A stretch of DNA of 45,566 nt from a virus (Duplodnaviria > Caudoviricetes): positions 1-45,566 of the IMG/VR virus record IMGVR_UViG_3300033406_000373, one strand, 5' to 3'. The stretch's first letter is position 1. The number at the start of each line of letters is the position of its first letter. Below the pieces are notes generated by a model, which saw only the letters and a list, made by a program, of their open reading frames with translations, searched no databases and was not told the DNA's origin. Shown here one piece after another: positions 1 to 45,566 of the stretch. A program made the translations under genes and the position numbers.

Positions 1-618
1 TTAATACGAATACCTTAATCCTATTTTTGCTTTATCATGTTCGAAATCATAACCGGCAGCAACACCAACAAACTTGCCATCCTTACTTATTCGCCGGCTA
101 ACATCAGCAGTTATCTCATTGATCTTGAATCTACCCACGTCGTACCCGGGATAGATATTGTATCCGTGAATAACCTTCTTGTAAGCAAATACATTATACT
201 GATTAAGATTAACCGGGGTATTTGCCGGCAACTTTTCAATCTCTTTCAAATTAACCTGCTTGTCCGGTTGCTTGGGATCGGTAACAATAGCAAAGTCGGC
301 GCCAGATTTTTTCCTTTCAACTTCAATTGTCTTAGTAACCTCATAAGGTACAGTCTGAATTATCGTATTTGGCGGCTTATTTTTTAGCGCTGCAATTTGT
401 GCGGCCGCTTCGTCAAGTTGTGACTGCAACATATTTATATGAGCGTTCTTCGCGGCTAATTCTACGCCTGCCGGTGTTTCGGCTTGCTGCTGTGATTCGC
501 CTGTGACCGGCTGCGGTTGGTGGAAGTGCTGCCAAATAAAATAGCCAGCAGCCACCAATAAAATAACGCCAAGCGCAATAAGCGCCTGGCGCCATGAAAC
601 ATTTTGTAATGTTATCAT
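1..618 (-). CDS. Membrane-anchored lysis-region protein, candidate spanin-like (N-terminal TM, coiled coil, C-terminal beta-strands)
   Basis: ATG at 618 overlaps the upstream TGA (ATGA coupling); TM ALIALGVILLVAAGYFIW; heptad stretch; ends KIGLRYSY; last gene of the lysis cassette. Confidence 0.65.
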   Translation of the reverse strand: MITLQNVSWRQALIALGVILLVAAGYFIWQHFHQPQPVTGESQQQAETPAGVELAAKNAHINMLQSQLDEAAAQIAALKNKPPNTIIQTVPYEVTKTIEVERKKSGADFAIVTDPKQPDKQVNLKEIEKLPANTPVNLNQYNVFAYKKVIHGYNIYPGYDVGRFKINEITADVSRRISKDGKFVGVAAGYDFEHDKAKIGLRYSY

Positions 619-1130
619 GCCGCTACCCCCAATCGCTCGGCGTATGCAATGGCGCACTGCCGAGATTGCTCCGGCGTAAAGTAATTCCCAGGACATTCTC
701 CTGCGAAGTCAGGAAAAGCCACGCGTACTAACTCAACCTGAGCTCCGCTACACTGAATAGTGTGTTCTGAATTAAGCAATTGATCTACAAGCGCCGCAGC
801 ATGGTCTCCAAATATGTCATGCAATCCACTAACGATACAATCATCGACCCCGTACTGAGTGCCTACAAGATCAAATACTTTATTTACTACAGCCTGGCGT
901 TGTTCCTCACTGATCGGTAAACTGCTTACCTGTTTGATTTGGCAATTATCAAAGGCACTGCCATCCACTATTCGCACCGCTGGGCGCACAGCTTCAACGA
1001 TACGGTATTGACCTTCAATTTCAATACCGATGGCGGCATGGGCATAGTCTGAGTTAGTCGCTTCGCAGATTAGTTTTTCTAGAGCCGGATGCCGCCCGGT
1101 AGTTACATATATCAAATCCAGTGACAACAT
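615..1130 (-). CDS. Permuted papain-like NlpC/P60 amidase (YaeF/YiiX, C92-like)
   Basis: DLIYV...YAHAAIG...IVEA...G.QY...IQCS: His precedes the catalytic Cys, the permuted order. Confidence 0.8.
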   Translation of the reverse strand: MLSLDLIYVTTGRHPALEKLICEATNSDYAHAAIGIEIEGQYRIVEAVRPAVRIVDGSAFDNCQIKQVSSLPISEEQRQAVVNKVFDLVGTQYGVDDCIVSGLHDIFGDHAAALVDQLLNSEHTIQCSGAQVELVRVAFPDFAGECPGNYFTPEQSRQCAIAYAERLGVAA

Positions 1131-1133
1131 AAA

Positions 1134-1703
1134 TCATTCCTCCCTATAAAGAATGTTTCCATCAAATTCTCGGCCATCAATCTCTAGGCTATCGGTAAAC
1201 TGCCACATATACCCCTTAATATCGTCGGCATTACCCCATTGTGCATTCCAGACAGCACAACCAATGCTTCGCCAATCAATAAAATCTGTTAGCCAAGAAT
1301 ACGATGCGTAAACACCGCAATCTAAGCCTAGGTTATCAATAAACGCTTTGCACATAGCCGTAATTTCTTCAGGATCAAAAGCAAAATCATTGCGTTCTTT
1401 GTATCCGTCCGCGTCTTCCATATCGAAGAATATTGGTAGGTCTAAAGAAACACCTACACTTTCAATAGCTTCTCGGCAGTTAGCCGCTTCCTGAATTGCA
1501 TCTTCTACACTCAAAGCGTATGAATAATGATAAGCCCCAACCTTCAGGCCAACAGCTTTTGCTCCAGTTGCGTATTCAGCAAACCTATTGTCTTTCGATT
1601 GTAGACCGTATGAACTCCGCACAATTACAAACTCAATACCAGCATTCTTGACAGCCTGCCAATCAATGTCACCGTTATGATAAGATACATCAATACCTCT
1701 CAT
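1134..1703 (-). CDS. Endolysin, GH25 muramidase (catalytic domain only)
   Basis: GIDVSYHNG, GAYHYSY, DMED and WQFT motifs; 189 aa with no cell-wall-binding domain. Confidence 0.95.
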   Translation of the reverse strand: MRGIDVSYHNGDIDWQAVKNAGIEFVIVRSSYGLQSKDNRFAEYATGAKAVGLKVGAYHYSYALSVEDAIQEAANCREAIESVGVSLDLPIFFDMEDADGYKERNDFAFDPEEITAMCKAFIDNLGLDCGVYASYSWLTDFIDWRSIGCAVWNAQWGNADDIKGYMWQFTDSLEIDGREFDGNILYREE

Positions 1704-2224
1704 TATTTCATCCCTCCTAATTTATTTCTGATAAATGCCAATAGAGGATCCAAGCTTTGAACCCCTGCATCTCTAAGATTTTCGATAATTGATATAGCTT
1801 CAGTTGCGGCCAAATAGTACCAAGACGCTTTCAAAAATACACCATTGCCTCCAGCCATAACATCAATATGCACTGCTGCAGCAACTAGAACCATATAAAG
1901 TATCAACTTTCCAGCAAACTTCGTTTTCATCATTTCGCTTGTTATATAGCGCTTCTTGAAAGCAGTTGGCATAGCCTTAATACACTGCCAAAGCCCAGCC
2001 CGTTCTTGACATACTCCCTCATCAACCAAGCAATTATATGATAAAGACATCCATTTTGTTGAAAGATCAATCAAGATTAGCACGATAAATGCGATTAAGG
2101 CAGTTCCTTGATTACCAAATGCAAATGCAAGTGCGCCGGCCGCGGTTGCTTTTACTGGAGCCACATCTACAATTGATATTGCGGCACCCTTTGCCGCTTT
2201 AAAAACATTGTCCCAAATTTCCAA
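1703..2224 (-). CDS. Holin (phage holin family 4-like)
   Basis: Several hydrophobic helices, EAISIIENLRDAG motif, directly upstream of the endolysin; TTG start with GGGGTGGGG RBS. Confidence 0.9.
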   Translation of the reverse strand: MEIWDNVFKAAKGAAISIVDVAPVKATAAGALAFAFGNQGTALIAFIVLILIDLSTKWMSLSYNCLVDEGVCQERAGLWQCIKAMPTAFKKRYITSEMMKTKFAGKLILYMVLVAAAVHIDVMAGGNGVFLKASWYYLAATEAISIIENLRDAGVQSLDPLLAFIRNKLGGMK

Positions 2225-2293
2225 ATCCCCACCCCCATTTAATTACATACATTCTTAAAAGTTATAAAAATAAACGCCCCTGATTACAGGCAT

Positions 2294-2316
2294 AAAAAAA
2301 GAGCCCATTGGCCCTT
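2294..2316 (-). terminator. Intrinsic terminator between tail fibre genes and holin
   Basis: Minus strand AAGGGCC-AATG-GGCTCTT followed by a T run. Confidence 0.6.
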
Positions 2317-2480
2317 GCTTCTTTAAACACTCCCGGCAATCACCTTATGTCACCAGAAAAGCCCTTTTATGATATTGCACAGCAGTATATAACTTTTTTC
2401 CGCAGAAAATAGCCCTGCTTGAAATTGTTTCATCCGGATTGCCGCCAAGTAACGCATTATTCAACTGTTCCGATATATTT
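2317..2480 (-). pseudogene. Remnant of a small phage tail-region gene (LLGGxPDETISSRA family)
   Basis: EQLNNALLGGNPDETISSRA motif present with no start or RBS after the upstream stop; premature TAA. Confidence 0.55.
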
Positions 2481-3026
2481 TTAAGTAGCCGGCCATGTAA
2501 CCGCCTGCACCTCCTCGGCTGTTGCAGCGGCCTCGATTTGCTCACGCAGTCGCCTGGCCGTTTGGTGTAGACTATCGCTGTACTGTGCCAAGGCTACTGA
2601 CATACCAACCGTCTGCGCTGCAATCATGGTAAGTACGGAATTATCTTGGCAAGTCCAATCCAAAGTGAATTCCATTCCAGCACTAATCGCTATCTGGGCA
2701 GCTTGCACAGCAATGGAGATGCGTGTCACAGATTTTTCGTCACTATCTAATACCTTTCCGAGATACGGAACACCCGCCTGTTCTCTCCGGTCACGTTCGG
2801 CTTTAATTTCATCCCACTTGGAGTCTTTTTGCTGTGCCAATGTAGGGCCAACTGGTGTGATTTTTTCCGGATTACCATCTGCACTCTTCTGATATTGTCG
2901 GGTGCAGTATTTATCAAACTCTTCCTTGGACACGCTTTCTACATCATCAGGAATAACTGGATTTATTTCGGCGATATAGCACTGCTGTACTGTACCATCC
3001 TGATTAAAAAGCACATAATACTTCAC
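2481..3026 (-). CDS. DUF4376-like tail fibre-associated/assembly protein
   Basis: KWDEIKAERDRRE..G......DSDEKS...WTCQDNS pattern; follows the fibre gene; GTG start with RBS. Confidence 0.8.
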   Translation of the reverse strand: MKYYVLFNQDGTVQQCYIAEINPVIPDDVESVSKEEFDKYCTRQYQKSADGNPEKITPVGPTLAQQKDSKWDEIKAERDRREQAGVPYLGKVLDSDEKSVTRISIAVQAAQIAISAGMEFTLDWTCQDNSVLTMIAAQTVGMSVALAQYSDSLHQTARRLREQIEAAATAEEVQAVTWPAT

Positions 3027-3038
3027 GTTAGTTCCCCC

Positions 3039-4499
3039 TTATCTTCCTTTTGCGAACCATTTAGCGTTTCCCGTTCCACTAGCGCAAGCGGCGGTAAATC
3101 CAGTAAGTGTTTGGCTAATACACTCTATCGCATCATTACTCCCGGAGATACTGGCAGTGACGTTAGCACCAACAAAATTAACGGCATTAGGAAATGGAAT
3201 AGAGAATACCACCGCTATACCAGCAGCACTTACTGAAGTTGTACCCCATTGCTCAATATGGCCGTCTGGATATTTCATTCCGCCATTTGTATCGTTTCCC
3301 CATGATTCATAATCTGTATAATTGACTTTCCCAACCACCTCATTAGCCAAGGCGGTAATATCAATCAGTGCCTGGTTCGTTGGCGCATCAAAAGCTTTTA
3401 CACAGTACAACATAGCAATTGATTTTGGGCGAGTTGACCCTGAAAATGCAGATAATGTTTGCGAACTAGCCAAGCTAGCTGCTACCCCGTAAGCTGTAAC
3501 ACCACTATAATTTGCGGCGTTAATAGCGTCCATGCCAAACAACTCAGCATTCCCACCTCCGCCATCAGCACCATAGCCTAATATTACTCTTCCGTCAGAT
3601 GAACCGGTTGAGTCAAATCCAGTTATTGAGCCTTTTCGCCAAGTTCCTGGCAGCTTTGTACTATCACTGCCACAAACAAAGTCAACAATGCGTGGTAATC
3701 TGAATGTAGTTGCACCGTCACCGCTACTGTAAGCACCGATTGACGTCTGGACTGCTGCTTGCGCTTGCCATTCCGCTTCTGTTATTAGTGGTGCATTTGC
3801 TTGTACCCATGCCCAAAGCTGCGAATATGTTGTGCGACTTACTAAAGCACCAGTGTCTAAGGCAAGCCAACCAGCGGGAACTGCAGTTACAAGCCAAGGC
3901 ATAATTGAACCTATTGGCATACCAGTCTTTTCAATCATTTCCCTAATATCTTCGTGAGCGCTTGTATTGGTATTGTGTTCATTAAAAGCTTCAGGATGGG
4001 CTGTTGTGCTTACTTTATGTTCATCAAATTCAGCTTTTGACACATATATAATGCTGCCGTCCCTAACAATTGAAACGCTACTTGCATTACCGACAATCAA
4101 ATAAATATCAATGATTTGTTCATCAATCGGTGTAGTCTTGTCCGGAATGTAATCAGTCAGGTTGCCGGCATTGGTATAAGCATAAAGTTGCTCTGCGCCG
4201 GTTGCGCCTATCTTGGCGTAAATGCCAAGTTCTCTAGCAAAAAAGCCGGTTGCCAAACTACCATTAGAAATTGCAAAACGGAGCCTAACTTGACCACCGC
4301 CATCATTTGTATATGATTCTGGTGGAACTGTAAGCTTCGGACTTTTAATAGCCGTTAATACTTTGACATCTTCGCCGATTGTTAACGTTCCATCGCCTAT
4401 TTTTAAGCTAGTAAAGATTAGTGCCGCACTCGATGCTTGTGATTCGGCAATCATGTTTAAACCAGCATTTGTTAGGGTTATACCCGGGAATTGTGCCAT
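3039..4499 (-). CDS. Tail fibre (DUF3751-like N-terminus, tail collar domain, C-terminal gp53/H-lectin-like domain)
   Basis: LTNAG..., GFFARELGIYA, collar PIGSI..W...VPAGWL...TTFRLP, C-terminal PDGHIEQWG...FSIPFPN. Confidence 0.9.
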   Translation of the reverse strand: MAQFPGITLTNAGLNMIAESQASSAALIFTSLKIGDGTLTIGEDVKVLTAIKSPKLTVPPESYTNDGGGQVRLRFAISNGSLATGFFARELGIYAKIGATGAEQLYAYTNAGNLTDYIPDKTTPIDEQIIDIYLIVGNASSVSIVRDGSIIYVSKAEFDEHKVSTTAHPEAFNEHNTNTSAHEDIREMIEKTGMPIGSIMPWLVTAVPAGWLALDTGALVSRTTYSQLWAWVQANAPLITEAEWQAQAAVQTSIGAYSSGDGATTFRLPRIVDFVCGSDSTKLPGTWRKGSITGFDSTGSSDGRVILGYGADGGGGNAELFGMDAINAANYSGVTAYGVAASLASSQTLSAFSGSTRPKSIAMLYCVKAFDAPTNQALIDITALANEVVGKVNYTDYESWGNDTNGGMKYPDGHIEQWGTTSVSAAGIAVVFSIPFPNAVNFVGANVTASISGSNDAIECISQTLTGFTAACASGTGNAKWFAKGR

Positions 4500-4503
4500 C
4501 TTA

Positions 4504-5133
4504 TCAACTCCTTATTGTTATGTGTACCATTCGCTTCACGCTGCCGCCAAATGTATATTGGGCAGTTGTCGTATTCTCCACTATGAAGTTATTAATCGTT
4601 TTTACTGTGATGTGCTTATATTGTTGCATTGCACAACCGGCATATAGATTCATATTAGCCGTTTGGGTATTACTAACATTGATTGTAAGGTTCGCAGGGA
4701 TGATTACACGTAGAAACGTTCGCATTTCCTTGGTCCGCGCAACGATACTCGCCACTACGTCTACCCATAAAGCATAATCATTGTAACTAATGGAAACCGC
4801 GGTTTTACCTTCCCCGTATGTTGCTGCCAGCATATTTTCGAGCTGCCGGTAGGTATAAGGCAATTGTGAATTAATTTTAGCCAAAATCCGCCGACGCCGT
4901 GTCCCTAAATCATCATTTTCCTTGGGGCGTAACTTCAACATGCTTTCCCAGCGCGCTGCGCCAGTTTCGTCAATATAATAAACGAACGTATTTAAAAACA
5001 GCTGCCACAATCGCTGCCAAACCAAGTTCAATTCCGGATTTACGACTTCGGCAATTGCCTTGAATTCCTGGGCCGGAACCATGACGGACGGATAGTAGCG
5101 TTCCACATGGACATCACGAATTAATTCATCCAT
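4504..5133 (-). CDS. Baseplate protein, XkdU/DUF2313-like
   Basis: G.ARWE.ML......DL..RR.RI.AK and IIPANL motifs; follows baseplate J. Confidence 0.85.
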   Translation of the reverse strand: MDELIRDVHVERYYPSVMVPAQEFKAIAEVVNPELNLVWQRLWQLFLNTFVYYIDETGAARWESMLKLRPKENDDLGTRRRRILAKINSQLPYTYRQLENMLAATYGEGKTAVSISYNDYALWVDVVASIVARTKEMRTFLRVIIPANLTINVSNTQTANMNLYAGCAMQQYKHITVKTINNFIVENTTTAQYTFGGSVKRMVHITIRS

Positions 5134-6220
5134 TGGCTATCACACCCCGGACCGCCAATTCATCCACGCCTAAAATCAGGTTTTCCTCAACACTGTTTAA
5201 CGTCGTGTGCTGGATATCAACTATACCCTCAATATTTAGGAGCCTGCTTTCGATTTGCGATATTCGTACTACCAATCCGGTATTGCTGTAATTATCAATT
5301 TCGGCAACTTGGGTGGACTGCCAGTTTTTGTTGAGTTCGTCAAAATAGGTGTCAATAATGGCTTCGACATCTGTTTTATAGTCATCATAGGTACCGGTAG
5401 AAAAGGTCAGATGCAAACCAATATTAATCTGCGAATCCATAACGCCCAGTACTGTGACGATATGACCAATTGGTGCAACTCCAAGACCTTTCCCTTGATT
5501 GGGTATAGGGTCCACAAGGGTTTGTACTTCGCTGATAAAATCTACAGAAGGTACTTTATATTCCGTGGTCATAAACGCAAGCCGGACGGTACCGCCCCCC
5601 TGCCATACCGGATACACTTTAACGCCGCCTACACCCTGAATTTTATTGACCTTCTCGCGGTAATCGGCAATATTGCCGCCATATGCCTGACTATTGAAAC
5701 TGGCAAAATACCGAGATCGGAATACTTCCGTCGCTTCCTCATTTTCGCCGGGAACCGTGACCTCTGATAAGCTTGCGGTCTGAAGACCGGCTACATAGTC
5801 AATCGGAATGATTTGACCTTCCGGTTTATTCCCCACTATGCCAGCTGTCTCACAGAGCAAAAAATATACGCCGTCACTGATTTTTTCAGTAACCGCGTAA
5901 TTCACATCATCATAAGAAAAGCGGGTGCCAATAGGGATATTCAAATTGCCTGGGGTGAAACTGCCTTTGACCTTTGCATAAGTGGCCAAGTCTGGAGATA
6001 ACCCACGCTCTTTTGCACGTTCTATTAACCAGGCTCTTTCGGCCGTATCCCCGAACGTATTTTTCAAGAAAAAATCAGCCATAGCGTATAACAGCATAAC
6101 TTCTATCGCCGTTGGCATACAGCTGTCATAGATAATAGCACCTTCACGCTTATCAAAGCTTGACGAAACACTTTTCATCATTCGGGCAAAAATAACTTCT
6201 TCTGTTTGAGCCTCATACAT
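5126..6220 (-). CDS. xkdT: Baseplate J-like wedge protein (XkdT)
   Basis: DKREGAIIYD, GGNIADY, VYPVWQGGGTV, APIGH motifs. Confidence 0.93.
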   Translation of the reverse strand: MYEAQTEEVIFARMMKSVSSSFDKREGAIIYDSCMPTAIEVMLLYAMADFFLKNTFGDTAERAWLIERAKERGLSPDLATYAKVKGSFTPGNLNIPIGTRFSYDDVNYAVTEKISDGVYFLLCETAGIVGNKPEGQIIPIDYVAGLQTASLSEVTVPGENEEATEVFRSRYFASFNSQAYGGNIADYREKVNKIQGVGGVKVYPVWQGGGTVRLAFMTTEYKVPSVDFISEVQTLVDPIPNQGKGLGVAPIGHIVTVLGVMDSQINIGLHLTFSTGTYDDYKTDVEAIIDTYFDELNKNWQSTQVAEIDNYSNTGLVVRISQIESRLLNIEGIVDIQHTTLNSVEENLILGVDELAVRGVIANG

Positions 6221-6630
6221 TACAGTATTCTCACCCCTTTCTGCATCTCGATTACACCGCTATTGGTAACAACTTTAAACTTGGCCAGTACATCACCTTT
6301 GTTATGACTAAGATCAAAATCCGTGACATCATTAATCCGGTCATCTTGGGTTAATGCCTCACGGATCCGGCGTGGCAGCTCTGAGAAGACATAAGGAATG
6401 GGCTTACCAAATAAATCTTGCAGCTCAATGCCATAATTCCAGCTATAGATTACATACTGGTATCGCTCGGTGTTCAATATTTTATAACAAGCTTGCTCGA
6501 CTGCCTCCAGATCATTGACCGTCCCCAGCACCTTTTCGTCATCAATGAGCATTTTATAAGATTTATTCGGCTGGACCTCAATAGTTAGTTCAGCACTCGT
6601 CGTGCTGGCCGTTTCAGGAAGTAAAGCCAT
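6220..6630 (-). CDS. xkdS: Baseplate wedge protein XkdS/DUF2634
   Basis: KILNTERYQYVIYSWNYGIEL...IREALTQDDRI. Confidence 0.9.
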   Translation of the reverse strand: MALLPETASTTSAELTIEVQPNKSYKMLIDDEKVLGTVNDLEAVEQACYKILNTERYQYVIYSWNYGIELQDLFGKPIPYVFSELPRRIREALTQDDRINDVTDFDLSHNKGDVLAKFKVVTNSGVIEMQKGVRIL

Positions 6631-6634
6631 TGTA

Positions 6635-7042
6635 TCACCCCCACTGGCCGCTTAAGTTCGTATGATTGAATACCCGGCTTAATACTACGAATTCTTGACC
6701 ACCTGCCTGCCTAATCAGGATAACCTGCTCGCCTTCATGCAAGGCGTTATATACCCGGATTTTCTTTCGCCCGGTGTAGTCGTGGTTGTGACTGGCAAAC
6801 GCCGGGTCACCACTGCCGCCGGCTCGGTTTTCCGTCGTGTGTAATACCTCAATATCAACGTCATAATCTCGCACAGCATCGGTGAGGATAAGAAATTCTT
6901 CTGTAATGGTTTCCTTTTGCTCAATCCGGATAGTAAGCGGAGAGGAAGTTTCCACAACTCCCAGGATATAATCTGACAGCTTACCCGCCTGCATGCTTTG
7001 ATCCATAAGAGCCTGCATAGTTTGTAGCAATGCTGTACTCAC
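6635..7042 (-). CDS. Baseplate spike-like protein XkdR/DUF2577
   Basis: G.V....PL.I, SHNH metal-tip motif, L..GE.V.LIR..GGQ.FVVL. Confidence 0.85.
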   Translation of the reverse strand: MSTALLQTMQALMDQSMQAGKLSDYILGVVETSSPLTIRIEQKETITEEFLILTDAVRDYDVDIEVLHTTENRAGGSGDPAFASHNHDYTGRKKIRVYNALHEGEQVILIRQAGGQEFVVLSRVFNHTNLSGQWG

Positions 7043-8013
7043 CCGGTAATCAAGCCTCCTCTCAAAGTTAAATCCATGATATGAAGATTGTTAAAGTATT
7101 TATGCTTGGCCGTCTCGACCAGCATCCACTTTCTATCAATGCTTACATCACCAAGATTTAAATTAACCATAACGCCTGACCCCGCCCGGACCCGATTATC
7201 ACCGGCTACGTTAGTAATGGATAAGGAACGGCGCACGCGGTTGTATAAACTCAAAAGTGAATCTGCCTTATGTACCGGATTTAATGACTTTTTAAGGTTA
7301 ATCGATTCACAAAGCTGCAGTATACCCCAAGATGCTTGTGTAGAGCTATCTTGTGAGATGTAGACATCGCGCTTCCCTTCGTCCTTGTTGTCAAAATAGA
7401 GTTTTATTTTATTGTAGGTTTCCTTATCGATACTTGACTCATAGTCAAAATCCTCGGCGGTCTCCGCATCTAACAAAATTTCAACATGCATGTTATCAAT
7501 ATCCTTGAGCATTAACCTGCCAAAGTCATCATAGAGAACATACATTTTTTTGTTGTTTTGCAAAGTATGATCCAGGGCGCTTTGAATGATATCAAAAAGC
7601 GCTTCATTACTACCGCGATATTTGGGAATGACATACCCAGTATCCTCGATTTGGCCAACCTGGAGTTGAAAGTCATCTGCCAAGTTACTTATGACTTCAC
7701 TAGCTTTCAGGTTCGTATAGCAGTAAATGTCCTTATTTTTAAGATACCGCAGTTGATCGTATGCCGTTACTGCAATCACACCATCTTTATCGCGCTTTTT
7801 GGTAAATACAAAACCTTTAAATACCTTGTCATCACCGTGCCACATACGGACAGGGTTACCCTCCTGAAAGTCCAGCAAATCATCTACGACAACACGAAAA
7901 GTAAGTTTTCCAGGAGCGCCCTTACGTGTAGTCTCCCATATCACACCATCGAGTACCGCTGGCTGCAGCATCTTCTGATTAATGTTTTCAATGAGAATTT
8001 TTACCTCAGCCAA
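7039..8013 (-). CDS. Baseplate hub protein XkdQ-like
   Basis: WETTRKGAPGKLTF, AYDQLRYLKNKD, WGILQ, RAG; TTG start at 8013 coupled to the upstream stop. Confidence 0.88.
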   Translation of the reverse strand: MAEVKILIENINQKMLQPAVLDGVIWETTRKGAPGKLTFRVVVDDLLDFQEGNPVRMWHGDDKVFKGFVFTKKRDKDGVIAVTAYDQLRYLKNKDIYCYTNLKASEVISNLADDFQLQVGQIEDTGYVIPKYRGSNEALFDIIQSALDHTLQNNKKMYVLYDDFGRLMLKDIDNMHVEILLDAETAEDFDYESSIDKETYNKIKLYFDNKDEGKRDVYISQDSSTQASWGILQLCESINLKKSLNPVHKADSLLSLYNRVRRSLSITNVAGDNRVRAGSGVMVNLNLGDVSIDRKWMLVETAKHKYFNNLHIMDLTLRGGLITG

Positions 8014-8710
8014 GACGCAACACCGATCCTTTAAGAATATTACCAACCGGATTTGACAGACCGTTTAAACCTGCTATTGTTCGCCAGTTTACGCTACCTC
8101 CCGATATTCGCTTGCAGGCTTCCCATATAGATTGTTCATTTCTAATTTGGTATGCCTTAGGAACTTCTTTAGTTGCCAGCCTAGTTTCCTTGACAGTATA
8201 GACTTCTTCGCCTTTCGCATTGGTTGTTTTCACCAGTTCTTTGGTTCCAAAAGGGCGATATTGTTTGAATCGCAGGGGTACAACCACGTCAAAACAGTTT
8301 TTTGCGTCTTCATTATTATTGTAATCTTCTAGCGTAACAAGAAGATTAGTATCACTGAGCATTGTAAATTGGGGCGACATCCGGACAATAATAAGACGAA
8401 ATGGATTTCGCCCCGTTTTCATTTCCTTAAAAGATGACATGAAATAATCGGCCTTTTTAAAGCTAAAGCTGCTGCCTAAAAGACTAGACCCTAACGAATC
8501 TATCAACGATGTGTCATAATTTGCAAATGGATAGCTGACATTCGGCAACCTGGCATCAAAGCTGATCTCGGTTAGTCCGGGTGTTTTGATAATATTGACT
8601 TCGCCTTCGTTAATGAGGTTAATGGTCCTGTTCTTATTATTGATTTTCAGATTCATTTTTTCCGGTGGAACCGGCAGCATTACATCGTTTAGAAAAAAGT
8701 AATAAGCCAT
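8006..8710 (-). CDS. Tail tube initiator XkdP-like with degenerate LysM
   Basis: LPVPPEK, GEVNIIK, C-terminal LysM-like IW..CK....W..IA.LN.L.NP. Confidence 0.85.
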   Translation of the reverse strand: MAYYFFLNDVMLPVPPEKMNLKINNKNRTINLINEGEVNIIKTPGLTEISFDARLPNVSYPFANYDTSLIDSLGSSLLGSSFSFKKADYFMSSFKEMKTGRNPFRLIIVRMSPQFTMLSDTNLLVTLEDYNNNEDAKNCFDVVVPLRFKQYRPFGTKELVKTTNAKGEEVYTVKETRLATKEVPKAYQIRNEQSIWEACKRISGGSVNWRTIAGLNGLSNPVGNILKGSVLRLG

Positions 8711-10755
8711 TACGGATGCACCTTCTCTGCTCCGGAGACCATGGCTTCAAACAGACTGTCATTGATGTACCGCACCATACCGTCCAGGTCCATATCGCTA
8801 CTGACACTGTTATGAATACCACCCATTTCAATCTTGACCTCGGCTGTTGTATAGCGGTTGATAATTTCCTGTTCGGCAATGTCTCTCATATATTTGATAT
8901 CCTCGTCGGTAATCTCCATGGCATCTTTGATCCCCTTGGTATTGTCCGCCGTATCCGCTCCGGCATTTGCCATGTCCGTAACTACGGGTGGCAAATAATC
9001 GTTGGCGCCCGGCATTTCAGGGATCTTAAACATGTTTCCGATTTTACTAATATCAAAATTCTGAACAAACTCGCCGGCAGCTTTCCCCCACCCTTTTGCA
9101 TCAACTTCACCAATCATCTCAACCGTCCCTATCGACGTACCAAACACACTGTTTATTGATGTCGCAGCTTTGTTCAGCAAAGTGATCAAGTCGTTCGTCC
9201 GGCGAATCATGAAGTTAATAGCATTTCCAGTGGTCTCTGCAATAGATGAGAATGCCGAAGAAACGACATTCCGCAAATTCATACTCGCCAATCCCCAAAT
9301 AGCAAGAGCAGCCACCATAACGCCAACAATAACGGCTGCAACTGCCAATATCGGAGACACACCTAGCCACGTTGCCGCCGCTAATAATGTTTGTGCTATC
9401 GTCGCTCCGCTAGTGACCGCAATCCACACTCGCTTTGCCGCCGCCACTGTGGTTATAGCCGTTTCATATGCAATCATAGCAGCATAAGCTACTCGCATTG
9501 CCGCTGAGTAGGTCAAAACAAAGCCAGTTGCTATAATCATTCCTGCATTTAAAACTGCCCATCCTGCAGCAAGGCCCAGGACTGCTCCTAGGACAATGGG
9601 TATCGCTGCCGTGATTGCCTGAAAACCGATAACCGCAATTGCCGATGTCCAACTAAACGCATACCCTAATGCATTGGTAACAAGCGATGCCAGCCATTCA
9701 ACACCATTTGCTGCACCAACAATAATAATTCCGGCATATGCGATTCCCGTCGCAATATTTTCTACGAATGACTGTACACCCTGATTGTTCGCTAGAGAAC
9801 TAATTTTTTCAAAAACCGGCTGCAGTCCCCGGATGGCCCGGTTTTCAAAACTGGTCCAGATATCACTCCAGGTCTTCGGAATGGTCTCGAAAGTCTTATT
9901 AACTTCAGCGGTTGCAGCAATCATAGCATTTTTAACAATTTCTGCTGACAGTTGCCCATCTTGCGCCATTTCTCGGATTTGCCCAATATCTACTTTGAGA
10001 TAATCAGCAATCTTCTGGATCATCATCGGTGCTGCTTCAAAAACTGCATTTAGTTCTTCACCGCGCAGAACACCGGAGGCAAGAGCCTGACTTAACTGGA
10101 GTGTAGCTGATGCTTGTTCCTGGGCACTGGTTCCTGAGATTTTAAAAATCTTATTGATGGTTTCCGCTACGCCGATGAGTTCAGCATTAGATGTGAATAT
10201 TTTACCGGCCATCATACCGATTTTTGCAACAAAGTCAGCTGTAGCCTGGTATTCACTTCGTGATCGTTGAGCCGACGCAAAAATCATAGCCTGCAACTGC
10301 GCCGTTGTCTGCAGACCGTCATTCATCAGATTAAGTCGCGCCGTTGTTTGCGATAACTCATCAGATAATCGAAAAGCTCCGCTAATCGCTTGAAGTCCAG
10401 CCATTATAATTCCAAAAATCGCAACTATACTGCCTAATACAGCGGTAATTGTCATGGCCAAACCGACAACCCCTACCCTGGCAGCCATAGCAGCACTACC
10501 AATCATGCCTATGCGGCCGGCCGTTGTCTCAGCAGCAATAGCGGCTGCGTCAAAAGCTGGAACGGTGGAGTTAGCAGCTACAGATATACCCCTGACTCTT
10601 TGTTCAACTGACCGGGAAACTGATTCATCAATTTTATTAGCAGCTGAGGATGCAGCTTCAAATCTGCCAGTAGTAATCTCCGCTGCCCTGGCCATACGCT
10701 GTAATGGAGCTGTAGCGCCGTCGGTTATGGCTATCGCTGTTTGAATTGTAGCCAA
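8710..10755 (-). CDS. Tape measure protein
   Basis: Ala-rich helical protein, QLSQALASGVLRGEELN motif, hydrophobic block; TTG start with AGGAGG RBS. Confidence 0.93.
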   Translation of the reverse strand: MATIQTAIAITDGATAPLQRMARAAEITTGRFEAASSAANKIDESVSRSVEQRVRGISVAANSTVPAFDAAAIAAETTAGRIGMIGSAAMAARVGVVGLAMTITAVLGSIVAIFGIIMAGLQAISGAFRLSDELSQTTARLNLMNDGLQTTAQLQAMIFASAQRSRSEYQATADFVAKIGMMAGKIFTSNAELIGVAETINKIFKISGTSAQEQASATLQLSQALASGVLRGEELNAVFEAAPMMIQKIADYLKVDIGQIREMAQDGQLSAEIVKNAMIAATAEVNKTFETIPKTWSDIWTSFENRAIRGLQPVFEKISSLANNQGVQSFVENIATGIAYAGIIIVGAANGVEWLASLVTNALGYAFSWTSAIAVIGFQAITAAIPIVLGAVLGLAAGWAVLNAGMIIATGFVLTYSAAMRVAYAAMIAYETAITTVAAAKRVWIAVTSGATIAQTLLAAATWLGVSPILAVAAVIVGVMVAALAIWGLASMNLRNVVSSAFSSIAETTGNAINFMIRRTNDLITLLNKAATSINSVFGTSIGTVEMIGEVDAKGWGKAAGEFVQNFDISKIGNMFKIPEMPGANDYLPPVVTDMANAGADTADNTKGIKDAMEITDEDIKYMRDIAEQEIINRYTTAEVKIEMGGIHNSVSSDMDLDGMVRYINDSLFEAMVSGAEKVHP

Positions 10756-10785
10756 GGTATTCTCCCTCCTTAAAAAAGGGCATAG

Positions 10786-10820
10786 AAAAAACCGCTTACT
10801 TCGAAGCGGTTTTATTTTTT
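10786..10820. terminator. Bidirectional intrinsic terminator after the DUF4236 gene
   Basis: AAAACCGCTT-ACTTCG-AAGCGGTTTT flanked by A and T runs. Confidence 0.8.
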
Positions 10821-11067
10821 AATCTCTATTAGTCTCTTTATTATATCGCTCTGTCAATGTTTCTTTAGATTCCTTGTTAGATTTATGCGGTATATATTCC
10901 GTATATGATAGCCCTGTACCAGGTATTCCTGCGGTCATTCTAGTTCCTTTGGAATCTAGTGTTAGTTTTGCGCCTTGTGGTCCAATAGATACACTAGCAC
11001 CGGTTTTACCAACATTCACTCGGACACCAGGAAGTATTTTAAAGCTCTTGCTAAACCTAAATCCCAT
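10819..11067 (-). CDS. DUF4236-like small basic protein (moron)
   Basis: MGFRFSKSFKILPGVRVNVGKTGASVSIG...GIPGTGLSY; ATG at 11067 with GGGG RBS; own extended -10 upstream. Confidence 0.85.
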   Translation of the reverse strand: MGFRFSKSFKILPGVRVNVGKTGASVSIGPQGAKLTLDSKGTRMTAGIPGTGLSYTEYIPHKSNKESKETLTERYNKETNRD

Positions 11068-11113
11068 TTTTATCGCCCCAATCGCACCATATATAACCAA
11101 ATTATACCATAGA

Positions 11114-11311
11114 TTATCGACGTCTGCGCGATTTGGCCGCCTTTTGTTGTTTTTCAGCCTCTTTTTTGTCTTTTTCAATTTTCATTGCAACAGCAGCGAA
11201 AATAAAAGCTTGTTCATTTGCGGGCAAATTAAATAATTCATGCGGAAATTTGTGGAGTTTATGGAGGGCGTAATACGCTACGTTGGCGTATATATCGCCC
11301 CCCTCGATCAG
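11114..11311 (-). CDS. Tail assembly chaperone C-terminal extension (gpT-like) reached by -1 frameshift
   Basis: A AAA AAC slippery site at 11311-11317 just before the TAC stop; -1 frame open for 65 codons (LIEGGDIYANVAYYALHKL...SRRRR). Confidence 0.85.
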   Translation of the reverse strand: MIEGGDIYANVAYYALHKLHKFPHELFNLPANEQAFIFAAVAMKIEKDKKEAEKQQKAAKSRRRR

Positions 11312-11739
11312 TTTTTTGCTTGCTTAATCTTCTTGTCGTCCATACCTACTTCAAAACCATTAGCCTGTGAAACCATAAGGTATAGATCGGTATATTCACC
11401 GGGTGTTAGCATTTTGCGAATAAGCTGAGCGGCACCAACTACTCCATAAGAATCCTGCAGAGTGGCATCATGCAAATTGGGATAGACAACGCAGGCGCAG
11501 ATCAGTTCCTCTGCGTATTTATCGCTATCGAGTTCAATCTTAACATCCCGAGTGCCCGGCGTAAAAGACTTCTTTTTGCAAGTCCTCTTTATTGCCTCAT
11601 CCTCTTCACTGTTCAGGACGCGTAACTCCCATTCAATCGGCTGTTTATTAGCACCAAGGAAGCGTTTTGATGCAACATACTTAATATTTTCGGCTTTAAT
11701 TGCGTTCTCTACCAAAAAAGCCTGTAGATTGTTTTCCAT
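11308..11739 (-). CDS. xkdN: Tail assembly chaperone XkdN-like
   Basis: SKRF......EWEL, VVYPNL.D..LQDSYGV, LTPGEY; lies between tube and tape measure. Confidence 0.9.
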   Translation of the reverse strand: MENNLQAFLVENAIKAENIKYVASKRFLGANKQPIEWELRVLNSEEDEAIKRTCKKKSFTPGTRDVKIELDSDKYAEELICACVVYPNLHDATLQDSYGVVGAAQLIRKMLTPGEYTDLYLMVSQANGFEVGMDDKKIKQAKN

Positions 11740-11761
11740 AAATCAAACCTCCGTTATCTCA

Positions 11762-12241
11762 TTACTGCATACCGTCAAGCATGCCAAATTCCTCTGGTAA
11801 TTCAAAGTCTTCGTAGGTAAACGACACGTCCTGCTCCAGCCAATCCCCATCAGCATCGAATGACGCAATTACGCCTTCATCTAAATTGCAATCTTTCAAA
11901 ATAATGGTCTGTCGGCCGGCGGCAGACGTCTTATCCTCATTGGTAATTTGGATATCGAAATAAAAATCCTCGCCGGTATCTTTGTACGTCTTCAGCAGCT
12001 TCGTGAACATCGAAGTATTACTGTAAATCGTCATGCTACCGGTTCCGTTCCAACCTACGGTTTTGTGGCCCTTACCGGTCCTGCCAAGAATGGCCACTTC
12101 CTGCTTATCTTTCTCAAATTTTGCCTCAAGGCTTTTAGCCTGCATTAAAAGATACCGGTTGCCGGAAATCGTGATATAGCAACTAGCCAGCTTTGCTGAA
12201 ATGACATCCTTGGCACGCATCGTTCTAATTGCATCGCCCAT
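11762..12241 (-). CDS. xkdM: Tail tube protein XkdM/DUF2001
   Basis: GHKTVGWNGTGSMT, ITNEDKTSAAGRQ, FTYEDF. Confidence 0.92.
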   Translation of the reverse strand: MGDAIRTMRAKDVISAKLASCYITISGNRYLLMQAKSLEAKFEKDKQEVAILGRTGKGHKTVGWNGTGSMTIYSNTSMFTKLLKTYKDTGEDFYFDIQITNEDKTSAAGRQTIILKDCNLDEGVIASFDADGDWLEQDVSFTYEDFELPEEFGMLDGMQ

Positions 12242-12257
12242 AATATTTCACCTCTCC

Positions 12258-13610
12258 TTACGCCACTACTATGGTGCAATAAAGTTTCTCCATACACATC
12301 GTCGGCTGTACTTGATATTCACTCAAGACAGCCTCTTTTGATTCTCCCTGTGCCGGGATTGGCACATCATCCGGCACGAAGTTTTGAATGGCTCGTACCC
12401 GTTGCATTTCCTTATGGTAGGCCACGATATCACCCCATAAAGCGATCCGCCCATCATCATCATTCGGTTCTTTACCCAAGTATGTCTTATTGAACAGACG
12501 GGCAATATCAATAGCAATTTGATCTAGAACTCGAATAACCTGATTACTGGAAAAGTCCTCGTTTTTAGATTTAGCGAATGACGTGAATGTGTTGATATCC
12601 CTCAAAATATTAACATCACCTGTAATATCGCCGTCCACGGCATCCGCCACCCGGTGAAAGATCAACATACCGGCTGTAATTGCTTTTTCCAGCTCCGACT
12701 GCTTATAATTCGTGTCTACCGTGAAATCGCCGTCATAGGTCTTATTCGTGCAGGAAGCGTTGACTGCACAAGATGCCTCTGCACCGGTCAACCAATATAC
12801 TAGGCTTGCTGGAGACACCCCGGCATCTATCACCTTGTTTTGAATGGAGATAACTCCTTCATAATCCACGTTTTCCTTGCCGTAGACCACGGTCTGGAAC
12901 TTGGCTCCCACACTATCGCGCATGCGCTTGGTAAACTGGATATAAAGATCCTGAATCGTCGATTCGGTAGATAGGCATCCAAGCGTATTAAAGTAATATG
13001 GCTCGATCTTGTCGAGGAACTCCTGATACTGCATCCCAGAAACCGCTTCACCGTTCGCGCCACCGGTTAGTGGCATTCCTGCTGTTGCTTCCAGTGTCAG
13101 ATCTGCCTTCCAAGTTATGTAGTCATTGTTTGTGAGCGCCGTTTTATCGGTGACCGTCTGCTTATCAACGATTGTTCTCACGCCGGCGGTTGTAAGATGG
13201 GTAATGACGTCAAACTTATCCTCGTCATCGATATTCGCCTGTATAGTGATTGTCAGATCGTTTCCCCGGCTGCCGCCGTATTTGGCGGTGGCAAGTGCGC
13301 ATGTTGCCTTAACAGTCCCATTGTTCAGTCTATAAAAATAACCGGTTTTCAGGTTCCTAAACAGATCCCTGAGACCGGCTATCTTATCATGAGTATAGTC
13401 ATAACCAAAATACTTAGTAGAAGACTTTTGAAAGTCATCCACTTCCACTTTAAATACTTGTCCTTCCGGTCCCCAGTCTAGCTCCAAGGCCATGGCCCCA
13501 TAGCCGCGGTCAGCAAAATCCGTACTGGGACGCACTTTGCTTACAAAGTTGATGTAAGCGCCGGGAAGCTTTTTATTCTGGAACAGCCAAGTTCCGCCAC
13601 CTAATGCCAT
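12258..13610 (-). CDS. xkdK: Tail sheath protein XkdK-like
   Basis: MALGGGTW..QNKKLPGAYINF, AKYGGSRGN, NQVIRVLDQI. Confidence 0.95.
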   Translation of the reverse strand: MALGGGTWLFQNKKLPGAYINFVSKVRPSTDFADRGYGAMALELDWGPEGQVFKVEVDDFQKSSTKYFGYDYTHDKIAGLRDLFRNLKTGYFYRLNNGTVKATCALATAKYGGSRGNDLTITIQANIDDEDKFDVITHLTTAGVRTIVDKQTVTDKTALTNNDYITWKADLTLEATAGMPLTGGANGEAVSGMQYQEFLDKIEPYYFNTLGCLSTESTIQDLYIQFTKRMRDSVGAKFQTVVYGKENVDYEGVISIQNKVIDAGVSPASLVYWLTGAEASCAVNASCTNKTYDGDFTVDTNYKQSELEKAITAGMLIFHRVADAVDGDITGDVNILRDINTFTSFAKSKNEDFSSNQVIRVLDQIAIDIARLFNKTYLGKEPNDDDGRIALWGDIVAYHKEMQRVRAIQNFVPDDVPIPAQGESKEAVLSEYQVQPTMCMEKLYCTIVVA

Positions 13611-13616
13611 CCCACA

Positions 13617-13829
13617 TTACCCCTTTTCATTTACTTTTTCTACTATCGGCCGTTTTAGAAACGCGTCGATCTTTTGTTGGATCTCATCTGCACTGTATTG
13701 CTTTTGATCTTCCAGGACAATGCCAGCAATATCATGGTACTGCCGATATTTTGCTGACTGCAACACCTGTTCCCTGGTATATGTCGCCGGCTGCTTCTCT
13801 TCTTCTGCCGGCACTTTTTTATTTGCCAC
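13617..13829 (-). CDS. Small conserved phage protein preceding the sheath
   Basis: GTG start with AAGGAG RBS; YTREQVLQSAKY..Y pattern. Confidence 0.7.
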   Translation of the reverse strand: MANKKVPAEEEKQPATYTREQVLQSAKYRQYHDIAGIVLEDQKQYSADEIQQKIDAFLKRPIVEKVNEKG

Positions 13830-13835
13830 TTTGCA

Positions 13836-14285
13836 TCACTCCTTCAACCAACCAGTTGTTTTTAATGACCCCATGATCGTCTGTGTTTCTCGTTCATACC
13901 AATACCGACTTTTCCACTTTAGGGAAAGCTGAGCGACACCTTCATCAAGAGGCTTAGTCTCAATATCCATATTGATTTGCATGAACCCGCCCGATTGCGT
14001 CCCATCTTGATTAATAACGGGAATAACGCCTCTGCTCTTTCTTATCGCCTCAGCAATGGTATGCGCTGCCCGGTGTGCATCTTGCGTCTTTAAGGCGAAT
14101 GCCTTGATAAAAAGCTGATATACATTGAGATAAGCACAAATGGTATCTGCTGAGCTCACAACAACCGGTTCTGGGAAATACATGCATGGCACAATCATAT
14201 TTTGCGGTATGCGATCAAAATAGATTTTCACAGGATTCTTGTCGTAACAAAATTTTGCAATACTGCTGATTTCATCTTGTATCAT
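13836..14285 (-). CDS. Tail terminator-like neck protein (XkdJ-like)
   Basis: IY...IPQ....PC.YF motif and position; ATG at 14285 matches the GAGGGTG RBS. Confidence 0.7.
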   Translation of the reverse strand: MIQDEISSIAKFCYDKNPVKIYFDRIPQNMIVPCMYFPEPVVVSSADTICAYLNVYQLFIKAFALKTQDAHRAAHTIAEAIRKSRGVIPVINQDGTQSGGFMQINMDIETKPLDEGVAQLSLKWKSRYWYERETQTIMGSLKTTGWLKE

Positions 14286-14297
14286 GATGATCACCCT

Positions 14298-14717
14298 CTA
14301 CAATTTGCGTAGCCACTGTACCATTTTTCTTTCCAAAGATGCTGCAATTATTTTTTCTAAAATCGTAATTGAGATATCAAAATAGTGATACCCTTCCCAC
14401 CATTGGTCATTGGGGAGCTTATGCCCGTCGTTAACATAGGCTGCATATTCGATGTTCGTACCGATTTTAAGCACTAAATTGGATTGATTTAATTCAAAGA
14501 CACAGTCCCCGTTTCCCCGGTTAAAAGAATTAAGGAGTCTCCTGGTATCGACAACACCTAACCGAATGATTTGGTCCTGCACAATTCCTAGAAACTCCAT
14601 ACCGATTGCTTCAAGCCATACATTGTACTGCCGTTTCAAATCCCTGTTAGCCGCATCTTCCAGGCGTTTAGCAAACTTTTTTAGCTCATTAATGCCAACT
14701 TTCGAGTTTTTGGCCAT
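14298..14717 (-). CDS. HK97 gp10-family tail completion protein
   Basis: VDTRRLLNS, GTNIEYAAYVNDGH; start MAKNS at 14717. Confidence 0.85.
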   Translation of the reverse strand: MAKNSKVGINELKKFAKRLEDAANRDLKRQYNVWLEAIGMEFLGIVQDQIIRLGVVDTRRLLNSFNRGNGDCVFELNQSNLVLKIGTNIEYAAYVNDGHKLPNDQWWEGYHYFDISITILEKIIAASLERKMVQWLRKL

Positions 14718-14718
14718 A

Positions 14719-15063
14719 TCATAACTTTCCTTTCCGGGTAACGGCCACCTCAATATGATGATTCTTGATCTTTTGTGGTATCTGTGCTTTAAACTCCATA
14801 CCATTCCAAACCAGTTTGTCATTCAGTCGTACATCAGCACTAGGCATAAGGTTCACGCCAAAGTTATGAATAATCTCAGCTCCCGGCTCACCTTGGATAA
14901 TAGATTGATTCTTCTCTGTAAATTTGCAAGGTACATCTACGGCATCTGGTTCGTCCGGATAACAGTACTCCGATTCGCCTGGCAATCCATAGCCGGGTGA
15001 GGAGTTACTTTCTCTCAAGTGATAGATATTACACTTATCAGTTAACATGGATCGAAAGCTCAT
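14719..15063 (-). CDS. Head closure protein XkdH/YqbH (DUF3599)-like
   Basis: MSFRSMLTDKCNIYHL...YGLP...YPDEPD..DVPC.F, ADVRLND. Confidence 0.8.
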   Translation of the reverse strand: MSFRSMLTDKCNIYHLRESNSSPGYGLPGESEYCYPDEPDAVDVPCKFTEKNQSIIQGEPGAEIIHNFGVNLMPSADVRLNDKLVWNGMEFKAQIPQKIKNHHIEVAVTRKGKL

Positions 15064-15446
15064 AGCGCCCTCATCCTAAAGCTCACCGGCCGCTTCGGCA
15101 CAGCTTTTTGCACATAGTCGGCTATAAGCAAATCAATAGCCGGCTTTTTAATCGTTTGGCCGTCAGACATAGTATAGCTATAGTCATTTAGACGCTCTGA
15201 GGTATAGCCCTTTGCAATACTCTCATCGGAATTAGTCAGGGCATAGTACTCGGCTAGCTTAATGAGCGCAAGCGTGATCTCGGAAGGAATTGGCGGATAA
15301 GGCGGCTTGTCAAATCTGTGTCCCGCTTTGGAAAACAACTCTGCCTCGGCCTGAAGAATATCGCTATTTAACTTATTTGGTGCCCGACCTTTTACGGCTT
15401 CGAATTCTGTGTAATCAATGATTTGCGGAGGTACGATCAAGGCCAT
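15060..15446 (-). CDS. Head-tail adaptor YqbG/DUF3199-like
   Basis: MALI.P.....Y..F..VK.R....L..DI, LALIKLAEYYAL, SE...DYSY. Confidence 0.8.
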   Translation of the reverse strand: MALIVPPQIIDYTEFEAVKGRAPNKLNSDILQAEAELFSKAGHRFDKPPYPPIPSEITLALIKLAEYYALTNSDESIAKGYTSERLNDYSYTMSDGQTIKKPAIDLLIADYVQKAVPKRPVSFRMRAL

Positions 15447-15454
15447 ATGTACAC

Positions 15455-15670
15455 CTACTTTTTGCCGTCCGGTGGTGCTGGGACGTTATCCTGTTCGCCA
15501 TTCACGTTTTCCGGTTCTTTGGAAGTCTTCGGTTTTTCGAAATAGTCACCATAGATCTCAACCTCTTCGGCTGACAATTCGTATGTTTCTCCGGGATAAA
15601 AGAAGCGTCCCCCACCAATATGGAGAACGCCCTTTTCCTGTTTAAGCATATATTTTATTTTTGCTGCCAT
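15455..15670 (-). CDS. Small head-associated protein (YqbF-like position)
   Basis: GGAGG RBS; follows the capsid gene. Confidence 0.65.
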   Translation of the reverse strand: MAAKIKYMLKQEKGVLHIGGGRFFYPGETYELSAEEVEIYGDYFEKPKTSKEPENVNGEQDNVPAPPDGKK

Positions 15671-15681
15671 GTTGATACCTC

Positions 15682-16626
15682 CTATAATTTAGTCCCGGCC
15701 ATCCAGGCTACGGCTTCAATTTCACGTACAACGGCGTCTAGGTACGCAAAGATAATGTGATAAGTAGCATCCTTAGCTGCCGCAGTGGCGCCGTCACCGG
15801 TTCGGATATAACGGAGCTCGCGGGTAAAGACCGGCTTTAAGTTTTTGAGTGGCGTAAGAGCTGCAAATCCGCTTTGCAAATTAGCCACAACTTCCACATC
15901 ATAGCCAGCCAGTCGGGTTAACTTACCTTCTTGCAGCACTGCGTCGCCGAAACCGGTTTGTCGCTGGGTAGCAAGAGAAACAATACGGTCATGAGTCCCC
16001 CGGGTAATAAACCAGGTAATATCGTCATGGGCGTTTTTATACTTTTCCGGTAACACCTGAATGTGATTAACGAAGTCAAGCAGAGTGGGCTGAGCTGTAG
16101 CCAAGTCTGTCTTGTTGGGTGATGCTTTTGCTTTTTTCACAAAGCCGTCCAAAATACTCAAAAAGGCATAGTCGGTTGCACCACTGTCGGTTTCCGTATC
16201 ACCGTTGAAGATTAGATCCTGGAGATCGACACCAAATTGCTGCTGTAGCATTGCGATCACAGTATCCTCTACATTTTCGCCGCGGGCCTGCTGGTTGTAC
16301 CATACGTCATCGTTCTGCAGCCATTCGTCCCAGAACACCTTTTTTACGTTGTATGGGATATGCCCGGGATCAATTCCGCCAACCCCGGTCGGTGTATTGG
16401 TCTTGGAGTGTTGTCGGATCTTCCTCGTTTTCACGGAAAGCGTATCGATATTACCTGATCCACTGTTTCTAAAGATCGGCTGCAGCTTTTGTAGAGTACC
16501 GGCCTTGGCAATAGTATCAATCAAAAACTGATACGCTTGATCTTGCGGCAGGGTAATATTCAGGTCTTTACGGATACTGGACATTGCTGCTTCTTTGGTG
16601 ATTACCTGCTGATTAGTCATTGTCAT
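15682..16626 (-). CDS. Major capsid protein (HK97 fold, XkdG-like)
   Basis: Follows protease/scaffold; L.QD.A..F, DLQDLIFNGD, ILDGF.K, L.GY.V motifs; GGAGG RBS. Confidence 0.88.
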   Translation of the reverse strand: MTMTNQQVITKEAAMSSIRKDLNITLPQDQAYQFLIDTIAKAGTLQKLQPIFRNSGSGNIDTLSVKTRKIRQHSKTNTPTGVGGIDPGHIPYNVKKVFWDEWLQNDDVWYNQQARGENVEDTVIAMLQQQFGVDLQDLIFNGDTETDSGATDYAFLSILDGFVKKAKASPNKTDLATAQPTLLDFVNHIQVLPEKYKNAHDDITWFITRGTHDRIVSLATQRQTGFGDAVLQEGKLTRLAGYDVEVVANLQSGFAALTPLKNLKPVFTRELRYIRTGDGATAAAKDATYHIIFAYLDAVVREIEAVAWMAGTKL

Positions 16627-16652
16627 TGTGCTTTCATCCTCCATATTCATTA

Positions 16653-17861
16653 TTATTTAAAATGTTCCATGTAACTTTTGGCTACCGAGGCAACAGGAGC
16701 AGTCTCGGTTTCAAGCTGTTTAACAATACCGCGGGCTGCCTCCACTTTTTCTACCCGTTGGGTCAGCGGCTCCACAGCCTTGGCTACCGCCTCGGTAACC
16801 ATTTTCGTTACATCCTCGGCAGTCATTTCCGGCTGTTCTGCTTTTTTGTCTGGCTCAGTGACAGGTTCAGCACCTTTTTCCAATGAACTCAGTTTTGCGG
16901 TTACCGGTTCTAAGGCTTTTGCAATTCCGTCCGCCATCATCTTTTCAATATCTTCCTTTTTCACTTCTTCACTCTCCTCAACGGCATTTTGATCAATTAA
17001 CTTGCTTAGGGCTTCATGAGCCGATTTGATTTCCGCCATATTAGCGGTTGATATTTTTTTGCCGGCTTTTAAAACAGCATCGGATGGGCGTCCCATAGCT
17101 TTGACAACATTGTCCGTTGTCAAAATCTCAGTGATAATAGTCGAAAACTCACTCAACGCCTCTTGTACCTTTCCCGCATCGCTCTCAAACTCGTACCGAT
17201 CAGATGACCAGTTATATTTTTGAAGAGTATCCTGGAGCGTGCTAAACGCAGCCCAGAAGTTATTGCTTTTGGCCCGGGACGCGAAAGTTTCAGCAACTTC
17301 CCCCTTCTGTATGGTACCAACGCTGAAGAAGTTTTTTAGCACCTGCAACAAGCCGGTTGCCTGTTCCATTTCGCTCTTTTGAATATCATCATGCTCCACT
17401 CTTTCCCCCACACCTCCCATACTAAAGCCTGTTAACTCGCCTTTCTTAATTTCACCCCAGGTATCATCATCCGGCACATGGACCGACATTAGCCAAGTGC
17501 CTTTTTTAATGTCTTGATCACCAAGCTTTTCTTCCGCTTTGGCGATCCAGCTCTCCACCACCTCCGCCTGACCAGCAACAAAATCATGCTGTTTATCGAT
17601 GTTTCGATAGTCTTTTAGGAATTGATGCGCGGACTTCTCAATCTCCTCGGCCGTCATAAACTCATCATGTGCGTCCAGGGCGTCCGGTTCATAGACGATA
17701 CCTGTTACGATCCGCTTTTCCTCATCGACTTTAAGAATGGGAATGGATCGTTCAAAGGTAGGCGTTTCCGCGGCCTTGATAATGGCAAACTTCTTTTTGT
17801 TGGCGGCTTTGTCGACCAGAGAAACGAAAGATATTTGGGCGTTTTTGATTTCTGTTGGCAA
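16653..17861 (-). CDS. xkdF: XkdF-like prohead protease/scaffold fusion
   Basis: VSLVDKAANKKKF, GIVYEPD..DAH, IDKQH, VVESW, KGTW, TGFSMGG; helical scaffold C-terminus; TTG start fits the AGGAGG RBS. Confidence 0.9.
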   Translation of the reverse strand: MPTEIKNAQISFVSLVDKAANKKKFAIIKAAETPTFERSIPILKVDEEKRIVTGIVYEPDALDAHDEFMTAEEIEKSAHQFLKDYRNIDKQHDFVAGQAEVVESWIAKAEEKLGDQDIKKGTWLMSVHVPDDDTWGEIKKGELTGFSMGGVGERVEHDDIQKSEMEQATGLLQVLKNFFSVGTIQKGEVAETFASRAKSNNFWAAFSTLQDTLQKYNWSSDRYEFESDAGKVQEALSEFSTIITEILTTDNVVKAMGRPSDAVLKAGKKISTANMAEIKSAHEALSKLIDQNAVEESEEVKKEDIEKMMADGIAKALEPVTAKLSSLEKGAEPVTEPDKKAEQPEMTAEDVTKMVTEAVAKAVEPLTQRVEKVEAARGIVKQLETETAPVASVAKSYMEHFK

Positions 17862-17883
17862 TTTGTTCACCTCCTTTCAGGCA

Positions 17884-17911
17884 AATAAAAAAACGACCTT
17901 AAAAGCCGTTT
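17884..17911 (-). terminator. Intrinsic terminator after the antirepressor gene
   Basis: AAACGGC-TTTTAAG-GTCGTTT followed by a T run. Confidence 0.7.
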
Positions 17912-18705
17912 GCGCTACAGGAATATGGTTCTCTTTGATGTTCTCTCTCGATAAGAGGTAAGATTCCTTTTCTGCTTTTCAGTAGGTCATAGATAAATAA
18001 CCTACCTTTCTGGGTCCAGTATGTATGAAATGCATTCCGGTCAACATCTATGACATGTGTCTTACTCTGCGTATAGCCATTAGCCGCGTAATGGCTGTAT
18101 AATAACCAAACACCACTTTGTTTATATTGAACGCCTAATTCATGAAGTATTTTATTAAGCTCAGTGCCAGACATACCGTAGTCTTTAGCGATTTTGGTAA
18201 TTGACAGTAGTGATTTGTTTTGCAGAACCAGATCATAATACGTGGCCTTAGGCGATAATTCGTTTATAATCTGAGATTGCTGCGAGGTTTGAAGTGCAAG
18301 GCGCTTGTATTTCTCGCGTTCGTTTTTGAGTTCGGTAGCTAGTTGAATAATTGTATCGGGATTGAGTAAAACTTCTTCAAGCTTTGCAGGCGTAAGGTAG
18401 CCCCCGTGTTTGCGAATAGCCGGAAGAATTTCGTCGGCAACAAGTGCCTGAAATTTTTCAGCAGTTTCATTTTTAGCTTTCATAGCAAGGCGATAGAAAA
18501 TGTTTTCTGGGATAAATTCAGGTCTTTCTCCACTTGTGGAGAAACCGAATTCTGCTAAATATCCGTCTACTCTTTGCCACCTGATATAATCGCCTTTTGT
18601 CTCAGTAAAACCAAGTCCTCTGGCGCAATCCTTTAAGTCTAACTGCGCAACCCCATTCTCATCAATATACCCTCGTACATCATAAATTGTAATTAAATTT
18701 CTCAC
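17899..18705 (-). CDS. Phage antirepressor (Bro-N-like plus KilA-C/ANT domain)
   Basis: FIPENIFYRLAMKA...AEKFQ..VADEILPAIRKHGGY; PKATYYD.VL, ITKIAKDYG, TYWTQKGRLFIY. Confidence 0.93.
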   Translation of the reverse strand: MRNLITIYDVRGYIDENGVAQLDLKDCARGLGFTETKGDYIRWQRVDGYLAEFGFSTSGERPEFIPENIFYRLAMKAKNETAEKFQALVADEILPAIRKHGGYLTPAKLEEVLLNPDTIIQLATELKNEREKYKRLALQTSQQSQIINELSPKATYYDLVLQNKSLLSITKIAKDYGMSGTELNKILHELGVQYKQSGVWLLYSHYAANGYTQSKTHVIDVDRNAFHTYWTQKGRLFIYDLLKSRKGILPLIEREHQREPYSCSANGF

Positions 18706-18740
18706 TATTTAGACCTCCTGTTTTCAAAAGAAAAAGAAGG

Positions 18741-18947
18741 CTATACGCCTTCTTTAGATCTTTCCTTCATATTTTTAACTTTTGCCTCTGCGCAACGCAG
18801 TTCAAACACTTTGATCGTTAAATCAAACTTATTTTGTTTAGTTGGATTTTCAATACATTCAGCTTCCATTGCATCGTATTCCGCTTTAACCTGCTTAAGC
18901 CATCTTCGGGCTTCGAGTTCTGTCATAGGATTGTCGTCGTCAACCAT
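18741..18947 (-). CDS. Hypothetical 68-aa helical protein, first gene of the antirepressor cassette
   Basis: Strong AGGAGG RBS directly after a promoter. Confidence 0.7.
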   Translation of the reverse strand: MVDDDNPMTELEARRWLKQVKAEYDAMEAECIENPTKQNKFDLTIKVFELRCAEAKVKNMKERSKEGV

Positions 18948-18965
18948 AACGCACCTCCTAGGAAT

Positions 18966-19005
18966 ATTATAACAATGGAAACGCCGTTTGGCGAACTATT
19001 GTTTG
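18966..19005 (-). promoter_or_regulatory. Sigma-A promoter with an overlapping LexA/SOS box
   Basis: Minus strand TCGCCA-N17-TATAAT with extended TG; CGAAC-TATT-GTTTG at 18992-19005 overlaps the -35. Confidence 0.65.
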
Positions 19006-19916
19006 CTCTTCGCCCACTTTTCGTTATATTCTTTGATGGCCTGGTCACGGAGCTTCAACTTTTCTTCTTTTGAAAGGCTTAAAATAGCCGAGTCAATCCC
19101 AGGTCCTAAAACACAATGACAATTAACTGATTCACTTGCCGGAAGCTTTGAGTCCCGAGGATATAATGCTTTATAACCGCTGACATTAAAATGCTCATCA
19201 AGACCAATTGTCACACCGTTTAGTGCAACATGGGATTCCCTTGGCTTATTCTTTTTGGCACCTGAGTGTTTCCAAATCTTCTGGGTTACTGCCGGAGATT
19301 GAATATAAGCTTCATGGGCCGCCACCGAATTGGCTCTTAAGACTTCGGTAATTGCCGTTGTCCGGGCTCTGGTCCGATTAAACTCCGGTAAATCCTTTAT
19401 CCGTGATACAGCCTTATCAATCCCTTCGCCGTTCTCAATCACTACTTGTAATGCGGCTTCCAGTTCGGAATGAGTTGTCAATTTCATAATATTACCTAAC
19501 TCAACGGACCACTCCGTAATCCAGTCAAGAACAAAATCAGACAGTAATTCAAAAGTAATATCTTCATCAATATTTTCCATGATTTCATTAACAAACTCTT
19601 CCGTTGTCATACTCAAAAATGTGCCCGTATACTCAGCCATTTTCTCAGCAAATTCATCGGATTGTACTAGCTTTTTAAATAAGACCGCCAAAGTATCTCC
19701 ATCTAAGACATCATCTTTGACAACTGCAGTCTTAAAGCCATTAACAAAATGCCGTTTCTGTTCGCGAAGTAGAGCAGCAACCTTAGTCTCGTACTCTTCA
19801 ATAGCATTCAGCGTGGCCGCAAGGGCTGGACACTCCAATAGTTCCTCTTTGAGCTCATCCCCTTCATCTTTGACTATGGCATCAATCGCCTTCAACAGCC
19901 GTTCCAGCTTATCCAC
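18996..19916 (-). CDS. Minor head protein (SPP1 gp7/Mu gpF-like)
   Basis: RARTTAITE, K.W.H......PRESH..LNG, YPRD...ESVNCHC. Confidence 0.9.
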   Translation of the reverse strand: MDKLERLLKAIDAIVKDEGDELKEELLECPALAATLNAIEEYETKVAALLREQKRHFVNGFKTAVVKDDVLDGDTLAVLFKKLVQSDEFAEKMAEYTGTFLSMTTEEFVNEIMENIDEDITFELLSDFVLDWITEWSVELGNIMKLTTHSELEAALQVVIENGEGIDKAVSRIKDLPEFNRTRARTTAITEVLRANSVAAHEAYIQSPAVTQKIWKHSGAKKNKPRESHVALNGVTIGLDEHFNVSGYKALYPRDSKLPASESVNCHCVLGPGIDSAILSLSKEEKLKLRDQAIKEYNEKWAKSKQ

Positions 19917-21414
19917 TTCGCTGTTCCTCCAGCAAGTCCCTCAAGTCCTTGAGTACGGTATATATTTTCTCGTTCTTGCCGGCGGATTTGAGCAGCTTTT
20001 CTTCTGGTACCGTCGCCCCCTGATTTAGTAATGCAGTCGGCAGATTGGCCCGTTCATCATCAAAGTTTTCAAGCTGTTTGCCCAATATATTGCCGAGTAG
20101 TTCGCGAGTGTCGTTAATGGCTACCGCCCCAATATCATTTACAGCACTCAGAATTTTAGCAACATCCTCCGGATTACTGATATCGGGATTGCGGAGCTCC
20201 ACCATAACATACTTGAGTTCATAATCGGCTAATAGTAGATTATTAATAAGAAACGCCAACGTCTTCCTTTCTGGAATAAACACCTGCTGCTCGGTAATTA
20301 TCATAGCGGTGTCGGCAGTAGCACGGTTATAGTCCTTGGAATAACCCACATAAATATCTGGCAATCGGAAGTGAGACTGCACCTTCTTACGGTTAGTATC
20401 ATCATAGTTGACGAACAAACCGTCTCGCTGGAGCATCTCGGCCAGTGGCTTTATCTCAATATCAACGCTAGCCTTATCTTTCTCAAACCCTAAACTTGGT
20501 TCGGCCTCCAAGGCCTCCGCTTCAAGGAGTAGAAATTTATGCGCATTTTCTTGGCCTTCTACCGAAGACACATATTCAGATAAGGCTGCCTCGCTATCTT
20601 CGGTTAGCCGGCCATTTTTGATGAGAATAGCTGCCGGCAAATGCCGCCCCTGCTTAAAATACCGATAGTTAAGCTCCGATGCGTTGCGGCTGCCGTACAT
20701 ATCCATGAGCGCCGATATCCAGCGAGGTATGCCGTAGGCGCCGCTCCCAGTCTTAAGGTGAAGAATTTCATTGGCCTGAAATTCATCCGGCGTTTTATCA
20801 TCAAATACGCCGGTTCTAAGGTCCATAATTCGCGAATCGCCGAATTCCTTAAACCAAACTACCTTTGAACCATTAACAATTTGCACATAGCGTCTAAACT
20901 TTTTCTTACGATTAAAGTTCTGCCCATCTCGATAGTAAACAGTATTGATAGCCGGCCCTTTTTTAGTGGTTCGGATGCTGGCCGGGTCCTCAATCTTTTC
21001 TAACTCGACAACTTCACGTTTGCCGTTACGAATGACCTCTATGTAGCCATTGCCGCAAGCTTCCCGGTCGTCAATGGCCTCCTTCAGCACATCAATAAAT
21101 GATTTTTCCATGTGCATGTACTTTAGGGCATTCTCAACCCGGTTCCACTCGGCTGCCATCTCCGCAGTTTCTTTGTCTTTGGTCTCATCATTTTTATACC
21201 TAAGCTGATAGCCGAAGCCGACTATATTTTGCTTGTAGGCTTCCACGCACTGCGGAAGAATCGTTGACATTTCCTTCATCTCTAGCAGCTTAATAATGGA
21301 ATATTTGGGCTCCAACACGTCAGCAATGGTGTATTGCTTTTCATCAGCCCCCTTGGCTGTGGGTGTTTCCGCCTTTTTTATTCCGGTGATTACCCTTGCT
21401 TTCACTTTCTGCAC
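19909..21414 (-). CDS. Portal protein (PBSX XkdE-like)
   Basis: ILPQCVEAYK.NI.GFG, D.E..GNGY.EV.R, YGIPRW, FRLPDIYVG..DYNRATA. Confidence 0.93.
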   Translation of the reverse strand: MQKVKARVITGIKKAETPTAKGADEKQYTIADVLEPKYSIIKLLEMKEMSTILPQCVEAYKQNIVGFGYQLRYKNDETKDKETAEMAAEWNRVENALKYMHMEKSFIDVLKEAIDDREACGNGYIEVIRNGKREVVELEKIEDPASIRTTKKGPAINTVYYRDGQNFNRKKKFRRYVQIVNGSKVVWFKEFGDSRIMDLRTGVFDDKTPDEFQANEILHLKTGSGAYGIPRWISALMDMYGSRNASELNYRYFKQGRHLPAAILIKNGRLTEDSEAALSEYVSSVEGQENAHKFLLLEAEALEAEPSLGFEKDKASVDIEIKPLAEMLQRDGLFVNYDDTNRKKVQSHFRLPDIYVGYSKDYNRATADTAMIITEQQVFIPERKTLAFLINNLLLADYELKYVMVELRNPDISNPEDVAKILSAVNDIGAVAINDTRELLGNILGKQLENFDDERANLPTALLNQGATVPEEKLLKSAGKNEKIYTVLKDLRDLLEEQRSG

Positions 21415-21426
21415 ATTCTCACCTCC

Positions 21427-22941
21427 TTAAAAACGATGCTTGCGCTCGCGTTTCGTAGCATCTTTTACATTTACCGGCAAACACAATAAAAAAAGACAGT
21501 CTGCCCTGTCTGGTGATTTAAGATCCCGTTTCTTCATTTCTTTCTTGCTTTCTAGCTTGAGCTTTCCCTTGCTATCATAAATTCCATACTTTCTGACGGT
21601 AAGTTGTGCAATTAGCTCGTTATCATCTGGCAAAACCAACTCACACGGTTTAGGGTTGCCTTGTTCATCATGCTCACTGAGCAAGTCTTTGACGATAGCT
21701 GCCATCAATGTAGTTGTATCATAGTAATATTTGTGCGGAATCGGTATGCCAAACTTGACCGGTATAATCTGCAACCACTCCAGGTTGTCGAGTTTCTTGA
21801 TTTCTTTCAAGCGATCGGTAACACCGCCACCAACTCCGGTATCATCAATCCTAACTACAATGCTAATATTGGGATATGTATCGTTCAGCTTATTAGCCGT
21901 TCGCATGATATCGCCTACTGTCGCCATAGTGTCCTGACCGTGACGAATTAAAAACGGCAGTACCTTATGATTAATTTTAACGCCAATAACCGTTTCATCG
22001 CCGCCTTCTCGGGCAACGTCACAAGCAATATCAATCGTTTGAACCGGTTGATCGTCATCATAGTCGGTATTGATTCCCCTCATAACCAGGTGGAGCTGGA
22101 TAAAGACGTCATCTTCCTGGTCAGGAAATTCACCCTTGACTCGGACTAAAACTACATTGCTGCTGGCGCCATACTTACGTTTGAGCATTGCAATGTTTTC
22201 TTTATCGGTTCGCTCACACTGCTCTGCATCGATATGGATACAACGGAACTGGTCACGATCTTTGTGGTGTGATTCGTAGAAAATGCCACTATTTCGGGTT
22301 GGGTTGGAAATAAACAAAATCCGATTGTCTACACCGGTAATGGTACCCAACAGAGTTTCAAGGATCTCGTCTGATACACCGGAGGCTTCGTCAACAATAA
22401 TAAGCATGTTGTCGGCGTGCAGACCGGCCATATTCTCTTTCTTCGTGGCCGTCTTGGCAGTAGCAAACCATTCTAACTCGTAGCCAACCATGTAAAGCAT
22501 GGTTTTAGTAAGTGTCAAAAACTGTTCGGCGTAGGTGCCAGTTAGCCATTTTGATATCTCCGGCCAAAGAACAATGTTAAGCTGCTGCTTTGTGGGCGCC
22601 GTGGCGATGATCTTTGCATTATCACGAAATAGCATGTACCAGATGATAATACAGGCAACCGTTGCTGTTTTCCCTACACCTTGCCCTGATCGGACTGAGG
22701 TTCGTTTATTATCACGGACGGATAGCATGATTTCCTTCTGCTTATCATCCGGGTAAAAGTCCAGGATATCCTCAGAAAATCCAACCGGGTCATCATAATA
22801 TAGGTCGACCATCTCGCCGTAATCAATATCCTCAATCTTTTCGGCAGCAGCCTTGTGATTGACACCTTCAAACTCTATAAGATCAAGAGTTTCTTTACCC
22901 AATATATCTAAGGCTTCTAGGAAACGATCAAGAAGTTCCAT
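21427..22941 (-). CDS. terL: Terminase large subunit
   Basis: Walker A SGQGVGKT, Walker B IIVDEASG, ISNPT, RNase H motifs ACDVAREGGDET and SPDRAD. Confidence 0.96.
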   Translation of the reverse strand: MELLDRFLEALDILGKETLDLIEFEGVNHKAAAEKIEDIDYGEMVDLYYDDPVGFSEDILDFYPDDKQKEIMLSVRDNKRTSVRSGQGVGKTATVACIIIWYMLFRDNAKIIATAPTKQQLNIVLWPEISKWLTGTYAEQFLTLTKTMLYMVGYELEWFATAKTATKKENMAGLHADNMLIIVDEASGVSDEILETLLGTITGVDNRILFISNPTRNSGIFYESHHKDRDQFRCIHIDAEQCERTDKENIAMLKRKYGASSNVVLVRVKGEFPDQEDDVFIQLHLVMRGINTDYDDDQPVQTIDIACDVAREGGDETVIGVKINHKVLPFLIRHGQDTMATVGDIMRTANKLNDTYPNISIVVRIDDTGVGGGVTDRLKEIKKLDNLEWLQIIPVKFGIPIPHKYYYDTTTLMAAIVKDLLSEHDEQGNPKPCELVLPDDNELIAQLTVRKYGIYDSKGKLKLESKKEMKKRDLKSPDRADCLFLLCLPVNVKDATKRERKHRF

Positions 22942-23827
22942 TCTTCATCTTCCTCGCGGCCATTTTTCGGCGTAAAGCATCGACATGCCGATTTTCTCGA
23001 TTCTCACCTTTAGCCTTTTCAATGTCAAGTAGCAACCGGGCTTTACTGATTTTGAGTTTTTCAAACTCTATGCTTTCGGCTACCTCAATACTGTGTTTAA
23101 GTGCAATAGCCTTAGTCTTTTTATCCTGTACCCGGGTTAACGCTTCCTCCAGTTTCAAGATATCGTCAATCACTCGACATTCGGTTTCCGTAATCTCGGT
23201 AACAACAAGCTTATTTTCTGGAACTACTACCACCTTACTCGATGCAGTTTTTTCATCATATATCGTTACAAGATTTTTCTGCACCTGCAATTCATGGAGT
23301 ACCTTACGCTCTTTCTCAGTCAGGCCATCCATAAGCTTTCGGATCCGTTCCATCATTCGTCGCTCCCGAAGAGTGGTGAGCCGAATGTCTTCTTCAACCT
23401 GAGCAAAGGTATCGGTATTAATAATATTACAAAGAGCTTGTTCCTCTTCGGTCAAGGTATCGAACCAGATGGTTTCATATTCACCGGTAGTTACAGCCTT
23501 CTTATTGCCGAAGGGGCCGCCTGTCCCACCACGGTTACCGACGGCGTTTTTATTGCCTTTTGGTGCACCGTGGCCTTTTGCATTATGGTTACCTTGGGGA
23601 GCTCCTCTTTTCGGAGCGCTCCCTTTTGTATTTAGGAGCGCTCCTTTATTAATATCGGAGCGCTCCTTTATTCTTTCATCCCAATTATCTTCTGTTTTCC
23701 ACTTTCGGATCCGCGAATCGGGTATACCAATTTCGCCAGCAATATCTTTTAACTTGGCAGTGCCGCCGCTATCAAACCATATTTTAAAGGCTTTATCTCG
23801 ATCAGGATTTCTTGGTCTCCCAGCCAT
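22928..23827 (-). CDS. terS: Terminase small subunit
   Basis: GRPRNPDRDKA, HTH LKDIA...IRKWK..D.W, GAP.GN.NA repeats, helical C-terminus. Confidence 0.92.
   Translation of the reverse strand: MAGRPRNPDRDKAFKIWFDSGGTAKLKDIAGEIGIPDSRIRKWKTEDNWDERIKERSDINKGALLNTKGSAPKRGAPQGNHNAKGHGAPKGNKNAVGNRGGTGGPFGNKKAVTTGEYETIWFDTLTEEEQALCNIINTDTFAQVEEDIRLTTLRERRMMERIRKLMDGLTEKERKVLHELQVQKNLVTIYDEKTASSKVVVVPENKLVVTEITETECRVIDDILKLEEALTRVQDKKTKAIALKHSIEVAESIEFEKLKISKARLLLDIEKAKGENRENRHVDALRRKMAARKMKNGTS
23613..23666. repeat. Three phased GGAGCGCTCC palindromes within terS (candidate pac site)
   Basis: Exact copies at 23613, 23635 and 23657 (22-bp period); degenerate GGAGCTCC at 23598. Confidence 0.75.
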
Positions 23828-23848
23828 TTTACATATCACCCACCCCCA

Positions 23849-24097
23849 CTATAAATCATCTTTTTGAAGTTCAATATCAATTTCAATTAGCTTCTTTAGG
23901 TCGTCTACGCTTTTTATCTCAATAGCACCTTTCTGAAAATCACTCACCCACCTCGCAATACCAGCTTGGACAATTTTACGATACTTTGATTTTGAATCTG
24001 AAATTCCTTCGATAACAGCAGCTTGATGCTGCAATAGCAAGCTATCTTTAGTAATTTCCGAACATTTGTTCGTTTTAGTTATTGCTGACACCCCCAT
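23849..24097 (-). CDS. Small hypothetical protein upstream of terS
   Basis: SKSKYRKIVQAGIARWV.DF..G.I.I..VDDLKKLIEID; start uncertain (ATG 24097, or ATA 24082 after a GGGGGTG RBS). Confidence 0.65.
   Translation of the reverse strand: MGVSAITKTNKCSEITKDSLLLQHQAAVIEGISDSKSKYRKIVQAGIARWVSDFQKGAIEIKSVDDLKKLIEIDIELQKDDL
24059..24072. promoter_or_regulatory. Firmicute LexA (SOS/Cheo) box
   Basis: CGAAC-ATTT-GTTCG, a perfect GAAC-N4-GTTC palindrome. Confidence 0.75.
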
Positions 24098-24116
24098 CCA
24101 TAACTTACAATGGATT

Positions 24117-24219
24117 GTGAGATAGTAGCCTAAAGCAACCGTGGCCACGGAATTTTCTACTATCTCCTGCCGGGAGTGCCCGGAGAGGCCGGATGTTAGA
24201 GCATCCGGCCTTTGTCTTT
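24117..24219 (+). ncRNA. Candidate structured small RNA ending in an intrinsic terminator
   Basis: Stem GAGATAGTAG/CTACTATCTC enclosing CCGTGGCCACGG; hairpin CCGGG-AGTG-CCCGG; GGCCGGATG/CATCCGGCC plus TTTGTCTTT; upstream TTGCTG-N18-TACAAT. Confidence 0.65.
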
Positions 24220-24294
24220 CTAAATTAATAATAAATTCACCATAAAACCACTTTTATCGTAATATATACAAAATCATTTTGGGAGGCTTAGTTT

Positions 24295-24747
24295 GTGAAA
24301 AAGTTGGATCCAAATAAGTTATACGTCAGTTTTTTCCCAGGCACTTCAACTACCTATCCTATAATCCCTAGATACTATACGTTAACTCATTCGGATGAAA
24401 CAGGAGATCTATTTCTTTCAATTGGATCAACCTACATATATGACCAGATCAGTAAAAATCGTGATGAGGTTCTTGGTAAATGGAAAAACAATAAAGAACA
24501 GATTACTTTTTCTGTAAATATTCATGTTGACAGTGAGCCAGTTAAAAGTTTTGCTGATTCTTCGCTACGATATAGTATTTTTAAAAGAGAATTACCGCTG
24601 GCGTTAGAAGCAATTCGATTTGGAGATCAAGCACTATTTATCCTTAATCCTTATTTAGACCGTGCCAATATCGTAATTCATTTCAGCTCTTCCTATCCTA
24701 AACTTTGCAAAACTGAATCTTGGGGAACTTTTGCCGATTACCGTTAA
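24295..24747 (+). CDS. Staygreen (SGR)-family protein (moron)
   Basis: PRYYTLTHSDETGDLFLSIG, RDEVLGKW, R..IF.RELPLALEAIRFGD, F.S..P....E.WG; GGGAGG RBS. Confidence 0.92.
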   Translation: MKKLDPNKLYVSFFPGTSTTYPIIPRYYTLTHSDETGDLFLSIGSTYIYDQISKNRDEVLGKWKNNKEQITFSVNIHVDSEPVKSFADSSLRYSIFKRELPLALEAIRFGDQALFILNPYLDRANIVIHFSSSYPKLCKTESWGTFADYR

Positions 24748-24763
24748 AAATGAAACGCACATT

Positions 24764-26128
24764 TTACAATGCACCAAAAATTACAGCTTCTTTTCCAGAG
24801 AACTCTTCCCACCGCCGGACTATCACATCACAATATACCGGATCCAGTTCCATCGTGAAACATACTCGCCCAGTCTGCTCAGCAGCCATCAATGTACTAC
24901 CAGAACCACCAAAAAAGTCGGCCACAATCTCACCTGGCCGACTTGAATTCTGTATAGCTCTGGCACACAGCCCAATTGGCTTCATTGTTGGATGATCACC
25001 ATTCCGGAGTGGCTTTTCAAATCGCCAAACCGTCGACAAGCTGTCATCACCGTTCTGTAACACTTCAAATGACGGTACCCGAACCGTGACTGCCTGAAAC
25101 CCTGTAGTAAAAGTAAGCAGCGCCCCTTGTTCATCTTCCCTGATGATTAAAGGTGCTGCTTCTTCTATTACAGTTCCCTGTTTGCGGCCACCATAAAACC
25201 GATGTGCAGCGCCTGGCTTCCACCCATACAATATCGGTTCATGCTGCCATTGGTAATCCTGCCGGCCAATCACAAACTGATTTTTTGCCCAGACAAGGCA
25301 CTGTTTTAGCAACCAGCCAGCGTTCTGAAAGGCTCCACGGAAATTACTGCCCTCAGAATCTGCATGACAAACATAGATAGCGCCGCCCGGCTCAGTAGCT
25401 GCAAACATAGCTCCGAAAGCATCATAAAGAAACTGATTAAACCGCTCTGCCGGCATGTTATCATTCTGTATGGTCAACTTATCAGCGGTGCCGCCCTCGT
25501 ATGCCACGTTGTATGGTGGATCCGTGAAGATCATTCCCGCTAGTTTACCATCCATCAGCCTTTCAACGTCCGATAGTTTGGTGGCATCGCCACACATGAG
25601 CCTGTGCGGGCCAAGTTGCCAAATGTCGCCTGGCTTTGTAATCGGCTCTTTTATCTCGGCAGCAGCTGCAGCTGGATCAAATCCGTCCTCTTTGACTTCT
25701 ACGGAATTAAAGTCAGCTAGGAGATTATCAATTTGCTTATCAGAGAAACCGGTTAAATTCACATCAAAATCAGCTAAATTAATCTCTGACAGCAAGCCGG
25801 CCAACAGAGTATCATCTATCTGTGAAAGCTCAGCAATTCTGTTATCCGCGATTAAATCGGCCCACTCCTCGGCCTCAGAAGCATAATCTTGGCGATCCAC
25901 AGGAACTCGGTCCACGCCCAGGAGTTGAGCCGCCAGCAGCCGGCCATGGCCACGTACAATAAAACCAGAGCGGTTGCTCACAGTAATTGGAGCACGCCAG
26001 CCCTGGTTTTTTATGATTTTGGCGAGTAGTTCGATTTGTTTTTGCGGATGCTGGTTCGGGTTGCGTGGGTTTGCAATTAGTTTTTCAATCTCTGCCATTT
26101 CATCATAAGCACAATATACTTGTATCAT
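24764..26128 (-). CDS. ParB-like N-terminal domain fused to an N4/N6 DNA methyltransferase (beta class)
   Basis: NPRNPN.H, GHGRL.AA, IADNR; TDPPYNV, HPTMKP, DFFGGSGST. Confidence 0.93.
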   Translation of the reverse strand: MIQVYCAYDEMAEIEKLIANPRNPNQHPQKQIELLAKIIKNQGWRAPITVSNRSGFIVRGHGRLLAAQLLGVDRVPVDRQDYASEAEEWADLIADNRIAELSQIDDTLLAGLLSEINLADFDVNLTGFSDKQIDNLLADFNSVEVKEDGFDPAAAAAEIKEPITKPGDIWQLGPHRLMCGDATKLSDVERLMDGKLAGMIFTDPPYNVAYEGGTADKLTIQNDNMPAERFNQFLYDAFGAMFAATEPGGAIYVCHADSEGSNFRGAFQNAGWLLKQCLVWAKNQFVIGRQDYQWQHEPILYGWKPGAAHRFYGGRKQGTVIEEAAPLIIREDEQGALLTFTTGFQAVTVRVPSFEVLQNGDDSLSTVWRFEKPLRNGDHPTMKPIGLCARAIQNSSRPGEIVADFFGGSGSTLMAAEQTGRVCFTMELDPVYCDVIVRRWEEFSGKEAVIFGAL

Positions 26129-26164
26129 CCTTGCCACCTCCGGCTGTTACCTACCTTTATGGAT

Positions 26165-26189
26165 AAAGAGAAAAGAGCCTTATGGCTCC
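26165..26189 (-). terminator. Intrinsic terminator after the 182-aa moron
   Basis: GAGCC-ATAA-GGCTC followed by TTTTCTCTTT. Confidence 0.65.
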
Positions 26190-26192
26190 ATA

Positions 26193-26741
26193 TCAAATAA
26201 CTTCAAGCTCCAACTCGTAAATTGTTTCTGGTCTAAATATAAATATCAAAAATTCAATTATATCGGTACTAAAAATATTATTGTAAAAAACTCCCGGGCG
26301 AATCAAAGCCATTTTTTCGACTGGTTGAATTGCTTTATATTGACCTTTTTCAGTTACTTTAATTAATTTTAAATTTGGGTTAGATCGATAGTTATTAATC
26401 AAGTCATACATCATTTGATTAGTTTCTGTTTTAATAGTTTTACCTTTATAGCTCGCAAGATCAGGAATAGCAGACATATATCTAAAAACTTTTCTTAATG
26501 CTGTAGATCGCGTGTTCGAATTTCTAATATCTTTCAAGGCATCGAATGAAAGAGACATACTTAATTGATTTATTAATTTAATACAAATCAAGCCACTGCT
26601 TAATCTTTTGGCTACAAGTTTGTTACCCTGATGAGATAAGTATGGAACAAGAAGATCAAGATATGGTACCTTCAATAAGATAACACACAAAGCAGCAACA
26701 AATTCCAAAATATTAAATAAGATGATTTTTAAATTTCTCAC
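26193..26741 (-). CDS. AT-rich hypothetical protein with hydrophobic N-terminus (moron)
   Basis: AAGGAGG RBS, own promoter motif and terminator. Confidence 0.75.
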   Translation of the reverse strand: MRNLKIILFNILEFVAALCVILLKVPYLDLLVPYLSHQGNKLVAKRLSSGLICIKLINQLSMSLSFDALKDIRNSNTRSTALRKVFRYMSAIPDLASYKGKTIKTETNQMMYDLINNYRSNPNLKLIKVTEKGQYKAIQPVEKMALIRPGVFYNNIFSTDIIEFLIFIFRPETIYELELEVI

Positions 26742-26765
26742 AAAGTTTGCCTCCTTTGTTTTTTA

Positions 26766-26792
26766 TTTCCACAAAAGAAAACAAATTCCTTT
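26766..26792 (-). promoter_or_regulatory. Sigma-H-like promoter
   Basis: AAAGGAATT-N11-GTGGAAA versus consensus RNAGGAWWW-N11/12-RNNGAAT. Confidence 0.55.
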
Positions 26793-26880
26793 ATGAGTTT
26801 TGTATGTAAAATTTAGTCTTTCAACCGCAACCTCCTTTTACTTTTTGATTGTATTACTGACTAAATCAAGATTTGGGCAT

Positions 26881-26905
26881 AAAAAAAGAGCCTGAAAGCT
26901 CTTTT
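26881..26905 (-). terminator. Intrinsic terminator after the 279-aa moron
   Basis: AAAAGAGC-TTTCAG-GCTCTTTT followed by more Ts. Confidence 0.75.
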
Positions 26906-26910
26906 AGTCC

Positions 26911-27750
26911 TTACAGTGGCTGAAATGACTTTGCGCCATACTTCAGATAAGATTTTACTATTTCCAACGGTTGCATATCTAAAAAATTTACTTGTATTCT
27001 ATAAGTATCAGGGTTGTTATCTATGGTACCAAAGTCTGTAACCGAACTAATTGTTGGGAAAACAGTTGAAAGTTCTTTTTTGATATCATCAAGCGTATAT
27101 CCTTTATTTAACTTACAACGAAAGCTTATAGATTCGATAAGTTCATTCTTTAAATTCATACCTCCTGGAGTAATGTAAGCAAAACTAGATAAATTATTCT
27201 TGAATTTTTCATTTTGAAGCTGATTGTTGTTATAAAGCTTGGTTACCTCTTGTTTAATCTGATCTATCAACTCGTCATTTTTATCAACAGAACCTAGTTT
27301 ATTAGTAATTTCGGCAATTGTATTTATTGAATCTTGAATTGATTTATTACTTTGTAAGTATTCATCTTTAAGGCTAGTTACAATCTTCATTCGCTCATCA
27401 AAATTTGAACGAAACTGTGCAATTTCAGTGCTAATACCGCTCAAAGCATTAACTTGTTCACCTATCTTTTGTACATTAAGCTGTAACAAAGTGTTTTGTT
27501 CCGTACTTGCGTTTGTTTGAAAAAAAGCATAAATAATAGCTAATGCAGCCATTATTATAGATGCTAGACTTGATGCAAAACCTATCTGATCAACAACTTC
27601 TTGTGCTTGAGAAAATTTCCAAGCTGCAATTCCAACTGTAACCGCAACAAGATCAATAATCACAAACCAAGCTAAGAGTTCTTTACGAGTAAACTGTGCA
27701 AGAAATTTATTAACGACTCCTTGATTGTTATCTTCACACATTGTTATCAC
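26911..27750 (-). CDS. AT-rich two-TM coiled-coil protein (moron)
   Basis: Two N-terminal hydrophobic helices, long heptad region, small C-terminal domain; exact start uncertain. Confidence 0.8.
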   Translation of the reverse strand: MITMCEDNNQGVVNKFLAQFTRKELLAWFVIIDLVAVTVGIAAWKFSQAQEVVDQIGFASSLASIIMAALAIIYAFFQTNASTEQNTLLQLNVQKIGEQVNALSGISTEIAQFRSNFDERMKIVTSLKDEYLQSNKSIQDSINTIAEITNKLGSVDKNDELIDQIKQEVTKLYNNNQLQNEKFKNNLSSFAYITPGGMNLKNELIESISFRCKLNKGYTLDDIKKELSTVFPTISSVTDFGTIDNNPDTYRIQVNFLDMQPLEIVKSYLKYGAKSFQPL

Positions 27751-27797
27751 CCAATCATCCTAAGAATTAACTTCTTTTTTCGAGTATATTATATATT

Positions 27798-27824
27798 TTT
27801 CTGCAAAAGACAATAAATTCCTTC
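27798..27824 (-). promoter_or_regulatory. Sigma-H-like promoter
   Basis: GAAGGAATT-N11-GCAGAAA, very similar to the motif at 26766-26792. Confidence 0.55.
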
Positions 27825-27858
27825 AAAAACGAAAGACCGCCCTCGCCGGCGGCCTTTC
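27825..27858 (-). terminator. Terminator/attenuator hairpin just downstream of the putative late promoter
   Basis: GAAAGGCCGCC-loop-GGCGGTCTTTC followed by GTTTTT. Confidence 0.6.
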
Positions 27859-27927
27859 TCTTTCTCATATCTAATTCACGATACCATATTAACACGAAAA
27901 AGCGGAGGTTTTGGGGTCCCCCTAAAA

Positions 27928-28410
27928 CTAAAATTTGCATTTATGCATTGCAGCCACCCTCACTGTCAAATTAACGACCTCGTACCACATCTCTTTTATC
28001 TTATCTTCTGACGGGCACCATCCAGTAATCTCCCCGAATCTCTGCTGCACCGGTGCAATCCACCCTGGCCGGCCGCCATCAGGCGAAATGTAAAACCGGC
28101 ATTCCTGCCTAAGTTCAAGCAATTGTCGTTTCTTAGGTCCGAGAATACTTTTCACATCTTCAACCACCAGCAACCATCTTGCCATGTCGCCGGTATTGTG
28201 TGCCTCTAGCTTGATAGCCATAGCCTCAACCGGCCGACCAACACCGCTGCGTCCCCCGCCGATATTCTCATCCTTTTCCTTGGTACCGGCAATAATCTCC
28301 TGATATAGTTCATCGTGAGACCGTTTTCTCTCCCTGTAGTGTATGAGCCAGCTTGCTGCAATTCTGTTTTCATGCTTGATTTGCTCTTTAATATCTAATG
28401 CTAACTCCAC
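27928..28410 (-). CDS. Late transcriptional activator, RinA/ArpU-like
   Basis: ENIGGGRS....PVE..AIKL....W...VE, C-terminal helical domain; sits at the early/late boundary. Confidence 0.7.
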   Translation of the reverse strand: MELALDIKEQIKHENRIAASWLIHYRERKRSHDELYQEIIAGTKEKDENIGGGRSGVGRPVEAMAIKLEAHNTGDMARWLLVVEDVKSILGPKKRQLLELRQECRFYISPDGGRPGWIAPVQQRFGEITGWCPSEDKIKEMWYEVVNLTVRVAAMHKCKF

Positions 28411-28427
28411 TTACCCCACCCCCACAA

Positions 28428-28664
28428 CTAATCAATGCGTCGAATACTTGATACTACTGGTGTAGCACTACCAGAAAGATAATTTTCTATATCAGATATC
28501 CGCAACAAATATCTGTTTCCTAATTTCGTAACAGGTACTTTACCACTTCGAACCAGATTGTATATTGTCGTGTAGCTCTGATAAATCTTAGACAATTCAT
28601 CTGGATGTTCTTTTGCTATTTTGTTTATTTCCCTGATCGTGCGCATACTTTCTTGATTAATCAT
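28428..28664 (-). CDS. Excisionase/MerR-like HTH DNA-binding protein
   Basis: SYTTIYNLVRSGKVP..KLGNRYL....DIE.YL; ATG at 28664 with AAGGAG RBS. Confidence 0.75.
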   Translation of the reverse strand: MINQESMRTIREINKIAKEHPDELSKIYQSYTTIYNLVRSGKVPVTKLGNRYLLRISDIENYLSGSATPVVSSIRRID

Positions 28665-28869
28665 TAACAATATCTCCTTTGATTCCCCACCCCCATAAAT
28701 CAAAAAAGCCGATAGGGCAGGCTAGCTGCCCTTTATTTATGCCTCCTTTAATAACCACGCTCATCCTTCAATTCGGTTATTATTTCCAATACTTCTTTAA
28801 GTTTTTGGTTTTTATTAACCTAAACTACATAGTCTAAATCTAATGTATTCTTTAGCTAAGGATGATATT

Positions 28870-29325
28870 ATGTCTATCGAATTACTAATACAATATTTTT
28901 CTATATTTATTGCTATAGTGGCTGTTATAGTTGCTCGTAAAAAATTGAAACGATTTATTCCTGTTGGATTGTTTGCCAGTTGCTATGCTAATCTTTGGTG
29001 TTATATTGCAAATTATTTTCACTGGTGGGAATATCCTTCTAGACTATTTAGTAGTGTAAGAGACATTTCCTTTACCGTAAATGTTGTCATTGTACCAGTC
29101 CTAGCTATGCTTTGGGTAAGGTACTCTCCAATGTCAAGAATTAAGTGGGCTTTTCTTTGGACAACGATTCTAACAGGATTTGAATATTTTGCTGTAAAGT
29201 ATACCGATCTGATTGTTTATCACAACGGATATAATTGGTATCATTCGTATGCCCTGTGGTTAATCAGTTGGTACATTTGGTATTCATTTCATAAGTGGTT
29301 TTATAAAGACGGTGAGCCCCGCTAA
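28870..29325 (+). CDS. CBO0543-family multi-pass membrane protein (moron)
   Basis: WWEYP, P....LW..Y, E......TDLI.Y..G.NW..SY pattern; about five TMs; opposite strand to its neighbours. Confidence 0.75.
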   Translation: MSIELLIQYFSIFIAIVAVIVARKKLKRFIPVGLFASCYANLWCYIANYFHWWEYPSRLFSSVRDISFTVNVVIVPVLAMLWVRYSPMSRIKWAFLWTTILTGFEYFAVKYTDLIVYHNGYNWYHSYALWLISWYIWYSFHKWFYKDGEPR

Positions 29326-29335
29326 TAACATGCTA

Positions 29336-29797
29336 TCATGGCTCCCACTCCCAAAGCCGCTGCATGCCTTTCGCTGGCACTGACTTGATCCGGCGCACGT
29401 TTTTAAGTTTCCAGGCATAACGGCCAATTGAGTAATCACCAAATGCAAGCTCATTGCCATAAATCTTTGTGCCGTTTTCTAAGACTGCGGCTACACGTTT
29501 TTCATCACCGATTTTCAATGTTACTCTGCCTACAACTTTTAGGCATTCAACCAAATCAACAATGGCAATTACATGCCCCAGGCAAAGCGCTTCTGCGTTA
29601 TAGCCACCGTTTGCCATTATCGGCTGCAATGCAGTTTTGAATGGCTCTTGAAAGGCTAGTTTCATATATTGCAAACTCTGCCCTACATGAATGGCTAAAG
29701 GCCCTCTATAACTTGTTTTCCATCCACGAGTTTCGTAGTGCTTTTCCCTAAGTGGTATTAAAGCAGGGAACGGCGGCAGGATTGTTATGGCTTTCAT
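29336..29797 (-). CDS. ASCH-domain protein
   Basis: MKAITI..P.....K.YETRGW.T.YRGPLAIH, FGDYS.GRYAW.L, KGMQRLW. Confidence 0.9.
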   Translation of the reverse strand: MKAITILPPFPALIPLREKHYETRGWKTSYRGPLAIHVGQSLQYMKLAFQEPFKTALQPIMANGGYNAEALCLGHVIAIVDLVECLKVVGRVTLKIGDEKRVAAVLENGTKIYGNELAFGDYSIGRYAWKLKNVRRIKSVPAKGMQRLWEWEP

Positions 29798-30543
29798 GAT
29801 GCACCCCTCTCTAAAGCAGACATCGCCTCTGCTTTCAACTCCTCAAGCCGATCTTTAATATTCCATGCGAATAGCCAGCTTTTCTTTGGCATCCCTAATC
29901 CGTTCTGGATCACTTCCCGCATTTGCTGTAAGTATTCATCCATCAGCTTAATTTGGTCATCTAACCGCCAGATTTTATCCTTTAGGGAATGTCTATCTGC
30001 GTAAGCTTGCGCCACTTCTTTGCCGACGATCTTTGCAATATCATGAAAGCGGTTTCGATTTTTGGCCTCCCATTCAGCATCGCTGAGCTTCTTTAAGTGC
30101 AGGCCTCTCGGATCTCTTTCCTTCACGAATAGCATGGATAACAAAGTGTTTTCAGGTATCATAATATCCCGCGCAGGCGCCGCCTTCCGGTATGTCCAAC
30201 TGTTCGGGCCTTTGACAATCCATCCAGCCTCAGACGGGATATCGTCTTTCTTGGCAACCTCGGGTAGCGTTGCGAAGTAGAACCTGTGGCAATGGGGCAG
30301 ATATCGTTTCCATTTCTCGGCGCGGATGTCTCCAAGGAAATCCGAACGAGTAACTTTGACCTCAAAGATTGAGAGGCAGAACCGTGTATAAGATGGCTTT
30401 ATAGTTATTACGTCAGCCAAACCAGGATGCTGCCCAACTTGAATTTTATCCATCCAAACACTTCCCAGTGGTACGCTCAAAAAAGGAGTCGGGCCAACAG
30501 CCTTCGCCAGATCCGCGGCTACTTCATCATGATGCCTACCCAT
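29794..30543 (-). CDS. MmcB-like PD-(D/E)xK nuclease-fold protein
   Basis: ADV...FEVKVTRSDFLGD...KW..YL..CHRFYFA; ATG at 30543 coupled to the upstream stop. Confidence 0.75.
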   Translation of the reverse strand: MGRHHDEVAADLAKAVGPTPFLSVPLGSVWMDKIQVGQHPGLADVITIKPSYTRFCLSIFEVKVTRSDFLGDIRAEKWKRYLPHCHRFYFATLPEVAKKDDIPSEAGWIVKGPNSWTYRKAAPARDIMIPENTLLSMLFVKERDPRGLHLKKLSDAEWEAKNRNRFHDIAKIVGKEVAQAYADRHSLKDKIWRLDDQIKLMDEYLQQMREVIQNGLGMPKKSWLFAWNIKDRLEELKAEAMSALERGAS

Positions 30544-30769
30544 ACACTTTACCGCCGCCAATGTCCATAAATACCCTATCTGGGTCAAAGCATACGGAAT
30601 TAAAACGCTTTCCTGGAAACTCTTTCAGATGATACTTGGTATGGTATGAATGGACTTCTTCCCGTTCTACAGTATAAAGTTCTCCTTCATTCAGAAGCCC
30701 TCGAGGATCGTCGTTATTACCCCATCTAACCTGCTCGTCACTTGCGCCGATGTACTTTACCTTACGCAT
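30536..30769 (-). CDS. Hypothetical phage protein
   Basis: In operon with RBS; VRWGNNDDPR..L..GE.Y.VE. Confidence 0.7.
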   Translation of the reverse strand: MRKVKYIGASDEQVRWGNNDDPRGLLNEGELYTVEREEVHSYHTKYHLKEFPGKRFNSVCFDPDRVFMDIGGGKVYG

Positions 30770-30771
30770 TC

Positions 30772-31065
30772 TTACCCCGCCTCCTTATCAAAGAATCTCG
30801 GCCTGTACTGCACTTCCTCTCCTTTTGGTTTGCGCCCCATCTCTTCAAAAGGCAAATCAACTTTCTCCTGTCGCTTGAATCCTAACTCCTCACATAAACC
30901 CGGCTTATTCTTTGACGCAAGCTCTGCTTCAATCTTGACAATATCTGCCTGTGTGGCCTTACGTACTGTAACCTCGCCATGCTGTGTGACGAAATATTTC
31001 TCCTGGTCTTGAATGAATTCCGCGACTGGTTTTATGCACTTGGTCGGAACCTTGCCGTATTCCAT
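30772..31065 (-). CDS. Hypothetical phage protein
   Basis: GGGAGG RBS; tightly packed in the operon. Confidence 0.65.
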   Translation of the reverse strand: MEYGKVPTKCIKPVAEFIQDQEKYFVTQHGEVTVRKATQADIVKIEAELASKNKPGLCEELGFKRQEKVDLPFEEMGRKPKGEEVQYRPRFFDKEAG

Positions 31066-31168
31066 TCCTGTCTCGCCTCCCTTTTATTTGTGTCGGATTC
31101 CCGCACATGCGTGGAAGTGGAAACCTGTATTAACCATGTCCGACGTTCTCAAAATTATGTTAACTAAA

Positions 31169-31555
31169 TTACGTACCCACAACCTTCCCCAGCCATGCGG
31201 CCTGCAGTTCCTTCACCGATATCCGGCATAAAAACTGCACATCCTCAACGCTTCTGGCCACAACATAGGTACCACCATGAGCGATAACATTGTCCCTAAA
31301 CTTCTCCTGGTCCTCAGACAGCGTACCCTTTGGCGTTTTAACCTCAACATACACCGTCCAGCCATCCTTGATGGCGGTCAAATCACTAAGCCCTTTTAAA
31401 CTCCCCAGGCTTTGGTGATGCCGAATCACGTACCATCCATTCCAGAGCAAATACTCACGAATAGCATTTTGTATATCAGTTTCTTTAGGCGCCTTAGGCC
31501 TGGCCAACTTCTTGCCAGCAACCACCTGGGCAAATTCACGCTCCGATAGACGCAT
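31169..31555 (-). CDS. VRR-NUC domain nuclease (Holliday junction resolvase-like)
   Basis: ETDIQ..I..YL, GLSDL, YVEVKTPKG.LSEDQ..F, Y.VARSVED; start MRLSE at 31555. Confidence 0.9.
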   Translation of the reverse strand: MRLSEREFAQVVAGKKLARPKAPKETDIQNAIREYLLWNGWYVIRHHQSLGSLKGLSDLTAIKDGWTVYVEVKTPKGTLSEDQEKFRDNVIAHGGTYVVARSVEDVQFLCRISVKELQAAWLGKVVGT

Positions 31556-32594
31556 TTTGAACACCTGCCTTATTTGGGCAAATAACCGTAACTTGCTTTG
31601 TGCCACCACGCCCGTCAGGCTCATCCTGCCAAAACCATTCCTGGCCCTTGCACCGGCTATATTCTTGGCACTTAGGACAGTGAGTAATCTTAAGCGGCAA
31701 ATATTCACGATAAACCCCTTGTAACAGGAAATTATGCGCATTCTTTATGAACTTGTCTGGCTGCCCATCCGCTTTCATTCTTGCGGTATACTTATTAGCC
31801 GCAAGGATTAAATGCTTGGCCTCTACGCCCTGGGCTAAGAGCGTATTCCAGGCCTCGATCGCGATAGACTTACTGGTATGTTTGGGATACGAGTTCCAAA
31901 AACAAACGAAATCTGAATCTATTTCCAAGGTTGCGGCAACTTCTCCATGAGCGCCTACATCTGGCACATCACGCACACTACCTTCCGATAGCGCAATCCC
32001 TTCCAAAAGGTCATCAGGGGAAAAGTTATCCACAGAGTCATCCTCGCGCGCGTTATTTTCTCTTTTACTTTCTATTTCTATTTTCTTTACTTTACTTTCT
32101 ATTTGTGGTATTTCTGCTTGTATTAACTCGGGCTTAGCTGAATTAATGTCAGCATTAATGGAGTAAAATCCTACACTAACCTTTTTCCCCTCGAAAACTT
32201 CATTCAAATATTCATCTGCAATGAAATACTCACGAATTAAAACTACTTTTTTTCGTCTAACACATGCCTGCAAAAAGCGTTTTTGAATACCAAATGAAGT
32301 TAAAATACCATATTGGACAAATAATTCTTTATTGAAAAAACCTTTATTAATGCAATCATTAACTACATTAGTGACAACATTAATATCCACTCGCGCATCG
32401 TCAGCAAATAGATATTGCTCGTCCTCTGACCACTGATAATAGTACCCTTCCTTATAGATTTTAGTTAAAAGAAGTATTACGATGGCAAAACCAATAAGAC
32501 CGTGTTTTGCTTTAATAATTTTGATTTTGTCATCGCCAGTAATATCAGTATCTAAGGAAAAGTAATCGAGTCCTTCTTTATTTGGCCTTGCCAC
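31536..32594 (-). CDS. Replication initiator (DUF4373/Lin1244-like N-terminus)
   Basis: ARPNKEGLDYFSLD, ILTSFGIQKRF, C-terminal F..FW..YPK...K..A..AW; GTG at 32594. Confidence 0.85.
   Translation of the reverse strand: MARPNKEGLDYFSLDTDITGDDKIKIIKAKHGLIGFAIVILLLTKIYKEGYYYQWSEDEQYLFADDARVDINVVTNVVNDCINKGFFNKELFVQYGILTSFGIQKRFLQACVRRKKVVLIREYFIADEYLNEVFEGKKVSVGFYSINADINSAKPELIQAEIPQIESKVKKIEIESKRENNAREDDSVDNFSPDDLLEGIALSEGSVRDVPDVGAHGEVAATLEIDSDFVCFWNSYPKHTSKSIAIEAWNTLLAQGVEAKHLILAANKYTARMKADGQPDKFIKNAHNFLLQGVYREYLPLKITHCPKCQEYSRCKGQEWFWQDEPDGRGGTKQVTVICPNKAGVQNASIGA
32026..32159. promoter_or_regulatory. Candidate phage replication origin inside the initiator gene
   Basis: DnaA box TTATCCACA at 32026-32034, pyrimidine tract with a 14-bp direct repeat (32064, 32091), inverted repeat ATTAATG-TCAG-CATTAAT at 32142-32159. 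Confidence 0.5.
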
Positions 32595-32613
32595 CGTCTC
32601 ACCCCACCGTCCA

Positions 32614-33420
32614 CTATATACAATCAAACAATGTTCCTAAATTCCTTGTAGCCACTGGATTAAGCCAAATTACCTCGCTCGCCGGCATACCTTTTTCTGT
32701 CCTTGCCATTGCTGAACGAAATTCCCACCCATCTAGTACAGTTGTATAAAGTTCGCTTTGATACCCTGATAAAATTACCGGTCCTTTATGCGCCAGTAAA
32801 GCATCCAGCAACTTTATATGTTCATCCTCCTTACCCATTTCTACGCGATACAATGAAGAATTTCTCCTGCTGCTACGCAAATACGGCGGATCCGCATAGA
32901 CAAGAGTGTTCGGCCTATTATGTTCTTTGATTAACTCAACGCCTGGCATACACTCAATCTGTGCAACTTTTAACCGTTCCGTAATTGCTAATATTCTTTT
33001 AGGCAATCGCGCCCACAACTTAGGTTTATAAACAGTCCCAGTTCTATCGAAAGCCCATCCGGTTTGCATAGATGTTTTAGCTCCAAATCCCTGCCAGCAA
33101 CGAACTAAGAAACGCCTTGCATCTTCTAACGAATTTCCTGTTGGTTCATTATTCCTAACTTTGTCATATTCGGATCTTGACCACGGTGTCATTTCAATCA
33201 ATGCTGCCAGTTCGCGTGAATTATCTCTGATTACCCTGAATAAGTTAACAACATGTCCGTCAAGATCATTTATGGTTTCGGTATTAGCCGGTACTTTATT
33301 GAAGAATACCGCTCCGCTTCCAAAGAATGGTTCTAAATATACTTCATGAGGAGGCATATGTGATACAATCCATTCTGCCAACCGCCACTTTGACCCCGGC
33401 CATCTTAAAACTGCCTCCAT
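32614..33420 (-). CDS. DNA adenine methyltransferase (Dam/D12 class)
   Basis: LRWPGSK, YLEPFFGSGAV, ETINDLD, YADPPY. Confidence 0.93.
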   Translation of the reverse strand: MEAVLRWPGSKWRLAEWIVSHMPPHEVYLEPFFGSGAVFFNKVPANTETINDLDGHVVNLFRVIRDNSRELAALIEMTPWSRSEYDKVRNNEPTGNSLEDARRFLVRCWQGFGAKTSMQTGWAFDRTGTVYKPKLWARLPKRILAITERLKVAQIECMPGVELIKEHNRPNTLVYADPPYLRSSRRNSSLYRVEMGKEDEHIKLLDALLAHKGPVILSGYQSELYTTVLDGWEFRSAMARTEKGMPASEVIWLNPVATRNLGTLFDCI

Positions 33421-33444
33421 ATCTCACCGCTCCTTAGCGGGAGA

Positions 33445-34215
33445 CTAAGCCCCCGCCTCTATCTCTCTAATCGCCGCAAATATCGGATATATTTGTCTTG
33501 GATCAACCGCGTTACCTATTGCTCTAAGTCTGTCCACCCTATTGGGAATCCCATCAGCCACTCTCCGAATTCTGGATGCGGCAGGCCAGATTCGCCCTTG
33601 GTAAGCGTGTCCAAGAGTACAATTTGCGGCCACTTGAGTTGATGTCCGTTTTGCATATACTTCTTTAATTTTTGTAAGTTCCGATATCGGTCTTGATGGT
33701 CTGACGCGGTCGGACGCGGCCACAATGAAAACTCGTTGCCCCCCTTGGACAGCCCCGGTTGTTTCAGGGCCAAAGCAACACCATCCTGTGTTATACCCCA
33801 TTTCGGCCAAGTCCCGGAGAACTCCACCAAAGAACCGTCCAGACTCGCTTGACAGTAACCCTGGCACATTCTCTCCCACATACCATCTGGGGTTAATCTC
33901 GCTAATGATTCGCCTGTTTTCACCCCATAAGTCACGGCTGTCATCAGATGCCAAACGCCGCCCAGAAACACTGTGAGGTTGGCAAGGAAAACCACCTGTG
34001 ATAATTCCGATTGATTCTGTTGATATTCCGGCACTTCGAATAGAACGTGCTGATAACTTTGTGACATCATCAAATATCGGCACCTCCGGCCAATGCTTTT
34101 TGAGCACCTTCTGACAAAACTTATTGATCTCGCAAAAAGCAACTGTTTCAAATCCTGCCCACTGAGCTGCTAAATCTATGCCGCCTATTCCGCTAAACAA
34201 ACTAAGTAGGTTCAT
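33445..34215 (-). CDS. DNA cytosine-5 methyltransferase, alpha polypeptide
   Basis: Motif I LFSGIGG, IV GFPCQ, VI ENVPG, X RLRAIGNAV; motif IX absent from this frame. Confidence 0.9.
   Translation of the reverse strand: MNLLSLFSGIGGIDLAAQWAGFETVAFCEINKFCQKVLKKHWPEVPIFDDVTKLSARSIRSAGISTESIGIITGGFPCQPHSVSGRRLASDDSRDLWGENRRIISEINPRWYVGENVPGLLSSESGRFFGGVLRDLAEMGYNTGWCCFGPETTGAVQGGQRVFIVAASDRVRPSRPISELTKIKEVYAKRTSTQVAANCTLGHAYQGRIWPAASRIRRVADGIPNRVDRLRAIGNAVDPRQIYPIFAAIREIEAGA
33516..34070 (-). CDS. C5 methyltransferase beta polypeptide in an overlapping alternative frame (M.EcoHK31I-type)
   Basis: Long open frame nested in alpha; FSGTWPKWG, WPRPTASD, PEFGEWLMGFPIGWT (motif IX-like); internal GGAGGTG at 34081-34087. 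Confidence 0.8.
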   Translation of the reverse strand: MMSQSYQHVLFEVPEYQQNQSELSQVVFLANLTVFLGGVWHLMTAVTYGVKTGESLARLTPDGMWERMCQGYCQASLDGSLVEFSGTWPKWGITQDGVALALKQPGLSKGGNEFSLWPRPTASDHQDRYRNLQKLKKYMQNGHQLKWPQIVLLDTLTKGESGLPHPEFGEWLMGFPIGWTDLEQ

Positions 34216-34393
34216 TTGCACCATCAAACTTAAGCTGCATCTGGCTCCGTTTCATCTCTTCCCTTACCTTCTCGGCTAAATATTTACTATGACACACTTT
34301 TCCAAAGCCCACTTCCATCGCTTTCTGAGTCCGGATCCTCCGGCCGCACCGTTGACACTTCATTGTTTCTTGTGTCGATGCTACTGCTAACAT
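34202..34393 (-). CDS. Small Zn-binding protein (DUF6011-like)
   Basis: CQRCGRRI......GFGKVC; GGAGGTG RBS before ATG 34393. Confidence 0.75.
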   Translation of the reverse strand: MLAVASTQETMKCQRCGRRIRTQKAMEVGFGKVCHSKYLAEKVREEMKRSQMQLKFDGANEPT

Positions 34394-34604
34394 GATGCTC
34401 ACCTCCGCATTTGGGACAATCGCCCGGGTAAGGCGAACCACTCGGGGTTTTGCATCTTTCGCATATAGCCGATATGGTCCGCCATTCAACTCCACACACC
34501 GGGCACCGCAGTTGTACCATTGGGCTAACATATCCTATCTGGATGCCGTTTGTACGACAGGTAAGACAGAATGCCCTCGTTGTTTTACCCGGATGGCAGC
34601 GCAT
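34287..34604 (-). CDS. Cys-rich zinc-ribbon protein
   Basis: Four CxxC pairs; starts right after the sbcC stop; 3' end overlaps the next gene. Confidence 0.55.
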   Translation of the reverse strand: MRCHPGKTTRAFCLTCRTNGIQIGYVSPMVQLRCPVCGVEWRTISAICERCKTPSGSPYPGDCPKCGGEHHVSSSIDTRNNEVSTVRPEDPDSESDGSGLWKSVS

Positions 34605-34605
34605 G

Positions 34606-37173
34606 TTATGCCACCATCATCTCTGTTGATGGTATTTCCTCAGTAGCCGGCCGGAACTCAATGCGTTCGCCGAATGCTTCTTGCACGGCCTTAACATGAG
34701 AGATAACCAGCACCATACCAAATCGATTAGCCACGTTTTGTACTGCCTCAATAACCATGGGTAAGAAGTCATCCGACTGGCTGCCGAAACCTTCGTCTAT
34801 CGTCAGCCAATCCACCCGGGCGCCGGCGCGTCTGGCCAACATCTCAGCCAGGGCGAACCTGATTGCAAAATCAATGCGCAGTTGCTCGCCTCCGGAGTAG
34901 GTTTCATAGATTCGTTCACCGGCCCAATCGCCGACAATAATATCCAAAGTCTCGGCCATGCCGCTGCGGCTCTTGAGCTCTTTCTGGGTCTCAAACCTAA
35001 GATAATTCTTTCCTCCAGACATTTGTCCAAGGATATCATTTGCGATGCGTTCTAGTTCCGGTACCGCATTTTCGAGTATCAGCGCTTGAATACCATCCCG
35101 ACCAAAAGCTTTAGTCAATGTCTGCCACCTAGCCATTTTTTTAGCTAATGGAGCAAGCTCTACAAGTAACACCTCATACTGCACAGCATCTTCGGCTAGT
35201 GCGTCCAGCTTTGCCTGAATACCGCCCAATTTTGCCGTTAGACTAGTTTGTTCGGTGCGGTAGGTGTCAACCTTCATCCTCATGTCGTTTACCTTGTTCT
35301 GGGCCTGCTGGTGCAGTGTAGCGACATCTCCTAAAAGTGTGGTGTACTCTTGTTCGAGTGTAGTAATCTGACCAATTAGCGTACCCAGCTCCGTAGCCAA
35401 TTTCCCAATATTATTTGTTGCACTTTTGAACGCTTCTTTAGCTGCCGGCAGTTGTTCTTTCATGGCTACCAGTGGCCGCAGCTCCGCTATACGTTTTTCT
35501 TTTTCCGGAAGGTCTTTTAGGCCATCAGACAATACACGGTACTGATTGCGCATACTCTCAAGGCGAGTTTGACTGTCTGTTTGCCGATTGGTTAATTCTG
35601 TTTGTTGTGTCTCAAGATTAGTAAGTAATTGAGCCATACCATCAAGCTTACCGGCTGCTTCGGCATCCGGTCGAAGTTTGGCAGCCTTTTGCTGTAAAGC
35701 AGCGTGTGAGTTTGAATTATATCCAACACCGTCAATAAGTGTACGGATGTTAGATACCCGGGATTTCATCTGCTCAGCCGTTGCAACTTCTTGTTGATAC
35801 CAAGTATCCAGTTCAGTTTGAAGTCGTTGCGCTTTGCTTTTTGCCTCTTTGGCATCTGTCAAGAACATGCAATTGGCACGTTCAATGTCGATACACTTGG
35901 CATCCTTAAGCATGGCTGCTCTGGCCACCAAAGCATTAATTTCTTTTTGCCGACTTGCCATTTCTGTCTCGCGCCGGATTTCAGCAGTAGTTAAGTCAGT
36001 TTCTGCTTTTTGCAGTTGCACTTGCAACTCATCATGATCTTTGCGGTTTTTCTCTGCTTCCTCGAGTAATATAAGTGTGGATTCATATTCCTTTCGGTTA
36101 GCAAGTAAGGAATCTCGTTCAGCAAGAGTATTACGAAGCTCAGCAATCTCATTGCTAACTTTTTCAAGAGAGGAATTTAGCTGGGTAAGTTCATTTTTCA
36201 GCCGGCTTGCTTCAACAAAAATACTATTCTGCTGGTCCTTCTTTACCTTTAGGGCTGTAATTTCGTCTCTTAATCCTTCAAATTCATCTACAGCCGCCAA
36301 GATGGCGGATTCCTGGTTTAAGATGAGTTGTGCATCATCCCGGCGCTCTTGCTGCTGTTCTCGCTCCGTTTTCTTAGCAGTAAGCTCTTGCCGCAAGGTA
36401 GAAACCCGCTGGCCAAGCTCATCAGCTTGATTGATTCGCGCTTGCAAGCCTGCGAGTTCTACTTGTGCTTCCTGCAGTGCCTCCTCACTCTTACGGATAT
36501 TGTTGTTTAACGTGAGCTGCTGCGCCTCGGCCACCAATTTGTCTCCTTCGAGAGAATCACGACCTGCCAGACGTTCGTTAATAACTGACATTTGCACTTT
36601 GATGCGTTCAAGGGCAATATTTGTTTCTGAGGCTTTAGCGCGCGCCTTTTCCTGCAAGGTTTCGTACTGATCAAGCTGGAGAATCTGAGCTAGAATAGCT
36701 TTCCGTTGGCCAGCCGGCCGCTTTGTGAAGTTACCGGCATCGCCCTGGAGAATCATACTCGAGGCAGCAAAAGTATCAGCGTCAAGGTTAAGCAGATCAA
36801 TAATCTTTTTCTGAGTTTCCGCGATCGATGCACCACTCTCACTGGCCCAAATATCTCCGGATAAACGCTGCAGTTCTAGGGTAGATTTACCGCGCCCCTT
36901 GGTAGAACGTGAACGGATCACCCGCCATACATCACCCTGGTGACTAAAGTCGTAAATAACCTCTGACTCCGTTGAACCGCATCGCACCATATCATCAGCA
37001 CTGGTGCCGGCCTTCGTGGTTCCAAACAAAGCAAACATAGGGGCAACAGTGAAAGCAGTTGATTTTCCGGCGCCATTAGGGCCACAGATGGCCGCCAGGG
37101 TAACGTTACTCAAATCAATAATCGTGTGGGCAATCGCCCCGAAGTTAGTAATCTCAATTCGTATAGGCTTCAT
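34606..37173 (-). CDS. sbcC: SbcC/Rad50-like SMC ATPase
   Basis: Walker A GPNGAGKS, Q-loop ILQG, long coiled coil, signature YSGGE, Walker B IDEGFG, H-loop ISH. Confidence 0.93.
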   Translation of the reverse strand: MKPIRIEITNFGAIAHTIIDLSNVTLAAICGPNGAGKSTAFTVAPMFALFGTTKAGTSADDMVRCGSTESEVIYDFSHQGDVWRVIRSRSTKGRGKSTLELQRLSGDIWASESGASIAETQKKIIDLLNLDADTFAASSMILQGDAGNFTKRPAGQRKAILAQILQLDQYETLQEKARAKASETNIALERIKVQMSVINERLAGRDSLEGDKLVAEAQQLTLNNNIRKSEEALQEAQVELAGLQARINQADELGQRVSTLRQELTAKKTEREQQQERRDDAQLILNQESAILAAVDEFEGLRDEITALKVKKDQQNSIFVEASRLKNELTQLNSSLEKVSNEIAELRNTLAERDSLLANRKEYESTLILLEEAEKNRKDHDELQVQLQKAETDLTTAEIRRETEMASRQKEINALVARAAMLKDAKCIDIERANCMFLTDAKEAKSKAQRLQTELDTWYQQEVATAEQMKSRVSNIRTLIDGVGYNSNSHAALQQKAAKLRPDAEAAGKLDGMAQLLTNLETQQTELTNRQTDSQTRLESMRNQYRVLSDGLKDLPEKEKRIAELRPLVAMKEQLPAAKEAFKSATNNIGKLATELGTLIGQITTLEQEYTTLLGDVATLHQQAQNKVNDMRMKVDTYRTEQTSLTAKLGGIQAKLDALAEDAVQYEVLLVELAPLAKKMARWQTLTKAFGRDGIQALILENAVPELERIANDILGQMSGGKNYLRFETQKELKSRSGMAETLDIIVGDWAGERIYETYSGGEQLRIDFAIRFALAEMLARRAGARVDWLTIDEGFGSQSDDFLPMVIEAVQNVANRFGMVLVISHVKAVQEAFGERIEFRPATEEIPSTEMMVA

Positions 37174-38353
37174 TACCTTGCACCTCCATCAATTCCGCAG
37201 TCATAGCCACCAACTCATTGGCTTCCGTTTCCTCCATGTCATTGGCAGCTGCCCAGCGTCGAACAGCCTCCATCGGGCCGATTGCTTCCGTCAGGCCCTC
37301 ATCACGCAGTCGATCGGACGCTCGTTCAATATCTCCCTTGATTTCAGCTACAAAAAAAGCACCGGCATCATAAAGAGCCTTTTCCATTGCTCTCCTGTTC
37401 AGTGCCTTGTTCAGTTCTTCCCCGCATGTGTAACGGACTCGGACAATAGCGTTAGCAAAATCACCCCAAACGTCCTCAAAATCGAGATTTCCGTTCACGA
37501 AATCGGCAATTCCGTTATCATTAAGCGTTAATGTAATAAACCGGCGCGCCGGCGTATGCACATACTTAGAAGTGAACTTCCCTTCGCTTAATTCGTGGAT
37601 CCAAAAGCCGGCATCCACTTTTTCATCATTAAAGCTTAACCGCTCCGGTGATCCGGGATAGAATACACGGCAATTCTGCTGCGGACGGTGAATATGTCCC
37701 AGGGCGACCAGGTCAAAGCCCCGAATAGCATCGGTTGTTAAAATGGCTTCATTCTGCTGCAGCACATCTTCAAAACCTGTATCGGCCAAATCGTATGTCA
37801 TGTGGCTAACCAATATGCTCGGCGTGTAATTGCACTCCGCTAATAGGTTCTGGCATGTTGCCGTGATATGCTCCGTCATGAGCTTGTGGACCTCATGTGC
37901 CGGCAGGCCTTTGTACTCATCCCTAGTCATAAAGTTTGACCGGTCCATACCCGGCACTAGCACCACAGAAAAACCTTCATCAAAACAATGTACGTCAATC
38001 GAGGCCGGCTGTGTGATAATACTGACTCTCGGCATCTGATAATCTTTAAGGAGTTCGTAGGCACTGGCTGGGTCATGGCTGGGCGTACCGGAGATTATCA
38101 GCACCTCGATTCCGGCACCAGTCAACTTCCGCAGCCAGGCAGCCGCAGCGCGAATCTCGCGGCTGGCCTTGTCTAGTGAGACGTCAGCTTTACGGAACAT
38201 ATCGCCGGCCACGATCACCATTTCGCACCCTTCCGCAATGATGCGCTCGGTCGTCCAATCCATCACTCGGCAAATATCATCAAATCGAGACTGCGGCGTG
38301 GGGCCGGCATAACCAAAACCCCAATGAATATCAGCTATGTGTGCTAATTTCAT
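37154..38353 (-). CDS. sbcD: SbcD/Mre11-like metallophosphoesterase nuclease
   Basis: HIADIH, VAGD.F, GTPSHD, SH, ALGHIH..Q, YPGSPERL.F. Confidence 0.93.
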   Translation of the reverse strand: MKLAHIADIHWGFGYAGPTPQSRFDDICRVMDWTTERIIAEGCEMVIVAGDMFRKADVSLDKASREIRAAAAWLRKLTGAGIEVLIISGTPSHDPASAYELLKDYQMPRVSIITQPASIDVHCFDEGFSVVLVPGMDRSNFMTRDEYKGLPAHEVHKLMTEHITATCQNLLAECNYTPSILVSHMTYDLADTGFEDVLQQNEAILTTDAIRGFDLVALGHIHRPQQNCRVFYPGSPERLSFNDEKVDAGFWIHELSEGKFTSKYVHTPARRFITLTLNDNGIADFVNGNLDFEDVWGDFANAIVRVRYTCGEELNKALNRRAMEKALYDAGAFFVAEIKGDIERASDRLRDEGLTEAIGPMEAVRRWAAANDMEETEANELVAMTAELMEVQGNEAYTN

Positions 38354-39318
38354 GCCGGCTCACCAACCCCCACCGAAGCCTGTAAAACTAAGTCCTGCAG
38401 GCCCTCTTCATCGGTTTTATTGATGAAATCAATGACCGCACTAGCTTCAGCTGTGCTTAATTCATTAATGGGCTTCTTTTTCACATAGCGGACAATATCC
38501 TTAACACCGGCCTCATCGATGCCTCTGCGCTTTGCATCACCAAATATCTTAGCCATTTGCTTTTCGGTAATTTTTCCACCGTTATTAGCTGGTGGAGTGA
38601 AGCCGGAATGTTCATCGCTAGCCTGTGGAGTACTACGCCTTTTCTCAAACTTTTCTTTTTCTTCGATTTCCCCCTCAATCCAAGCATCCATTTCATCCTC
38701 AGATTGAGTAAAGATACCGCTGGTACCTGTGGCTGCTAAAGTCGCATCCACCAGAGCTCGCTTCTTAGCCATTTTGAGCACCGTGTTCCATTGATCAATT
38801 AGATCCGGATTTTCTAAGCGATACCGCTTATACTCTTTGCCATTTTTCTTGCTTTCAAAGGTCTTGCTTACTAAAGTGGTTTTATCAATGTTGGCCGGTA
38901 CATCACTTTCAAATGCCCAGCGGTATCGGTATTTGCTTTCATAACTGCACGCTTCGCCAACACCTTCGGAGACCACAATTCCTGTACCACGATGAACAAT
39001 TTGTATGACCAATTCCGCATGATAGTAGCCAGTTTTCAAATCACGGACCTCTTTTTTCTCTTTGACGACTGAAGCGAAGTTATACAATGCAAGCAGTTTT
39101 TCAGCACCAGGCTTTAGTAGACTTGGCTTCTCCGTTCCCGGAATAATGCCGTAATCTTCGTCCTTTCGCATCACTCGTTTAAAAAACTTTTGCACTAATT
39201 CAAGTTTAGTTTCCATATCAGCTAACCGGGCAGCCATTTCACCGGCGCCCATACTATTCATATCCACCAGGGCACCTTCATTGGTACCCTGACTATGTAC
39301 AACTGCAACTTCTGACAT
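38350..39318 (-). CDS. Putative single-strand annealing protein (Rad52/Sak/ERF-like)
   Basis: DYGIIPG..KPSLLKPGAEKL, NTVLKMAKKRALVDA....SGIFTQ, C-terminal ITEKQ...LSTAEAS..ID; adjacent to the nuclease. Confidence 0.6.
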   Translation of the reverse strand: MSEVAVVHSQGTNEGALVDMNSMGAGEMAARLADMETKLELVQKFFKRVMRKDEDYGIIPGTEKPSLLKPGAEKLLALYNFASVVKEKKEVRDLKTGYYHAELVIQIVHRGTGIVVSEGVGEACSYESKYRYRWAFESDVPANIDKTTLVSKTFESKKNGKEYKRYRLENPDLIDQWNTVLKMAKKRALVDATLAATGTSGIFTQSEDEMDAWIEGEIEEKEKFEKRRSTPQASDEHSGFTPPANNGGKITEKQMAKIFGDAKRRGIDEAGVKDIVRYVKKKPINELSTAEASAVIDFINKTDEEGLQDLVLQASVGVGEPA

Positions 39319-39510
39319 TTAAGCCGCCTCCATATTTTTATTTAGAATCAATGCCCCATCAGCAATCAAATCCGCAAACTCAGCCATATCTATAGCAAGT
39401 TCCAATCTGCTATGCTCATTACGAATTATCACGGTAATATTACTACCACTGCGGGTTATAGACTGCTCAAAGTCTTTGCATTCTGTAAAATCAAGCTCAA
39501 TGTTAGCCAT
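39319..39510 (-). CDS. Hypothetical phage protein
   Basis: GAGG RBS; abuts the next gene. Confidence 0.65.
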   Translation of the reverse strand: MANIELDFTECKDFEQSITRSGSNITVIIRNEHSRLELAIDMAEFADLIADGALILNKNMEAA

Positions 39511-39659
39511 AACTCTCGCCTCTTTTCATCAATTACTAATGTACTCCACTTATTACCGCATTTAGGACACTCATAGACTCGAATACGTTTTGATTCACGA
39601 TACGCCTTACCCGGTGTTTTACAGCTTGGGCATTCCGTAACCATTCTGACATTACTCAT
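39456..39659 (-). CDS. Zinc-ribbon protein
   Basis: CPSC...YECPKCGNKW; ATGA coupling to the upstream stop. Confidence 0.65.
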   Translation of the reverse strand: MSNVRMVTECPSCKTPGKAYRESKRIRVYECPKCGNKWSTLVIDEKRRELWLTLSLILQNAKTLSSL

Positions 39660-39982
39660 AAAGACACCGTCCTTCTCATAGCAACAGCGTTCGCTCCTTT
39701 GGCAAGTCCTGCAAAATAAACGTTTCCGGTTTTAACTGCCCACAATTTGTAGCCGTCAATCATTTCAAAGATAATTTGCAGAGGTACTTTGCTCCAGTCA
39801 AAGATTAGTGCATCTTGATAGCCTTGTTTATACGCCTCTGGAATTATAATCCTTTTGGATTTGACTCTCATTGCACCATTGTTGTATAATTTAGTATAAG
39901 TTTTCCTTCCGCTCTCTAATGGGCGGCTTTTTTTTGTGTCTAATTTAACCTCACTAGCTAGATTTCTTAGTATCGTTAACAC
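39656..39982 (-). CDS. Hypothetical phage protein
   Basis: Open frame in the early operon; start uncertain. Confidence 0.55.
   Translation of the reverse strand: MLTILRNLASEVKLDTKKSRPLESGRKTYTKLYNNGAMRVKSKRIIIPEAYKQGYQDALIFDWSKVPLQIIFEMIDGYKLWAVKTGNVYFAGLAKGANAVAMRRTVSL
39861..39936 (+). ncRNA. Candidate short antisense RNA unit (promoter plus terminator)
   Basis: TTGACT-N18-TATAAT, then CCGCTC-TCTAAT-GGGCGG and a T run. Confidence 0.45.
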
Positions 39983-40103
39983 TTACAACACCTGCCTTTA
40001 AGCGCCGGGCATATTCAACAGCTATTTTTAGCCCTTTTTGCTGTGCCTCAAAATCCGGTTCAAATACCCGGGTGACTTTCGCTGAAAATGGTTTTCTTAA
40101 CAT
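39954..40103 (-). CDS. Small 49-aa protein missing from the ORF track
   Basis: AAAGGGAGAGG RBS; MLRKPFSAKVTRVFEPDFEAQQKGLKIAVEYARRLKAG...; fills the gap between genes. Confidence 0.65.
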   Translation of the reverse strand: MLRKPFSAKVTRVFEPDFEAQQKGLKIAVEYARRLKAGVVSVNDTKKSS

Positions 40104-40127
40104 ATGTCCTCTCCCTTTCAATCTTTT

Positions 40128-40604
40128 TTAACTAACCCGTCTGTGTTGGCGCACAGGCGATTTTTCTCTTTCTATCCGTGATAGTTCCTTAGTGAATTGA
40201 ATCTTCAACGCATGTAATGCTCTTTCTACGTGCTCGATCTCAATCATGATCTTTTCCATGTCACAAAGTTCGTTAGTATCGATACGGCCATCACAAGTAA
40301 TTTTCATTAATAAGTGTTGTAATAATTGCAGGTCCATTGTTTCGGCTACTACAGACATGGCCGCACCAGTTAGCCCATTACTAACCATTTTGCAATGCTG
40401 CTTTTTTCCTACCGGACATACGTCGGTACAATACCATTCAAGAATTTCAGGGTTCTTGTACGTTTCAGACAATTTAAGTATCCGCGCGGGCGTTGCTACC
40501 TCTGGATATACCTCGTATTTGGCAATTGCCTTTTTAGGTAATTCTGCTTCCTCTGCAGCCCTTTCTTGGCTCCAATTAAGCTCATTTCGGGCATCTGCTA
40601 GCAT
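40128..40604 (-). CDS. XRE HTH regulator with CII-like C-terminal helical domain
   Basis: AR.....SQERAAE, YE, L...Y..PE....YC..VCPVG, ITCDGRID..E; AAGGAGG RBS. Confidence 0.8.
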   Translation of the reverse strand: MLADARNELNWSQERAAEEAELPKKAIAKYEVYPEVATPARILKLSETYKNPEILEWYCTDVCPVGKKQHCKMVSNGLTGAAMSVVAETMDLQLLQHLLMKITCDGRIDTNELCDMEKIMIEIEHVERALHALKIQFTKELSRIEREKSPVRQHRRVS

Positions 40605-40700
40605 CGACTTCACCTCCTTTCAATGAGATAATAAACTGTAAATCGGGAGTCTCTTAGATCTCTCACCCCACTTGCCTGCCTACCCCGGCGGGCTTTTTTT
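40604..40700 (+). ncRNA. Candidate short antisense RNA unit (promoter plus terminator)
   Basis: TCGACT-N17-GATAAT with extended TG; terminator GCCTGCC-TACCCC-GGCGGGC plus T7. Confidence 0.4.
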
Positions 40701-40806
40701 CTACCATTGACTTGGCGATGCTTAAAACCATGAGAATCTCTCCGGGCTTGAGAGTTCTTCGTAGCGTGTATACGAGTAAATCAGCGACGCTGTAGATTAC
40801 CGACAA
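40663..40806 (-). CDS. Small 47-aa protein missing from the ORF track
   Basis: AAAGGTGGTG RBS, TTG start, MSVIYSVADLLVYTLRRTLKPGEILMVLSIAKSMVEKKPAG... Confidence 0.5.
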   Translation of the reverse strand: MSVIYSVADLLVYTLRRTLKPGEILMVLSIAKSMVEKKPAGVGRQVG

Positions 40807-40842
40807 TTTTATTCACCACCTTTCAAAATTAGTTATAAAAGA

Positions 40843-41043
40843 TTAGTCACTTTCGCCAATAAGTTGATTAATTGATACTCCAAATGCTTCTGCTAGTTTG
40901 ATCGCATCAGATAGTGTCGGCTCCGACTTATTGTTCTCCCAGTCGCTTAGTGTCCTTTGCGGAATTGCGGTTTCAGCCTCAATTAGTTTCTGGGTTTTAC
41001 TTGTCTTGAGTCGAAGATCGCGGATTTTGTTTCCAAAATTCAC
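40843..41043 (-). CDS. XRE-family HTH regulator (second Cro-like)
   Basis: FGNKIRDLR...TQ.......IPQRTLSDWENNKSEP......LA..FGVSINQL. Confidence 0.9.
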   Translation of the reverse strand: MNFGNKIRDLRLKTSKTQKLIEAETAIPQRTLSDWENNKSEPTLSDAIKLAEAFGVSINQLIGESD

Positions 41044-41061
41044 CTATTATCACCTCACAAT

Positions 41062-41089
41062 ACAGGAAATTGCATATTGTTTAGCGAAT
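41062..41089 (+). promoter_or_regulatory. Sigma-H-like promoter of the DUF6173 gene
   Basis: ACAGGAAAT-N12-AGCGAAT, a full match to RNAGGAWWW-N11/12-RNNGAAT. Confidence 0.65.
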
Positions 41090-41143
41090 TTCCACTAATA
41101 AGATTAAAAACGTACGAATGATTATATTAGTAGGGAGAATTTT

Positions 41144-41527
41144 ATGGACGATGATTTAAACAATTTAGAAGAGTACCGCTGCTTCAGCAAAAAGATTCAA
41201 GAAGCTATTCATCGCGAAGATAACCCGGCAGAATACATATATGAACGATTAATAGAGGAAATCCAAGAGTTTGAAGAAGCTCTTGACGCGGATATGCAAG
41301 CGGGATTTAAGTATGTTTCGTTTGGTGAAACTGTATATTTAATCGATGATATAGGATATTGGAACCCTGATATCATCATTTTTTATGGCTCCTCCCACAA
41401 CGGCTCGCCCGTTCAACTCGTGCAACATATAACTCAGCTAAATCTCTTATTGATAGCTGTAAAACGCCCTGACACTTCAAGACCTCGTCGTAAGATTGGT
41501 TTTTCATCTGCTTCTCAAGAAGATTGA
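41144..41527 (+). CDS. DUF6173-like protein (moron)
   Basis: YERL..EI..FE..LD, VSFG, IGY.NPD.I.FYG, QL.QH..QLN.LL, RR.IGF. Confidence 0.8.
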   Translation: MDDDLNNLEEYRCFSKKIQEAIHREDNPAEYIYERLIEEIQEFEEALDADMQAGFKYVSFGETVYLIDDIGYWNPDIIIFYGSSHNGSPVQLVQHITQLNLLLIAVKRPDTSRPRRKIGFSSASQED

Positions 41528-41591
41528 TAATAGTGTCCTGTTTGCGGTTCACTTGTTCCAGCAATTGAGCCACAAGTTGTTCTGAATTCAA
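41376..41591 (-). CDS. Possible small coiled-coil early protein overlapping DUF6173 antisense
   Basis: GAGGGGGTG RBS plus TTG start; helical sequence; 152-nt convergent overlap lowers confidence. Confidence 0.4.
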   Translation of the reverse strand: MNSEQLVAQLLEQVNRKQDTIINLLEKQMKNQSYDEVLKCQGVLQLSIRDLAELYVARVERASRCGRSHKK

Positions 41592-41717
41592 AATCTCACC
41601 CCCTCACCCAGTTTTGGGCAGTTGATCTTGGCTGTCCAGTAGTTCGGTGATACCCACTTTCTTCTCGTCACTGATAGCCAATTCTCTTATCTGATACTTA
41701 GGAAAGGATGATTAGTC

Positions 41718-42197
41718 GTGAAAAAGATCATCTCCATATTTTTACTAGCAATGATATTTTCTTTTGGATTTTCTACTGCTTCTGAGGCCAAATTAAAAAA
41801 GTTTGAAAGTAGTTTAATTGAACCGCAGGAGCAATTTAATGTTTATCTAGAAAGTGATGAAAGCTCTGCCGTTTTAGGCTATCGCTTAGCCTTCTCTAAA
41901 GGAGATAAAAACAATTATTGGGTATTTTCCCCTTCATCTCCACCTCAAATTAATATAGATAGTTATACTTATCAACCAACTAACTATTATCACAAAAGCG
42001 GCCCTTCGCAATATGGCGGATATCATAGTTATGCAGCATTAAACAATCTCTCAATTGACGTATTGCAAAAAATTGTGAATGCAAAACAAATCTCAATTAC
42101 CTTGTTTTTTACTAACCAAGATACTTTGTTTATCAATGTCCCTCAGCAAATTCTAGATGAGTGGAAAACTTTAATTGAATTATCTTGGAAAGGTTGA
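41718..42197 (+). CDS. Exported protein with Sec signal peptide (moron)
   Basis: MKKIISIFLLAMIFSFGFSTASEA; GGAAAGGA RBS. Confidence 0.8.
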   Translation: MKKIISIFLLAMIFSFGFSTASEAKLKKFESSLIEPQEQFNVYLESDESSAVLGYRLAFSKGDKNNYWVFSPSSPPQINIDSYTYQPTNYYHKSGPSQYGGYHSYAALNNLSIDVLQKIVNAKQISITLFFTNQDTLFINVPQQILDEWKTLIELSWKG

Positions 42198-42247
42198 GTA
42201 TCTCACCCCTTTTTCGGTAGCGTGATAACAATTTGAAAGGAATAGTC

Positions 42248-42793
42248 ATGAAAAAAATAATTTGCCTAATGTTATTTGTTATCTCCGTTCTCTCTGTCAA
42301 TCTCGCCTCTGCAACACCTGATGAACAATCGATAACTACATCCTTTCAAGCTTTAGCGAAAAAGCACATAGACGGATATAAAAGCGATCCTAGAATATTA
42401 GTGTATTTCATTCCCGGACACATATCTGGAACAGCCCCAGAAGGTTGGAGAAAATCCAAATGCGTTGTCAATGAAGACTATACCTGTGATATTCAGAAAA
42501 CAGATTCTTTAACGACGCCTTACAAGGCTTATTTAATTTACAAAATGAACGTTCTTGTTAGTCCTCCATTTCCTACAAAGGAACTTGCCGAAAACACTGA
42601 AGTTTTCAATGCGAATGCAACGTTTAAAGCTCATAGAATCACTTTTTCTTTTCAAGATGGTAAATGGATTCCTGAAAAGTATGAATATGAATTTCAAGTT
42701 GAAAGATCGTTAAAACCATTTTGGTTTGAGATCAGGCAAAATCCTACGTACAGTCCTTATCAGCGAGTAGTTGTGAAAGATTTGGACAGCTAA
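42248..42793 (+). CDS. Exported protein with Sec signal peptide (moron)
   Basis: MKKIICLMLFVISVLSVNLASA; GAAAGGA RBS. Confidence 0.8.
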   Translation: MKKIICLMLFVISVLSVNLASATPDEQSITTSFQALAKKHIDGYKSDPRILVYFIPGHISGTAPEGWRKSKCVVNEDYTCDIQKTDSLTTPYKAYLIYKMNVLVSPPFPTKELAENTEVFNANATFKAHRITFSFQDGKWIPEKYEYEFQVERSLKPFWFEIRQNPTYSPYQRVVVKDLDS

Positions 42794-42924
42794 CGCTGCA
42801 CTCCGGCCCGATCCTCAATTTGCCCCGCTGTTCGAGAGTCAAGATTGCGCTCCTCTTTTCAAGTTACCTTAGGTATATTCATTGGTATTTCCTGGAAATA
42901 ATCACTTATATACTCAACCTTCAT

Positions 42925-43146
42925 CTATCCAGCAGATTTTAGTACGATAGCATCGGACTCATTTGGCAAAAAAATATCCGGCGTTCCACCATAAACCTCT
43001 GCCAATTTTACTGCTTCTTCATAGTTAAGCTTAATATTGCCGCGTTCAACCTCCGAAAGCCATTGTTTAGTTTTACCTAGTGGACATGCAGCCTGCTTCA
43101 AAGTTAGTCCAGCATTTTTTCTTACTTCTCTGTATCTAAAAAGCAC
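42925..43146 (-). CDS. Cro-like XRE repressor
   Basis: RKNAGLTLKQAA..LGKTKQWLSEVERG; divergent from cI. Confidence 0.9.
   Translation of the reverse strand: MLFRYREVRKNAGLTLKQAACPLGKTKQWLSEVERGNIKLNYEEAVKLAEVYGGTPDIFLPNESDAIVLKSAG
42941..42959. promoter_or_regulatory. Distal operator copy in the cro 3' end
   Basis: AGTAC-GATAGCATC-GGACT, one mismatch to AGTCC-N9-GGACT. Confidence 0.55.
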
Positions 43147-43163
43147 TTATTTCACCTCTTTTC

Positions 43164-43276
43164 AGTCCGGTTATATTTGACTTTATTTAATTTTAATCCA
43201 CTTTTGTCGGACTGTCAAGTATTAAAGTCAAATTTTTTCGGACTTAATTGTTAGTCCAGTAATAATGGATTATAAT
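43164..43276. promoter_or_regulatory. Lysis/lysogeny switch: four operators and divergent promoters
   Basis: AGTCC-N9-GGACT variants at 43164, 43195, 43226 and 43253; minus TTGACA-N17-TAAAAT (43218-43190); plus TTGTTA-N17-TATAAT (43248-43276). Confidence 0.85.
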
Positions 43277-43297
43277 TACAAGTATGAGGTGGTTATG

Positions 43298-44044
43298 ATG
43301 TCTGATTTTGCCCATAGACTTAAAGAACTTAGAGCAGATAAAAATCTTACACAGTTAGAGTTTGGTGCATTATTTAACTTATCTAAACAAACCATATCCG
43401 GATATGAAAAAGGCGACGCATCTCCTCCGCTTGAGACTCTGCAGAAATTCGCTGATTATTTTAATGTAACGACCGATTATTTACTCGGCCGAGAGTCGAA
43501 TGCAGCTCCACTCTTACATAGAGTCCCTCTCCTCGGCCCAATAAAAGCGGGAGTACCTATCCTTTCAACCGACAATTATACCGAAACCATTGAGCCGCCA
43601 GCAGGCGTTATAGCAGACTTCGCAGCACCAGTGGAAGGTGACAGCATGATCTTCGCCGGAATTCACCCTAGTGATTTAGCCTTTTTCCGCGAATGTAATG
43701 AACCAAAACCAGGCTATATTGTAGCCGCACGAGTTTTGGATTACGATGCTGCTGTCAATCTGAAATTCTTTGTACAAAAAAATGGCCAAGCAGTCCTCCG
43801 CTCAGCCAATCCAGATTATGAAGATATTCCTTTTACTAAAAAGCATGCCGTTGTCGGTATTATGACCGGTTTGATCCGTGATGGCTCTCCTATCCTTCGA
43901 GACTACGAAACCATTATTTATTCCAAAGAGCGACTTGATGAACGCTGGAATCAGGCTGTGCTTCAAGCCGTTGCTGATGGGATTAATCCGGAACAGTTTA
44001 CTGCAATGGTTTCGATGATGAAGAAGTTTTTAAAAGGTGAATAG
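43298..44044 (+). CDS. cI: CI-like repressor (XRE HTH plus S24 autopeptidase)
   Basis: RLKELR...LTQ, ISGYEKG, DYLLGR; Ala-Gly cleavage site IKAG, Ser GDSM, Lys NLKFF. Confidence 0.93.
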   Translation: MSDFAHRLKELRADKNLTQLEFGALFNLSKQTISGYEKGDASPPLETLQKFADYFNVTTDYLLGRESNAAPLLHRVPLLGPIKAGVPILSTDNYTETIEPPAGVIADFAAPVEGDSMIFAGIHPSDLAFFRECNEPKPGYIVAARVLDYDAAVNLKFFVQKNGQAVLRSANPDYEDIPFTKKHAVVGIMTGLIRDGSPILRDYETIIYSKERLDERWNQAVLQAVADGINPEQFTAMVSMMKKFLKGE

Positions 44045-44075
44045 CGATTACTTTCAAAAACGTTTATACACAGCA

Positions 44076-44110
44076 AAAAACACAGCACTATTTGGACAGG
44101 CTGTGTTTTT
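44076..44110 (+). terminator. Hairpin/terminator after cI
   Basis: AAAAACACAGC...GCTGTGTTTTT inverted repeat. Confidence 0.6.
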
Positions 44111-44133
44111 ATCTTTTAAAGGGAGTGAGTTTA

Positions 44134-44586
44134 TTGAAAAGACAATGTTTTATTTTTGTATTAATACTTATCGTTAATTTTTGTTTGTCTGGCCTAGCTT
44201 TTGCAACAGAAGAAAATAATAGATGGCTAAAGGTTGTTGGTAACGATAAAGTTATAACATATTTAGACACAAAATCAGTATCGAAACACAACAATAACAA
44301 CTTAGTATCATGTTGGATAAAAATAACGCCAACTGAAGAATATAAAAATAATTTTTCTCAGGACATTATCAATACTATTCCTAAATTAAACAACACTAAA
44401 CCATCCTATATACTTGAATACGTTAAATTCGATATCCAAAATGTAAAATATAAAATATTTGAAGAAGTAATTTATTCCGATAGCAAAGAGATCGAAAAAG
44501 TTACAATAAATGATTCATGGGAAAGTGTTATTCCCGAAGTAGAACCAATGGATTCAGTTTTTCAATCTATAAAAAAATACTATTAG
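44134..44586 (+). CDS. Exported protein, surface-adhesin E-like pattern
   Basis: Signal peptide ending AFA; RW..V......YLD..SV....W.K...W..VIP pattern; TTG start after GGGAG. Confidence 0.65.
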   Translation: MKRQCFIFVLILIVNFCLSGLAFATEENNRWLKVVGNDKVITYLDTKSVSKHNNNNLVSCWIKITPTEEYKNNFSQDIINTIPKLNNTKPSYILEYVKFDIQNVKYKIFEEVIYSDSKEIEKVTINDSWESVIPEVEPMDSVFQSIKKYY

Positions 44587-44596
44587 GAGGATGCTA

Positions 44597-45040
44597 ATGA
44601 AAAAAATGTTATACGGATTTATGTTGTTCATGTTTGTATTTGTAATTGTCGGTTGTTCTTCCGGTCAAAGTACACTTTCATCTGTATCTAAAGCCAATAA
44701 AGAGCCTAGAGACTTTCGCAACGGCGGCGATATTACCGCAATTAAACACGGCGATTCTATTATCGTTAGTGGACAAGTTATATTAGGAAGCGGGAAAAAA
44801 TCTGGTAGGGATATAGCAAGTGATTTTGGAAGCTTCGACTCTGTTCCCATAACTATACAAGATAAAAACGGCAACGAATGGAAAGCAGTCTTATATGATC
44901 CTGTCGAGAAAAGCTTAATAGATAAAACCATAACAATAAAAGGTGTTGCAGACACAAAAACAACCGACCCGGCTATTGACTCAAGAAACAACGCCCGCGG
45001 CCCAAAAGCTGCAATAGTGAAAGCTGAGATTATAAAATAG
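44597..45040 (+). CDS. Lipoprotein
   Basis: MKK, hydrophobic core and lipobox IVGC; AGGAGG RBS. Confidence 0.8.
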   Translation: MKKMLYGFMLFMFVFVIVGCSSGQSTLSSVSKANKEPRDFRNGGDITAIKHGDSIIVSGQVILGSGKKSGRDIASDFGSFDSVPITIQDKNGNEWKAVLYDPVEKSLIDKTITIKGVADTKTTDPAIDSRNNARGPKAAIVKAEIIK

Positions 45041-45053
45041 GAAGGTGTTCACT

Positions 45054-45566
45054 ATGAAAAAAATATTGTGCTTGTTATTATTTTTAATGTTTGCGAGCGG
45101 GGTTTGTTTGGCTAATGATCGCTATTGGTGGATTAATTCAAACGACAAAATCGGTTTCTTTTTTGATACAGAAACAATAAAATTTGAAAAAGAAATGAAT
45201 TTTTCTACACTAAAATATAGTATTAACAAAAATCAAGCTAATGTATGGATAAAAACTGTCTACAACGCTAACGGCGTAAACGACATGATACAATATAGAA
45301 ACAAATATAACCTCCCTACTGACGATTGGATAAAACTATCTTATTCAATGGCTAATTTCATTTTTGATTTTAAAGAAAGAAAAATGAAATGCTTATCAAC
45401 TGTTTATTACGACTCTGACGGAAACATTTTGGAAAAATATTCTTCGCAGGACGTGAGATGGGAAGATGTTATTCCAAACACAAATGGGGAATATTGGTCG
45501 AAAATACTTCTCGAATATTCAAAGGGCGTAGGATATAACTCCATGTATGAAAACACTATAAAGTAA
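45054..45566 (+). CDS. Exported protein, surface-adhesin E-like pattern
   Basis: Signal peptide ending CLA; RYWW.......FFDT.TI...VWIK...YD.DGN.....W..VIPNT.GE. Confidence 0.7.
   Translation: MKKILCLLLFLMFASGVCLANDRYWWINSNDKIGFFFDTETIKFEKEMNFSTLKYSINKNQANVWIKTVYNANGVNDMIQYRNKYNLPTDDWIKLSYSMANFIFDFKERKMKCLSTVYYDSDGNILEKYSSQDVRWEDVIPNTNGEYWSKILLEYSKGVGYNSMYENTIK

Follow-up and report, generated by a model that had tools for sequence, protein, structure and literature searches.

A candidate one-chain spanin with a predicted outer-membrane beta-barrel anchor in a Negativicutes prophage lysis cassette

The window analysed here is the whole 45,566-nucleotide stretch of the IMG/VR record IMGVR_UViG_3300033406_000373 (positions 1 to 45,566), which encodes baseplate, tape measure, sheath, portal, both terminases and a repressor, indicating a temperate myovirus prophage. 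A lysis cassette lies at its left end on the minus strand, in the order holin (Phage_holin_4_1, PF05105; 1703..2224; E 1e-11), GH25 endolysin (1134..1703; E 1e-28), Peptidase_C92-like ORF (permuted papain-like, accessory; 615..1130; a weak match at E 0.0014, below the cut-off) and, as the last gene, P0001 (1..618), whose relatives match PHROG 10797, a family without a name or assigned function. A DUF4376 tail gene (2481-3026) and a tail fibre gene (3039-4499), also on the minus strand, serve as context only. The intact P0001 ORF translates to 205 aa with the C-terminus KIGLRYSY, is preceded on the same strand by a ribosome-binding site (GGGGG, 626..630, 7 nt 5' of the ATG) and overlaps the stop of the upstream gene with its start (ATGA, 615-618). 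Four nucleotides past its stop, left of the window, begins a 17 bp hairpin with a T tail, and the 196 bp of contig on that side hold no complete ORF of at least 50 aa. We thus confirmed that P0001 ends the lysis cassette (ATGA-coupled to its upstream gene, downstream of holin and endolysin, and followed by a terminator), as stated in the initial annotation, and found no canonical spanin gene just left of the window, a finding that would have spoken against the proposal. A promoter scan around P0001 gave no excess over shuffled sequences. An out-of-frame ORF with FIGGC (413-595) was considered as a hidden o-spanin and rejected, as it lacks both a signal-like segment and conservation. The Peptidase_C92-like ORF is missing from most related cassettes; it also stands between endolysin and candidate in L024 and probably in L031. 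Two further family copies were found in the host genome, each one or two genes past an endolysin.

The AlphaFold2 monomer of P0001 (98 sequences; pLDDT 85.6, pTM 0.57) and the alignment divide the protein into three parts, all encoded on the minus strand. A single TM helix without a lipobox (residues 13-32; 523..582), with positive charges N-terminal and an aromatic belt C-terminal of it, lies within an N-terminal model helix of residues 9-32. The predicted periplasmic part (residues 33-148; 175..522) contains a Q/P linker, short helices, a small alpha/beta domain and a conserved LNQYN motif, the model placing helices at 49-58, 65-77 and 91-105 and strands at 85-89 and 136-140. Four amphipathic antiparallel strands follow (residues 149-205; 4..174), a meander of 149-160/163-176/183-191/196-204 that is predicted to be an outer-membrane (OM) barrel segment. 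This agrees with the earlier description of an N-terminal TM helix without a lipobox (P0001 has no Cys), a Q/P linker and roughly four amphipathic C-terminal strands ending KIGLRYSY, the strands being supported by the model and by an alignment of 237 sequences. The coiled coil described there is short, about two heptads; a long one is absent, the region consisting of helices of 10-15 residues and strands. Across the 237 aligned homologues, the hydrophobic face of the strands comprises positions 153 and 155; 169, 171, 173 and 177; 184, 186, 188 and 190; and 199, 201, 203 and 205, the opposite face is polar or Gly, loop 1 is rich in indels, and Y183 and G185 are kept at 99%. Such a layout is expected of OM strands whose two ends face the periplasm, and the alternating faces, as read from the alignment, make a soluble fold less likely.

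The same architecture recurs in both subfamilies, A and B, with a TM helix in 266/282 and 264/266 sequences, respectively, and a median uncharged run of 19 residues. Small-x-Ala near the TM end, scored by a pattern test, occurs in 20 subfamily-A sequences and one subfamily-B sequence (21/530 TM-bearing sequences), and lipobox-like text in the TM segment is found in 9/266 (A) and 3/264 (B) and is not conserved. No member of either subfamily has a second TM helix, the C-terminus being beta. By this pattern test, the N-terminal segment appears to behave as a signal anchor. The family has no conserved periplasmic Cys, Pfam and PHROG searches with P0001 returned sub-threshold TM/helix matches only (GspL_C, phrog_1152), and no structural-protein family matches its relatives. 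For subfamily B, AlphaFold2 placed four strands at 145-187 with low confidence (pLDDT 58.9, 11 sequences). By simple arithmetic, the 116 periplasmic residues would span about 17 nm if helical and about 40 nm if fully extended, while the periplasm of V. parvula measures 24.2 nm (PMC10665443). A helical periplasmic part would thus fall short of the gap, so that either some of it has to be extended or the envelope has to be drawn together; the model packs part of this region compactly.

The C-terminal KIGLRYSY (4..27, minus strand) fits the beta-signal consensus polar-x-G-x-x-hydrophobic-x-aromatic (PMC10945584). Close homologues end in F or Y in 117/120 cases and carry G at -6 in 113/120, while among the 4194 host ORFs of at least 150 aa, 320 (7.6%) end in F/W/Y and seven have the full motif, three of these seven being P0001 family members. 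Family-wide, a terminal F/W/Y is found in 224/286 subfamily-A and 271/275 subfamily-B sequences and the full beta-signal in 122/286 and 0/275, respectively, and one clade ends ..LTIPK without a terminal aromatic. The proposed BAM beta-signal therefore stands for P0001 itself but not for the whole family, where the glycine is not kept throughout; judging from these alignments, what the family conserves of the signal is the terminal aromatic, with exceptions. A clade comprising P0160, P0174, L047, L048 and L051 has a Pro-rich hydrophobic insertion (PKIPL-type) in the turn that connects strand 2 to strand 3, which accompanies the loss of the terminal aromatic.

Coupling analysis was performed on 281 sequences (about 157 effective) with 200 uncoupled tree-based simulations as the null; the 40 effective sequences of subfamily B gave too little depth for such an analysis. 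Of the pairs that connect strand 1 to strand 4, I150-S204 ranked third and G152-R202 seventh, and N154-S204, N154-R202, Y156-R202 and Y153-L201 were within the top 40 couplings, together forming an antiparallel band. Strands 1 and 4 are the opposite edges of the sheet and unable to pair within one chain, suggesting a contact between chains. Over the six strand pairs examined, with no correction for their number, the observed value was reached by 3/200 null runs for pair 1-4 and by 0/200 for pairs 1-2 and 3-4, but also by 0/200 for the non-adjacent pair 2-4 and by 31/200 for the true neighbours 2-3. The modest signal for pairing of strand 1 with strand 4 of a neighbouring chain is therefore suggestive only. 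Fold comparison of the model gave nothing at E<=0.001 in the Foldseek pdb and viral searches and a best Z of 5.3 with VIA. Hia (E 0.13, below threshold) and other YadA-anchor proteins were among generic four-strand matches, and AtaA (Z 5.3, rmsd 2.2, 52 aligned) was tied with unrelated proteins, four-strand meanders matching membrane barrels and numerous soluble folds alike. The Pfam YadA-anchor model matched none of 92 family members.

We then compared 66 non-redundant family loci, after the removal of 7 duplicates and of 15 loci that were noise or repeats. A PHROG lysis gene was among the two nearest upstream ORFs in 51/66 loci (129 ORFs), representing several unrelated endolysin families, so the linkage of homologues to lysis genes that would be expected of a lysis protein was borne out. 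The other 15 loci include four with a VgrG3-like C-terminal domain gene and two with a weak YkuD match; in L038 tail genes lie directly upstream, and L042 is beside a TPP-enzyme gene with no lysis gene. The VgrG3-like C-terminal domain genes (upstream in L053, L074, L079 and L081) are endolysin candidates without annotation, as is a family without a Pfam or PHROG match that takes the endolysin position in L005, L039, L078 and L478. Lipobox-like ORFs in any frame were present in 3/66 loci, two of them being the family gene itself, and none is conserved, which agrees with the earlier observation that no lipoprotein or Rz/Rz1 gene is visible in the cassette. None of the 66 P0001-type loci has an overlapping out-of-frame TM ORF.

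So that the count would not rest on loci chosen because they carry the gene, a second sample was chosen by holin, taking 40 of the best-scoring PF05105 loci of 201 class genomes and passing over those at contig ends or already collected. A P0001 family member was downstream in 10/40 of these loci, and an endolysin was found in at least 28/40 (the seed search missed L440, L442 and L478). Of the 28 loci with both holin and endolysin, 10 carry the P0001 family in the following slot, 7 have a pair of genes that overlap in two frames, 7 have a protein of about 95 aa without a TM and 4 have none of these, and no locus has two kinds of slot gene. Only 10/28 of the sampled cassettes thus carry the family. 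The TM-less protein (91-109 aa, PHROG 18996), located right after the endolysin in L457, L458, L459, L461, L462, L464 and L470, looks amphipathic-helical and may be a disruptin-like factor. In the slot pairs, a TM/coiled-coil gene is overlapped by a gene for a signal peptide, a coiled coil and a C-terminal anchor, the latter being a hydrophobic helix in most. Such pairs follow the endolysin in L463, L467, L474, L477, L478, L479, L456 and L454, the secreted coiled-coil partner ending in the helix except in L454, where it has a beta-like tail ending in F; the TM partner matches PHROG 18860. This overlapped pair is a second candidate for a lipid-free spanin.

The P0001 strand module also ends a signal-peptide/coiled-coil protein in 51/66 viral loci (among L348-L406), matching the profile of close P0001 relatives at E 1.2e-7 to 1.8e-4, while the periplasmic profile gave no match. 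In 50/51 of these loci, which are close kin, a TM/coiled-coil gene overlaps the module-bearing gene in another frame, with no clear lipoprotein (for example L365:1464-1992, L382:1110-1671 and L369:1260-1875). A C[SA]A-type signal end occurs in 46/51, and its Cys makes lipidation of the module-bearing protein possible; in 32/51, the 1.5 kb flank contains an endolysin-like ORF. The strand module here occupies the position of the o-spanin lipid anchor in Rz/Rz1, which is the strongest indirect evidence for an OM anchor used in lysis. A four-strand module shared by the one-chain P0001 and an overlapped two-gene system is new here. In Bacteroides phage B124-14, listed as spanin-less, ORF016 (L092:6765-7370) encodes a TM, a coiled coil and a beta-rich tail ending TTIIK directly after the lysin; kinship to the P0001 family was not seen.

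The host is diderm, as the initial annotation had assumed, since Omp85 (one match) and LpxC were found in its genome; LolA gave no match there and LolCE none above the cut-off. Negativicutes lack Lol, and in V. parvula no lipidated OM protein was detected, a result that the authors call not conclusive (PMC5491611, PMC10665443). Named close relatives of P0001 come from Sporomusa, Pelosinus and Methylomusa. A 92-sequence profile matched 106/401 class genomes at E<=0.001, many of them TM-only noise, and 59 reached 1e-8; among the 386 Bacillota genomes of other classes there were 10 weak matches, at E 5.5e-5 at best, every one of which covered the N-terminal half and came from a genome that lacks Omp85. 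In this phylum-wide sample, the profile search did not find the family in 301 Omp85-less or in 85 other Omp85-bearing Bacillota genomes. Holin loci were sought in 80 of these 85, 11 were returned, and none of the 9 examined has a family member. In three such loci of other diderm Bacillota (L484-L486), holin and endolysin are followed by different TM/signal-bearing genes, none matching the family. Two distant subfamilies align with the family over residues 6-159 (hhalign 98.5% and 98.1%) and have their own four-strand tails. Subfamily B comprises 3946 database clusters, and 47/50 of its titled genome loci are Negativicutes; the other three are metagenome bins that bear the labels Streptococcus, Lachnospiraceae and 'uncultured bacterium', which we suspect to be mis-binned phage contigs. 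Real matches were therefore restricted to Negativicutes, as predicted, and the proposal of a solution for diderm Firmicutes holds as to a diderm host but has to be narrowed to this class. An annotated phage collection had no real match for P0001 or a Veillonella-type member, and single-protein viral scans returned no locus for P0187 and one for P0166. The Rz model PF03245, which is narrow, matched 0/201 class genomes, with E. coli as a positive control. We found no description of such a protein in a search of largely open-access literature, and the term 'spanin' is absent from the main text of a Negativicutes prophage survey (10.1101/606087).

Taken together, P0001 is probably a one-chain spanin whose OM anchor is a beta-barrel made by several copies. 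The N-terminal helix would be inserted via Sec and stay uncleaved in the inner membrane (IM), while the C-terminal strands of several chains would join into an OM beta-barrel with the assistance of BamA; trimeric autotransporters suggest a trimer with 12 strands as the simplest guess. The cell wall would hold this bridge until the endolysin removes it, and the collapse of the bridge would then lead to membrane fusion and OM disruption, by analogy with lambda Rz/Rz1 and T1 gp11. We infer insertion by BamA, an uncleaved anchor, closure between chains and membrane fusion from these analogies and features. Such a protein would likely need no lipid anchor to disrupt the OM; the lipoprotein route on which all known spanins depend is missing in its hosts. 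Several points count against the one-chain spanin: the coevolution signal is modest, the fold searches gave nothing at E<=0.001, subfamily B does not have the full beta-signal, the length of the periplasmic part is the main puzzle, the model shows no long coiled coil to drive zippering, 4/28 cassettes have none of the three candidates, and L042 has a TPP-enzyme gene where a lysis gene would be expected. The chances are about even that Negativicutes phages more generally possess a lipid-free spanin toolkit, with a swappable, self-oligomerising four-strand barrel anchor in one-chain or two-gene form. Such a toolkit would amount to a third spanin class, with membrane fusion driven from an integral beta-barrel.

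An alternative explanation is that P0001 docks on the host Omp85, its last strand pairing with strand 1 of BamA or TamA in a TamB-like hybrid barrel, which would either bridge the membranes or jam OM assembly. TamB, which inserts its C-terminal strands into TamA by a beta-signal (PMC13119328), is a precedent, and the terminal aromatic as the best-kept feature and the one Omp85 match of the host would fit as well; we nevertheless consider docking unlikely, because the strand 1-4 couplings point to self-closure, the lipid-facing side is kept on all four strands and distant subfamilies have dropped the beta-signal glycine. It is also quite unlikely that the helix acts as a signal that is cleaved off or released, leaving an OM protein that serves as a pore, in superinfection exclusion or in lysogenic conversion (Lom/Bor-like) and forms no bridge. 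Moron genes often adjoin lysis cassettes, and in the two-gene version the OM-like strand module does follow a cleavable-looking signal (46/51). Against this stand the 19-residue uncharged run, the aromatic belt and the rarity of small-x-Ala (21/530) in the one-chain family, as do the shared strand, the ATGA coupling to the late operon, the lack of promoter excess over shuffles and a position fixed after many different endolysins.

The finding that four-strand meanders fit many soluble folds, together with a periplasmic part that is short for a 24 nm gap, would suit an IM lysis accessory whose sheet is a soluble periplasmic oligomer, acting as a timing regulator or endolysin partner. This is very unlikely, as nothing above TM-level noise was found in the 301 Omp85-less Bacillota genomes, the family pairs with unrelated endolysins and holins while conserving its terminal aromatic, and a helical C-terminal anchor takes the place of the module in sister gene pairs. 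We regard as highly improbable a virion or virion-assembly protein that stands at the end of the late operon by chance: tail fibre genes are 2 kb away and L038 has tail genes directly upstream, but P0001 has a TM anchor, follows holin and endolysin, precedes a terminator and matches no structural family.

The one-chain spanin reading makes the family a candidate, testable answer to the question of how phages exit from Lol-less diderm cells, and Veillonella, whose subfamily amounts to the 3946 clusters mentioned above, is a genetically tractable host. The 57-residue four-strand anchor of P0001, if inserted while tethered to the IM, would also be a minimal test substrate for BamA.

Among known systems, both described spanin classes use an OM lipoprotein, and 13% of the surveyed phages of Gram-negative hosts have no identifiable spanin (PMC6139136). 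The u-spanin gp11 of phage T1 (Kongari et al. 2018, PMC6139136) resembles P0001 in being one chain, encoded by the last cassette gene, with a predicted anchor for each membrane. It differs in its N-terminal OM lipoprotein anchor and C-terminal IM helix, whereas P0001 is inverted and uses beta-strands without a lipid; there is no sequence match between the two. P0001 thus shares with u-spanins the single gene that ends a holin-endolysin cassette in a phage of a diderm host, and has neither the lipobox Cys nor the C-terminal IM helix. The N-terminal IM helix and the helical periplasmic part are reminiscent of lambda Rz/Rz1 (PMC6139136), and P0001 has a weak Rz-like match (phrog_1152; E 0.008, residues 1-98), while the sister two-gene system shares the overlapped two-frame layout. 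In contrast to Rz/Rz1, P0001 has no lipoprotein partner (66 loci), no long coiled coil and no conserved periplasmic Cys; of the features that define the class, the N-terminal TM of an i-spanin is present, and the o-spanin lipoprotein and the long coiled coils are absent. The nearest Pfam-bearing clusters by language-model features (score 0.88) are DUF6808/DUF6549 phage proteins, a lead only, with these domains assigned to 24-28% of the cluster members; the HMMs gave no match to the family, and a search for 'DUF6808' found no literature. With the anchors of the trimeric autotransporters YadA, Hia and AtaA, the family shares four C-terminal amphipathic strands and the terminal aromatic, the fold matches being weak. 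Those proteins export a passenger, whereas the P0001 family has an N-terminal TM anchor and no YadA-anchor match, and its signal-anchor features in the pattern test differ from the cleaved signal and exported passenger of autotransporters. A host precedent from the same Lol-less class is MlaD of V. parvula, whose single chain runs from an IM helix to the C-terminal strands of an OM barrel, according to a model and fractionation; it differs as a lipid-transport bridge in which each chain makes a barrel of ten strands, and in its stalk of 150 residues (PMC10665443). TamB likewise combines an IM anchor with C-terminal OM strands in one chain, but is a lipid-transport bridge and needs TamA for its hybrid barrel (PMC13119328). 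P0001 therefore falls outside both spanin classes as they are defined, yet it probably works like them.
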